Assembly: GCF_963921235.1 (NCBI RefSeq)
Contig: NC_086097.1
Coordinates: 89,902,001 to 89,966,000, forward strand
Length of the DNA: 64,000 nt
Origin: Mobula hypostoma
Lineage: Eukaryota
Reading direction: 5' to 3'
The notes under the pieces were generated by a model. The model saw nothing but the letters and a program-made list of their open reading frames with translations. It was not told the origin of the DNA and ran no database searches. Shown here piece after piece: positions 1 to 64,000 of this stretch. The stretch's first letter is position 1. Every line of letters starts with the position of its first letter. Both the position numbers and the translations under genes were made by a program.

Positions 1-399
1 TATTCTTCATCTCATGTTCTCAATATTTATTGTTTATTTATTTATTTATTATTATTTCCTTTTTTTTTATTTGTATTTGCACAAATTTTGTTGTCTCTTG
101 TACTGTCGTTGTTTGCCCTGTTGGGTACGGTCTTTCATTGATTCCATTATGTTTCTCGGATTTACTAAGTATGCACACAAGAAAGTGAACCTCAGTGTTG
201 TATATGGTGACATATATGTACTTTTATAATAAATTTACTTTGAACCTCAATTCCCTGAACTTTCAGAAACGTGTCCACTTCCTCTTTAAATACCTCAGAT
301 GAACTAGCATCCATAATCCTCTGGAGCAGGAACTTCCAAAGAATCACTGGCATCTCTTTACCATTGTCAGTGCCCCCTCCCGAGCCAACATACCCAGCA

Positions 400-720
400 A
401 TGAGGCCCTTAGTTATACTAGGTCAGTTACAATGGGAGGCCATACCATTCCCAGGTCCAACACGAGCCTTCCAAAACGGCTGTAACATCACAAGCTCTTC
501 CACAGCTGGACAGGGGAAAAGATTCAAGGACGTGGTCAAAATGCCCTTGAAAAAATGCAGCCTCCCTAGTAGGTATGACCAACCCAAAGTTGCTCAAAGT
601 GAAACACGATTATTAGGGATGGTATTGAGAATGAGAACATCAGAGCAAGGAGAGGGCCTGGATAAGCAGCAAATGAATGCCCCATCTGGATCTATCCCTT
701 CACTTTATTTGTTTGCCTGC
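400..720 (+). mobile_element. Decayed RTE-clade LINE 3' fragment
   Basis: GQGKRFKDVVKMPLKKC resembles the RTE ORF C-terminal GGQxKRFKDxLKxxLKxC motif. Confidence 0.5.
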
Positions 721-3022
721 ACTACACCTTCTCTGTAGCTGCTTCACAAAACTAGGCATTCTCATTTCTTTTGCCTTCAACAATGTACCTATGTATGATG
801 ATGATCTGCCTGGACAAATCAAGGTTTCTCGCTGTCTTAGCACACGTGACCATAATAAATCAAATCTTCCACAAATAACAATTACATCTGGGGAAAGGGC
901 TGTGATTCATACATTGGCCCAATTAATCTCCTCAGATCACATGAAACAGTAGTGGAAATGAGTCATCCTCAATCTCAAAAGTCTAAGATTATATCTAGCA
1001 AACAAAAATAAATAACTTTTAAAAATGTTATGCTAATTACTATTTATCCTCTTGCCAAAAAGAACTCAAATAATCTTTACAATTTCCCAAAGGACTCAAT
1101 TAGTGAAGGCTCCAGGATGATTAAGTACGTAGTCCTGCTGAATTCCAAGTTCTGCTCGAATTTCCGTTTTTCTGAAGTTGAAAGAACCAATGCAACTGAT
1201 CAAAAAGTCAGAATTCTGATTGCTTTAGGCGGTCTTATATCACCAGCTCAGTTCAGAGGTAATTCATTTAATGAATCGCTATTTACTGTGCAGAAAGAGA
1301 AGCTTGGATTCCTATCACAAACAAGAGAAATCTGCAGCTACTGGAAATCCCAGCAGCACACACAAAATGTTGGAGGAATTCAGCAGGCCAGGCAGCATCT
1401 AAGGAAAAGAGTAAACAGCCAATGTTTCGGACTAAGATACTTCATTGGGACTGCAGGAAGAAGATGAGGCCGGAGTAATAGGTGGAACTGGGAGAGGGGG
1501 AGGGGTTTGTAAAGAGCTAAGAAATTGATTTATGAAAGAGATAAAGGGCTGGAGAATGGGGCAATCTGATAAGGAAGGAACAGAAGGCTATGGAAGCAAG
1601 GGAAGGGGCAGGAGCACCAGAGGGAAGAAGATAAGATGAGAGGGAAATGGGAATGGAGGGGAGGGAGAGAGCAGCATTACCGGAAGTTCGAGAAATTGAT
1701 GTTCATGCCATCAGGTTGGAGGCTACCCAAATGGAATATAAGGTGTTGCCCCTTTGACCTGAGTGTGGCCTCATTGCAGCAGTAGAGGAGGCCACGGACT
1801 GACATGTTGGAATGGGAATGGGAAGTAGAATTAAAATGGGTGGTCACTGGGAGATCCCGCTTTATCTGGACTATAAATCTTCCCACCCTGTTACTCGTAA
1901 AAATGCCACTCCCTTCTCCCAATTCCTCCATCTTCGGTGCATTTACTCTCAGGATGAGGCTTTTCATTCCAGAACTAAGGAGATGTCATCCTTCTTCCAA
2001 GAGAGGGGCTTCCCTTCCTCCACCATTAACGCTACCCTCACCCGCAACTCTTGCATTTCGCGCACAACTACCCTCACCTCATCCTCCCACCACCCCACCA
2101 GGGGTAAAGTTCCTCTTGTCCTCACCTACTACCCCACTAGCCTCCACCTCCAGTAAATAACTCTCCGTGACTTCCATCATCTCCAACATGATCCCACCAC
2201 CAAGCAACCCTTACCCTCCCCCCAACTTTCTGCTTTCCACAGGGATCGCTCCCTACGCGACTCACTTGTCCATTCGTCCCTCCCCACTGATCTCCCTCCT
2301 GGCACTTACCCTTACAAGTGGAACAAGTGCTACACCTCCTCCCTCACTACCATTCAGGGCCCCAAAGAGTCCTTCCAGATGAGGCGACACTTCACCTGTG
2401 AGTCTGTTTGGGTGTTCCACTGTATCCGGTGTTCCTGGTGTAGCCTCCTGTATAACGATGAGACCCAACGTAGATTGGGAGACCGATTTGCCAAGCATCT
2501 ATACTCTCTCCGCCAGAAAAAGCAGGGACTCCCAGTGGCCACCCATTTTAATTCCACTTCCCATTCCCATTCTCACATGTCAGTCTACCGATTCCTTTAC
2601 TGCCGCAATGAGGCCACACTCAGTTTGGCGGATCCACACCTTTTATTCCATCTGAGTAGACTCCAACCTGATAGCATGAACAACAATATCTCAAACTTCC
2701 GGTAATGGCCCCTCCTCTCCCCTTCAGCATTCCCCATTTCCATTTCCCTCTCTCACCTTATCTCCAGACCTGCCCATCGCCTCCCTCTGGTGCTCCTAGC
2801 CCTTCCCTTTCTTCCATGGCCTTCCTATTAGACTCCCCTTTCTCCAGCCCTATATCTCTTTCACCAATCAACTTCCTTGCTGTTTACTTCACCACGCACC
2901 CCCCTCCCAGTTTCACCTATCACTTCAAACACGAGGAAATCTGCAGAACTGGAAATTCAAGCAACACACACAAAAAATTCTGGTGAACGCAGCAGGCCAG
3001 GCAGCATCTCTAGGAAGAGGTA

Positions 3023-3064
3023 CAGTCGACGTTTCGGGCTGAGTCCCTTCGTCAGGGCTAACTG
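3023..3064 (-). ncRNA. Minimal hammerhead ribozyme motif in Penelope terminal repeat
   Basis: Minus strand reads cagttagcc-CTGACGA-a-GGG-actcag-CCC-GAAAC-GTC-gactg. The core is intact, with one mismatch in stem I. Confidence 0.6.
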
Positions 3065-3415
3065 AAAGAAGAGATAGTAAGAGATTTGAAAGTGGGAGGG
3101 GGAGGGGGCTTCTGTTAATTTCCCACCTCCCCTTCGTATCTCATCCCTATTTATTTATTTATTATTATTTTTCCCTTTGTTTCTCTTTTTTTCCTCCCTC
3201 TGTCCCTCTCACTATACTCCTTGCCCATCCTCTGGACTCCCCTTTCTTTCTCCCAGGCCTCTCGTCCCATGATACTCCCCCTTCTCCAGCCTCGTATCCC
3301 TTTTGCCAATCAACTTTCCAGCTCCTAGCTCCATTCCTCCCCCTCCTGTCTTCTCCTATCATTTTGGATCTCCCCCTCCCCCTCCCACTTTCAAATCCCT
3401 TACTATCTCTTCTTT

Positions 3416-3457
3416 CAGTTAGTCCTGACGAAGAGTCTCGGCCCGAAACGTCAACTG
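3416..3457 (+). ncRNA. Minimal hammerhead ribozyme motif in Penelope terminal repeat
   Basis: cagttagtc-CTGACGA-agagtctcggccc-GAAAC-GTC-aactg. The core is intact, with a mismatch in stem II. Confidence 0.55.
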
Positions 3458-3729
3458 TACCTCTTCCTAGCGATGTTGCCTGGCCTGCTGCATTCAACAG
3501 CATTTTGTGTGTGTGTCACCTATCACCTACTAACGTGAATTTCTTTCTCCCCTTCCCCTACCTTCTTTCTCCTCATTTCTCTCCAGTCCTCATGAAGGGT
3601 CTTGACCAAAAACCTTTTGCTCTTTTCCTTAGGTGATGCCTGGCCTGCTGAGTTCATCCAGCATTTTGTGTGTGAGGCTTGGATTCCTACAGTCTTCATA
3701 AACACAGAATTGGCTTTCTAACCAATTAA

Positions 3730-4975
3730 ATGAGTTTGAATTATAAGCTTTTGTTAGCGTATGAATCACAGAAACCAGTTGTTCACAGGAAGACCCAGAA
3801 AAAAACTGGAAATTACCGGAAGATAGAGAAATAGATGTTCATTCCATCAGTTTGGAGGCTACCTAGGTTGAATGTGAAGTGTTTCTCCTTTGACCTGAGT
3901 GTCTTATCATCGTAGCTAAAGTGGAGCGACAAACTGAAATACATGGCCACGAGAAAATCATGCCTTTTGTGACAGACAGAGCTAAGGTGCTCAACAAAGC
4001 AGTCCCCCAATCTACATCAGGTCTCACCAATGTGAAGGAAGTTTCACCGGGAGTACGGGATACAGTAGATGACCCTCACAGACTCACAGGTGAAGTGTCA
4101 CCTCACCTGAAAGGACTGTTGGGGCCATGAATGGTGGTGAGGGAGGAGGTGCAGGGGCAGCTGTAGCACTTGTCCTGCTTGTGGGGGTAAGTGCCAGGAT
4201 GGAGATCAGAGGGAAGGGATGAGTGGACAAGAGGGTTATGTAGAGAGAGATCCCAATGGAGAGTGTAGGGGAGGGATTAATGTGCTTAGCAGTAAGATCC
4301 CATTGTAGATGGTGGAAGTTATGGAGAATGATGTGCTGGAAACAGGCTGTGGGGTGGTATGTAAGAACAAGGGGAACCTTAACCCTGTTATGTTGGCAGG
4401 AGGATGGGTGAGGTTCGATGTGTGGCAATGGAGGAGGGCAGCATCAATAATGATGGAAGGGAAAGCCCATTCTTTGCAGTAGGAGGACATCTCTGATGTT
4501 GTGGAATGGAAAGCCTCATCTTGAGAACAGTAGCAGTGGAGATGGAGGAACTGAGAAAAGGGAATAGGATTTTAACAAGCGACAGGGTAGGAAGATAGTT
4601 GTGAGAACCAGTAGGTTTATAAAAGATATCAGTAGATAGTCTACCTCCCAAGATGGAGACAGTGAGATCAAGAAAGGGGAGAGATATCAGAGGTGGACCA
4701 AGTAGATACAAAGGGCAGGGTGGAAGTTGGAGACAAAGTTGATGCTCTCAGTTTGGGTGCAGGAAACAGCACTATTACAGTCATCAGTGTGGCATTGATA
4801 GAGGTGGGGAGTGTTACCAGTGTTGGCTTGGAACAGGGATTGTTGCACAGAGCCAACAAAAAGCCAGGCATGGCTGGGGCCCAGGTAAGCACCCATTGAT
4901 TTAGAGAAAGTGAGAGGAACTAAAAGAGAAAATGTTGAGTGTGAGAACAAGTTTCGCCACATGTTGGTGGAGGGG
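3730..4975 (-). mobile_element. Degenerate Penelope-like element (RT and GIY-YIG remnants)
   Basis: Frameshifted MGAYLGPSHAWLFVG, LSTDIFYKPT, KVPLVLTYHP, GDCFVEHL...GMNIYFSIFR. Confidence 0.85.
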
Positions 4976-6114
4976 CATCCTGATTTCTTCTATAAACTTA
5001 CTAACTCATTCTCCTTCTCCAATAAAAAAAAGGCCCCCAACCTGCTCAACTTCACTCCATAGCTCATTCCCTCAAATCCCAGCAACACCCGTGTAAATCT
5101 CCCCTGCACTCTTTCCAGCTTAATGGCATATTTAGTTTTACGCCTTACTTAGTGACCGTTTTATAACTGATAAGACACAAAAATGATTATTTTTGGAGAG
5201 GCCATTTCCAGCTACATTAATAAATTACAATTCTTAAACAAATTAATAGAATTTTTAAGAAGATTTTTATAGAAATAATTATTCAATCAAGCTGCACAAT
5301 TGGGCTACCAGATCAGAATATACAAAACAGGTGTACAATTAAGGCCCGTGCTATCCATTAGTGACCCAGTGGAACACTATCTTCTCTGGCAGCAGCATCA
5401 ATTCACCAGTAGAGAGAATGACTGGCCCTCACAACAACTTGTTATAATGCCTTCAACTTGGGAAAAAGCTCCAAGGTGTTTCACAGGGTTGGGAGAGAAA
5501 GGAAAGAAAGATTAGCTTTATTCGTCTTAGGTACGTCGAAACAGACAGTGAAATGCATTGTCTGTGCTGGCGAGGATTGTGCCAGGCAGCCAGTGGCATC
5601 TCACTCCCCGTGCCAACTTACTAACCCAAACTGTTCATCTTTGGAAGGTGGGAGATAACCAGAGCCCTCGGAGGAAACCCAAAAGGTTATGGAGGGAACA
5701 TACAAACGCCAGTAGCAGGAGTCAAACAGTGATCTTACAGCCGGCACTGTGAAGTGATGTGCCAACTGCTCGATTCCATTACCATGCCACACTTCAATAA
5801 ACGTTGTGGGGTCGGGGGGGGGGCGCGCAGTGAACTTGGCCATGGGGGAATTTAAATATCACCATGAAAGCTTTAAATCTGATGCGATGCGGGACCCAGG
5901 GCAGGGAGTGCGGGGTGGGGGAGGAGTGATAACGAAGGGGAGGTTTACGGAACCACAGTTTGTGATGAGTTCCAGATTGTAGCTTAACTATTTGCATGCA
6001 ATGTTAAAACGTTGTTGTATTTCTCAATGCTGCTTTGAAAAGTGCTGTGATATGCCACAGCAACGTTTTAAACACTAGAGTGCTGTCTGGTTCACTGCAG
6101 CCACGGCTGTGATT

Positions 6115-6315
6115 ACAATGGTGGAGAGTGTGTTCCAAGGTTTACTGACAGGGACCTGAAGAGGCTGGTGGATGATGTCACGTGCAGGATGGAAGTGACG
6201 TGTGCAAGGCGGCCCCACAGCCTCCTCCAGGACTGCCTCTGGAGGGTGCCAGAGAGATGCCATCTAGAAGCAACAGCCCTAACACCACTGCCCCGTGCAG
6301 AAAAACATATGGCTA
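6115..6315 (+). pseudogene. Decayed Myb/SANT-like ORF of a PIF/Harbinger transposon
   Basis: VPRFTDRDLKRLVDDV, then after a frameshift LEGAREMPSRS...PCRK. This resembles the APRFSDxDLExLL...WxEVAxxVS...QCRKK pattern of Harbinger Myb-like/MSANTD proteins. Confidence 0.55.
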
Positions 6316-6354
6316 CATACTGTACGTTGGTCGGGATGGATCCTGACAGGCTGT

Positions 6355-6590
6355 ATCATCGCAATGCTTTACAGTACCAGCGACCAGGGTTCAAGTCCCA
6401 CCGCTGTCTGCAAGGAGCGGGTCTCCTCCGGGTGCCCCGGTTTCCTCCCACAGTCCAAAGACGTACCGGTTGGTAGGTGGATTGGTCACTGTAAATTGTC
6501 CCGTGACTAGGCTAGGGTTTAATTGGGGGTCATTGGGCGTCATGATCTGAAGGGCCGACACCGCCCTGTATCTCAGTAAATAAACAAATC
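6355..6590 (+). mobile_element. tRNA-derived V-SINE-like element
   Basis: B-box-like GGTTCAAGTCC, central ctccgggtgccccggtttcctcccacagtccaaagacg domain, and aaat-repeat tail. Related minus-strand pieces lie near 5570-5775 and 7000-7130. Confidence 0.65.
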
Positions 6591-9500
6591 ATTGCATCTA
6601 CAGCTTGTGCTTACACCTCCGATCACACACTCTACCGATGTCTTTCGTTAGCATATCCCTTCATTCCCTCACTCACATACACATACTGTTTTTTCCTCCT
6701 CTATACCCTCTCATCCCTCTGCTCCGCTGCTCCCCCCATACCTTGCTGCCCTGCCTCTCACCCTCCCTGCTGCTTTCCAGGTAGTGCCTTCTCCTGCCTT
6801 CGTCCCCACGCCCTCCTGTCCTACCATTGCACTTTTCTCTCCATCTGTCCCTTCCAGGAGTCGTACAGCGTGGTAACAGGTCCTTTGACCCACCAACTCT
6901 GCACCCACCTTCAGCAGCCCATTTACATGACTCCCATCTGTTTCTCCCTACCTGCCTCTGGAGTAGAACACTGGCTGGCAGCACTTTACCATGTTCCAAT
7001 TCACAAACGTTTTGGTTCTGGGAGAAAATCAGAACATCTGGAAGGAGACCACGTAAACTCCTCACAAAGGGCACCGAAGGTCACGATTGAACCTGGGTCT
7101 CTGGTGTCGTCAGGCAGCAGTTCTACACGACCATTTCCCTCTCCCACCCCTCTCTCATGTCTACTCAAATATCCTTCAGTGCTGTGGTGTCCAGGAATAG
7201 GACTGAGACACTTGGTCCTCTACAGCGCAACAGCACAATGATGGCTTTGGAGGAGAATCAGTCAGAAGATTGTACAGAATGGAAACAGGATATTCGGCCC
7301 ATCCTGTCCAGGCTGACCAGCGGACGCTCAACAATCACTGGGGCAGGCAGACAACAGCAGAAGAACAGCTGGCCCCAGATCGCCTTACTGCACTTTAGCA
7401 CAACCTCAATCAAAGGTGTAGGTGCCTTTACCTGTAGAGAATTCCCCAGTCGCCAAGACAGCTCACTTCCATTTCATCCCTATTAATGCAGGCTTTGGTA
7501 GGGTGTTAACCCAGCACATTAGCAAGGTGCTAGTAACAGCCCATAGAGTCGTCGAGGTGCACTGAGTGTACACCCCAACAGGTAAAAGGTTTAATGCATT
7601 GTAACATCAGAGTAAATTCATGAGGGAACACCTTCCCGGTTCAGCATTAAAAACCTTGCAGGGAATTGACTCACCCTTGGCCCTTACGTCATTACATGTC
7701 CTTGCATGCATGTAAAGCAACATGAACATGTATAAGACAACACAACCTCACATGTACTTAGTTGTCAATTCCAAGTACAGTAACTTTTACCCTGGAGCAG
7801 AAGGTACAAGCTTGTAGCATACTTTGCACAACTGGGGAAGTGTTAAAATGGTATGATATCAGAACTCTCAACAGCATTGGAAATACAGTACTGTGCAAAA
7901 GTGTGGTGCAATAATAACAGGGTTGTCGTGATGGGAGATATTAACTTCCCGAATATTGATGGGCATCTCCCTAGAGCAAGGGGTTTAGATGGGGTGCAGT
8001 TTGTTGGGTGTGTTCAGGAAGGTTTCTTGACACAATATGTAGATAAGCCTACAAGAGGAGAGGCTGTACTTGATCTGGTATTAGGAAATGAACCTAGTCG
8101 GGTGTCAGGTCTCTCAGTGGGAGAGCATTTTGGAGATAGTGATCACAATTCTATCTCCTTCACCACAGCATTGGAGAGGGATAGGAACAGACAAGTTAGG
8201 AAAGCGTTTAATTGGAGTAAGGAGAAATATGAAGCTATCAGACAGGAACTTGGAAGCATAAATTGATGTTCTCAGGGAAATGTACAGCAGAAATCTGGCA
8301 AATGTTCAGGAGATATTTGAGTGGCCTTCTGCATAGGTACATCCCAATGAGACAGGGAAAGGATGGTAGGGTACAGGAACCGTAGTGCACAAAGGCTGTT
8401 GAAAATCTAGTCAAGAAGAAGAGCTTAGAAAAGGTTCAAAAAACTAGGTAATGTTAGAGATCTAGAAAATTATAAAGCCAGCAGGGAGGAGCTTAGGAAT
8501 GAAATTAGGAGAACCAAAGGGGACATGACAAGGTCTCGGCAAGCAGTATTAAGGAAAACCCCAAGACATTCTACAAGTATGTGAAGAGCAAGATGATAAG
8601 ATAGGAGAGAAAAGGACCAATCAAGTGTGACAATGGAAAAGTGTGTATGGAACCAGAGGAGATAGTAGAGGTACTTAGTGAATACTTTGCTTCAGTATTT
8701 ACTACGGAAAAGGATCTTGGCGATTGTAGGGATGATTAATAGCGGACTGAAAAGCTTGAGCATATAGACATTAAGAAAGAGGTTGTGCTGGAGGTTTTGG
8801 AAAGCATCAAGTTGGATAAGGTACCGGGACCAGACAAAATATACCCAAGGCTACTGTGGGAGGCAAGGGAGGAGATTACTGAGCCTCTGGTAATGATCTT
8901 TGCATCATGAATGGGGATGGGAGAGGTTCCAGAGGATTGGAGAGTTGCAGATGTTGTTCCCTTATTCAAGAACTTGAGTAGAGATAGCCCAGGAAATTAT
9001 AGACCATAAGACCATAAGATGTAGGAGCAGAAGTAGGCCATTCGACCCATCGAGTCTGCTCTGCCATTAAATCATGGGCTGATCCAATTCTTCCAGTCAT
9101 CCTCACTCCCCTGCCTTCTCCCCATACCCTTTGATGCCCTGGCTAATCAAGAACCTATCTATCTCTCTCTTAAATGCACCCAATGACTTGGCCTCTACAG
9201 CCACTTGTGGGAACAAATTCTACAGATTTACCACCTTCTGACTAAAGTAATTTCTCTGCATCTCTGCTCTAAATGGACGTCCTTCAATCCTGAAGTCGTG
9301 CCTTCTTGTCCTAGACTCCCCTACCATGGCAGATAACTTTGCCATATCTAATTTGTTCAGGCCTTTTAACGTTTGAAATGTTTCTATGAGATCCCCCCTC
9401 ATTCTCCTGAACTCCAGGGATTACAGCCCAAGAGCTGCCAGACATTCCTCATACGGTAACACTTTCATTCCTGGAATCATTCTCGTGAATCTTCTCTGAA

Positions 9501-10328
9501 CCCTCTCCAATGTCAGTATATCCTTTCTAAAATAAGGAACCCAAAACTGCACACAATATTCCAAGTGTGGTCTCACAAGTGCCTTATACAGTCTCAACAT
9601 CACATGCCTGCTCTTATATTCTATACTGTTAGAAATGAATGCCAACATTGCATTCGCCTTCTTCACCACCGACTCAACCTGGAGGTTAACCTTTAGGGTA
9701 TCCTTCACAAGGACTCCCAAGTCCCTTTGCATCTCTGCATTTTGAATTATCTCCCCATCTAAATAATAGTCTGCCTGTTTATTTCTTCCACCAAAGTGCA
9801 TGACCATACACTTTACAACATTGTATTTCATTTGCCACTTCTTTGCCCATTCCCCTAAACTATCTAAGTCTCTCTGCAGGCTTTCTGTTTCCTTAACACT
9901 ACCCGTTCTTCCACCTATCTTTGTATCATCAGCAAATTTAGCCACAGATCCATTCATCTCATAGTCCAAATCATTGACATACATCATAAAAAGCAGCGGT
10001 CCCAACACCGACCCCTGTGGAACTCCACTGGTAACCGGCAGCCAGCCAGAATAGGATCCCTTTATTCCCACTCTCTATTCCCAATGCTCCACCCATGCTA
10101 GTAACTCCCTTGTAATTCCATGGGCTCTTATCTTGCTAAGCAGCCTCATCTGTGGCACCTTGTCAAAGGCCTTCTGAAAATCCAAGTACACCACATCTAC
10201 TACATCTCCTTTGTCTACCCTGCTTGTATTTTCCTCAAAAAATTGCAGTAGGTTAGTCAGGCAGGATTTTCCTTTCAGGAAACCATGCTGGCTTTGGCCT
10301 ATCTTCTCATGAGCCTCCAGGTACAGGT

Positions 10329-12056
10329 GTCTATATGGACTTCAGTAAGGCCTTTGACAAGGTTCCACACGGAAGGTTAGTTAGGAAGGTTCAATCATTA
10401 GGCATTAATATGGAAGTGGTAAAAGGGATTCAGCAGTGGCTAGATGGGAGACGCCAGAGAGTAGTGGTGGATAACTGTGTGTCAGATTGGAGGACGGGGT
10501 GTAGCGGTGTGCCTCAAGGATCTGTACTGGGTCCAATGTTGTTTGTAATATATATTAATGATCTAAGATGATGGGGTGGTAAATTGGATTAGTAAGTATG
10601 AAGATGATACTAAGATAGGTGGTGTTGTGGATGATGAGGTAGGTTTTCAAAACTTGCAGAGAGATTTACGACAGTTAGAAGAGTGGGCTGAAAGATGGCA
10701 GATGGAGTTTAATGCTGAAAAATGTGAGGTGCTACATTTTGGTAGAACTAATCAAAATAGGACATAGATGGTAAATGGTAGGGCATTAAAGAATGCTTTA
10801 GAACAGAGGGATCTAGGAATAATGGTGCATAGTTCCCTGAAGATAGAATCTCATGTGGATAGGGTGGTGAACAAAGCTTTTGGTTTGCTGGCCTTTATTA
10901 ATCAGAGCATTGAGTATAGGAGTTGGGATGTAATGTTGAATTTGTATAAGGCATTGGTAAGGCCAAATCTGGAGTATTGTGTACAGTTCTGGTCACCGAA
11001 TTATAGGAAAGATGTCAATAAAATTGAGAGAGTACAGATGAGGTTTACTAGAATGTTACCTGGGTTTCATCTCCTAAGTTACAGAGAAAGGTTGAACAAG
11101 TTAGGTCTTTAATCTTTGGAGTGTAGAAGGTTGACGGGGGACTTGATAGAGGTGTTTAAAATTATGAGGGGGATAGATAGAGTTGACGTGGTTAGACTTT
11201 TTCCATTGAGAGTGGGGAAGATTCAAACAAGAGGGCATGGGTTGAGAATTAGAGGACAAAAGTTTAGAGGTAACATGAGGGGGAACTTCTTTACTCAGAG
11301 AGTGGTAGCTGTGTGGAATGAGCTTCCAGCAGAAGTGGTTGAGGCAGGTTCTATGTTGTCGTTTAAAGTTAAATTGGTTAGATATACGGACAGCAATACA
11401 CATCAAAGTTGTCGGTGAACGCAGCAGGCCAGGCAGCATCTCTAGGAAGAGGTACAGTTGACGTTTTAGGCCGAGACCCTTCGTCAGGACTAACTGAAGG
11501 AAGAGTTAGTAAGAGATTTGAAAGTGGGATGGGGAGATCGAAAATGATAGGAGGAGACAGGAGGGGGAGGGATGGAGCCAAGAGCTGGACAGGTGATTGG
11601 CAAAGGGGATATGAGAGGATCATGGGACAGGAGGCCCAGGGAGAAGGAAAAGGTGGTGGGGGGGGGAACCCAGAGGATGGGCAAGGGGTATAGTCAGAGG
11701 GACAGAGGGAGAAAAAGGAGAGTGAGAGAAAGAATGTGTGTATAAAAATAAATAGCGGATGGGGTACGAGGGGGAGGTGGGGCATTAGTGGAAGTTAGAG
11801 AAGTCGATGTTCATGCCATCAGGTTGGAGGCTACTCAGTCGGAATATAAGGTGTTGTTCCTCCAACCTGAGTGTGGCTTCATCTTGGATGGGGTATGAGA
11901 TAGGGTCCTCTTGTTTGAGATATATGGACAGGAAAGGAATGGAGGGTTATAGGCTGAGTGCAGGTCGATGGGAATAGGATAGGGTAAGAGTTCAGCATGG
12001 ACTAGAAGGGCCGAGATGGCCTGTTTCCGTGCTGTAATTGTTATATGGTTATGTGG
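10329..12056 (+). mobile_element. 5'-truncated CR1 LINE 'C' inserted in the left TIR of the Tigger element
   Basis: Begins VYMDFSKAFDKV; RT carries stops. The 3' tail gttatatggttatgtggt is followed by the rest of the Tigger terminus (gcttttcgaa). Confidence 0.88.
11394..11917 (-). mobile_element. Penelope 3' fragment nested in CR1 'C'
   Basis: Terminal repeat plus GIY-YIG tail. Flanked by AGATATACGGACAG (11380-11393) and AGATATATGGACAG (11918-11931). Its hammerhead GAAA is mutated to AAAA. Confidence 0.85.
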
Positions 12057-12273
12057 TCCTTTGCTTTTCGAAACCTTGCTGTTATGGAAGACCTACATTA
12101 GTTTACCTGTTTTCGCTAACAGAAGGTGTTTTCACTGTTACGAAAAAAGGCATTGCGCGATAAAACACAGCCCGCGTCCTGAGCAGCCAAGCTCCTCCCC
12201 CGGAACTGCAATTCTAGCCGGCATTGCTTAAACACATGCCTGTGAGCATCCATTAGCAAGATGAGTTCTAAGG

Positions 12274-13392
12274 CAGCGGTCCCCAACCACCGGGCCGCAA
12301 AGCATATGCTACTGGGCTGTGAGGAAACGATATGATTTGGTGATATGAGTCAGCTGCACCTTTCCTCATTCCCTGTCACGCACTGTTGAGCCATTATGCA
12401 TGCCAGGTCATTATCCGCGCATCATGCGTGTCAGCGCGGGAAGGAGATCAACTCCTCGAGTTTGCAAATGACGGTGGGCTGAAAAGCATGTTTGACATAA
12501 CATCTCTGCCGGCATTCCGGATCAAAGTCAAGGCTAAAAATTCTGAGATAGCCATGAAAGCACTGAAAAAGTTGCTTCCATTTCCAACATATCTCTGCAA
12601 TGAATGCAACGAAAACTAAATTGCAGAATAGACTGAACATAAAGAACCCTCTTCAAGTATCGCTGTCTCCCATCACCCCTCAATGGGACCGTCTTGTTGC
12701 AGGAAAACAAGCCCTGGTTCAGCGATATTGGTGTGTTGCAATGATTTTATATGTTCATATGGGGAAAATATGTGCTGTGTGTTTCATATCTAAACGTTAC
12801 TTAAAATGTTATGATGCTATTGACTTACTTATATAACCATATAACAATTACAGTACGGAAACAGGCTATCTCTGCCCTTCTAGTCTGTGCCGAACGCTAC
12901 TCTCACCTAGTCCTACCGACCTGCACTCAGCCCATAACCCTCCATTCCTTTCCTGTTCATATAGCTATCCAATTTTTCTTTAAATGATAATATCAAACCT
13001 GCTTCTGCCACTTCTACTGGAAGTTCGTTCAACACTTACTTCAAGATAATTGACGTATCACTATATTCATGCCAGGAAAATATGCACTGTGTGTTTAATA
13101 TTAAATTCGTTAGATAAACCCTTTTAGAAACGAATTGAGTGTGTTAGCCACTTAGCACTTATATTCCGGTCGTGATTAACACTCCGGTCATGACGCGCAT
13201 GCACACTGGTGCCCGCGCAAGGCTTCATGGTCATTGTAGTTTTATATGGGTAAACACAACGTATTTGACTGCTACTCTTGTCCGTTGGCAATCCTACCGC
13301 ACCCCCCCCCCCACCCCGCCGGATCAGCCGGCCTGTAAGAATATTGTCAATATTAAACCGGTCCACAGTGCAATAAAGGTTGGGGACCCCTG
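12274..13392 (+). mobile_element. hAT (Charlie-like) non-autonomous element
   Basis: TIRs CAGCGGTCCCCAACC / GGTTGGGGACCCCTG and exact 8-bp TSD TTCTAAGG. Transposase C-terminal remnant LLEFANDGGLKSMF...KALKKLLPFPT. The site is single-copy in the second Tigger element. Confidence 0.9.
12831..13033 (-). mobile_element. CR1 3'-end fragment (same tail as CR1 'C') inside the hAT element
   Basis: Reverse complement of the 11930-12050 3' UTR and tail. Flanked by ACTTACTT on both sides. Confidence 0.7.
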
Positions 13393-16300
13393 TTCTAAGG
13401 TATCAGAAAAGCCTAAAAGAGCTTGTAAGGGTGTTACACTTAGCGTAAAACTAGACATAATTAAGCTTTTCGATTGTGGTAAACGAAGTAAGGACACAGT
13501 GAGTTTGGCTTGTGGAAGTTGACGAAGATGATGTTGAAGAGGTTTTGGCATCCCAAGACCAAGAACTGATAGATGAAGAGCTGATGCAATTGGAAGAGGA
13601 AAGGATAACAATCAAAACCAAATGCAGTAGCGAATGGACCGAAAGTGAAGTCGTCCAGGAACTGAACGTGAAGCAACTGCATGAGATGATAGAAAAATGC
13701 GCGAGGATAAGCAGTCAAGCATACTGTCATTTTTCAAGCCTTCCACTTCAGCCACAGCAGACGTCGAACCTTGACCTTCGACATCGAGGCAGGCAGACAT
13801 AGAAGAAGATGACCTGCCTGCCCTGATGGAAACAGACGACGATGAGATGACACCCCAGTGTCCCACCACCCCAACCCCTGGGCCACGGACCGATACATTG
13901 CCGTGGAGAATGCAGCGGTAGCCGGGGTGCACCCAACACATCTTCAAGAAAAAGGCTGAAATAAACAAGGTAATTAATTAGGTGCCGCCCGGCGCGTAAA
14001 TGTTGGCCCAGATCAGAGGCAATTGCCGATTGCGCCGCCTCTGGTCTGGGCCGACGTTTATGTGCCGGGCAGCACCTAATTAATTAGCTTGTTTATTTCG
14101 GCTTTTTTCTTAAAGATATGCTGGGTGTGTCTCGGCCACCACTGGACCCCTGCATTCTCCGCGAATCGGTATCGGTTTGCTGCCCAGAGGTTGGGGGCCA
14201 CTGCACCACCCCAACCTCTGACGACTCAGCCTAACACACCATCTTCAGTTTGCTTGGCGCTGTCTTCCCAATTCCGCTAAGTGATACTACACTGTGCATA
14301 CATTATTTTTACTTTATATAGGCTGTGTATTTTTATGTGTTATTTGGTATAATTTGGCAGCTTCATAGCTTAAAGGTTACTGGAGAGAGTGTTTCTGCCG
14401 AGAGCGCTTGCGTGAGATTTTTGCTACAGAGAACAGTGTGGCAATGATTGTAGAAAAGTATTTCTACTTTATATAGGCTGTGTATCTATCATATCATTCC
14501 TGCTTTTACTATATGTTACTGTTATTTTAGGTTTTATGTGTTGTTTGGTTTGATTTGGTAGGTTATTTTTTGGGTCTGCGAACGCTCACAAATTTTTCCC
14601 AAATAAATAAATGGTAATTGCTTCTTCACTTTATGACATTCCAGCTTATGAACCGTTTCATAGGAACGCTCTACCTTCGGATGGCGGGGGAAACCTGTAT
14701 TCCGTAATCTCATCCCTAACAATCGATTCCAAAAACTTTCTAACCACTGATGTCAGGCTAACAGGTCTATAGTTTCCTTTCTGCTGCCTCCCACCCTTCT
14801 TAAATAACGGAGTAACATTTGCAATTTTCCAGTAATCTGGTACATTGCCAGAATCTATCGATTCTTGAAAGGTCATCATTAATGCCTCTGCAATTTCTCC
14901 AGCTACTTCCTTCAGAACCCAAGGGTGCATACCATCAGGTCCAGGAGATTTATCCACCCTCAGACCATTAAGCTTCCTGAGCACCTTCTCAGTTGTAATT
15001 TTCACTGCACATACTTCATTTCCCTGACACTTTTGAATGTCCGGTATACTGCAGATGTCTTCCACTGTGAAAACTAATGCAAAATACGCATTCAGTTTCT
15101 CTGCCATCTCTGCATCTCTCATTACAGTATCTGCAGTGTCATTTTCTATTGGTCCTATATCTACCCTCAACTCTCTTTTACCCTGTATATACTTAAAAAA
15201 GCTTTCAGTATCTTTTTTGATATTAGTCACCAGCTTCCTTTCATAATTCATCTTTTCCTTCCTAATGACCTTCTTAGTTTCCCTCTGCAAGTTTTTAAAA
15301 GCTTCCCAATCCTCTGTCTTCCCATTAGCTTTGGCTCCCTTGTATGCCCTCTCTTTTGCTTTTACTTTGGCACTGACTTTACTTGTTAGCCATAGTAGTG
15401 TCCTTCTTTCATTTGAAAATTTCTTCTTATTTGGAATATATCTGCCTTGCACTTCCCTCATTTTTCACAGAAACTCCAGCCACTGCTGTCCTTCCTGCTA
15501 GTGTCCCTTTTCAGTCAACCTTGGCCAGTTCCCCTCTCATGCCATTGTAATTTCCTTTATTCCACTGAAATACTGACACATTGGAATTTAGTTTCTCCTT
15601 CTCAAATTTCAAAGTGAACTTTATCATATTGTGATCACTGCTCCCTAAGTGCTCCTTAACCTTAAGCTCTATTATCACCTCCAGATCATTGCACAACACC
15701 CATTCCAGCACAGCCGATCCCCTAGTGGGCTCAACAACAAGCTGTTCTAAAAAGCAATCCTTTAGACATTCTATAAATTCTCTCTCTTGAGGTCCAGTAC
15801 TGGCCTGGTTTTCCCAATCCACTTTCATGTTAAAATCCCCAATGATTATCATAACATTTCCTTCTGACACGCCTTTTCTATCTCCTGCTGTAAATTGTTA
15901 TCCGGCTGCTGTTGGGAGGCCTGCATACAACTGCCATTAGGCTCCTTTTACCCTTGCCAATTCTTAACTCAACCCATAGAGACTCTACACCTTCTGATCC
16001 TACGCCATCCCTTTCCAATGATTTAATATTATTTCTCATACACAAGGCCACACTACCCTCTCTGCCTACTAACCTATCTTTCCAATACACCGAATATCCT
16101 TGGACATTCAACACCCAATGGCAGCCATCCTTTAGCCGAGTTTCAGAGATGGCCACAACCTCATACTTGCCAATCTGTAGCTGAATTTCAAGGTCGTCCA
16201 TTTTATTTCTGATGCTGTGCGCATTCAAACACAACACTTTCAGTCCAGTATTTGTTGCTTTCTGTTTTAACTGCACCACACCTCTATTGCCCTGTAACTC

Positions 16301-16818
16301 ATCCCACTGGCTGTGATTATCCCTTATCTCCTGCCTGTCCTTTCTATCATCTCTGTTGCACGCTATCTTTGATTTATTTCTGTTTTCCCCTTCCTTAGCC
16401 CTATCACTCCGGTTCCCATCCCCCTGCCAAATTAATTTAAACCCTCCCTAACAGCTCTATTAAACCTGCTCGCTAGGATATTGGACCCCTTTGGGTTCAG
16501 GTGCAACCTGTCCTTTTTGTACAGGTCATACCTCCCCCAGAAGATGCCCCCCCAGTGATCCAGGAACCCGAAGCCCTGCCCCCTACACTAGTCTCTCAGC
16601 CGCGCATTAATATGCCTGATCATGCTCTTCTTGCGCTCGTTAGCACGTGGCACAGGCAGCAATCCTGAGATTACTACCCTGGAGCTTCCTACCCAACTCC
16701 CTGAATTCTCCTACAGGACCTCCTACCTTTTTCTACCTATGTCATTGGTACCAACGTGTACCAAGACTTCTGGCTGTTCATCCTCTCCCTTCAGAATACT
16801 CTAAATCCAATCTGACCA

Positions 16819-18099
16819 GTGAGTCTTGCTTCAGTTGTTGGTAAGTTGATGGAGAAGATCCTGAGAGGCAGGATTTATGAACATTTGGAGAGGTATAATA
16901 TGATTAGGAAAAGTCAGCATGGCTTTGTCAAAGGCAGGTCGTGCCTTGCGAGACTGATTGAACTTTTTGAGGATGTGACGAAACATGTTGATGAAGGGAG
17001 AGCAGTAGATGTAGTGTGTATGGATTTCAGCAAAGCATTTGATAAGGTACTCCATGCAAGGCTTATTAAGAAAATAAGGAGGCATGGGATCCAAAGGGAC
17101 CTTGCTTTGTGGATCCAGAATTGGCTTGCCCACAGAAGGCAAAGAGTAGTTGTAGATGGGTCATATTCTGCATGGAGGTTGGTCACCAGTGGTGTGCCTC
17201 AGGGATCTGTTCTGGGAATCCTTCTCTTCGTGATTTTTACAAATGACCTGGATGAGGAAGTGGAGGGATGGTTTATTAAATTTGCTGATGACACAAAGGT
17301 TGGGAGTGTTGTGGATAGTGTGGAGGACTGTCAGAGGTTACAGTGGGACATCGATAGGATGCAAAACTGGGCTGAGAAGTGGCAGATGGAGTTCAACCCA
17401 GATAAGTGTGAGGTGATTCATTTTGGTAGGTCAAATATTATGGCACAATATAGTATTAATGGTAAAACTCTTGGCAGTGTGGAGGATCAGAGGGATCTTG
17501 GGGTCCGAGTCCATAAGACACTCAAAGCTGCTGCGCAGTTTGACTCTGTTGGTAAAAAGGCATATGGTACATTGGCCTTCATCAACTGTGACGTTGAGTT
17601 CACGAGTCAAGAGGTAATGTTACAGCTATATAGGACCCTGGTCAGACCCCACTTGGAGTACTGTGCTCAGTTCTGGTCACCTCACTGCAGGAAGGATGTG
17701 GAAGCTATAGAAAGGGTGCAGAGGAGATTTACAAAGATGTTGCCTGGATTGGGGAGCATGCCTTATGAGAATAGGTTGAGTGAACTTGGCCTTTTCTCCT
17801 TGGAGTGGCGGAGGATGAGAGGTGACCTGATAGAGGTGTACAAGATGATGAGAGGCATTGATCATGTGGATAGTCAGAGGCTTTTTCCTAGGACTGAAAT
17901 GGCTAACACAAGAGGGCACAGTTTTAAGGTGCTTGGAAGTAGGTACAGAGGAGATGTCAGGGCTAAGTCTTTTACGCAGAGAGTGGTGAGTGCGTGGAAT
18001 GGGCTACCCGCAACAGTGGTGGAGGCGGATACGATAGGGTCTTTTAAGAGAGTCCTGAATAGGTACATGGAGCTTAGAAAAATAGAGGGCTATGGGTAA
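16819..18099 (+). pseudogene. Open 426-codon reverse transcriptase segment of CR1 'A'
   Basis: Motifs QHGF, DFSKAFDKV, GVPQGSVLG, FADDTK and RPHLEYC. The segment is cut off from its N-terminal half by the nested insertion. Confidence 0.9.
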
Positions 18100-18189
18100 C
18101 CTTAGGTAATTTCCAAAGTAAGTACATGTTCGGCACAGCATTGTGGGTCTGTATTGTGCTGTAGGTTTTCTATTTTTTTTCTTAGTCAG

Positions 18190-18650
18190 ATATATATAGC
18201 TAGGGTGCCTAAGACTTTTGCGCAGTACTGTAGAAATTTTATGTATTGTACCATACTGCTGCCGCAAAAAAATACAATTCATGACATACGTTGAGTGATG
18301 ATAAACCTGATTCTGATATGGGTCTCTGTTGTGGACTGAGAGCAGGGAGAGAGGTGTCATGGTTGGGAAAAGGCGAAGGGACAGGGGAGGGAGCGGGAAG
18401 CAACAGAGACATTCTGTAATGATCAATAAACCTATTGTTTGGAATCAAATGCGTCTGCACCCGCGCCATCCCCCACCCCTGGCATTCCTTCCCTGCCACC
18501 TGTCCCATACCCCTTCCGCTCCACCCTCACCATTCCCATCATACTTTGCTCCCGCCAGATTTACAAACCGGCTCTCCGCTCTATGTTGACAAATACAGTA
18601 CTGTGCAAAAGTCTTAGGCTCCTTGGCTATACGTATGTGCTGTACTGTGA
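18190..18650. repeat. Composite repeat bounded by Tc1-type TIR motifs
   Basis: cagtactgtgcaaaagtcttaggc-like motifs at both ends. An inverted copy of the same unit lies at about 36470-36930. Confidence 0.6.
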
Positions 18651-20044
18651 GCATAGCAGTTGGCCATTTCTGCCTCTGACTCTGTTCTCCATCAAGATCA
18701 TGACTGCATCACAGATATGGGGTCCAAGCATATAATCAGGCACATACCCACAACTTCAGCCTTGATATGCTATCTTCATTTCTCCTGTCACAGGTGCTAT
18801 TATAAGAGAAATAGAGCGTCTGTGAGAAGAGAAATAGAACTAACATTTCTCTTAGTTGTGACCTTTCTGATGAAGGGTCTTTGACCTGAAACATTCACTT
18901 GCTTTCAATCTCCACAGATGTTCTCTGACCTGCTGAGTGTTTCCAGCAATTTCCGATTTTATTTCAGCTTTGCAATCCTTTCTTGTGTCAGTCAGTTCTG
19001 ACTCATTAGTTTCAGTGTAAGCTCATCACCCTGAGGCTGGTTTCAGGCAGCTCCAGAAGTCAATATTTGCAAAAACGAAATAGCAGCCTGCATTACAGCA
19101 CAAGAGTTCTGTTTGCAATTACAAGGCACACACGTCAATCAGATAAAATATCTGTGGCTTAAGGAAGCTGCAGGACCACCTAATCTGTATTCATATATTC
19201 CACAAAGCGATCACATAGTCTGTGTTTCATTTGTCCAATGCAGAAGAGACCACATTGTGACCTCCAAGCATAATACACCAGACAGGAAGAAATACAAACA
19301 AATTGATGTTTCACAAGGGATACCAACGCTGGAAAGAGAAGTGAAGAGACAGGTGTTGCATCTATTAAATACCCTTCATTATCCCCTGAGCAGCTCTATT
19401 ATTCTGATCTCAAACACCTATTAGTGTGCTTGACTTCAAGTGTTCATAAGTGAACAATCCGATGAGATCTGTAAGCTTTAAGAATGGGAAGAGCTGTTTG
19501 CCTTGAAGGTATTAGGACTCTAAAGATTCATCCCCAGATGCAGCAGGTGTTGAGCTTGAAGGCTGTTTGGACAACGAAGACTAAGATTCATATTTTCTGT
19601 AAAACTTGCTGGTAATGATGACAGGTGAATTTACTCAATGATGCCTGTGGTTTTATTGATCTGTCTAGCTGAAACTAAGATCTGAATTGGGGGCTTTAGT
19701 TTGCTGATTGTGGAAAGTTTGTGTCCACTCAAAGCAAAGTAGTTTTCTGGAAACCACTTATACTTGCAGTATATCCAGCAATGGAAGTTTATAGTAATTG
19801 ATTGTATTACGTTGATTGAAGGCTATTTGCAAGATATGATCTTGCAGGTGAGTGAGCATTTAAGAAAGTGTATGCAGTAGGGCAGAGTTAGGGGGAGCTG
19901 GAAGAATCTTGATCTCTCGTTCCACCTTATCATGGCACTTCATCTGTGTACATGCATTGCACTTCCTTTTAAACTGTGATACTTTTATTCTGAATTGCTT
20001 CTTTTCCTTTGGTGCTACTTTGATGTAATTATGTCTGGAATGAT

Positions 20045-20260
20045 GGGGCAGCACAGTAGCATAGCAGTTAGCCAGTGCTAGCAAGCCGGGTTCAAATCTG
20101 CCACTCTCTGTAAGGAGACTGTACGTTCTCCCTGTGGCCACGTGGGTACTCCGGTTTCCTCCCACATTCCAAAGACATAGGGGTCCGTGGGTTAATTGGT
20201 CACATGGGTGTATTTGGGCAGCACCAGCTTGTTGGGCAGAGTGGCCTCTTACCGTGTTGT
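20045..20260 (+). mobile_element. V-SINE-like element
   Basis: A-box/B-box-like head and ctccggtttcctcccacattccaaagac core. Confidence 0.65.
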
Positions 20261-20261
20261 T

Positions 20262-20550
20262 AAAGGCATCTGTTAGTCTTGTGATCTGCGCCTAGAAAGT
20301 CTTCACTCTCCAGGGTGCAGGCCTGGGCAAGGTTGTATGGAAGACTGGCAGTCGCCCATGCTGCAAGTCTCCCCTCTCCACGACACCGATGTTGTCCAAG
20401 GGAGAGGCCGATACAGCTTGGCACCGGCGTTGTCGCAGAGCACTGTGTGGTTAAGTGCCTTGCTCAAGGACACAACACGCTGCCTCGGCTGGGGCTCAAA
20501 CTCACGACCTTCAGGTCGCTAGTCGAATGCCTTAACCACTTGGCCACATA
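20262..20550 (-). mobile_element. tRNA-derived SINE (CORE-like domain)
   Basis: Minus-strand head gtggccaagtggttaaggc...agtttgagccc, then gtgtccttgagcaaggcacttaacc. A second copy lies at about 43930-44205. Confidence 0.65.
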
Positions 20551-21359
20551 CTGTGTTGTACCTCAAGATAAATAAATCAGTCTGTCTGCATGGCCTGCAA
20601 ACTGAAGCTCTCCACTGTATCACATTACATATGGCAACAGTAAACCAATCACTATCCAGGAACAAACGCTGCCTCACGATAGCCCCAGTTTGATGATGTG
20701 AGTTCCTGTTGCTGAGGATCTGGACTGAGTTCCTCCTAGTCTTCACCATCTTCCTCTTCCTCTTGCTCCGGCAGGTTATCCCAGAGTTGGGTTACACCCT
20801 GGCATTCCTGATGTCCTGTCAGCTGGTCCTCCTCATTCTCTACTTCGTCAGGCTGTGCGTCAGCTTCTTTGACACCCAAGTAAATAAAAGCGTGGCAGAT
20901 AACAATGTAAGGTCTCCCTTTGCTGGGAGATAATGCAGAGTGCCACCACCGTGGGCACGGACAACAACTATTGAACATTGTGGCCTTTATCATGCCACTG
21001 GTAGTGGTGTGGCTGCCTTGTGCCAATGTTCTCCAGACCTGCCAGTGGACTGCACAGCCACTTCAGTTAAGGAAAAGCCCTGCTCCCCCAGAATCTCTCC
21101 TCCAAGACAGTGTGGACTCCAGAAGGCAAAAAGTAGCTATAGATATCGATGAGTGGGTGAGTTTTGTGAGCTGCCGGCATGGATGGAGTTGATGATTGGG
21201 AAGGTTCTTTGGTGGTCTGCCATTGAGTCAGAGTTATCCAGTGGGGTAAAGGATCCTTCAGCATACTGAATCCATAATGACCATCAAATATCCACACACT
21301 CACCCTGCACAGCTCACAGCTTTTCCTCCCCACATACCCATCAACAGTAAGGTGTAGGT

Positions 21360-22236
21360 CAGGGGTCGGCAACCTTTTGGCCTCTGTGGGCCAGATCAAT
21401 TATTAATGAGCGGACGGTAGGCCAGATAAATGCCATAAAAAAACTTGAAATATGGGAATTATTCATGTAAATACATCTAGTTATGTTTTGCCTCAAATTA
21501 ATGAATAATGCATGCTAGAAAATCATTTGCGCTTAACCAAGGATGCCAATTAGTAATCAAAGAACTCAGTTTAGTTGCAGTTTAGGCTCTTTTGAATCTA
21601 TTAAAAGGACGCAAAGAATGTTTAAACATAAAACTTACGAATATGATGCATTGAATGGTGGTAAATTAAGTATAATAAAAAAGAAAATTTTAATGCAGTC
21701 AATAACTCAATGTGAAACTTGATGCTGTTTGTTGTAATTTAGTGTCCAAGTGTCTTGGAAATTACGGCACTCTGTGTCTACCTTCCTGCATTTTGCATTC
21801 ATTGCCATTGGAATTTTTTTCTTCGATTTTATTTTGAAACATGAGTTATTCAACAAGTATTGTAGCACATGTTAATATCTCGATATTTAGCGTGGATTTC
21901 TTTAACACTTCTTGCTAAAACAAAGTGACGCTGTTTCTGTTTACAAATTTGAATGACCCCATCTGAAAACCTGCGCGTGCACGGAGAGTATCTAATATAT
22001 ATTAATAAGGTAGCCTGCCTTCCCGTCATTCATATATACCAGTGTTTGGTTTGGAACAAAATGGAACCTACAGCCAGAGTAACAAGACGCCATGCATATC
22101 CATGTGAAACACTCAGAATAAGGAAAAAGCGCTTACAGGTCAGATAAGCATAGTATCCCAATATTTCCTAGCGGGCTGGTCAAAATACCTTTGAGGGCCA
22201 GATCCGGCCCGCGGGGCCATAGGTTGCCTACCCCTG
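21360..22236. mobile_element. hAT non-autonomous element
   Basis: TIRs CAGGGGTCGGCAACCT / AGGTTGCCTACCCCTG and exact 8-bp TSD GTGTAGGT (21352-21359, 22237-22244). Confidence 0.92.
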
Positions 22237-22476
22237 GTGTAGGTAGAGAGAATGCATTCCCTTCCTCTCACGAAAGGCTTTTGTGTTGTGAATGGCAGCT
22301 GTACGAATCACATTAGCAATACCCATAGACCTTGTGCTTGACACAGCCTTCAAGGGCAACAAATTCCCATGCATTGTTTGCCTAATCGGGAAAGCTGAAG
22401 AAGACAGAGTCAGAGTGCAACAAAGTAGGCCCTTTGGCCTACTGATGATAGACGTTGCCATTGTACTGCCAGCTCC

Positions 22477-22790
22477 CATAAGACCATCAGATATAGAAGC
22501 AGAATTAGGCCATTTGGTCCATCAAGTCTGCTTTGCCATTTCTTCATGGCGGATCTATTTATCTCTTAGCCCCATTCTCATGCCTTCTCCCCGTAACCTT
22601 TCATGCCCTGACTAATCAAGAATCTATCAACCTCTGCCTTAAATATACCCAATGACTTGGCCTCCACAGCTGCCTGTGGCAAAGAATTCCACAGATTCAC
22701 CACTCACTGTCTAAAGAGATTCCTCCTCATCTCTGTCCTAAATGGACACCCCCCTATTCTGAGGCTGTGTCCTCTTGTCCTAGGCTCCAC
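22477..22790 (-). mobile_element. CR1 3' fragment
   Basis: Similar to 9007-9320, including the ataagacc tail. Confidence 0.8.
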
Positions 22791-23679
22791 ATCCTCTCCA
22801 CATGTATCAGACTATCCATTGTCACAGACACCTCATGTACCACACTGTAAATAGTTGGTAGTCCGCACAGAGTTGTTGATCCAAAGGGCCTGTTTCTTTC
22901 TATGACTCTAATGCTTTAACAGGACTAAACACAGAAAATTCTGCAGATGCTGGAAATCCAGAAGTAATACATACAAAATGCTGGAGGAGCTTGGCATCTA
23001 TGGAGAGAAACAAACAGAGTCTGATGAAGAGTCTCAGTCCAAAACATTGACTGTTTTTCTCTCTCCATAGACGCTGCCTGACCTGCTGAGTTCTTCCAGC
23101 ATTTTGTGTGTGTTGCTGTTTCAAAAACAGCCTACTAGGTGAGAGGTGATAATCGCTGGTTGTCCTTCAACAGAGCCCTGAGGGTAAAACATTGCAGAGC
23201 GAGGCTCACAGCAAAGCTTTGTAAACACAATCGCTAAGCTTTCAGGCTGGCAACATTATCACAGGTGTCTGGCAAGACTGTCAATCATTTCTCTCCTGGC
23301 AACCTAAACACAACAGAGAAATGACGTTATTTCCAGCAGAGCACAGACTAAGTAACAACAAATACTTCCTTTCAAGTGGGATTGGGGCACTTCACTTGTA
23401 GAAATCACTTGCACAGATTTAAGAGATGGACAAATGGCTTATTGTTTTTACTGCCAACCTCCCCAAAGCTAGTTTCATAATAGGTGCTGTCACAGTACTC
23501 AGACACAATCATAATTACTGATCTGATGCAGCCCAATCACAGGACTGGTAGATGCTGGGGCCTCAATAGCCAGTTTCAATACTGTGGGGTTCTTTAGTTT
23601 CACATGGCAACAGTGAGTACAGGGTACTCTGTCCTACACGTTGCATTAGTCAAAGAACTAAACAAACTTCACAAACTGC

Positions 23680-25510
23680 TTGGTCACACTACCCATAGTT
23701 GTACTGCTAGATCAGTCTAGCAGCATTAGTAATGACATAGATCCAGTAGCCTTGGCCAAGATCAAATCACAACGTGAGTCATTTGCAATTACTACTTGTG
23801 CCACTTGTGTCACTTTGATTACAGTCATAACTGTAGTTCAATGTGTCAGAGACAAAGCCCTGGTCACCACATGTGGCATACTAACACATTTATGGTGTTG
23901 GTCAGGGTAGCCCAAGACAATGTCAGAGTCAAGGTTAAGTTTACTGCCACACACAGTTCGAGTGTCAGGCAGTGAGTCAGTCAATGCTGGTGACCACAGG
24001 CTGCTAATTTTTTAGAAATTTATTCCTTTATGGGATGTGGACATGGATGTAAGCCAGCATTTATTGCCCATCCCTAGTTGCCCTTGAGAAGGTGTTGATG
24101 AGCGGCCTTCCTGAACTGCTGCAGCCCCTGAGGTGTAGGTACACCCACAGTGCTGTCAGGGAGGGAATTCCATGATCTTGACCCAGCGACAATGAAAGAA
24201 CGGTGATATGTTTCCAAGTCAGGATGGTGAGTGACTTGGAGGGGGATTTCCAATTACCAATGGGTTATCTTCCCCACAGTTACAGTGCTGGGTGCCATAT
24301 GGACCAGTCACAGGGCTGTTCGCAGCAAGGACCAAAGACCTGATTTCCACAGAGAAACTAAGAGTGACAGCTGTAGAAACATGACCCGTAGACCAGCATT
24401 GTAATTTGGCCTGGTGGGGCGCATGTATGACTCATGCAGCAACTAGTGCTGTGATTGCAGTGCTTTTGGAGGGTTGATCATCAGGATGCCATTCTGTTTT
24501 GTACAAGGGGGTTGTGGGTTTGATGTTTCTCTCCAAATAACTTTCATGTTCTTTCTTTGTTTCATAGCTATCTTGGGAAACACAAATTTCAGAGTTGTAT
24601 ACAGATTCATGCTTCAATAATAACAAATGAACCTAAGAACAAAGGTTCAAAGGTTAATTTTATTGTAAAAGTATGCATGTACAATGCAACCCTGGTATTC
24701 GTCTTCTCCAGATAGCCACGAAATATAGAAAAACCATGGGTGTAGTTGAAAGAAAAGACATCAACTTCCCCCCCCCAAAATATGGTACAGAAAACTGGCA
24801 AACTCAAAACCCCCAACCCCTCCCTCGCACAAAAACCAACTTATCGCCCATCTGGAAAACGGCAGCTAAAACATCAAAAACCCCAAACCCACAACTCATG
24901 GGTGAACCGACAGCACTGAAAGCGCTGGTGGCCGTGTGGGACAAACCAGGCACTTGATAGTGCTGATTGATGTATGGATCACATTGGACATTGTCATTGT
25001 ATTGGTCATAACATGGGTCACACCCAACCACCCAGCTATGGTCACCGCACTTGTGACTCCACAGGTCACATCAGCTCAGCACATAACACACATTAGGCAA
25101 TCAGTGCTGCTCATCACCAGCGTTACACTAGCCAATCAGAGTTGCTCACACTGGCCAGCAGGAGTGCTGTCCACCATTTGGGTCAACACACACCTGGGTC
25201 ACCTTACCCACAGCGACAAGGCTGTACACCTGTCACACTATCAGTATCGGTCACCTCATAAGTTACACAAAATCTCAGCCGATATTCAGCTCACTATTTT
25301 GCTCACACCAGCTACAGTCACAGTACTGGCCAGCGCGTAGGTTGTACGAGCCACAGATACCGTGATGGTCCCCACAAGGACTTCACAAGCCCCAATCACA
25401 GTGACGGCCGCAGATTAGGTTATGCTGTGGCCCTCTCATGAGTCACACTGTCAGCTGTCTAAGTGTTCATCACCCATTTGTCACACCGGCCAGAGTCAAC
25501 ACTTGTTTCA
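23680..25510. repeat. Decayed minisatellite-like region rich in GGTCAC/GTCACA/CAGTGCTG words, interrupted by LINE fragments
   Basis: Recurrent tggtcac, gtcaca and cagtgctg words with no coherent ORF. The period was not determined. Confidence 0.45.
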
Positions 25511-26814
25511 CTTTAGCCAGAAGCACAGGTGACGGCAACCAGAAGCACAACGTTAGCTCTATCATCATTCATGGTAACCAAGGTGAAGCTCCTCTCTGTT
25601 CTCCCCTCACTCTTCCTCCCAAGCCCCTTCTCTCCAACCTTCCCGCACACAGCTTTAACTCTGAAACCCTCCTCGCTCTCCTGTCTCCTTCTGTTTTTGC
25701 AATGACCTGCATTAGGAACATCTGGATTGCAGACCCCGGCCCCCCTCACCCCCAGGTGAGTGGTGAGGGGTGGGTTAAGGAGCCAAAGGGTTAAAGGACG
25801 CTGTTGCCTTTGTGTGGTCTCTGGAGAGGCGGCTCCTTTTGAGCGTGCCTGAGGCGGGAATACGCTGAGGTAAACACTGGCAGAGCTATTTACCAGCTCC
25901 GAGATGTGAGGAAGGAGGGGCCACATATCCCGAGCCCTCCAGCGTTTATCTCTCCTGCGTTCAGTGGCCTCACTTACAGACTGAAAGGAAAGCAGGCTGA
26001 CCCTGAGACTTTGTGGCAACTCATGCCGACAGTGCAGGCGATGACTCACTAACCAAATATAGCGCAAAACATCAACACAGACATTACATGCAGCCAGGAG
26101 CAGTCACCACAGGGCTAATCTGTTGTATGCACCACTGACAAAGGCACCATTGTGTAAGAGTGCTCATCTTGGCCCGTGCTGATAAGAATTTGTTGATTAA
26201 GCAATGGAGGTTGGAGCACTTCAGGAACCCTTTGCTCAGCCATCCCATGAATCATGGGTGTTCAAAGAATTGGGTTTTTGCTTTCTTTCAAAAATCCATT
26301 CAGATTCATCTAAGTTCACACCAGCAATGCCCTGATGGTGGAGTTAGCTCACTGCCTGTTCCTCCATAACTCACCCTGCCTCATTGTGGGCAGGATGGTG
26401 TGTCTGCTGCATATAGTGGGACTAGTAATTCCCGGCTCATTTCATAGTCCGAGCAATGGTTGTGCAAGAGTCCCACTTGGCTTCCAATTAAGTCCTTGGG
26501 GGCAGGAATGAGGCGAGCATTTTGTTTCCCAGCAGGTAGTGCTCTTCTTACAAACAAGAGAAAATCTGCAAATGCTGGAAATCCGAGCTATACCCACAAA
26601 ATGCTGGAGGAACTCAACAGGCCAGGCTGCATAAATGGAAAAGAGTAAACAGTCGCCATCTTGGCCCGAAATGTCAACTACATCTCTTGTTACTCTGTGT
26701 AAGAACCAAGATGGTGATCACACAGCCAAAGCTGGATGTGCTTTGAGAAAGTAGTCAGGCATGGTAACATTTTAGAGACACCTAGATAAGGAAATAGATA
26801 GGTAGGATTTAGAG

Positions 26815-26895
26815 CAGAGGTTCCCAACCTTTTTTCAATGCCATGGACCCCTACTATTACTGAGGAATCTGTGGACCCCAGGTTGGGAACCCCTG
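26815..26895. mobile_element. 81-bp hAT MITE
   Basis: TIRs CAGAGGTTCCCAACCT / AGGTTGGGAACCCCTG. TSD ATTTAGAG / GTTTAGAG (7 of 8 match). Confidence 0.85.
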
Positions 26896-27311
26896 GTTTA
26901 GAGAGATCTCGTCCAAATGCAGGCAAATGGGATTAGTTTAGGTGGTCGGCATGGATGAGCTGGGCCAAAGGGCCTGTGCTGTATTTCTCTATGAATCTGT
27001 TACTCAGACAAAGCTAGTAGTAATATTTAAAAGACGTTTGGACAGATACAGGGACAGAGAAGGATTAGAGAAATATGGGCCAAATGCAGGCAAGTGTGCC
27101 TAGCTGAATAAACATATTGGACAACATAGGGCCAGTTTTCATGCTGTATTACAACATGGCTATGACTGTTCTTGGGTCATTCTAGGGCTCTGTCTATGCG
27201 CTCTGGATCAGGAAGAGTGAACTGGGGGATTTGACAAGCAATTTATAAAGAAAGAGGGAAAAAGCTCCCACAAGGTTGTATAAACAGGAATATATCAGGC
27301 AAATATTATCC

Positions 27312-27368
27312 CTAGAAAAGGTGGATAGCTCCCTGCACTCTCCACCACTGGTATTTTATCGTTATATC
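27312..27368 (-). CDS. Weak candidate for the BMF terminal coding exon (DITIKYQWWRVQGAIHLF*)
   Basis: ctacAG acceptor followed in phase 0 by a short ORF containing WWR, as in BMF C-termini. The polypyrimidine tract is weak and the tail is short, so the true exon may lie outside the window. Confidence 0.2.
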   Translation of the reverse strand, partial: DITIKYQWWRVQGAIHLF

Positions 27369-27879
27369 CTGTAGTAATCGAGATGGTACAGGTCAAATGA
27401 GGTAGATATTTTTAAATCCTTTTTCAATTCCCATTATACTATGATAGTTCCTTGTGGTCAGTAAAACGGACATTGATTGCAACACTGGGAGAGCAAGCGA
27501 AAATTTGCAATCAGTTCCTGGCATTAACACTTAAGACTCACTTTGAGAATCTGCAAAGGGTCTTGATGGTTTGCCAAAACTAAAACTAAACTGCCAATTT
27601 ATGTCCTTGACTCACTCGTGGTTTTATTCTTCCATCAGTCACTGGGTCCCTTGCATTCCTGCTCTGAACACAACAGATGATTCTACAATTCTTTTCCACG
27701 TGCACTTCTCCACTCCAACTCTGGCCTTTTGTTCACTTTTGATTTCTTTATTTCCACACAATGACAGTTTTAGTTCCGGAATTCCCTCAATTAAGTGCCC
27801 CATCTCACTAATTTTCTCTCCTCTTCTTATTTATGCCCCACTATCTCTTCATGTGGCAGAGTGTGAAACATTGTCAATA

Positions 27880-28670
27880 CTAACAGTGTGAATCACAAAG
27901 AGGGTGGTGATAGACTGCAGCTGGTAAACAGGCTGGTGGGATGGGCAAAAGGGTGGCAGATGAAGTTTAATGTGTAGAAATGTAGGCTGGGAGAAAGTGA
28001 AAGAACAGTACTGAATAAAGGAGCATTATTCAACAAGGAATTCAGAAGCAGAGGTGCACGTCACTGTAAGTGGCAAGGCAGGTTGAGAAAGCAGTTAATA
28101 AGACAGGAAAAACTCAATCTTTAGAGGCACAGAGTGTAAATGAGGGGGAATCATGACAAATCTTCACAAAACACTAGTTTGGCCATAAGTGGAACACTGT
28201 GTTCAATTCTGGTCACTTCCTTCTAGGGAGGATGTGAAGGTTTTAGATGTCTACCAGAGGAGATTTGCAGGAACGGTTCCTGGCACGAGGTGCTAAAGTC
28301 ACAAAGGTTCAGACCATTTATTTTTGGAGAGGAGATGGCTGAGGGGAGATCCAGTAGAAAGGTCTGGACAGAGCAGAAAGTAGGAGGCTTGTTCCATCGA
28401 TGAAGAGGGCAAATACTAGACAGAGATGAAGTGAAGAGAATTAAGGTTGAAAAATCTTACTAGAGATCTGGATTGCACTGTGCAGATATTGCACAGGCAG
28501 GTCCATTTTGGCCTTCAAGAAAAGTTGCATAAATATATGACAGAGAAAAATTTACAAGGGTGCAGAGAAGGAATTAGTGGGTGGAACTATTGATCTGCTC
28601 TTGTAGAGAGCTGGCATACACAGGATAGACTGAATGGCTTCTTTCTGTGCTAAAACCATTCTATGAGTCT
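27880..28670 (+). mobile_element. Old CR1 RT 3' fragment
   Basis: Remnant EHCVQFWS motif and CR1-like 3' tail. Confidence 0.65.
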
Positions 28671-28779
28671 GTGAAGATCCACCTGTTAAGTCACACTTGT
28701 AAATGCGAGTCACTGCTTTTTCTTCATTGGGGACATTACATGGGCTAGTTTTCTGATAATAACAGCTAGCCTACTGTAC

Positions 28780-29090
28780 CCAAAAGACAGCTGAAAAGCA
28801 TTCCAGAACAAGTTCCTACAACCAGCTGCGTAATTGTGGCCTGTTTTAATTAATGTTGGCCACTAGATAAATATTGGCCAGCATACTGGGAACATTTCCT
28901 CCAGCCCACTTTCAAAATCGTGACATGGGATCTTTTACATCCACTTGAAAGGGGAAATGGGTCCACAGTATAACATCACATAATTAGGACACAGCCTCCA
29001 ATACTGAATGATTATGGGCTCATGTTTCTGAAGAGTAATTTAAAACCACAACCTTTTTTTAATTAGAAGCAAGAATTTGCTATCACAAGA
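28780..29090 (-). mobile_element. Deu-domain SINE remnant
   Basis: ataaatattggccag...catgggatcttttacatccac matches my recollection of the antisense Deu domain. Confidence 0.5.
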
Positions 29091-31715
29091 AGTTTTATTT
29101 TGACATTTATGTTGTAAAAATCATGAAGAAACCACAAACCATGGGTTTTATCATTCCTGTAATAGGTAATAAAGGTCAGAATTTTTTAAAAAAAAGGTCT
29201 CTCTGGAGCCTCTATTTACATGCTAAGAGCAGAGAGAACTGCAGCCTTTTTCTTTGCACGCAAGCTGTGCTTGACTGGCACACAGCCCGCTGTCCTGGCA
29301 TGAGGCTGGGTCTATTTATACTATCTGCTAATGCTGGAACAGAGTGCATGGATGGTCCCTGTGATCCCGACAGCACAGGGAGATTACACGTGTGCACCGC
29401 CAACAAGATCACTCTTCGGCAGGCCAGCCTCCAGGACTTAACTGCACCCCAGCGAGATCGGAAACAGCTTGAAATGTCTGAGTCTTGACCAGAGACCATA
29501 CTCATTCCGGCAAAGAGTCGCAGAGAGTGCATATTTGGAACCATCTTTTAATTCAGAACAGTTAAGATTATGCGGTATGTAGCTGTTTGAAGAAAGCATC
29601 AAAGCCTTCCATTTTAATTCAAGTAAATAGTCCCCTAATGGAGTTAAATAGATTAAACAGAAACAGACAATTCCCACCCCCCCAACCCCAACTAGTCCAC
29701 ATGAGCCTCCCTTGCTCTACCTCATCTGACCTGTAAATAAGTCTTTCTATTCCTTTCCCCTCTTGCATATTTAGCTTCTATGCATAAATACAACTATCCA
29801 ATCATTGCAAATAATAGTCATTTCCACAATCTAAAGGTGTTTTTCCAGAAGCTATGTTGGATTTTTTTGGGTTTTTTGTAATTATCTTAAATTTGTGAAC
29901 CCTGCTGTCCCATTACCAGCATGGAAACATTTTCTCCATCTCTTCTTTATTAAGACCATTTTTAAAGAGCTAATTCATGGCTCCTTATCCCAGAAAAAAA
30001 AACCTAGATGGGCTTTCTACATAACGCTAAGAAATTTTTTTCAAAATGTATTTTTCTTTTAGAATCTTTTAATTTTGTAATGATCATAAACACACACAGT
30101 ACTCCTGACTGTAGCCCAACCAAGGTCTAGTAGATTTAATATAACTTCCCTGTGTTCAATTCTAATTCCATGGAGATGAACTCAGTGTTCTGCTGATATT
30201 TGTTCTGGCCTTGCTAATTTTAATGATTTGTAAATGTATATCCCTTGATCCCTTTGCTTTCCACCCATTTCATTTTCCAAACAGCATGGGGCTCCTTATT
30301 CCCCATTTCAAAATGCACTCTCTCCCACTGATACATACTGGAATTCACTTAACTGCCGGTCTGCAAAGTATTAATGTTGTTTTGTTTTTCACTCTAGATT
30401 TTACTGAGTATTAACTCAATTTGGGTTCACTCACCAACTTTGAAATTGTATTTCTGAATCCTAAATGTTATCTTGTATGGTGAACAGCAGCGGTCCCAGT
30501 GCCAGTAGTTGAGAAGCATCATATCCCACCTTTTGCCAAGGATAACCCCTTTCCATATAAGCACTGAATGCTCCCTGTGTGCAAAGCTGTTGTAAAACGC
30601 AGGCGAGAAGCTGGTACAAATGCCCATGACACGGCTCTGCATAGGTGTTAAGAATGTATTGGTTTCAGGCAACAAACACTTGTATGTCAGGGTCAAGAGA
30701 AAGGAAGAAGGACAGAAGGAAAGAAAGTAAGAAGGGAGGGATGGAGGAAGGGAGGATGTTGATCCAGTTTCATCAGCTTTTGCTTGTTGATAGCCGACTG
30801 ATCTAAATACAGATCCCTAATTCCATCACTCAGCAGCTTCCTGCCTGCTGGGTTTGTCTATCTGTAGTGATTTAATAAAGTTCTCTCACATTGAGTCAAT
30901 AACCCCTCTCCCAGGTCCCAGTGTTATTCACTGAACCTCCGTCGAAATGACTGTGGCTCCCTCACACAGTCACTCTGTAAAACTAATGGCAGCAACCTGG
31001 GCTGCTGGCTACCTTTTAAAAATCATTTTCAGGATCTGGACGTCACCGACAAGGCTTGGATAAGTTATCCATCCTTACCTGCCCTGAAGATGGTGGCGAG
31101 CTGCTTTCTGCCTTCTTGAAACTTCCCACACTATCACTCAGCAGACCCCACTACCCCAGTACCCTGTGTCCCCCAGTGTATTACCAATGGCAGTAGTCCA
31201 GTTCCCTCACAAGGTCCCTCAGTAACCCCCCCCCTCCCACAGCAGCATGTGTTACTGACCATCTCTCTTTTGTGTCCATCAACTCTCTCACATTGTCACT
31301 CGGTAACACCACTTTTCCCCAGCACCGTGTCACTAGCTCTATCTCCACTGATGTTAATCCAGCTTCTTCACACTGTCACTCAGTAAAACTCTCTTCTCCA
31401 GCATCCTGTATTGACGACTGCATCTCCACTGATACCGATTCAGATTTGTGCTGCAGTTTTCTTCAGTCACATGGTATCTTGTTGCTGTAGGAACCTGAGG
31501 TAAATGATCTCCTCAGTTGGGTCCCAGTACGTTGACACCAATGCAAAAGCAATGCACCTCAAGGGCACATTTGAACAAATGTCTCAGTGACGAAGATACC
31601 TGGGAGGCAGAGTTAGCCTCTGCACAATTGCAACCATCGTTTGTCAATCATGGATGGGTTTTATTCCAACTCCACACCCTGACCCACACACGTTTTAGTT
31701 TACTTTGCAACCTAC

Positions 31716-31900
31716 CCTTTCCACGTACGAGCTGTGGAACTGATCCCCGATCTGCCGTAGTTTCTGCCCGATCCGGACTTCCACTCTGTCCACCGGTAGC
31801 AAATCCAGCGGGATGTCATCCGCCTGATCGCCGAGGGATGCTCTGCTGGCCCGCGGCACTTCAAAAACTTCCGAAAATTGCAACCGGTGCCCTGCATTAC
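31716..31900 (-). CDS. BMF: BMF-like second coding exon containing the BH3 domain
   Basis: Acceptor cttccctcctAG, then GT AAT GCA completes the split Gly codon from the upstream exon. Reads GNAGHRLQF...VEVRIGQKLRQIGDQFHSSYVER (BH3 LxxIGDxF). Donor AGG|GTAGGT is phase 0. Confidence 0.93.
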
Positions 31901-33036
31901 CTAGGAGGGAAGTCAAGCAAACCATCAGCCCAGCGCAGATACAGTTCCTCTGCCCACTCACCTCCACCAGCTCCCTTCTCAATAAACTGTGCAGGGAAAA
32001 TAAACTTGCTGCTTTTTCTGAGGGTTCATTAGAAGCACAGACACAGTATAAAACTGTGATCACTACATGATAAAACTGGTCAATTCTGTTCGTGGACATA
32101 ACTTAAAGGATGGACCTGCAACTAGTTCAACACTTGTGACTGCATTTGTGATGAGAAAAGGCTACGTATATCAAATTGGAATTTCCCCCTCCATTAAAAA
32201 TATTATTCTCTCATTCCTCTTATTATTCTGTCTTCACACAAACACAGAAATACCCACAGATACAAGTAAAAATATGCATGCATTGACATATGACTATCCG
32301 CAAATAGTTCAAAATAAAATTTCAAAACCGTTGAAATGGAGGAAAAGCAAACATGAATTTGATGATTATTATACACTTTATAGAGATTTTGAACACAGGT
32401 GTTTGGGTAAATATTTCACTCTGCCAACGGACACAAGACCCTAAGAAAACCAGAGCTGGAATAGGCCACTCGCCTCCTCGAGCCTGCCCCGAAATTCAGT
32501 CTGACCATAGCTGGCTCCTGTTAGGGATAGTGTAGCTAATGGACAGAAAATTTATTCCAAGCTCATTGTGCTTCTGACAATCAGTGAAGAAGTAAAGCGT
32601 GGATGTTAGATATTTCTTCCCCCAAACCAGCTCCCCACATTCCATACAGACTCACAGGAGTCTGGAACACAATTGCCAGCTGTGAAAGTGGTGCTGACCT
32701 CCTGCACGTTTTCACAGTTCTTGTTTGGAGCTTTAATTAATACAACTCCATTAATCCGGCATTTGACTATCTGGAAATGCTGATGGTTCAGAAGCTGGTT
32801 CACTCATTGGACTGAAATGTGAGCCAGACATCCAGGGTACAGGAAGGATGTGTGGACGGGTTTGGCGATCGCGGGTGCAGCCAGATCTGGGGTCCTGACT
32901 GTGGGTCGGAGCACAGCAGGAGCCAGGGCTGGGGTTGGGAACACTTTTTTTTTAACTACAAAAATACATTTATTTCAAGCTCTGCCACACGACAAAAGTA
33001 CAACAAAAACGCTGGAAACAGCAGTAACTACAACCT

Positions 33037-33600
33037 TCTCATCCTCGCTTAGGGTGCAATTTATCCCCTGCACTGCCCAAGGGTCCTGGAGCACCTCCAC
33101 GATGCTCGCTGTGTTCTTTCACCAGCGACGCCTGGGCACAAACATACCCCCGGAAAATTGCTGAACAGTTAGCCCAAGCAGAACCCTCAACTGCCTGCAA
33201 AGGAGGTGTAAGGCGCTCCTCCCCTCCGCTAGCCTGCAAGTCTCCTTTGGGCAAGGTGGATGATCTACTTGGCCCCTGCCCCCCACGATCAGGGTCACAT
33301 GACAGCGTGGGAGCAGGTGATGGATGGCCTTATAAGCAACTGGTGCATATCACATCCCGGTTATGAGACCAGGCAGACAATCTCCGAAGAGTATTGATAA
33401 TGTCTGGGGTCACTCATCTTGTAAAGGCACTGCCCAGAAAAAGGCAATGGCAGACCACTTCTGCAGAAAATATTGCCAAGAACAATCATGGTCACGGAGA
33501 GCAAAAAGATTAAGAACAACAGATGGAAAGAGAGATTAAAGACAGATGAAAGATCATGATCACCCACATAATACTTCGCGGGACACAATGATGGTGATGA
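33037..33600 (+). mobile_element. SINE-like repeat with RTE/BovB-type 3' end
   Basis: aaggcaatggcagaccactt motif and (TGA)n-like tail. Confidence 0.4.
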
Positions 33601-33929
33601 TGAACCCCAGGAGCAAATTTAATACAACATCCTCCTCCCACCCCTGCCCTCCATACTGGATGACCAAATAGCAATAGGGTGGGGCTAAAATGCAACCAGA
33701 AGGCCGAGGTGTAGCCCCCTCTGATATGCAAATAGGGACTGTATCCTCACACTCAAACACACAATGTACTTGTGGCACACGGTTGGCTGGGAGATCCATG
33801 TGCAGGCTTATAAACTAACAGCAAGGCACAACTCAATGAAGGTTGGGAACACCATGGGTACAGATCATGGGAAGGTTTGAGATTGAAGCCACGGTCTGGA
33901 ATAAGACCATAAGATAAATAGGTACCTTA

Positions 33930-34590
33930 GTGATCCCCGAAGGAGATTACAGTGTCACAATAGCATTACAAGTGCACAGATATACAAATATTAGAAGAGA
34001 AGAAAGAAAGAATGAAAAAATAAGTTACCTGAAACAGTCTAACGGGGGGGGGGGGGGGGTCATCACTTCCCTGGCTATAGGTTGGCTCATTATAGAGCCT
34101 AATGGCTGAGGGTGAGAATGACCTCATATAGCACTCTTTGGAGCAGCACAGTTGTCTTAGTCTATTACTGAAAGTGCTCCTCTGTTCAGCCAAGGTGGCA
34201 TGCAGAAGTTGAGATACATTCTCCAGAATTGCCAAGATTTTCCAGAGGGTCCTTTGTTCTATCACAGCCTTCAGTGTGTCCAGTTTGTCTCCTATAACAG
34301 CCTTTCTAATCTGCTTATTGAGCCCGTTGGCATCACCCGTATTGATGCCATTGACCCAGCACACCACTGCATAGAAGATTGTACTGGCAACAACAGACTG
34401 GTAGAACTTGTGAAGGAGAGGCCTGCACACTCCAAAGGACCTCAGTGACTCTGGTCTTTCCTGTATACAGCCTCAATGTTGGTGCTCCATTCAAGTCTGT
34501 CATCCAGGTTTATTCACCCTCCCGTCCTCCCTTTATGCACCCAACTATTGCTGAGTCATCAGAGAATTTCTGCAGATGACATGACTCAGT
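33930..34590 (-). mobile_element. Rex1/Babar-type LINE 3' fragment
   Basis: FYQSVVASTIFYAVVCW...RSFSPSAIRLYN. Confidence 0.75.
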
Positions 34591-34974
34591 GTTGTATCTC
34601 AATATATATGGAATGACTGTATATTTCTCTCTCCCTTTAAGCTCATCAGGTTAACTGGAAAGAAATATTATACTGCTGTTAAGATGTAAAAAATGAAATA
34701 AAGAATGTGTTTTTGCGTTGGCAAGGGTTACATACTATGTTCCAGATGTCCACTGGTCCAGCAAAACAAAACTCTGGAGAGTGCTGTGTTATCACAATTT
34801 TATTACAAAGAAATAAAGCTTTGAGTGATGATCCAGGCTTATTTTCTTTTTACTCTCTTTGCCTGTTCCAAAACATTGCTGACTTCCAGTGCGAGGTGAG
34901 GATGGAGGATGGAGTGAACAGTACTAGGCAGTGGTGGAAACATTTGGTTAAGATGCTCGTCCCTCTATTCTAGG

Positions 34975-35380
34975 ATGACTTGATGGGTTATACTCCATCT
35001 GGGTACCCTCCAACCTGATGTCATGAATATCAAATTCTCCTTCCGAATGACAAATTTCCACCCCCCCCACTTTATTCCCCACTCTGACCTTTCACTTCTT
35101 CTCACCTGCCTATTACTTCCACCTGGGTCCCCTCCCCCTCCTACTGTCCACTCTCCTCTCCTATCGGATTCTTTCTTCTCCACCCACGGTGGCTTCACCT
35201 ATCACCTTCCAGCTAGCCTCCTTCCCTTCCCCTCAATCTTTTTATTCAGGCATCCTCCCCCTTCCTTTTCAATCATGATGAAGGGCCTCGGCTCGAAACA
35301 TCGACTGTTTACTCTTTTCCATAGATCCTGCCTGGCCTACAGAGTTCCTCCAGCATTTTGTGTATGTTGCCTTGGCTTTT
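34975..35380 (+). mobile_element. Penelope 3' end and terminal repeat
   Basis: LGTLQPDVMNIKFS tail, then a pyrimidine-rich repeat with a degenerate hammerhead (atgatgaagggcctcggctcgaaacatcgact). Confidence 0.75.
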
Positions 35381-35524
35381 CTTCACCTCTCCTTGAATTT
35401 TGAAAAGTTTACAGACAGCGTGGAACCATATTTAAAATCTTTGTCCTCACAAGTGGGGAATCCAGCAATTCTGATACCAGATGTATACTTCTGTTACATG
35501 TAAATGATTATAAAACAGATCTCT

Positions 35525-35538
35525 TACACGCACGCACG

Positions 35539-35590
<52 letters not shown>
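35525..35590. repeat. Compound (CACG)/(CG)/(CA)n microsatellite
   Basis: Uninterrupted alternating purine-pyrimidine run. Confidence 0.95.
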
Positions 35591-35592
<2 letters not shown>

Positions 35593-35657
35593 CTGATTAC
35601 AATGTCATCCCTGACTTTGGGAGCTTTACAGGGAATTATACTCTGGTGATGAGAGGC

Positions 35658-35873
35658 CTCTGGCTAAGGAAGGGCCGAGCTCGAAGAAGCAGCCGCGGCT
35701 GGAGGCCAACACGGCCTCGGGCTCGAGTTTGGTGGGGGCGGCGATGGGCGGTGCCATGGCGGCCAGCGAGAACAAACTGGAGGAGAGGCTGTACTCGGTG
35801 CTGTCGCAAGATCGAAGAAGATGGAGGTGCATAGCTGCCAGCCCCGGATTCGGGACGGCACCCACTGACTGAC
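35658..35873 (+). pseudogene. Chimeric retro-insertion: ZFTRAF1/CYHR1-like exon-1 fragment fused to an RTE-like 3' end
   Basis: Reads PSSKKQPRLE...ENKLEERLYSVL, then (S)QDRRRWR and an ACTG-repeat tail. Flanked by TGATGAGAGGC at 35647-35657 and 35874-35884. Confidence 0.7.
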
Positions 35874-36156
35874 TGATGAGAGGCTGGTGTAAGAAAAACA
35901 TACAGCAGCCATTCCACAGATAGCAAGCTCCCACACAACCAGCAAACATACAAATGGACAGATAATTCATGTTGAGATGTCAAATCAAGGAGAAGGCAGA
36001 ATAATAGGGAATCACCTCTGAGGTGTTGTTCCTACATTCAACCAAGGAGCCAGTGGTTTAACTTCCCATTTGAGAGAGAGTGCCTCCAATCTTATAGACT
36101 GCACTGTTGTCTAGACCAGGCTGCTGACAGAGTTTCCGCAGGGATATTGTTACATT

Positions 36157-36465
36157 CAGTGCCCATAAGAAGTATTCAACCGCCCCCCAGAAGTTTCCAT
36201 GTTTTAATGTTTTACAACATTGAATCAGAGTGGATTTAATTTGGCCTTTTTTGCCATTGATCAACAGAAAAAGACTCTTTTGTGTCAAAATAAAAATACT
36301 TTGTAGAGCTCTGTTTTCACTTTGAGTCTTTTTCTGTTGATCAGTGTAAAAAAATAGCCAAATTAAGTCCACTCTGATTCAATGTTGTAAAACAACAAAA
36401 CGTGAAAACTTCCAAGGGTGGTGGGGGTGGGGGAGAAGGTGGTGAATGCTTTTTTATAGGCACTG
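36157..36465. mobile_element. Tc1-derived palindromic MITE
   Basis: Two head-to-head TIRs of the 51041-52613 family. Further TIR fragments lie at about 36938-37095, 55230-55301 and 63716-63800. Confidence 0.85.
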
Positions 36466-37352
36466 TAACGAGGATGCCTAAGATTTTTGCATAGTGCCGT
36501 TTTTGTCAACGTGGAGCGGAGAGCAAGTTTGTAAGTCTGGTGGGAGCAAAGGATGTTGGGAATGGTGAGGGTGGGGCACCATGGAAGGGGTGTGGGAAAG
36601 ATGGTAGAGAAACAGTGCTGGGGCAGGGGGTGGCATGGACGCAGACACACCCAGGCCTGAGACACCAGACAAGGTCATTTAATTCCAAAGATTTACTGAT
36701 CATTACAGAATGTTTCTCAGGTGCTTTCCCACCCTCCCCCTTTTCCTCAACCATGATTCCCCTCTCCCTGCCCCCTTCCCACTCTCAGTCCACAATAGAG
36801 ACCCAGATCAGAATCAGGTTTATCATCACTCACATATGTCATGAAATTTGTTTTTTTTTGTGGCAGCAGGACAGTGCAAAATATAAAATTACTACAGTAT
36901 TGTGCAAAAGTCTAGGCACCCTAGCTACAGCATGTATAGTGCTTATAAAAAATATTCACCCTATTTGGAAGTTTTTTCAAGTGATCAGTGTCAAAAGAGT
37001 CAAATTAAACCCACTGTGATTCAATGTTGTAAAACAATAAAACATGAAAACTTTCAGAGCTGGGCCGAGGTGGGGGTAGGGGAAATAATTTTTATATGTG
37101 CCTAAGACTTTTGCACAGCAATGTATTTTGACTCAGGAAGGGAGAATTCCCACCACTGAGTCATGGCTGATGGAGAGTCAGTTTGTTTTTGAGAAAAGAA
37201 GCTCTTGGCTCTGAAAGGAAATTCAGATCTTATATTTTTTTACATGTTCACTTCCCTTACTAAGTCTGTTTTACAAGTAATACAAGTTTGTCCAGATGGC
37301 AAAAGCAGCCAGGAATGAGGATGAGAAATGCACTCAGAATGCCAACCTGAAC

Positions 37353-40300
37353 TGAGTCATAGAGTCATAGAGCACTACAGCACAGAAACAGGCCTTTTGG
37401 CCCATCTAGTCCATGCTGACCTGCCTTGTTCCATCCACCTGCACATGGAACTTAGCCCTCTGTACTTTTCCCATCCAAGTACCGATCCAAATATCTCTTA
37501 AATGTTGAAATGAAACCGGCATCCACCACTTCCGCTGCCAACTCGTTCCACACTCTCACCAGCCTCAGAGTGAAGAAGTCCCCCCTCATGTTCCTTTTAA
37601 ACATTTCATCTTTCACCCTTAACCCATGATCTCTAGTTCTAGTCCCACACAACCTCAGTGGAAAAAGCCAGCTTGCACGTACCCTCTTAATTTTGTATAC
37701 GTCTATCAAATATCCCCTCAATCTTCTAAACTCCAAGGAATAAAGCTCTAATCTCTTCAACCTTTCCCTATAACTCAAGTGTTCAAGTCCCGGCAACATC
37801 GTTGTAAATTTTCTTTATACTCTTTCAATCTTATTAATAACTTTCCTGTAGGTACTGCACTCAATACCAACATCCAATACAGCTTCAAAATTACATCCCA
37901 ACTCCTGTATACAATACTTTGATTTATGAAGGCCAATATGCCAAAAGTTCTTTTTATGCCCCTAACTGCCTGTGACATCCCATTCAAAGAATTTGTATTC
38001 CCCGTATTCCCAGATCTCTTTGTTCTACTGCTTTCCTCTGTGCCCTACACGGAGGAAAGCAGTAAGCCCTACCCTGGATTGTCCTCCTAAAGTACAGGTT
38101 TCTCTCGCCATCCGAAGGTAGAGCGTTCCTATGAAATGGTTCGTAAGCCGGAATGTCATAAAGCGAAGAAGCCATTACCATTTACTTATACGGGACAATT
38201 TTGTGAGCGTTCGCAGACCCAAAAATAACCTACCAAATCATGCCAAATAACACATAAAACCTAAAATAACAGTAACATATAATAAAAGTAGGAATGATAT
38301 GATAAATACACAGCCTATATAAAGTAGAAATACTTTTCCACAATCATTGCCTGCACTGTTCTCCGTAACGAAAATCTCATGCAAGTGCTCTCGGCAGAAA
38401 CACTCTCTCCAGTAACCTTTAAGCTATGAAGCTGCCAAACCATAGCAAATAACACGTAAAAATACGCAGCCTATATAAAGTAGAAATAATGTATCTACAG
38501 TGTAGTATCACTTACCAGAATCGGGAAGACAGCTTGCCAAGCACATTGATGATGGTGTGTTAAGACTGAGTCGTCGAAGTTTGGGTGGTGCAATGGCCCC
38601 CACCCTCCCGGCAGCGACCTGATACCGATCCGCGAAGCATGCAGGGGTACAGTGGTAGCCGGGAGGCACACAGCACATCTTTACGAAAAAAGCCACAATA
38701 AATATGCTAATTAATTAGGTGCCGCCCGGCACGTAAATGTTGGCCCAGATCAGAGGCGACGCAATCGGCAATCGCCTCTGATCTGGGCCGACATTTACGT
38801 GCCGGGTGGCACCTAATTAATTAGCTTGTTTATTTCGGCTTTTTTTTCTCAAAGATGTGCTGGGTGCGTCTCGGCTACCGCCACATTCTCCGCGAATTGG
38901 TATCTGTCTGCGGCCCGGGGGTTGGGGTGGTGGGACACTGAGGTGTCGTCTATTTCCATCAGGGCAGGCAGCTCATCTTCTCCTATGTCTGCCTGCCTCG
39001 ATGTCGAAGGTTGAGGTTCGTCGTCTGTTGTGGCTGATGTGGAAGGCTTGAAAAATGACAGTATGCTTGACTGCTTAGCCTCGCGCATTTTTCTATCATA
39101 CAGTTCTTTGTAAGCACTCAAACCATCCTGCAAATATGCCCTAAACCGATGTACCCTTTCAAAATTAAAGTCGTACTTTATCATTGCAGCGAAAATCTCA
39201 TGCAGTTGCCTCACATTCCGTTCCTGGACGACTTCACTTTCGCTACTGCATTCGGTGTCGATTGTTATCCTTTCCTCTTCCAATTGCATCAGCTCTTCAT
39301 CTATCAGTTCTTGATCGTGGGATGCCAAAACCTCTTCAACATCATCTTCGTCAGCTTCCACAAGCCAAATTCACTTTGTCCTTATTTCATTCACCACGAC
39401 CGAAATGCTTAATTATGTCTAGTTTTATGCTAAGTGTAACACCCTTACGAGCTCTTTTAGGCTTTTCCGATACCTTAGAACTCATCTTGCAAACGGCTGC
39501 TCACAGGCACGTGTTTAAGCAATGCCGGCTAGAATGCAGTTCCGAATTCGGGGGAGAGCGGCTGCTCGGGGCGCGCGCTGCCTTTTATTGGGGGCTGATT
39601 TTTTCGCGCGCTGCCTTTCTTCGTAACAGTGAAAACACCTTCTGTTAGCGAAAACAGGGAAGTAATGTAGGTCTTTCGTAACAGTGAGGTTTCGTAAAGT
39701 GAACGTTCAAAAAGCAGGGGACACCTGTACAATGCCTTACAGTCATCTGCATTAAAATTCAGCGCATTTCTCCAGGTGGTCCAGGTCCCACTGCAGGCTT
39801 TGGTAGGCTTCCTCGCTGTTCACTACACCCCCGGTCTTGCTGTCATCCACAAATTTGCTGATCCAATTTATCACGTTATCATCAAGATCATTGAAATAGA
39901 TGACAAGCCACAATGCACTCAATACTGATCCCTGCAGCACACCACCAGTCACAAAGGCAACCATCTACTACTACTCTCTGGCTTCTTCTGCGAAGCAAAA
40001 TGTTGAATCCAACTGACTTCCTGAATGCCAAATGACTGAATATTCTTGACTAATCTCCCACATAGGATATTGTCAAAGCACTTCCTCATATCCAGTGGAC
40101 AACATCCACTGCTTTGCCTTCATTAGCCTTCCTGGTAAACTCCTTGAAAAACTTTTATAAGATTGGTTTGCTACGACCTACCATGCACAAGGCCATGTTG
40201 ACTATCCCTAACCAGTCCATGTTTATACAAATACTTACATGTACAGTTCCTTAGACACCCCCGCCTTCCAATAACTTACCCACTACTGATGTCAGTCTCA

Positions 40301-40575
40301 CCGACCTATAATTTCCTGGCTTATTCTTAGAGCCTTTCTTAAATAATGGTACAACATTAGCTATACTCCAATTGTCCGGCACTTCACCCGTGGCTAGGGA
40401 CATTTTAAATACCACTGCTAGGGCCCCTCCAATTTCTGCACTAGCTTTCCACAAATCTACGGGAACACCTGAGGAATTGTCCACACTAACTTGCCTCAAG
40501 ACAGCATCCACCTCCTCCTCTGTAACCTGTAAAGGGTCCATGACCTTGCCGCTGCTTTGCCTCATGTCTATGGAC
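37353..40575 (-). mobile_element. Degenerate CR1 LINE interrupted by a Tigger element
   Basis: PGNYRSVRLTSVVGK, GVLQGSVLS, FVDDSK, MLPGLEHLSYRERL, and a (CATAGAGT)n-like tail. Confidence 0.85.
38095..39727 (-). mobile_element. Tigger/pogo-like non-autonomous element, uninterrupted copy
   Basis: Ends TA|CAGGTTTC...GGGGACACCTG|TA. TIGD1-like N- and C-terminal remnants are present, but I see no DDE core. Confidence 0.9.
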
Positions 40576-41300
40576 TAGTCTGCCCCTTGAGTCTCCTTTC
40601 AAGATCTCCTTCGGCACAGATGATCACACTGATCTTCAAGAGGACCAATTTTATCCTTGCTAACCTTTTGCTCTTAATGTATCTCTAGAACCCTTAGAAC
40701 CCAATCCTGAGGATCAGATCAATCCTTCTCCATAATTATCTTGAAACTAATGCGTAGGTGACTTCCTCTCATAGCTTAACCTCGGTCTAGAGTCTAGACT
40801 CTAGATGCTTCCCTTCATATTCTCAGCTGATTAAAAAGTGGCTGGGGAGTGCCATTATTGAGGTGCTTGTCTTGCACTCTTTAAAAACATAAGAATCAAT
40901 GGACATAAGAAATAGAACTAAGGAGTTGGCAGCATCATGTAAAGGCATTTGCTTTATGATTAACTCATCACAAACATATTGCTCTATTTCAGTCCTGCTC
41001 CCCTGACCTGGAACAAATGGCAGTCAAGTGTCGTGCATTCTATCTGCCGAGAGAGTTCTCTGCTGTTATTCTGGCAGTGGTGTGTATTTAAGTTCAAGTT
41101 CAAGTTTATTTGTCATGCAACTATACCTGAACACTCATGAATACAGCCAACCGAAACAGTGTTCCTCTGGGACCAAAGTGCAAAACACAGTCCCAAGTCA
41201 TACACAGCATAAGGCACGTATAAGATAGCAAGTAAACAAACAGTCACATAGCTATATAGAATATGTATAGTCCAAGTCCTTGAGTGACATGTCCTGTAAT

Positions 41301-41570
41301 GGGTGGCACATTAGCATAGTGGTTAGCACAATGCTTTACAGAACCAGCGACCTGGGTTCAATTCCCACTGCTGCCTGTAAGGAGTTTGTACATTCTTCCC
41401 ATGACCGTGTAGGTTTCCTCCGGGTGCTCTAGTTTCCTCTTGCAGTCCAAACACATACCGGTTCATAGGTTAATTGGTTATTGTAAATTATCCCGAGATT
41501 AGGCTAGGATTAAATTGGGGGATCGCTGGGCCAGAAAGGCCCACTCCGCGCTGTAAAGATAAATAAAATT
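41301..41570 (+). mobile_element. V-SINE-like element
   Basis: A-box tagcatagtgg, B-box ggttcaattcc, V-like core and AT-rich tail. Confidence 0.7.
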
Positions 41571-42199
41571 TGATGGGGCATGGGTGTGATCGGCAAGATC
41601 AAGCAGCTCTCAGCAGTCTACAGACGAATGTGCGCACACATGAACGCAATACAACTTGCTATTCTACGATCAAGCACTGGATGGCAGCACTGATGGGAGT
41701 GGCCAGCCCCTAACTCAGCATGCACACCACGCTACACTACTTCTGGCAACTCCTCTCCTGGACTGCTGCAACAGGCAAGCCGTGTCTTGCGGCCTAGTCC
41801 TCGCTACAACCGAGGCCACGCAGCCCTCCTGCCGTGGGTCTCACCAATAAACAAGTACTTGCAGCATTTTAAATTACCAATGTCCAACAGGGTCTTGTGA
41901 TTGCAAGAGAAACATGCAAGACAATCACTCTCTGTTGGATTGTACGCCGCCTTCTCAGATCAACTGCAATGCCTTCCTGCAGCAGGCAAAATAACAATGC
42001 GCACCAAGCCCAGCTCCTCCACCAATGAGGGACTCGCTGATGGTGTAGACCTGCAGTACTTGGAAGTTCTGAATGTCCAGCATTGTTTTGAAATCCTAAA
42101 AAAGACAAGAACACCCTTGGTTGGCCCCTGAGAGGCTGCTGCATCCAAACACATCGCTATCTTAATGGAATTTGTCATTTTACCACTGACAAATGTGTG

Positions 42200-44510
42200 G
42201 GGGAGCAGAGCATTGTGATCAACAGTCATGAGAGAGTGCACCATGATGCCATCCTGATCATCAGTGGGGGAGGGGGGTCTTCAAAAAGGCCAGCTTGAAG
42301 AAGTCTCTGCCAGACTACTACCAACATATCACCTGCAGAACCAGGGGAGCCATCACACTCAACCACCACTACACAACCATCAAGAACGCTTACTGTGCCA
42401 TCCCGTGCCCGAACTTGGGCAAGTCTGATCATCTGGCTGTACTTCTACTCACGGAGACTGAGGACCACATCGCCAATGGTGAGGACCACAAAGGTATGGT
42501 CAAGACAGGTGGAGGAGAGTTTGCAGGACTGCTTTGAATCAATGGACTGGACCATATTCAGGGATTCATCTTCTGATCTGAATGAATATGCCATAGCCGT
42601 CACCAACTTCATTGGTACTGGCGTGGATGAGTATGTGTTTTCCCAATCCAGAAGCCCTGGATGTACTAGAGATTTACAACCTGCTGAGGGCTAGATCTGT
42701 GGCACTCAAGACCAGCAATGCACATTCCTAGAAGAAGTCCAGGTTCAACCTACATTAGGCCATTGTAAGTGTGAGAAGGCTATTCCCTGTGGAAATAGAG
42801 AGAAATGTATGCACAACAGTTGTGACACAGGGTCTGTACACCATTACTTGCTGTAAGGTGAAACTTCACAGCATAAAGGGTGGTCATGTTTCTCTCCCCA
42901 GTGAGCTCAACACCTTTCAAAGGGACAATTATGCCACACTCATGCAAATCCCCACTGCATCTGGCGATCCTGTGATACCTGTCTCAGAGGTTGATGTCGA
43001 AACATCCTTAAGAGGGTGAACCTTCACAAGGCCTCTGTCTCCAATGGTGCACCTGTCAGGGTTCTGAAAACCTGTGCCGACCAACTGGCTTGTGTGTTCA
43101 GTGACATCTTCCGCCTCTCACTGCTGAGGTGTGAGGTTGCACCCGCTTCAAAAGGGCAGCAATCACACGGTGCATCAGAGGAGCAGCGTGAGCAGCCTCA
43201 ATTACTGCCACCTGTAACATTCATATCCACTGTGATCTAGGGTGATCCAGAAGCTGATTACTCCTTCCTGAGCAAAGACATGGACCACTGTAATTTGCCC
43301 ACTGTCACAACAGGTCTACAGCTGATGCAATCTGACTGGCTCTCCACTGTGCTTTGGAACATCCAGACAACAGTAAAGCAATATGTCAAGCTACTGTTTG
43401 TCGATAACAGTTCAGCAACAACACCATTATGCCCTGAGTATTAATCACAAAGCTTCAAAACCTGACTTTGGCCTGCCCGGTAACAACACTGTTGTTGGTA
43501 GAATCTGAAGGCGTACAGGAGTGAGATATACTAGCGGGTTGACTGATGTCACAACAACAAAACTCACACTCAGTGTCAGCAGAAGCAAGGAATTGATTGT
43601 GGACTTCAGTAAAGGGGAAATCAGGAGATCATGCACCAGTCCACACTGTGGAAAGGTGAGCAGTTTCAAGTCTCTGGGCATTAATACCTTGGAGGAACTC
43701 TCCTGCGCCCAAAATATTGATGCAATCGTGAAGAAGTCACACCAGCGGCTCTACTTCATTATTAGTTTGAAGAGATTTGGTACGTCACCAAAGACTCCTG
43801 CAAATTTCTACAGATGCACAGCGGAGAACATTCTGACTGGTTTCATCACAGTCTGGTATGGAGACTTCAACGCCCAGGATCACAAGAGGATTGTAAGCTC
43901 AGCCAGCTGCTATATTTTACATATATAAATAAAAGTCTTGTGAGACCATGGATTTGTGCCTTGGAAGATTTCCAGGCAAGGTTGTATGGAAGACCGAGAC
44001 CGGCAGTTGCCCATGCTGCAAGTCTCCCCTCTCCACGCCACCAAGGGAAGGGCCGATACAGCTTGGAAACGCTGTCGTCGCAGAGCACTGTGCGGTTAAA
44101 TGCCTTGCTCAAGGACACAACACGGTGCCTCAGCTGAGGCTCGAACTAGCGACCTTCAGATCACTAGACCGACGCCTTGACCACTTGGCCACGCGCCAAC
44201 ACAACTTTTGATGCCTTTAATAGTCATGAACCACCCGGACATGCCCTCTTGTTACCATTATCGGGGAGGAGATAGAGGAGCGTGAAGATACATACTCAAG
44301 AATCCAAGAACAGTTTCTTCACACTGCCTTCAGATTTCTGAGCAGTCCATAAAGCCATGAATAATACCTTATCAAGCCTTTTATTTTGCACTATTTATTT
44401 ACTTACTAACTTATAATGATTTATGCAATCGCACTGTATTGCTGCTGCAAAACAACACATTTCAAGACATATTCATATCAGTGGTAATAAACCGCATTCT
44501 GATTCTGAAT
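42200..44510 (+). mobile_element. Degenerate Rex1/Babar-type LINE with a nested SINE (about 43930-44205)
   Basis: LGKSDHLAVLL, LQDCFESMDW, RVLKTCADQLACVF, SKELIVDFS, QRLYF...FYRCTAENILTG. Confidence 0.8.
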
Positions 44511-44692
44511 GAACCTGCTCCACCATTCAGTAGAATCAGAGCTGATATTTTATCTTAGGAGTGCATTGCTGTGTTAACCCCATTCACCTTACTGTCTAAA
44601 AATGTTCCATAGTTTAAAATAGTTATAATGATCATAAAAAGTATTCATTAACAATTTTATTTATAGTAATTTACTACTTATAATGGAATACA

Positions 44693-45192
44693 CACTCAGT
44701 GGCCATTTTACTAAAGTACCTCCTGTATCTAATAAAGTGACACTGACTATATGTACGCACTCTCCTGCTGTTGTATCCCATCCTCTTCAAAGTTCAACAG
44801 GTTGTGAGTTCAGAGATGCTCCTCTGCACACCCCTGTTATAACTTGTGGTTAGCTGAATTACTGTTGCCTTCCTCTCAGCTTGAACGCATCTGGCCATTC
44901 TCCTCTGACGCCCCCCCTCCCCCCGATTAACAAGACGTTTTTGCCCACAAAACTGCTGCTCTAGAGTCTGCTGTGTGTGAAAATCCCCAGGAGATCAGCA
45001 GTTTCTGAGATACTCAAACCACCCCGTCTGGCACCAAATATCATTCATCAAAGTCACTTAGATCACATTTCTTCTCCATTCTGAAGTTTGGCCTGAACAA
45101 CAACTGAACCTCGACCATTTATTGAGTTGCTGCCACGTGATTGGCTGAATGGATATTTGCATTAATGAGCAGGTGGACCTAATCAAGTGGGC
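44693..45192 (-). mobile_element. Tc1-like non-autonomous element
   Basis: cactcagtggcca TIR family with a transposase HTH remnant. Related to the 48590-49120 and 59415-59925 copies. Confidence 0.7.
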
Positions 45193-45893
45193 AAATGTAA
45201 CAATATAACAATTTATAAAGAGTCGAGAGGGAGGCCATTCAGCTGCTTAAGGTAGTTCGATTCGATCAATTTAACTTAAATAGAAATCATGGGTATGAAG
45301 GATGTTGTGACTTTTGCTAATGTCTGTGATTTTTATTGTTCTCTTGGACTTTTAAGGAGTTATTTTAAAATCCGGCCTTTGCGCTTTTTGGACTAATGCA
45401 ACTACCTGTGTGGCAGTGATGTATTCACGGACAAAATGAGGAGAACAGCTTGAAGCAATAGAGACCATGATCTTTACAATGTCCCACAAATATGTTCCAT
45501 GAAAACAGACGTTTATTGCTCTGCACTAAATGTATGGCACCAGTTGACTACACCGCTCCTGTTTAAATGCTTGTAGAGGCCGGGTCCTATAAATGCTAAG
45601 CTAGTAAAACAGGAGAGGAACTGCTGAAAACTGTAAGAGACATTTCAAACCAAAGCAAACGAACAGCCCTGGGAACATTTCACTTCAGTAAATATTGCCC
45701 CCGCATATTTTTGGCAGCCTGTATCTTAAACAGCATTTGGAATGTAATCTAACAACACATCAATATTACTGTGAAAATTATACTTGCTGAATATGCTTGA
45801 AAAGTATGTCACAGAGATAAAGGAAAAACTGAATGCCTGGTACGTGTTGTTGCTGATGTGACACAGATGTTCTCAACATCTGGCTGCTCTAAA

Positions 45894-46085
45894 CAACTAC
45901 TACTACTACTACGTTGACTCAGGCCTAGGGGGCCAGCGTCAGGCACGATGACGGACTCTCCACTTCTCCCTCTCCCTCATCAGTGTGTTCAGTTCATCTA
46001 CATTAGCCGCGCCGCTGTCTTCTGGGAGCGTGTTGACCATAGTCTTAGGAGGGTGCCCAGGGTTCATCCTCCCATGCTTGGGCTC
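45894..46085 (-). mobile_element. RTE/RTE-X-like LINE 3' end
   Basis: EPKHGRMNPGHP...LMREREKWR, a (TAG)n tail, and GCTCTAAA repeated at both edges. Confidence 0.65.
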
Positions 46086-48589
46086 TAAATAAACTGGAGC
46101 ATAAACTTAAGATGGATGTGCATCTGACTGGCTGCTGTTTTTGCACACTGTTAACTTTAAGATTGCAAGGGTAGTTCTATGGAGACAAAATTTGCTCTCG
46201 CCTGGGATAAAGCAACACCCATGATGAAGATTTAGGAAAGGCGAATGAAAGCTCGGCTTCCAAATGCAGTACCGTTTATGCCTGCAGGTCATCCGTCCAA
46301 GCTGGTTGGACGCATGAGCCACAGGCATAGAAGGCATACAGAGGCAAATAACATGCACTGTGGAGTGAGAGAAATGCTACTGAACGAGCACAGCACACAG
46401 GGGAAAAGCGGTCCCTGGCTGCGAAGGTCAGCTGATGGAGACCTGTTTACGGAGCCATCCTTGGTTTTGGCAACCTGCCCCAGGACTTTTCAATGCCTGA
46501 CCAGTCTGTGACCAAATCAGGCAAAATAAGAACTTAAGAAATTGAACGCGGAGGATGTCATAAGGCCCTTCACACCTGCTCTGTCATTGAATGAGCTCGT
46601 ACTGTAGCTGATCATTTACCTCTACCCTATTTCACTGCACTAACCCCATATCCATCCCTTCATCCCCTAATATCTCAAAAATTATCTTGAACGTACAGAC
46701 TCAGTGACTCAGTCTCCACAAGAATCTTGGTTAGCGAATCGCAAAGGTATATCAGACTCTGGTGGTTTCAGAAGTTTCTTCACCTGAGTCTTGACTAGCA
46801 GAGAAGCTTGTTTTGTGATTAGATACTCCAACTGGGGAAACATCATCTCTGCATTTATCTTGTCAAGCCCAGCATGTTTCAATGAGATTGCTACACGTTC
46901 TAAACTCAAGGTCCAGTTGCTTAACCCACCCTCATAGTATAAAACCCCAAATCCAAATTCAATCTGTAGTATCTTCACTGCACTCCCGCCACAAATGAAT
47001 CCTTCCTTTGGTAGGGGACTACACCTTTACATAATATTCCAGATGCAGTCCCGATATAACTGCAGTAAGATGTCTTTACTCCTGCATTCAAACCTTCTTA
47101 TATTAAATACTAACGTATATTCCATTTACTATTTTAATTTCATGCAGTACCTGCACATTAACTTTTAATAATCTGAATAATCAGTTCTTCTGAACAACAA
47201 CTCATTTTAGTCTCTCGTTACTTAAAATCAATCGATCTTACTACTTTCTGCTGCAATATGAATAAGCTCACAAATGTCCATATTTTCTTTTCTACCTTCT
47301 ACACCTTGCCTGTCCCTCTATCCTGTCCATACCCCTTCTGCAGCCTCTTCACAAACCATTTGCAGCTTTGCATCATTAGCAACCATAGATCTATGATACT
47401 TGGGAGCATCATTCATACCACTGGCCGAGGCTGTGTGTTCCTTTGTTTGAAAAGCGGCCCATAAAGTGAACACTGTGGTTGTTGCAGAATGGAGAGTTGC
47501 ACAAAGATGCAGCCGTGCTCACTAGATTTGGAAGAATGTGGAATCAAAGTTTTCAACACTTGCTGCAGCTACCATTTGGAAATATGTTAATACTAAAAGA
47601 CCACTCATTCCCTATGACAAGGCTTTCAGTTCCATTAGGCCACCAGAGTTCCCAACATACAACATCTTGCACCAGAATAAAGCATGAAGCAACAAAAAGT
47701 GGACTTCTACAGAAGAGCATAGCAATTTTATTTTACTTTGCATGCTTTATTTTCAAAGACAAGGAAATATTCAACATTTTTAAATCTCTTTTTTCAAGGC
47801 AGTTCCTAAATTTAGTTCAGTGTTTGTATTTATATTTCTTGTGTGTGTGTTAATGCACCACTCAGTGCTATGTTATTTTTCCATGCTTTCGTGATACACA
47901 CCATGACTGCTCCATGACTTAGGTTCAAATTTTCCATGACAAAAATCTACCTCTACCTAGTCCTAGCTGATCTGCTTCAACATGAGTTCCATGTCCTTTG
48001 ATAACCCAATGCAGCAAAAACCTACCTCCTTCAGTTCTGAGATTTTCTGTTGACTGCCAGCATCAAATTTGGCATGAAGACACACCTTTCATGATACTTT
48101 CTGCAAAGTTCTGCTTCCCACATCCCAACTGCAGGGGTTAGTTCAGGCAATAACATTATGTTCACAAGGGAATGATTTCCTCTGTTTATCCTATCAACAA
48201 CTTCAATCATTCTACACAGTTCAATAAATCACTCTTTAATCCAGGAAGTATCATGGTAAATCTCTTCTGTATCCTCTTCAGAACCTTCACGTCCTTCCGA
48301 CCATGGGTCAACCACAACTGAATGCAATATTCTATAAATCTGCCTCATGAGCTAGTATGCTCACTAATAAAGACAACCATGCCCATATGCCTTCTTTACC
48401 ACCGCATCAGCTTATGTCGCCACTTTCAGGGTGCTACTAACTTGGACCCCAAGATCAACTACACTGTTAAAGATCCTGCCATTAATTTACAACTCTCCCT
48501 TTACGTTCAATCTCCCAGAGCACAAAGCCTCATGCTTGCCCAGATTAAGCTCCATCTGCCATTTCTCCACTTATATCTGCAACTGATCC

Positions 48590-49120
48590 ACGCTCCGTGG
48601 TCACTTTATTGGGTGCCTCCGGGACCTAATAAAGTGGCCACCAAGTGTATGTTCATGACCTTCTGCTGTTATAGCAAATCCACTTCAGGTTCGACATGCT
48701 GTGCATTCAGAGATGCTTTTCTGTGCACCGCTGTTGCAACGTGTGGTTTCCTGTCAGCCTTCCTGTCTCCTGAACCAGTTTGGCCATTCTCTGACCTTTC
48801 TCATTAACAAGTCATTTTCACTCTGCAGCTCACTGGATGTTATTTTGTCTTTTTTGCACCATTCTCTGTGAACTCTATAGAGACTTGTGTGTGAAAATCC
48901 CAGGAGACCTGCAGTTTCTGAGATACCTGAACCACCCTGTCCGGCACCAACAATCATTCCATGGTCAGAGTCACTTAGATCACATCTCTTCCCCATTCTG
49001 AACTTTGGCCTGAACAACAACTGAATCTCTTGACCATGTATTGAGTTGCTGGCACTTGATTGGCTGAATGGATATTTGCATCAATGAGCAGGTGTACCTA
49101 ATCAAGTGGCCACTGAGTGT
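48590..49120 (-). mobile_element. Tc1-like non-autonomous element
   Basis: MGKRCDLSDSDHGMIVGA...SETAGLLGFSHTSLYRVHREW HTH remnant and TIR agtggccactgagtg|TA. Confidence 0.75.
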
Positions 49121-50286
49121 ATGTTATATATAATACAATATAACATAGACAAGTTGGAGGGATTTGTTCACCAGAAGGAGAAATCAATATTCATACCATC
49201 ATGTTGGAGGTACCCAGAAGGAATATAGGGTGTCGCTCCTGCACCCTATAAAGTGGTGGGCTCCTCACTTTGGCACAAGAGAAGGCCATGGATCGACACG
49301 TTGGAAAGTGAATGGAAATAGGAATTAAAACGTTTGGCCACCGGGAAGACCCATTTGTGGCCGATGGAGTGGAGGTGCCTGACGAAGTGGTTCCCCATTT
49401 TATGACGAGTCTCGCCAATGTAGAGAAGGCCCCTTCGGGAGCACTGGACAGAACAGGCAACCCCAGCAGATTCGCAGGTATCCTACTGAAACACGATCAC
49501 TATGTGAAATGTGTTGTTTCGCAGCCGCAGTACTGTGCAAAGACATAAAATTACTATAAGTTACAAAAACAAATAGGTGGTGCCAAATAGTGTCAACATA
49601 GCGAGTGGAGTGTCAACTAATGACAAACAGATGAAGTGGGGGAATCTATGATTTATTGTGAAAAGTTAGCTAAAAGTCCAAAGGGGATCAAAAACGACAC
49701 ACAGAAAGCTGCAGTCTGTCACAAGGTACATAATTCAGAGTTAGGAAAATACAACTGTCGCTTGGGTTACATTGGAACGTAGTGTTGAGTTAAACACTTA
49801 GTGATATATTAGTGTTGGAGATAGGCAAGGAAGGGTTAAGGAAAATAGTGCGTAGGTTATTATGAGAGGCCGAGCAATTAGTTGTGGGGGTTAAAAGGAA
49901 GGAATGAGGTTAAGGTAAAGAAAGGGATGCACTACATTAAAGTAGGATGACTCTTCTAGCACAGACACAGGCTCTAAAGAGCGCCTGGGGCATCAGCAGG
50001 CCATTCAAAGGAAGGAGGAGAAGCTTGCAGATTTTGTAAAATTATGTCACAATTGTGGGGGAATTAAGAAGCTGGAACCATTCTTAGGAAAAGGGATTTC
50101 TGAGGGCTGTTTCCAGATAGGAAAAGATGTGAGAAAGACAGTAGATTTAATTAGGGGCAGAGAGATCATCACAGGAGAAGCCAGAGCATGAGAAACGGTA
50201 GGATAAGGGATTGTGATGGTAAAACTAAAATCATCATTGATGCCATCTTTTGGTTAAGGCACCAAAATGAAGCCTTTCTACCTCTT

Positions 50287-50368
50287 TTGGGCGAAGGTGA
50301 CATTTACTAGAACACCACAGATTATTCCCCTGCTATCTGTGGTATTCTAGTAAATGTCATTCAACCAA
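50287..50368 (-). other. Pre-miRNA-like hairpin within a Deu-type SINE remnant in the BMF intron
   Basis: Arms 50298-50322 and 50335-50359 are reverse complements at 24 of 25 positions, with a 12-nt loop. The hairpin is certain; its function is unknown. Confidence 0.5.
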
Positions 50369-50946
50369 CCTCATTGGAACAGATCATCATTACATTGTGA
50401 GATCTCACTGTGCACAGTTTTGCCTGCTGCCTTTCCTAGGGATAGAGCCCCTTTTCAATTTTATGCGAGGCACTATTGGAACCCCTAGTACCCAAAGGGA
50501 ATTGATCTCTGCTGTCCAGTGATGTTATATGGGAGGTTCAGCAAACTCCAATCAATACAAAGAGTCAAAAGTGAACTGGGGGAAAAAAGCTCAAAACTCA
50601 GTCGTGAGTATAAGAGTTAGGAACAAGGTGACAGATGAATCTCCCCCGAAGTTCTTGGCAGATAATACAACAGATGAACGTGACCGCTTTCTGCGTAGAA
50701 TCTCAGGCAATAGCCTTTAAATTTAGTTCAAAGATTAACCTCAGCTCCTGAGCTCCTGAAGATCAAAGGTCTGTTTCCAAACATCTAACCTCTGCTACTA
50801 GCCATGGGGAGTGAAGCTGGAGGACAAAGGCACCATTCGCCTCACCAAGTTAATACACTTCATATACTGGGGTGCACACGTGCATAGTACATGTACACAA
50901 TTGCACTTATTCCTATGCACATAAATGCACACACACACTGAAGTGC

Positions 50947-50971
50947 CACACACACACACACACACACACAC
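50947..50971. repeat. (CA)n microsatellite
   Basis: Direct reading. Confidence 0.9.
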
Positions 50972-51040
50972 TTGAGTAAGGACTTCACGCATGCAGCAAT
51001 ACTTGTGCCAATTTTTTTTTACAAACTCATGTTCAAAATA

Positions 51041-52613
51041 CAATGTATATAAAAGGTATTCAGTTCCCTTGGAAGTTATCACGTTTTATTGTTTTACAAC
51101 ATTGAATCACAGTGGATTTAATTTGTTTTTTTTTGACACTGATCAACAGAAAAAGACTCTTTCGTGTAAAAGTGAAAACAGATCTCTGCAAAATGATCCA
51201 AATTAATTAAAAATATAAAACACAAAATAATTGATTGCATAAGTATTAACCCCCCACCTTTTAACATGACACACCAAATCATCACTGATACAGCCAAAAT
51301 TGTTTTTTTGAAGTCACACGATTATTTAAATAGAGATCTGTTTTTGGAGACCTGTGTGCAGTCAAGGTGGTTCAATTGATTGTAGTAAAAATACACCTGT
51401 ATCTGGAAGGTCCAACTGCTGGCGAGTCAGTATCCTGGCAGAACTACACCATGAAGACAAGACACTCCAAGTAACGCAGTGAAAAGGTTATTGAAAAGCA
51501 CATGTCAGGAGATGGATACAAGAAAAATACAAAATATCTCTTGGAGCACAGTTAAGTCAATCATCAAGAAATGGAAAGAATATGGCACAGCTGTAAATCT
51601 GCCTAGAGCAGGCCACCCTCAAAAACGGAGTGACCGTGCAAGAAGGAGACGAGTGAGGGAGGCCACCAAGAGACCTATAAGAACTCTGGAGGAGTTACAA
51701 GATTCAGTGACTGAGATGCTTCACTACTGTTGCCTGGTGCTACACCAGTCACAGCTTTATGGGAGAGTGGGAAGAAGAAAGCCATTGCTGAAAAAAAACT
51801 CAGTTGAAATCTTGGCCAGGGTTTGCCAGAAGTCATGTGGGAGACTCTGAAATCAGCTGGAAGAAGGTTCTGTGGTCTGATGAAACCAAAATTGAGCTTT
51901 TTGGCCATCAGACTAAATGCTGTGTTTGGAGTAAACCAAACACCGCACATCATCAAAAACACACCATCCCTACCGTGAAGCTTGGTGGTGGCTGCATCAC
52001 GCTGTGGGGATGCTTCACTGCAGCAGGCCCTGGAAGGTTTATGAAGGTAGAGGGTAAAATGAATGCAGCAAAATACAGGGAAATCCTGGAGGAAAACCCG
52101 ATTTAGTCTGCAAGAGAACTGCGACTTGGGAGAAGATTTGTTTTCCAGCAAGACAATGCTCCCGAGCATAAAGCCAAATCTACACAGGAATAGCTTAAAA
52201 ACAACAAAGCTAATGTCCTGAAGTGGCCCAGTCACAGTCTAGACCTCAATCCAATTGAGAATTTGTGGCTGGACTTGTAAAAAGGGCTGTTCACTCATGA
52301 TCCCCATATAATCTGACAGAGTTTCAGCAGTTTTGTAAAGAAGAATGGGGAAAAATTGCAGTGCCCAGATGTCAAAGCTGGTAGAGACATATCCACACAG
52401 ACTCAAGGCTGTAATTGCTGCCAAAGATGCATCATCATTGTTATAAATTTAGACCAATTTGTAGAAAGTTGCTTTCACTTTGACATGAAAGGGTCTTTTC
52501 TGTTGATTAGTGTCAAAAAAAGCCAAATTAAATCCACTGTGATTCAATGTTGTAAAACTATAAAACATGAAAACTTCCGGGGGGGTGGTGGTGAATACTT
52601 TTTATGGGCACTG
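51041..52613 (+). mobile_element. Near full-length Tc1-family DD34E transposon with inactivated transposase
   Basis: TA-flanked with long TIRs. ATG at 51451; WKKVLWSDETKIELFG; FQQDN followed by 34 residues to the E of DLNPIE. Several stops and frameshifts. Confidence 0.92.
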
Positions 52614-54025
52614 TATTTCTAGATAGCTTATCACTTATTTCTTTTTAAGTAAAATAAAAGCTTCTACCTTCTTCACCAGGTGGGGGCTGAACTGAAATAT
52701 CCCTGGAAATAAACTAACCATGCCTGCTGAACTCTAATGACAAGCTCTTAATGAAATTAAAGACACAGAAACAAACAGGCCTGGGGAGACCACCCAAACG
52801 GTCAATTGAATTATCTCACATCTTCTTCTCAACCAGTCCCTGATCCCTTGCTTGACACGATCCATCCTAGTCAGTCTTAAGTGATCCATCTGGCTCTGTC
52901 TATTTACCATGCTGGGAAAGAAAGCTGAGTTTAGATAGTCACAAGACCTAAGTCATTAAACAACAAATGCTGGAAATGAAAATGATGATGATGCACTCTT
53001 CTGAAGGCTTAACTAACTGCCCCACCCCTTGTCCTTTGTTTTCCATCTCTTACCCTTCCCATTTCATGCACACTTGTAAAGGGAGAAAAACACTACACTT
53101 GGGTGAATCCCTGCTAACCCTCTGTCTCAGAGGCTGACGTCAAAACATAATCCAAGAGGCTGAACCCTCACAGGCAGTCAGATGCAGAAGTATCTGTTCG
53201 GGCTCTGAAAACCCGTGCCAACCAACTGAGGCACAGGTTTTCAGAACCCAAACAGCTGCACCATCTGGGCCTGACTCCCTGTGAGGGCTCACCCTCTAGA
53301 GGTATGTTTTGAAGTGTTCACCGACATCTTCAATCCCTCACTGCTGTAGTCGGAGGTTTCCACCTGCTTCAAAAAGGGCATTAATCATCCCAGTGCCCAA
53401 AAAGAGCAGGGTGAGCTGCCTCAATGACTTTTGCCAAGTTGCTCTCACATCAACTGTGATTAAGTACTTTGCGAGGTTGGTCATGCCCAGAATCAACTCC
53501 TCCCTAAGCAGAGAACTGGACCTGCTGTAATTTGCCTATCACCACAATATGTCTAAAGAGGATACAATCCCACTGCTCTACTCGGCCTTGGACTACTTGG
53601 ATATCACGCTGCTGTGCATCGATTACACTTCAGTGTTCAATACCATCATATCCTCAAAGCTAATCAACAAGCTTCAAAATCTGGGCCTCTGTACCTCCAT
53701 TTGCAACTGGATCCTTGCTTTCATCATCAGAAGACCAGTTAGTGCAGACTGGAAATAACATCTCCTCCTCGCTGACAATCAACACCATCGCACCTCTATA
53801 GGATGTGTGCTTTTCCCACTGCTCTGCTCTCTCTTTATCCATGACTGTGTGGCTAGGCACAGCTCAAACATCATCTATAAATTTGCCAATAACACAACTG
53901 TTGTTGGCAGAATCTCAAATGATGACATGGAGGCATACAGGAGTGCGATAGATCATCTGGTTGAGTGAGGTCGCAACAGCCACTTTGCACTCAAAGTCAG
54001 GGAAACCAAGGAATTGATTGTAGAC

Positions 54026-54748
54026 AACAGGAATTCTGCAGATGCTGGAAATTCAAGCAACATACATCAAAGTTGCTGGTGAACGCAGCAGGCCAAGCAG
54101 CATCTGTAGGAAGAGGCGCAGTCGACGTTTCAGGCCGAGACCCTTCATCAGGACTAACTGAAGGAAGAGTGAGTAAGGGATTTGAAAGCTGGAGGGGGAG
54201 GGGGGGATGCAAAATGATAGGAGAAGACAGGAGGGGGAGGGATAGAGCCGAGAGCTGGACAGGTGATAGGCAAAAGGGGATACGAGAGGATCATGGGACA
54301 GGAGGTCCGGGAAGAAAGACAAGGAGGGGGGGTGACCCAGAGGATGGGCAAGAGGTATATTCAGAGGGACAGAGGGAGAAAAAGGAGAGTGAGAGAAAGA
54401 ATGTGTGCATAAAAATGAGTAACAGATGGGGTACGAGGGAGAGGTGGGGCCTTAGCGGAAGTTAGAGAAGTCAATGTTCATGCCATCAGGTTGGAGGCCA
54501 CCCAGACGGAATATAAGGTGTTGTTCCTCCAACCTGAGTGTGGCCTCATCTTTACAGTAGAGGAGGCTGTGGATAGACATGTCAGAATGGGAATGGGATG
54601 TGGAATTAAAATGTGTGGCCACTGGGAGATCCTGCTTTCTCTGGCGGACAGAGCGTAGATGTTCAGCAAAGCGGTCTCCCAGTCTGCGTCGGGTCTCACC
54701 AATATATAAAAGGCCACATCGGGAGCACCGGACGCAGTATATCACCCC
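54026..54748 (-). mobile_element. Young Penelope 3' fragment (open GIY-YIG domain and terminal repeat)
   Basis: GVIYCVRCSRCGLLYIGETRRRLGDRFAEH...IDFSNFR*. Exact 9-bp TSD ATTGTAGAC (54017-54025, 54749-54757). Confidence 0.9.
54119..54160 (-). ncRNA. Minimal hammerhead ribozyme motif in Penelope terminal repeat (best-preserved copy)
   Basis: Minus strand reads AGTC-CTGATGA-agggtctcggcct-GAAAC-GTC-GACT. Stem I is AGTC/GACT and a palindromic ACGT replaces stem III. Confidence 0.65.
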
Positions 54749-56337
54749 ATTGTAGACTTCAGTCGAGGGGACACACACACAAGTCCTCATCGAGGGATCA
54801 GCAGAGGAAAGGGTGAGCAGTTTCAATTTCCTGGGGGTCAACATCCCTGAAGATCAATCCTGGGCACAACATACTGATGCAATCACAAAGGAGGGACTAA
54901 AGCAGCTATGTTTCATTAGGAGTTTGAAGAAATTCGGTATGACACCAAAGTTATCTGATTCTACAGATACACCGTGGAGAGCATTCGCACTGGCTGTATC
55001 ACCACCTGGTATGGAGGGGCCACTGTAGAGGATCGGTGAAACCTGCAGAAGGTTGCATACTCAGCCAGCTCTATCACAGACAATAGCCTCCCCAGCATTG
55101 AGGACATCTTCAAAAGGCAGTGCCTCAAAATGTGGCATTTATCATTTAGTACCTTCATCACCCAGGACATGCCCTCTTCTCATTGCTACCATCAGGGAGG
55201 AGGTACAGGAGCCTGAAGATACACACTTGTCTTCAATATTGTTGTAAAACAATAAAACATGAAAACTTCCGAAAGGGGTCGAATACTTTTTATAGGCACT
55301 GTGTTTACTGAGATACCTTATGGTGAATGACTCACCTGCTGATATCCTGAAGCCTTTTCACCATCCATGAGGCACGATTCAGGAGCATGATGGAGCACCC
55401 TCCACTTGCCTCGATAAGTGTAGCTCCAACAACACTTAAAAAGCTTGAAGAGAAATCAGGGGAAGACGAAAAAAGGAACAGCAGAGAGAAGGAAATAAAG
55501 TTAGGAGAGAAGTAAGTGTGAGGCATGAAGGAAAGGTAGGGAGAAATGGAAAGGGAAGGCTGAGAACAGAGAAGGGGGGAATGAGACATGGAGGCTGTAG
55601 AAACCAAGTATCTGTCTATTGCCTGTCTGTATTGTACCTGTGTTGCACGTCCTCACTCTGGATTAAGGTCATCTGTCACATGGCTTTATTAGAAATGAGT
55701 GCATACAGTCACCTGTTCACCGCCTTGGAGTCATACAAAGGGGTGGGAGTAGGGAGTGAATATTTTCTGTTGGCCGCTCATCTTTGTTTGAATTTGATCC
55801 AATTACATTCGTCTCGCTCGTCTTTGTTTTACGTGAATAACCGAAGAGTCGGATGATTTTACAGGTGGTTTCTAGTAAAAGGTTAAATGTACTTTTCTGA
55901 GTTGGAACTCAGTTAGTTGGAAGAGTGTCATACTCCCTTCACTGAGCCCCTCGGTGACCTGGAGTTCATTTTCAGGTAGTCGCTACACAGGCAATTAAAG
56001 AGAAACGAGAGGCTGAGCGAAGGGTGCAGAGATGGGGAGGGAGATTTGGAAAAGAAAGCCAAGGGGAGAAGAAAGTGGTTGAATAGAGAGACGAGATGAG
56101 CAGAGAAGGAGCAAGCCAGTTAGCACAAACAAGAGAGAAAAACAGATCACTTGAATGCCTTCCTTGCATTTGATTTAAATACAAGTCCTGAATGAGAAAA
56201 GGCTGCTTGACAGGGCTGCTCAGTGCAGAGATAATAATCTTGAAGCAAAAGTACGCGAACGCACTATTAAAAAATAGAACATTGTGTGTCCAAGTAACAA
56301 GTGAAATTATCAATGGAAAGCAAAAAAAAAAGATTAC

Positions 56338-56632
56338 CATAGAACAGTCTCTGTGGCTCACTTCCAACTCCACTGGGTAACATGGGATTGGGTAACTCCG
56401 GGTGCAGGGCTGAAGGAGTTGAACTGGATGTTTGGGTGCCCCTGTCACACTGTTCCCTGTGGCTATATGGCGATCCGTAGGATTGTGCCTGTGAAAACAG
56501 CCGGGGGCGGGCTGGATTCCAGCTGGGCGGACAGTTCCCTCTGGCCTCGCTGTACCCGCTGTCGGGAGCCATCAGGTCATGGTCGAACACCTCATCGTCG
56601 GTGTCAAGGTCCTCCGCCTCGCACAGATCCAT
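56338..56632 (-). CDS. BMF: BMF-like (Bcl-2-modifying factor) first coding exon
   Basis: Translates MDLCEAEDLDTDDEVFD...CDRGTQTSSSTP...MLPSGVGSEPQRLFY-G. This matches the BMF acidic N-terminus, the (K/R)xTQT dynein light chain motif and MLPCGVxEEPQRLFYG. ATG at 56632 has a strong context (gacATGG). Acceptor tcttttcgttctgatcttAG puts the exon start at 56704. Donor G|GTAATC is phase 1. Confidence 0.93.
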
Positions 56633-59414
56633 GTCATTCAACCCTAGCCTTACAGTTTACCCTCTGGGAGAAGCTCTCTCGGAAGTGGAAGCAGAGAATG
56701 GTACCTAAGATCAGAACGAAAAGACTGGTTAAAGCAACAGGGTAAAAGCATCCCGTCCGAGCCCGCATTTTGCTGACTTGGGGTTTCCCATTGCGGAAGG
56801 TCTGCTGAGTGAGTTGCCAAGGTTAGTCAGTCCTTACGCAAAGTGCTTGAGGAAGGCAGCACATCCAGCAACATCAGGCAGCTGATTAAGGACTGAAGTC
56901 AGCAGAATGCAGAGCTCCTCCAGCGTTTTGTGTGTGCTGCCCACGATTTCCAGCATCTGTAGAATATCATGTGTTTAGACAGACCTCTTGTACCTTTGGC
57001 TGCTTCACTGAGAATTAATGAGATCACAACCCATTCTTTTATTCCTCACCTTAAATCTCTGGTCTTCTGCTCTGGGGAAAAAAAAAGTTTATCACTATCT
57101 ACCCTATCAGTGCCTCACACTTATTTCCATTTGCACAAAACTTAAAACTTCCTGACATAAACTAGGAACTGTGGCGGTCAATTTGTGCACAGTTCCCACA
57201 AAACAGAAATTAGATCATCTGCTTGAGTGTTGCTGCAGAGAAACGATTACCACTCAGGATGCAAGGTAGAAACGCTGCGTTTTCCTTCCAGCAGAACAGT
57301 GTGATCTTTTACAGATACTGGGGAGGGCAAAGAGGTTCTCCGCTTAACAAAGTGATGGTACTGCAATATGCAGCAGTCCCGCAGTTCTACATAAGAAAAT
57401 GCCATCTTAGATAACGACATCCACACCGAATGCACGGCCACCAACAATTTGCAGAGCAGACATCAAAAGTGCCTTCATCTTGCTCCAGATCAGCAGTGTA
57501 CTAAAAACATAACCTAAAAACAACCACGGAAGAGGCAAGACTTCAGTGAGATACTGACAGTCTACTGTAAATGACGTCAGGCAATTTACAAAAACATCCT
57601 TGTGTTTTATTGAGAAAATGTCGTTCTGTTTACAGAACCACAGGTGGTACAGATGGAGACAGAGTTGGAAGGACAGGCAAACATAAAGTGCCATGCAAAT
57701 CACCAGCACAGAGGTAGACCCACTCTGAAAAAAAACAAATTCCAGGGAAGAGACAATAAAATGCAAACAGCTAAAATGGACTTAAAACAGACACAACTCC
57801 AATCTACACAGTTAACTTTCAGCTGGAAAAATATACTCAAAAAGCTTTATACAAACCAAAGCAGAGGATGTTGGAAATACTCAACAGGTCAGGCAGCGTC
57901 TGTGGAGTTAACTACAGTTTGGTGACATTTCATCAGTTTGGAAGGGGTTGAAACAAAAGAAGTTTACTGAAGTAGAGAAAGCTGGAAATGTGAAGTTCTC
58001 TCCACCAGCCTTGCTTATCTTATTTGCACAGTTCCGATGAAAGACCATTGACCTATAAAATTAACTCAGTTTCTTTCTCAACCGATGTGACTTGATCAGC
58101 TGAGTATTTCCAGAATTCTCTTTTATTTCACGTTACCAGTAAATGCAATATTCTACTTCACACCATTCTAGCATTTCTTTTCTCTCTCTCTCTCTGAACT
58201 GAATTCATTCATCTCATTCTGCTCACTCCTCCAGACAGATCGGCTGAAATTACCACGCTCTCAATACCGTCTGCCAGCTCTTGCATTGTTCCATCACCTT
58301 AGGTCTCCAGTTTAGCAGAGACAGCCATTTGCTTTTCTCCACTCTTTCCCTCTGCCATGCAATATAAGATGTAGCTGAATTTAACATTTCCTAGGCCTGA
58401 TGAAAGGTCACCAGCCAGAAATTTTAACTCTGCCTGTCCCCACAGATGCCGCCTGACTTGCAGAGTATTATCTCAGAACAAAGTTGCTAGGAGCTTCTAC
58501 AGTTTTATTGCTTACATAATAATGCAGTAAAAAGGAACAGGGAACATGCCACCCAGACTCCCCTCCCCCCACCAAGCTCACTCCATCAATTAACAAGAGC
58601 ACGGCTGATCTCTTACCTCAAATCCATTTTACTTCACCTCCGATGACCCTCCTGTCCAGAAATCAGCTTTGTTTTGAACATAAGCCAAGACTAGGCATGC
58701 CAGAACTCCACCACCCTCTTGCCCTTCACTTTTAGGCCTAAATAGCCCACTCCTTAACTTGAAATCATTCCCTTTCATTCAAGACTCCTTAGCCAAAGAA
58801 TCCTTCACCCTGGATCTGCTCTGTCAGTCTGATAGTTTTATACATTTTTGGCTAGATCATCTTGCATTTTCTTTATCACCAGAGATCGGTTTATGCTCAT
58901 TTGACAAATCTACCACCATCAGGACCAGTCTAGTAAATCTTTGCTGCATTCCTTTTCTAGTAAGTAATCCTATTTTAGGTAAGAACAAAATCGAACACAG
59001 TACATAATAGTCCAGATGCAATACCATCACTCTCACTTGCTAAACATAACTGTAGCAAGGATATTAACTTTGTGCTCAAATCCTCTAACATACAGCTTCC
59101 CATGTAGTTGTCTTTCTAATTACCTGCTGTACCTATTTGTTAACTTCCAATGATTTCCATACAAGGACACCAATGTCCTATTGAACATCAGTATTTCCCA
59201 ATCTCACAAAACAATTTAGCATTTCTGTTTATTCTACCAAAGTGGATAGTCTCACAGTTTCCACATGGTTCTACATCTGCCATATTGTTGCTTGGTCACT
59301 CAGCCATTCCACATCATTTTTAAGTCTCATCACTCCTCATATTCTTAAATTCCGTGCTATAAGCAAACTTAAAAATATTACATTTGGTCCATTTAGCCAA
59401 AGCATTGATATACA

Positions 59415-59925
59415 CATTCAGTGGCCACTTCATTAGCTGCACATGCTCGTTAATGCAAGTATCTAATCAGGGACTCAATGCATAAAAGCATGCAGACATA
59501 GTCAAGAGGTTCAGTTGCTGTCCAAACCAAACATCAGAATGGGGAAGATATGTAATCTAAGTGACTGTGACCGTGAAATAATTGTTGGTCCCAAACAGGG
59601 TAGTTTGAGAACCTCAGAAACTACTGATCTCTTGTGACTTTCACGCACAACAGCCTCCACAATTTACAGAGAATGGTGCAACAAGCAAAAAAAAATGGTC
59701 AGAGAGCAGCAGTTCCATCTTGTTCATGAGAGAGGTCAGAGGAGAAAGAAGAAAGCTGACAGGAAGGTAACTATAAAAGTACACATTACAACAGAGATGT
59801 GCAGAAGAGTATTTCAGAACGCACAATGTATCGAAACGAAGTGGATAGGCTACAGCAGCAGCAGACCATGGCCATACACTCAGTGGCCATATTAACAAGG
59901 TATCTAATAAACTGGTTACTGAATG
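59415..59925 (+). mobile_element. Tc1-like non-autonomous element
   Basis: cattcagtggccacttcattag TIR and MGKICNLSD HTH remnant. Confidence 0.7.
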
Positions 59926-60356
59926 TAGATTATGAATAGTTGGAGTCTTTGTGCAGCTTTTCTTCTATCTCTTGATCGTACAGCTGACTTGAAATGAGAC
60001 CGGCTTACCACCTTTAATGCACAAGCATATTCTTCTTATATGAAGTTCTGCAGATATTGTTACAGCCTGTTGAAAACGATGCTTGGTATAGTTCAGGACG
60101 TGAATGAATTGAGTTTACACGTGTAGTTTATTTTATCTTGTAAAAATGTATATAATTCCTTCATATTAGTAGGGCTCACTCAAAGCCAAACTTACAGCAT
60201 CACCTCCCACACCTGGGAAGAGAAAACATGCTAAACGATTTCAGAGACACCATAATGGTGATCATTTAAGAAAAGAGAAACATCCCACAGAGGGAACCAC
60301 AAAGGAGTCTCCTGGTTCCTGCCACAGGGGATCATCACCAAGTTCCTCCTTCACTG

Positions 60357-60968
60357 GAATATGAAAGCAAGAGTGTAATGTTGAGACTTTTTAAAGCACT
60401 GGTGAGGCCTCACTTAGAGTATTGTGAATCGGTTTGGGCCCCTTATCTTAGAAAGGATGTGGTGAAGCTGGAGAAGGTTCAAAGGAGGCTTACAAAAATG
60501 ATTCCAGGATTAAACGGCTTGTTATATGAAATGTATTTGATGGCTTTGGGCCTGTTTTCACTAGAATTCAGAAGAATGAGGGGTGACCTAATTGAAACCT
60601 ATTGAATGGTAAAAGGCCTTGATAGAGTGGATGTGGAGAGGATGTTTCCTATGGTGAAAGTGTCTTAGACCAGAGGACACAACCTCAGAATAGAGGGCTG
60701 TTCTTTTAGAACAGAGATGAGGAGGAATTTGCTCAGCCAGAGAGTAGTAAATCCGTGGAATTTGTGGAGGCCAAGTCTTTATGTATATTTAAGGCAGAGG
60801 TTGATATTGTTTTGACTGGTCAAGGCATGAAAGGATCTGGGATGGGGTGGGGGGGAGGCAGGAGATGGGGTTGAGAGAAAAATGGATCGGCTGTGATGAA
60901 ATGGAGGAGCAGACTTGATGGGCCAAATAGCCTAATTCTGCTCCTGTATCTTACGGACTTTTGGTCTT
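60357..60968 (+). mobile_element. CR1 3' fragment
   Basis: LVRPHLEYC...RRMRGDLIETY and 3' tail. Confidence 0.85.
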
Positions 60969-61580
60969 AACTGTCTTCTCCCAGAGGCTGATGACACTCC
61001 TGTGATTCAAAAAACCGAAAGGCACTGTCTTTGAGGAAGACACAAGAAAGATTTGCACTGCATGTCTCTGAGTGGGCCCTGTTGATTATATCACCATCCC
61101 CAGATGAGGGAACTTGACATTAAGCAGAGATTCGTTCTTGTCTGCCCATCAGAAGACTTCAGCTGATGTCAAGATGAGATAGATCGGTTGCCTTTACTGA
61201 ACCAGAACACTTGTAATAAAATAAAGTTCCACAAGCTTTCTGATTTCCTAAAAAATCATGTTTCTTTCTATGGTGTGACTTGGGTTTAGGTCTGTAGGAT
61301 ATTTTGTCCTCAAAAATATATATAATTCATTTCACATCAATGGGGCCTCCTCAAAGCTAAGTTCCTTCTCGTTATGAAGCTTGGCAAATAATCAGAGGGT
61401 CCCCAAAATGTCTGGGTTCACATTGGCTGGCCTGCATCACCACCCCCTCCTCTTTCCAACCTCAAAATGAGGCTTAAATGTGAAGGTAAACATAACTTTA
61501 TTTCATAGATCTGAACAAAAACCACAAAGTGGCTGAACCCGGTGCTTGTTCACTAAATATATCAGCCAGTGGCGAAACAG

Positions 61581-61670
61581 CGGAAGTGAGACCTACTGCA
61601 TGGCGGCAGTGCTGTGAGTTTGGACTCAGATGACTAAGCAGTTTAGCTTTCATTTATTTGGCTGTAAACA
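61581..61670. promoter_or_regulatory. Candidate enhancer motif cluster upstream of the BMF coding exons
   Basis: ETS CGGAAGTG (61581), ARE/NF-E2-like ATGACTAAGCA (61630) and FOXO TGTAAACA (61663) within 90 bp of apparently unique sequence. Motif matches only. Confidence 0.3.
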
Positions 61671-63802
61671 GGCCTGAAACCTATGGGGACCTGAAGTTGC
61701 ACACACCCCTAGGCCTGCAAATTCTTATGAGGGCTGAACTTGAGCTGTGTGTACAGGAGGAAGGGGAAAGTTGAGCTGAGGTAACAATTCCACAGGTCAC
61801 TCCTTCCACCCTCTACCTTCCTGTTCGTGACAGAATCCGAGAACCTAAACTTCTTCCTCAACATCACCCTCTTCACTTCTGTAACTTCTCCCGACCCCAA
61901 CTCGGACACCCTGTTCAGCTGTCTGTCGTTGCACACTGGTTAATCCATTTCCCTTATCCCATCTCTTACTTTTGCACTGACAATCTCACTTAGACAGATT
62001 TCAGCAACGTATTTTTGGAGAAATATCAAATAACCACAAATGTAATTGCAATACACAAGCTTCTAATGTTGCCGAATCTGTTTTAATTACCTAAAATAGA
62101 ATTAAAAACCCTCTTGCAGGTGATGGAAGTGTTTTTGTGCAGTTAATCCAAGCATAATTGGCTTTTGCACTTTACTCTTATGTAGTACAACACAGCTGAA
62201 GTTTATAAATGCAAGTCTGTCTTTCGTCCATCCAATCTTTCTTCTGTTCCCCAGTGTGAGGTGCTGTCCAGTGTCCCGGTCCACAAGTTTATTCTCATGC
62301 GGGAATTTGGAGAGTGGTTTTTAAACCAGCAAGGCATAGGAAGGAACACCACTGGCCACAGATTTATGGATCACTTTCTTGCTGCCCCAGGAGTGGCGTC
62401 ATTTATCAATGATCTTTTTTTTTCCGGCAATCCATTCCAATTTGTGAAATCGACACTATTTTCGCAGGGGTGATTAGTTAAACATGGATCTGTAATGTTG
62501 CTCACTCTCACATTGTCTGGTGAATCTCGAGTAAAAAGCAAAGGAGCAGCCCAGGGCATCCTCTTCTACGAAGTAACAGTGGGAAACAATAAAATGGAAG
62601 ATGCTGCCAGCTGCAGGGAAGGTTGGGCCAGGGTAAATGCAGTGAATGACTGTCTTTGCAGTGTATGAAACTGAAAAATACTGCAGATGTTGGAAGACTG
62701 AAATCAAAGCATAAAATGCCGGAGACAGTCAGCAAATCAGGGAGCATCGAGGGAGAAACAGGGTCAATGTTTTAGGTTGGAAGTTGGAGAGCTTTTCTCA
62801 GTCTCTGTTCCATTCTGTTTACCACAAATGCTGCCTGACTGGCTGAATGTTTCCAGCATTTTTCTGGCTCTTATTACAGCGGAGGCCTGCTGGTAATTAC
62901 CACACTCACCCTGCTGGAGGATGTGAGAAGGTTGTCCTTAATACAGTGGATGAGGGAAGGTCACTGATTATCTCTGAAGGTGACAAATCACACTAGGGGC
63001 AACTCAATCCAGTGTGGATATTTCCAAAACTTCAAGGCCAATGGGCAACTATCTATCTCTTGTCCGACGATCATTCTCTTCGCCCCCTACTGTGTTTTAA
63101 CCTGCCCGAAACTGTGGAGATGAGTTATTTTCTGTTTCTGCTAACCCATTATCTTTTTTTCTTTGTACCTGTTTCTGACTCTTTCTGTTTGTGTGTGCCA
63201 CTGTCTCTGTTTCTCCACGCACCTGTCTCTGTGTTACTAATTCTATCCCTCTGCATCTGTTTCTGTATGCTGTACAGCGTGTTCTTCTAACTGTTCCTGC
63301 CTGTCTCTTCTTTATTCTTTATTGTTCTTATATTACTCTTCCTGTATCTACACTTTTTTCTGGGTTTCTGCTTATGTGGCTCTTTCATCATGTTTGTTTT
63401 TCTCTCTCTCTACTAATACTTACCTGTGACTCCATTTCTCTTCATCTTTCCTTGCCTCTCATTCTACCACTGCCAAAAAATATCATACATGCTAGAAATC
63501 TGAAACAGAAACAGTGAATGCCATAAATATTCAACTGGCCAGGCAGTATCTCTGGAGAGCGGAATGCAGCTGACTTCTCAGATCATTGATTAGTGTTGCA
63601 CATTTCTATGGCTGGAAGCAGAATAAACTTGAGGTATGACACTGATCCGTGTACTTATCTAAGTTTAGCCACATAGCAATCTCTGGGGATCAGTCCTTAA
63701 TTCAACAACTTCACATACAATGCCTATAAAAAGTATTCAGCCCCCTTGGAAGTATTCATATTTTATTTGTTTTACAACATTGAATCACAGTGGATTTAAG
63801 TT

Positions 63803-64000
63803 TTAAGCTTTAAGTTCCTCGGGGTCAATATCACAAATGACCTGACTTGGTCCAACCAAGCAGAGTCCACTGCCAAGAACACCCACCAGAGCCTTTACTT
63901 CCTGAGAAAGCTAAAGAAATTTGGCCCTCACTCACTAATTTTTATAGATGCACCGTAGAAAGCATTCTTCTAGGGTGCATCACAACCTGGTATGGAAGTT
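63803..64000 (+). mobile_element. Rex1/Babar-type LINE fragment running off the window
   Basis: FKFLGVNITNDLTWS...LYFLRKLKKF...FYRCTVESILLGCITTWYG. Confidence 0.8.

Follow-up and report, generated by a model that had tools for sequence, protein, structure and literature searches.

A 577-nt RTE-type retroposon family in Mobula hypostoma with a permuted ZFTRAF1 exon and a probably ADAR-edited hairpin head

The window analysed here is a 64,000-nt stretch of Mobula hypostoma DNA (NC_086097.1, positions 89,902,001 to 89,966,000 of the forward strand), and coordinates below count from its first letter. It holds two minus-strand open frames with BMF-like exons (Pfam PF15185, with E-values of 1e-4 and 1e-5, both under the whole-protein cut-off, since single exons were scanned). 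As these exons lie on either side of a short GC-rich insertion, the insertion sits antisense in a BMF intron, the host intron that the initial annotation had named. The features around and within the insertion are as follows.

31698..32099, minus strand: open frame with a BMF exon including the BH3 region (Pfam PF15185)
35647..35657, plus strand: left copy of the target-site duplication, 11 bp (exact repeat; presumably single at the empty site)
35658..35666, plus strand: final 9 nt of piece B, a 40-bp stretch from further downstream in ZFTRAF1 exon 1 (gene comparison)
35667..35804, plus strand: piece A, a 138-bp stretch of ZFTRAF1 exon 1 (136/138 identity between family consensus and gene)
35805..35873, plus strand: 3′ end of an RTE-type LINE, with the last ORF codons and an (ACTG)n tail (LINE match)
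35874..35884, plus strand: right copy of the target-site duplication (exact repeat)
56267..56653, minus strand: open frame with an upstream BMF exon (Pfam PF15185)

Other repeats are found in the same window. A (CA)n microsatellite occupies 35526-35590, 60 bp to the left of the insertion site, and a very high-copy repeat starts 290 bp to the right of the insert (36170-36300). Frames at ~51.5-52.1 kb (51455-52238) presumably belong to a Tc1-type transposase, and the decayed reverse transcriptase and GIY-YIG-like frames at 9421-11112, 16816-18099, 2157-2705 and 54452-54853 are what we take to be CR1-type and Penelope-type remnants.

The insertion is bounded by the direct repeat TGATGAGAGGC, whose two 11-bp copies are 100% identical and lie 227 bases apart, exactly as first annotated, leaving 216 bp between them. 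With a GC content of 65-69% and a CpG observed/expected ratio of 0.83, against 42-44% in the 2-kb flanks and ~0.2, the insert is the CpG-rich island that had been described, but the surrounding intron, which had been called AT-rich, is only mildly so. The single reading frame of 70 residues is also present as written. The last 4 nt of the left duplication copy are common to the element and thus form a 5′ microhomology, and the right copy and the tail have a final TGA in common. Both named parts of the insert were correctly recognized: piece A matches ZFTRAF1 (CYHR1) exon 1, of which an unbroken copy exists elsewhere in the genome, and the tail matches a multi-copy LINE 3′ end (94% over 71 nt to the LINE copy L103). 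What had gone unnoticed is that 35658-35666 also derives from ZFTRAF1, from downstream of the main piece.

An empty site, which the initial annotation had proposed to look for in related species or haplotypes, was found when contigs of four public sequencing runs were compared with 35592-36300. In each of two related organisms, C and E, one contig lacks precisely 227 bases, the insert plus one repeat copy, with 58 letters on the short side in organism C and 32 in organism E. Many contigs of organisms B and C run across the insert sequence, indicating that the family is present in both. One contig of organism B (run X5) spans the joint of tail and flank but includes no more than 21 letters of the element, where our rule was 31, and hints at, without proving, the same insertion in that organism. 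Runs X11 and X12 (organisms D and E) gave no contig cover over 35664-35855, a gap that is not to be read as absence of the family and that carries no weight for dating.

The window insert is a 5′-truncated member of a 577-nt non-autonomous, non-coding retroposon family, whose full-length consensus is arranged in this way:

Element 1-57: inverted arm (LINE/arm alignment)
Between element 57 and 76: loop
Element 76-132: forward arm
Up to element 326: remainder of the LINE 5′ UTR
Element 327-366: exon piece B
Element 367-504: exon piece A
Element 505-577: LINE tail

A DNA search of the 3.48-Gb genome gave 1,294 candidates, and all 39 non-self matches among the 40 scored cover nearly the whole insert at 91-94% identity. 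The exact B/A junction occurs 308 times in the genome. From the overlap of two pattern listings on six contigs (16 sites common to listings of 81 and 99), we estimate 1,440-1,560 copies, or ~1,500, which is probably a lower bound. Removal of 8 LINE ends and 5 duplicates from 90 loci left 77 distinct copies, picked by patterns rather than at random, with a median difference from the consensus of 5.6% (2.6% outside CpG) and 64% of CpGs kept. At 31 of 75 copies, exact repeats of at least 7 bp (7-14 bp) flank the element; 200 shuffles gave a mean of 0.49 such copies and a maximum of 3. The 5′ end is fixed in 23 head-selected copies, and 6 of the 22 tail-selected copies are full length, with 19 reaching position 173 or further 5′. 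Starting at position 354, the window copy is among the shortest when set against those 22; truncation has removed the remainder of piece B and everything in the 5′ half of the element, and is of the usual 5′ kind, with a 4-nt microhomology to the target site. It had been judged recent on account of its retained CpGs, which overstates the case: it keeps 18 of the 25 consensus CpGs and differs by 4.9% overall and 2.3% outside CpG, values typical of the family. A division into subfamilies was rejected, the diagnostic sites being unlinked and the pattern star-like. Two identical family copies, L111 and L112 (G000:C12), lie ~100 kb apart in opposite orientation and are probably a local duplication or an assembly repeat.

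Among the first 30 of 387 matches to the tail, 22 are chimeras and 8 are LINE ends whose upstream sequence runs into a reverse transcriptase frame. Extended copies give a LINE of ~3.5 kb that encodes endonuclease and reverse transcriptase domains, and its relatives are single ORFs of ~1,010 aa. The LINE 3′ end agrees with the element tail at 93-99% over ~75 nt in 25 of 30 LINE loci. The 5′ UTR part of the chimera derives from the same LINE source, with deletions of 4, 7, 10 and ~80 nt, and the tail represents its last 70 nt. By analogy of architecture, (ACTG)n tail and motifs, among them a C-terminal one that we take to be typical of the clade, this partner fits the RTE clade. Clade features used for the placement come in part from PMC13174262. 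A search pattern for continuation of the chimera's 5′ part into the endonuclease start had no matches; the joint sits in the 5′ UTR. The 5′ end of the LINE itself extends into a GC-rich stretch (5′ of ~1413 in L103, from 1366 in L102). Its closest relatives among the 120 matches listed are the contig proteins P0080 (88%), P0078 (68%) and P0079 (65%), and no named vertebrate protein appears among those 120. Horizontal transfer of the LINE is a possibility. An inverted piece adjoins the LINE in 7 of 30 loci (L108, L076, L098, L097, L090, L072 and L095, with the same forward breakpoint in L072 and L095). All seven are inversions with a small deletion and none has a duplication; they resemble twin-priming inversions, which are known mainly from mammalian L1.

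The unbroken exon is confined to one genome locus, where it is the first coding exon of ZFTRAF1, and its peptide is best matched by ZFTRAF1 of Pristis (78%) and Leucoraja (72%). In the family consensus, gene positions 1519-1558 (piece B, 39/40) precede positions 1381-1518 (piece A, 136/138; L031, reverse strand). The contiguous 178 bp are thus an exact circular permutation, with the last 40 bp placed before the first 138 bp and zero loss at 1518|1519. Both pieces lie in the same, sense orientation, and both LINE/gene joints are blunt. Piece B ends 4 nt short of the exon's splice donor and piece A starts with AG; the B/A joint, in reversed order, is 2 nt short of a donor-to-AG joining. Two further nucleotides would give a 180-nt circle, formed either by joining the donor to the in-exon AG or through a 3-nt microhomology. 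These two bases are absent from the joint in all 100 copies listed of the 308, and a separate exact pattern, which a lone diverged copy would escape, matched only the gene; as the in-exon AG also lacks a pyrimidine tract, back-splicing is possible but unproven. A bipartite precursor without the exon was sought by two exact patterns, which a lone diverged precursor would escape: one returned seven matches, all of them chimera variants, and the other none. Since the exon piece sits exactly at the internal deletion of the LINE and the empty form was not found by these patterns, a single event likely brought about both the capture and the deletion.

At the other end of the element, positions 1-57 and 76-132 are reverse complements of each other, and both arms come from the LINE 5′ UTR with the same deletions. 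The hairpin of one real copy has a z of -4.45, and none of 200 shuffles was as stable. Compared with the LINE and the opposite arm, the transcript strand of the head carries G at 14 of its 21 A sites: three of these lie in the 5′ arm, two in the loop and nine, four of them in a row, in the 3′ arm. The 192 aligned bases that follow downstream contain 55 A sites, none of which reads G (Fisher p 2e-10), and none of the 19 T sites within the head reads C (p 6e-6). The A sites were counted by hand on LINE-to-element and arm-to-arm alignments, with one A in an ambiguous run omitted. Apart from these sites the head differs at three places only (one G-to-A, one C-to-T and one ambiguous indel). Because the LINE shows A at these sites and U has survived in the opposite arm, the change must have been A-to-G, after the duplication, in both arms and on one strand; 12 of the 14 new Gs pair with U in the fold. 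ADAR converts A to G on double-stranded RNA and avoids a 5′ G neighbour. Such a neighbour is present at 5 of the 14 changed and 6 of the 7 unchanged sites, a weak bias (p 0.063). The changes are clustered, lie on the transcript strand and are confined to the double-stranded region, as in an ADAR footprint, and editing by ADAR that became fixed in the founder is the likely explanation. All copies examined have the G-form, save for scattered, mostly CpG, changes, and the exact pattern of an unedited A-form precursor, which a lone diverged one would escape, had 0 matches genome-wide.

Private changes among the 77 copies were also tallied. Within the hairpin, A-to-G stands at 15/415 and T-to-C at 8/1102 (odds ratio 5.1, with one A:C mismatch site contributing 5), and outside it at 135/7370 and 53/4588 (ratio 1.6, one polymorphic site dropped); the A-to-G excess could stem from editing that has gone on since, or from a bias of the enzyme. 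Transcription may start at the first base of the arm, either from a candidate GC-box-like promoter or in appearance only, through an exonuclease halting at the hairpin. A strict SINE with a Pol III head was rejected, as the five full-length loci inspected have no tRNA (5/5), there is no B box and a T4 run occurs at position 33. A ribozyme or small-RNA head was likewise rejected: the same number of loci gave one weak, unrelated Rfam match, with none in L003, L012 and L023.

Several explanations compete for the exon piece. The order flip, the abutting breakpoints, the common orientation and the joints without homology are all present, and these are necessary, not sufficient, for a circular intermediate. 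We consider a circular template probable, with the reservation that two adjoining linear pieces joined in swapped order would leave the same sequence. An RNA circle is put forward tentatively as that template; it is slightly preferred over a DNA microcircle because of the sense orientation and the one end at a splice donor, both of which would be chance if the filler for the lost middle of the LINE had been a microDNA (178-180 bp) that came from the first exon, a CpG island, and was opened once. MicroDNAs have a size peak near 180 bp. If 2 nt were lost later, the gene ends would share the 3-nt microhomology by which such circles close, although no listed copy keeps these bases. MicroDNAs arise preferentially at exons, 5′ UTRs and CpG islands, and microhomology joins their ends (PMC8040306; PMC9527254); order flips of this kind are generally taken to indicate a circular DNA intermediate (PMC7450558). 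On balance this origin appears unlikely. Much the same can be said of a scheme without any circle, by which reverse transcriptase or end-joining would have linked two adjacent ZFTRAF1 RNA or DNA fragments in swapped order. All three joints are blunt, as this scheme expects, it needs no loss of 2 nt, and LINE-mRNA chimeras made by template switching or RNA ligation are documented (PMC13174262). Its doubtful side is the coincidence that it demands, namely the capture of both neighbours of one break, in the same orientation and with zero bases lost at the cut.

For the head, an origin in selection for a GC-rich promoter or in GC-biased mutation of the source copy would account for the two GC-box-like motifs missing from the A-form and the three additional CpGs that the changes created. 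It is nonetheless very improbable: a GC bias predicts T-to-C changes too, which are missing at the 19 sites, the changes end where the hairpin ends, the fold was slightly weakened by them (-108 kcal/mol against -114 for the A-form), and the copies display no stepwise series. The initial annotation had explained the insert by a one-off switch of the reverse transcriptase from LINE RNA to ZFTRAF1 mRNA at the window site, and the window copy taken alone does look like that. A count of the chimeric junction over the whole genome, which that annotation had itself proposed, yielded 233 exact occurrences of the same A/tail junction; sister copies extend further 5′ into the common element; the window copy shares the family's differences from the gene; and it begins in piece B, which lies downstream of A in the mRNA. 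The family matches, the 233 junctions and the permuted exon order refute a switch at this locus, which now has practically no likelihood. The idea that a LINE captured a host fragment had its parts right and the event in the wrong place, since the capture belongs, once only, to the founder.

Our main reading, to which we assign a probability of about 0.7, is that an RTE-mobilised family of ~1,500 copies descends from a founder that took up a small ZFTRAF1 exon-1 circle and whose head was hyper-edited by ADAR. During a single reverse transcription, the LINE enzyme would have quit its own RNA after ~70 nt and entered an exon 1 circle of 178-180 nt. It would have gone once round to the start of its own copy and then jumped to the LINE 5′ UTR. 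Such a jump would account both for the loss of ~3 kb of LINE and for the B-A order without gap or overlap, and a reverse transcriptase that halts on reaching its own copy in the circle would explain the exact abutment. The hairpin could have arisen by a 5′ inversion with duplication, as a variant of the frequent inversions of this LINE; with 7 of 30 loci inverted, all with deletion, a rarer inversion with duplication is plausible. ADAR would then have edited both arms in the transcript, and the strong pattern in the head suggests that the edited RNA was retrotransposed to become the source of all copies examined. Exon capture could have come before or after the formation and editing of the hairpin. 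Subsequent spread would have proceeded by target-primed reverse transcription, for which the 7-14-bp duplications and variable 5′ truncation largely speak. The fullest version of this scheme, that a one-round LINE copy of a first-exon circular RNA and a GC-rich, promoter-like head made by ADAR together gave rise to a 1,500-copy family, and that the same route may account for GC-rich heads in other RTE SINEs, is speculative and the odds are well against it.

A 93-aa frame runs through consensus positions 291-569, from the LINE 5′ UTR through B (out of frame) and A (in the gene frame) to the LINE C-terminus. A coding role was rejected, given that 28 of 70 copies retain it unbroken and that omega is ~0.78, near neutral, which does not point clearly to selection. 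We read the family as most likely a selfish passenger, putatively transcribed by RNA polymerase II. Its interest lies in the two rarely seen routes by which RNA or circles would reach the germline, combined in one element. A successful mobile family appears to descend from a founder in which the marks of a host antiviral editor were fixed, and an edited founder of this kind offers a testable origin for the GC-rich heads of obscure origin in RTE SINEs. A permuted coding exon amplified ~1,500-fold would be a natural record of small-circle capture. In practical terms, family copies will confuse read mapping and gene annotation, and, as they are near-identical to the first exon of ZFTRAF1, silencing RNAs directed against the family could also hit the gene.

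In the literature searched, judged by listings and the opening lines of abstracts and with Repbase and Dfam outside it, we did not find this family, a permuted coding exon body or ADAR marks in a retroposon consensus, and a CYHR1/ZFTRAF1 retroposon was not found among the literature matches listed. The accessible part of PMC13295347 contains no mention of "inversion". Exon capture as such is known from SVA-type composites, as in SVA_F1. Circular-RNA-derived pseudogenes (Dong et al. 2016, PMC4897178) show a non-colinear retroposed gene order, as seen here, with 33 copies of circRFWD2; they comprise annotated exons with an exact back-splice, whereas the present joint lies within exon 1, 2 nt short, in a body that is LINE-derived. 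Duplications through circular DNA intermediates (Chicote et al. 2020, PMC7450558) share the order flip, the abutting break and the blunt or microhomology joints, but they are large and two-copy, in contrast to 178 bp amplified ~1,500-fold by retrotransposition. LINE-1/mRNA chimeras (PMC13174262) also join first-exon sequence to a LINE part; there, the host piece is 5′, colinear and mostly the product of single events, and here it is internal, permuted and family-wide.

The closest frame is that of the bipartite RTE derivatives RTESINE1/2, WALLSI3, MAR4_MD and Bov-A (Kojima 2018, PMC5786205), which consist of a LINE 5′ UTR and the extreme 3′ end as in our family, and the hagfish SINE1-1_EBu (PMC7245038) has the same layout. 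These elements and the present family also have in common a microsatellite tail, a high copy number and target-site duplications (PMC5786205, PMC7245038); like them, the family is a uniform multi-copy unit with target-site duplications and no reverse transcriptase coding. In the described bipartite elements the LINE parts are directly joined, whereas here 178 bp of a host exon stand between them, which makes this family a variant, and its head is a self-derived, probably edited inverted repeat rather than a tRNA, 5S, 7SL or snoRNA. Bird RTE SINEs (Suh et al. 2016, cited in PMC7245038 and PMC5786205) likewise have a GC-rich head upstream of a bipartite RTE part; those heads are of obscure origin, whereas the head of the present family can be traced to the LINE 5′ UTR through inversion and A-to-G change. 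Within the literature searched, with Repbase and Dfam outside it, what is known is thus the frame of a bipartite RTE derivative, and what is new is the permuted coding exon body together with the probably edited, self-derived head.
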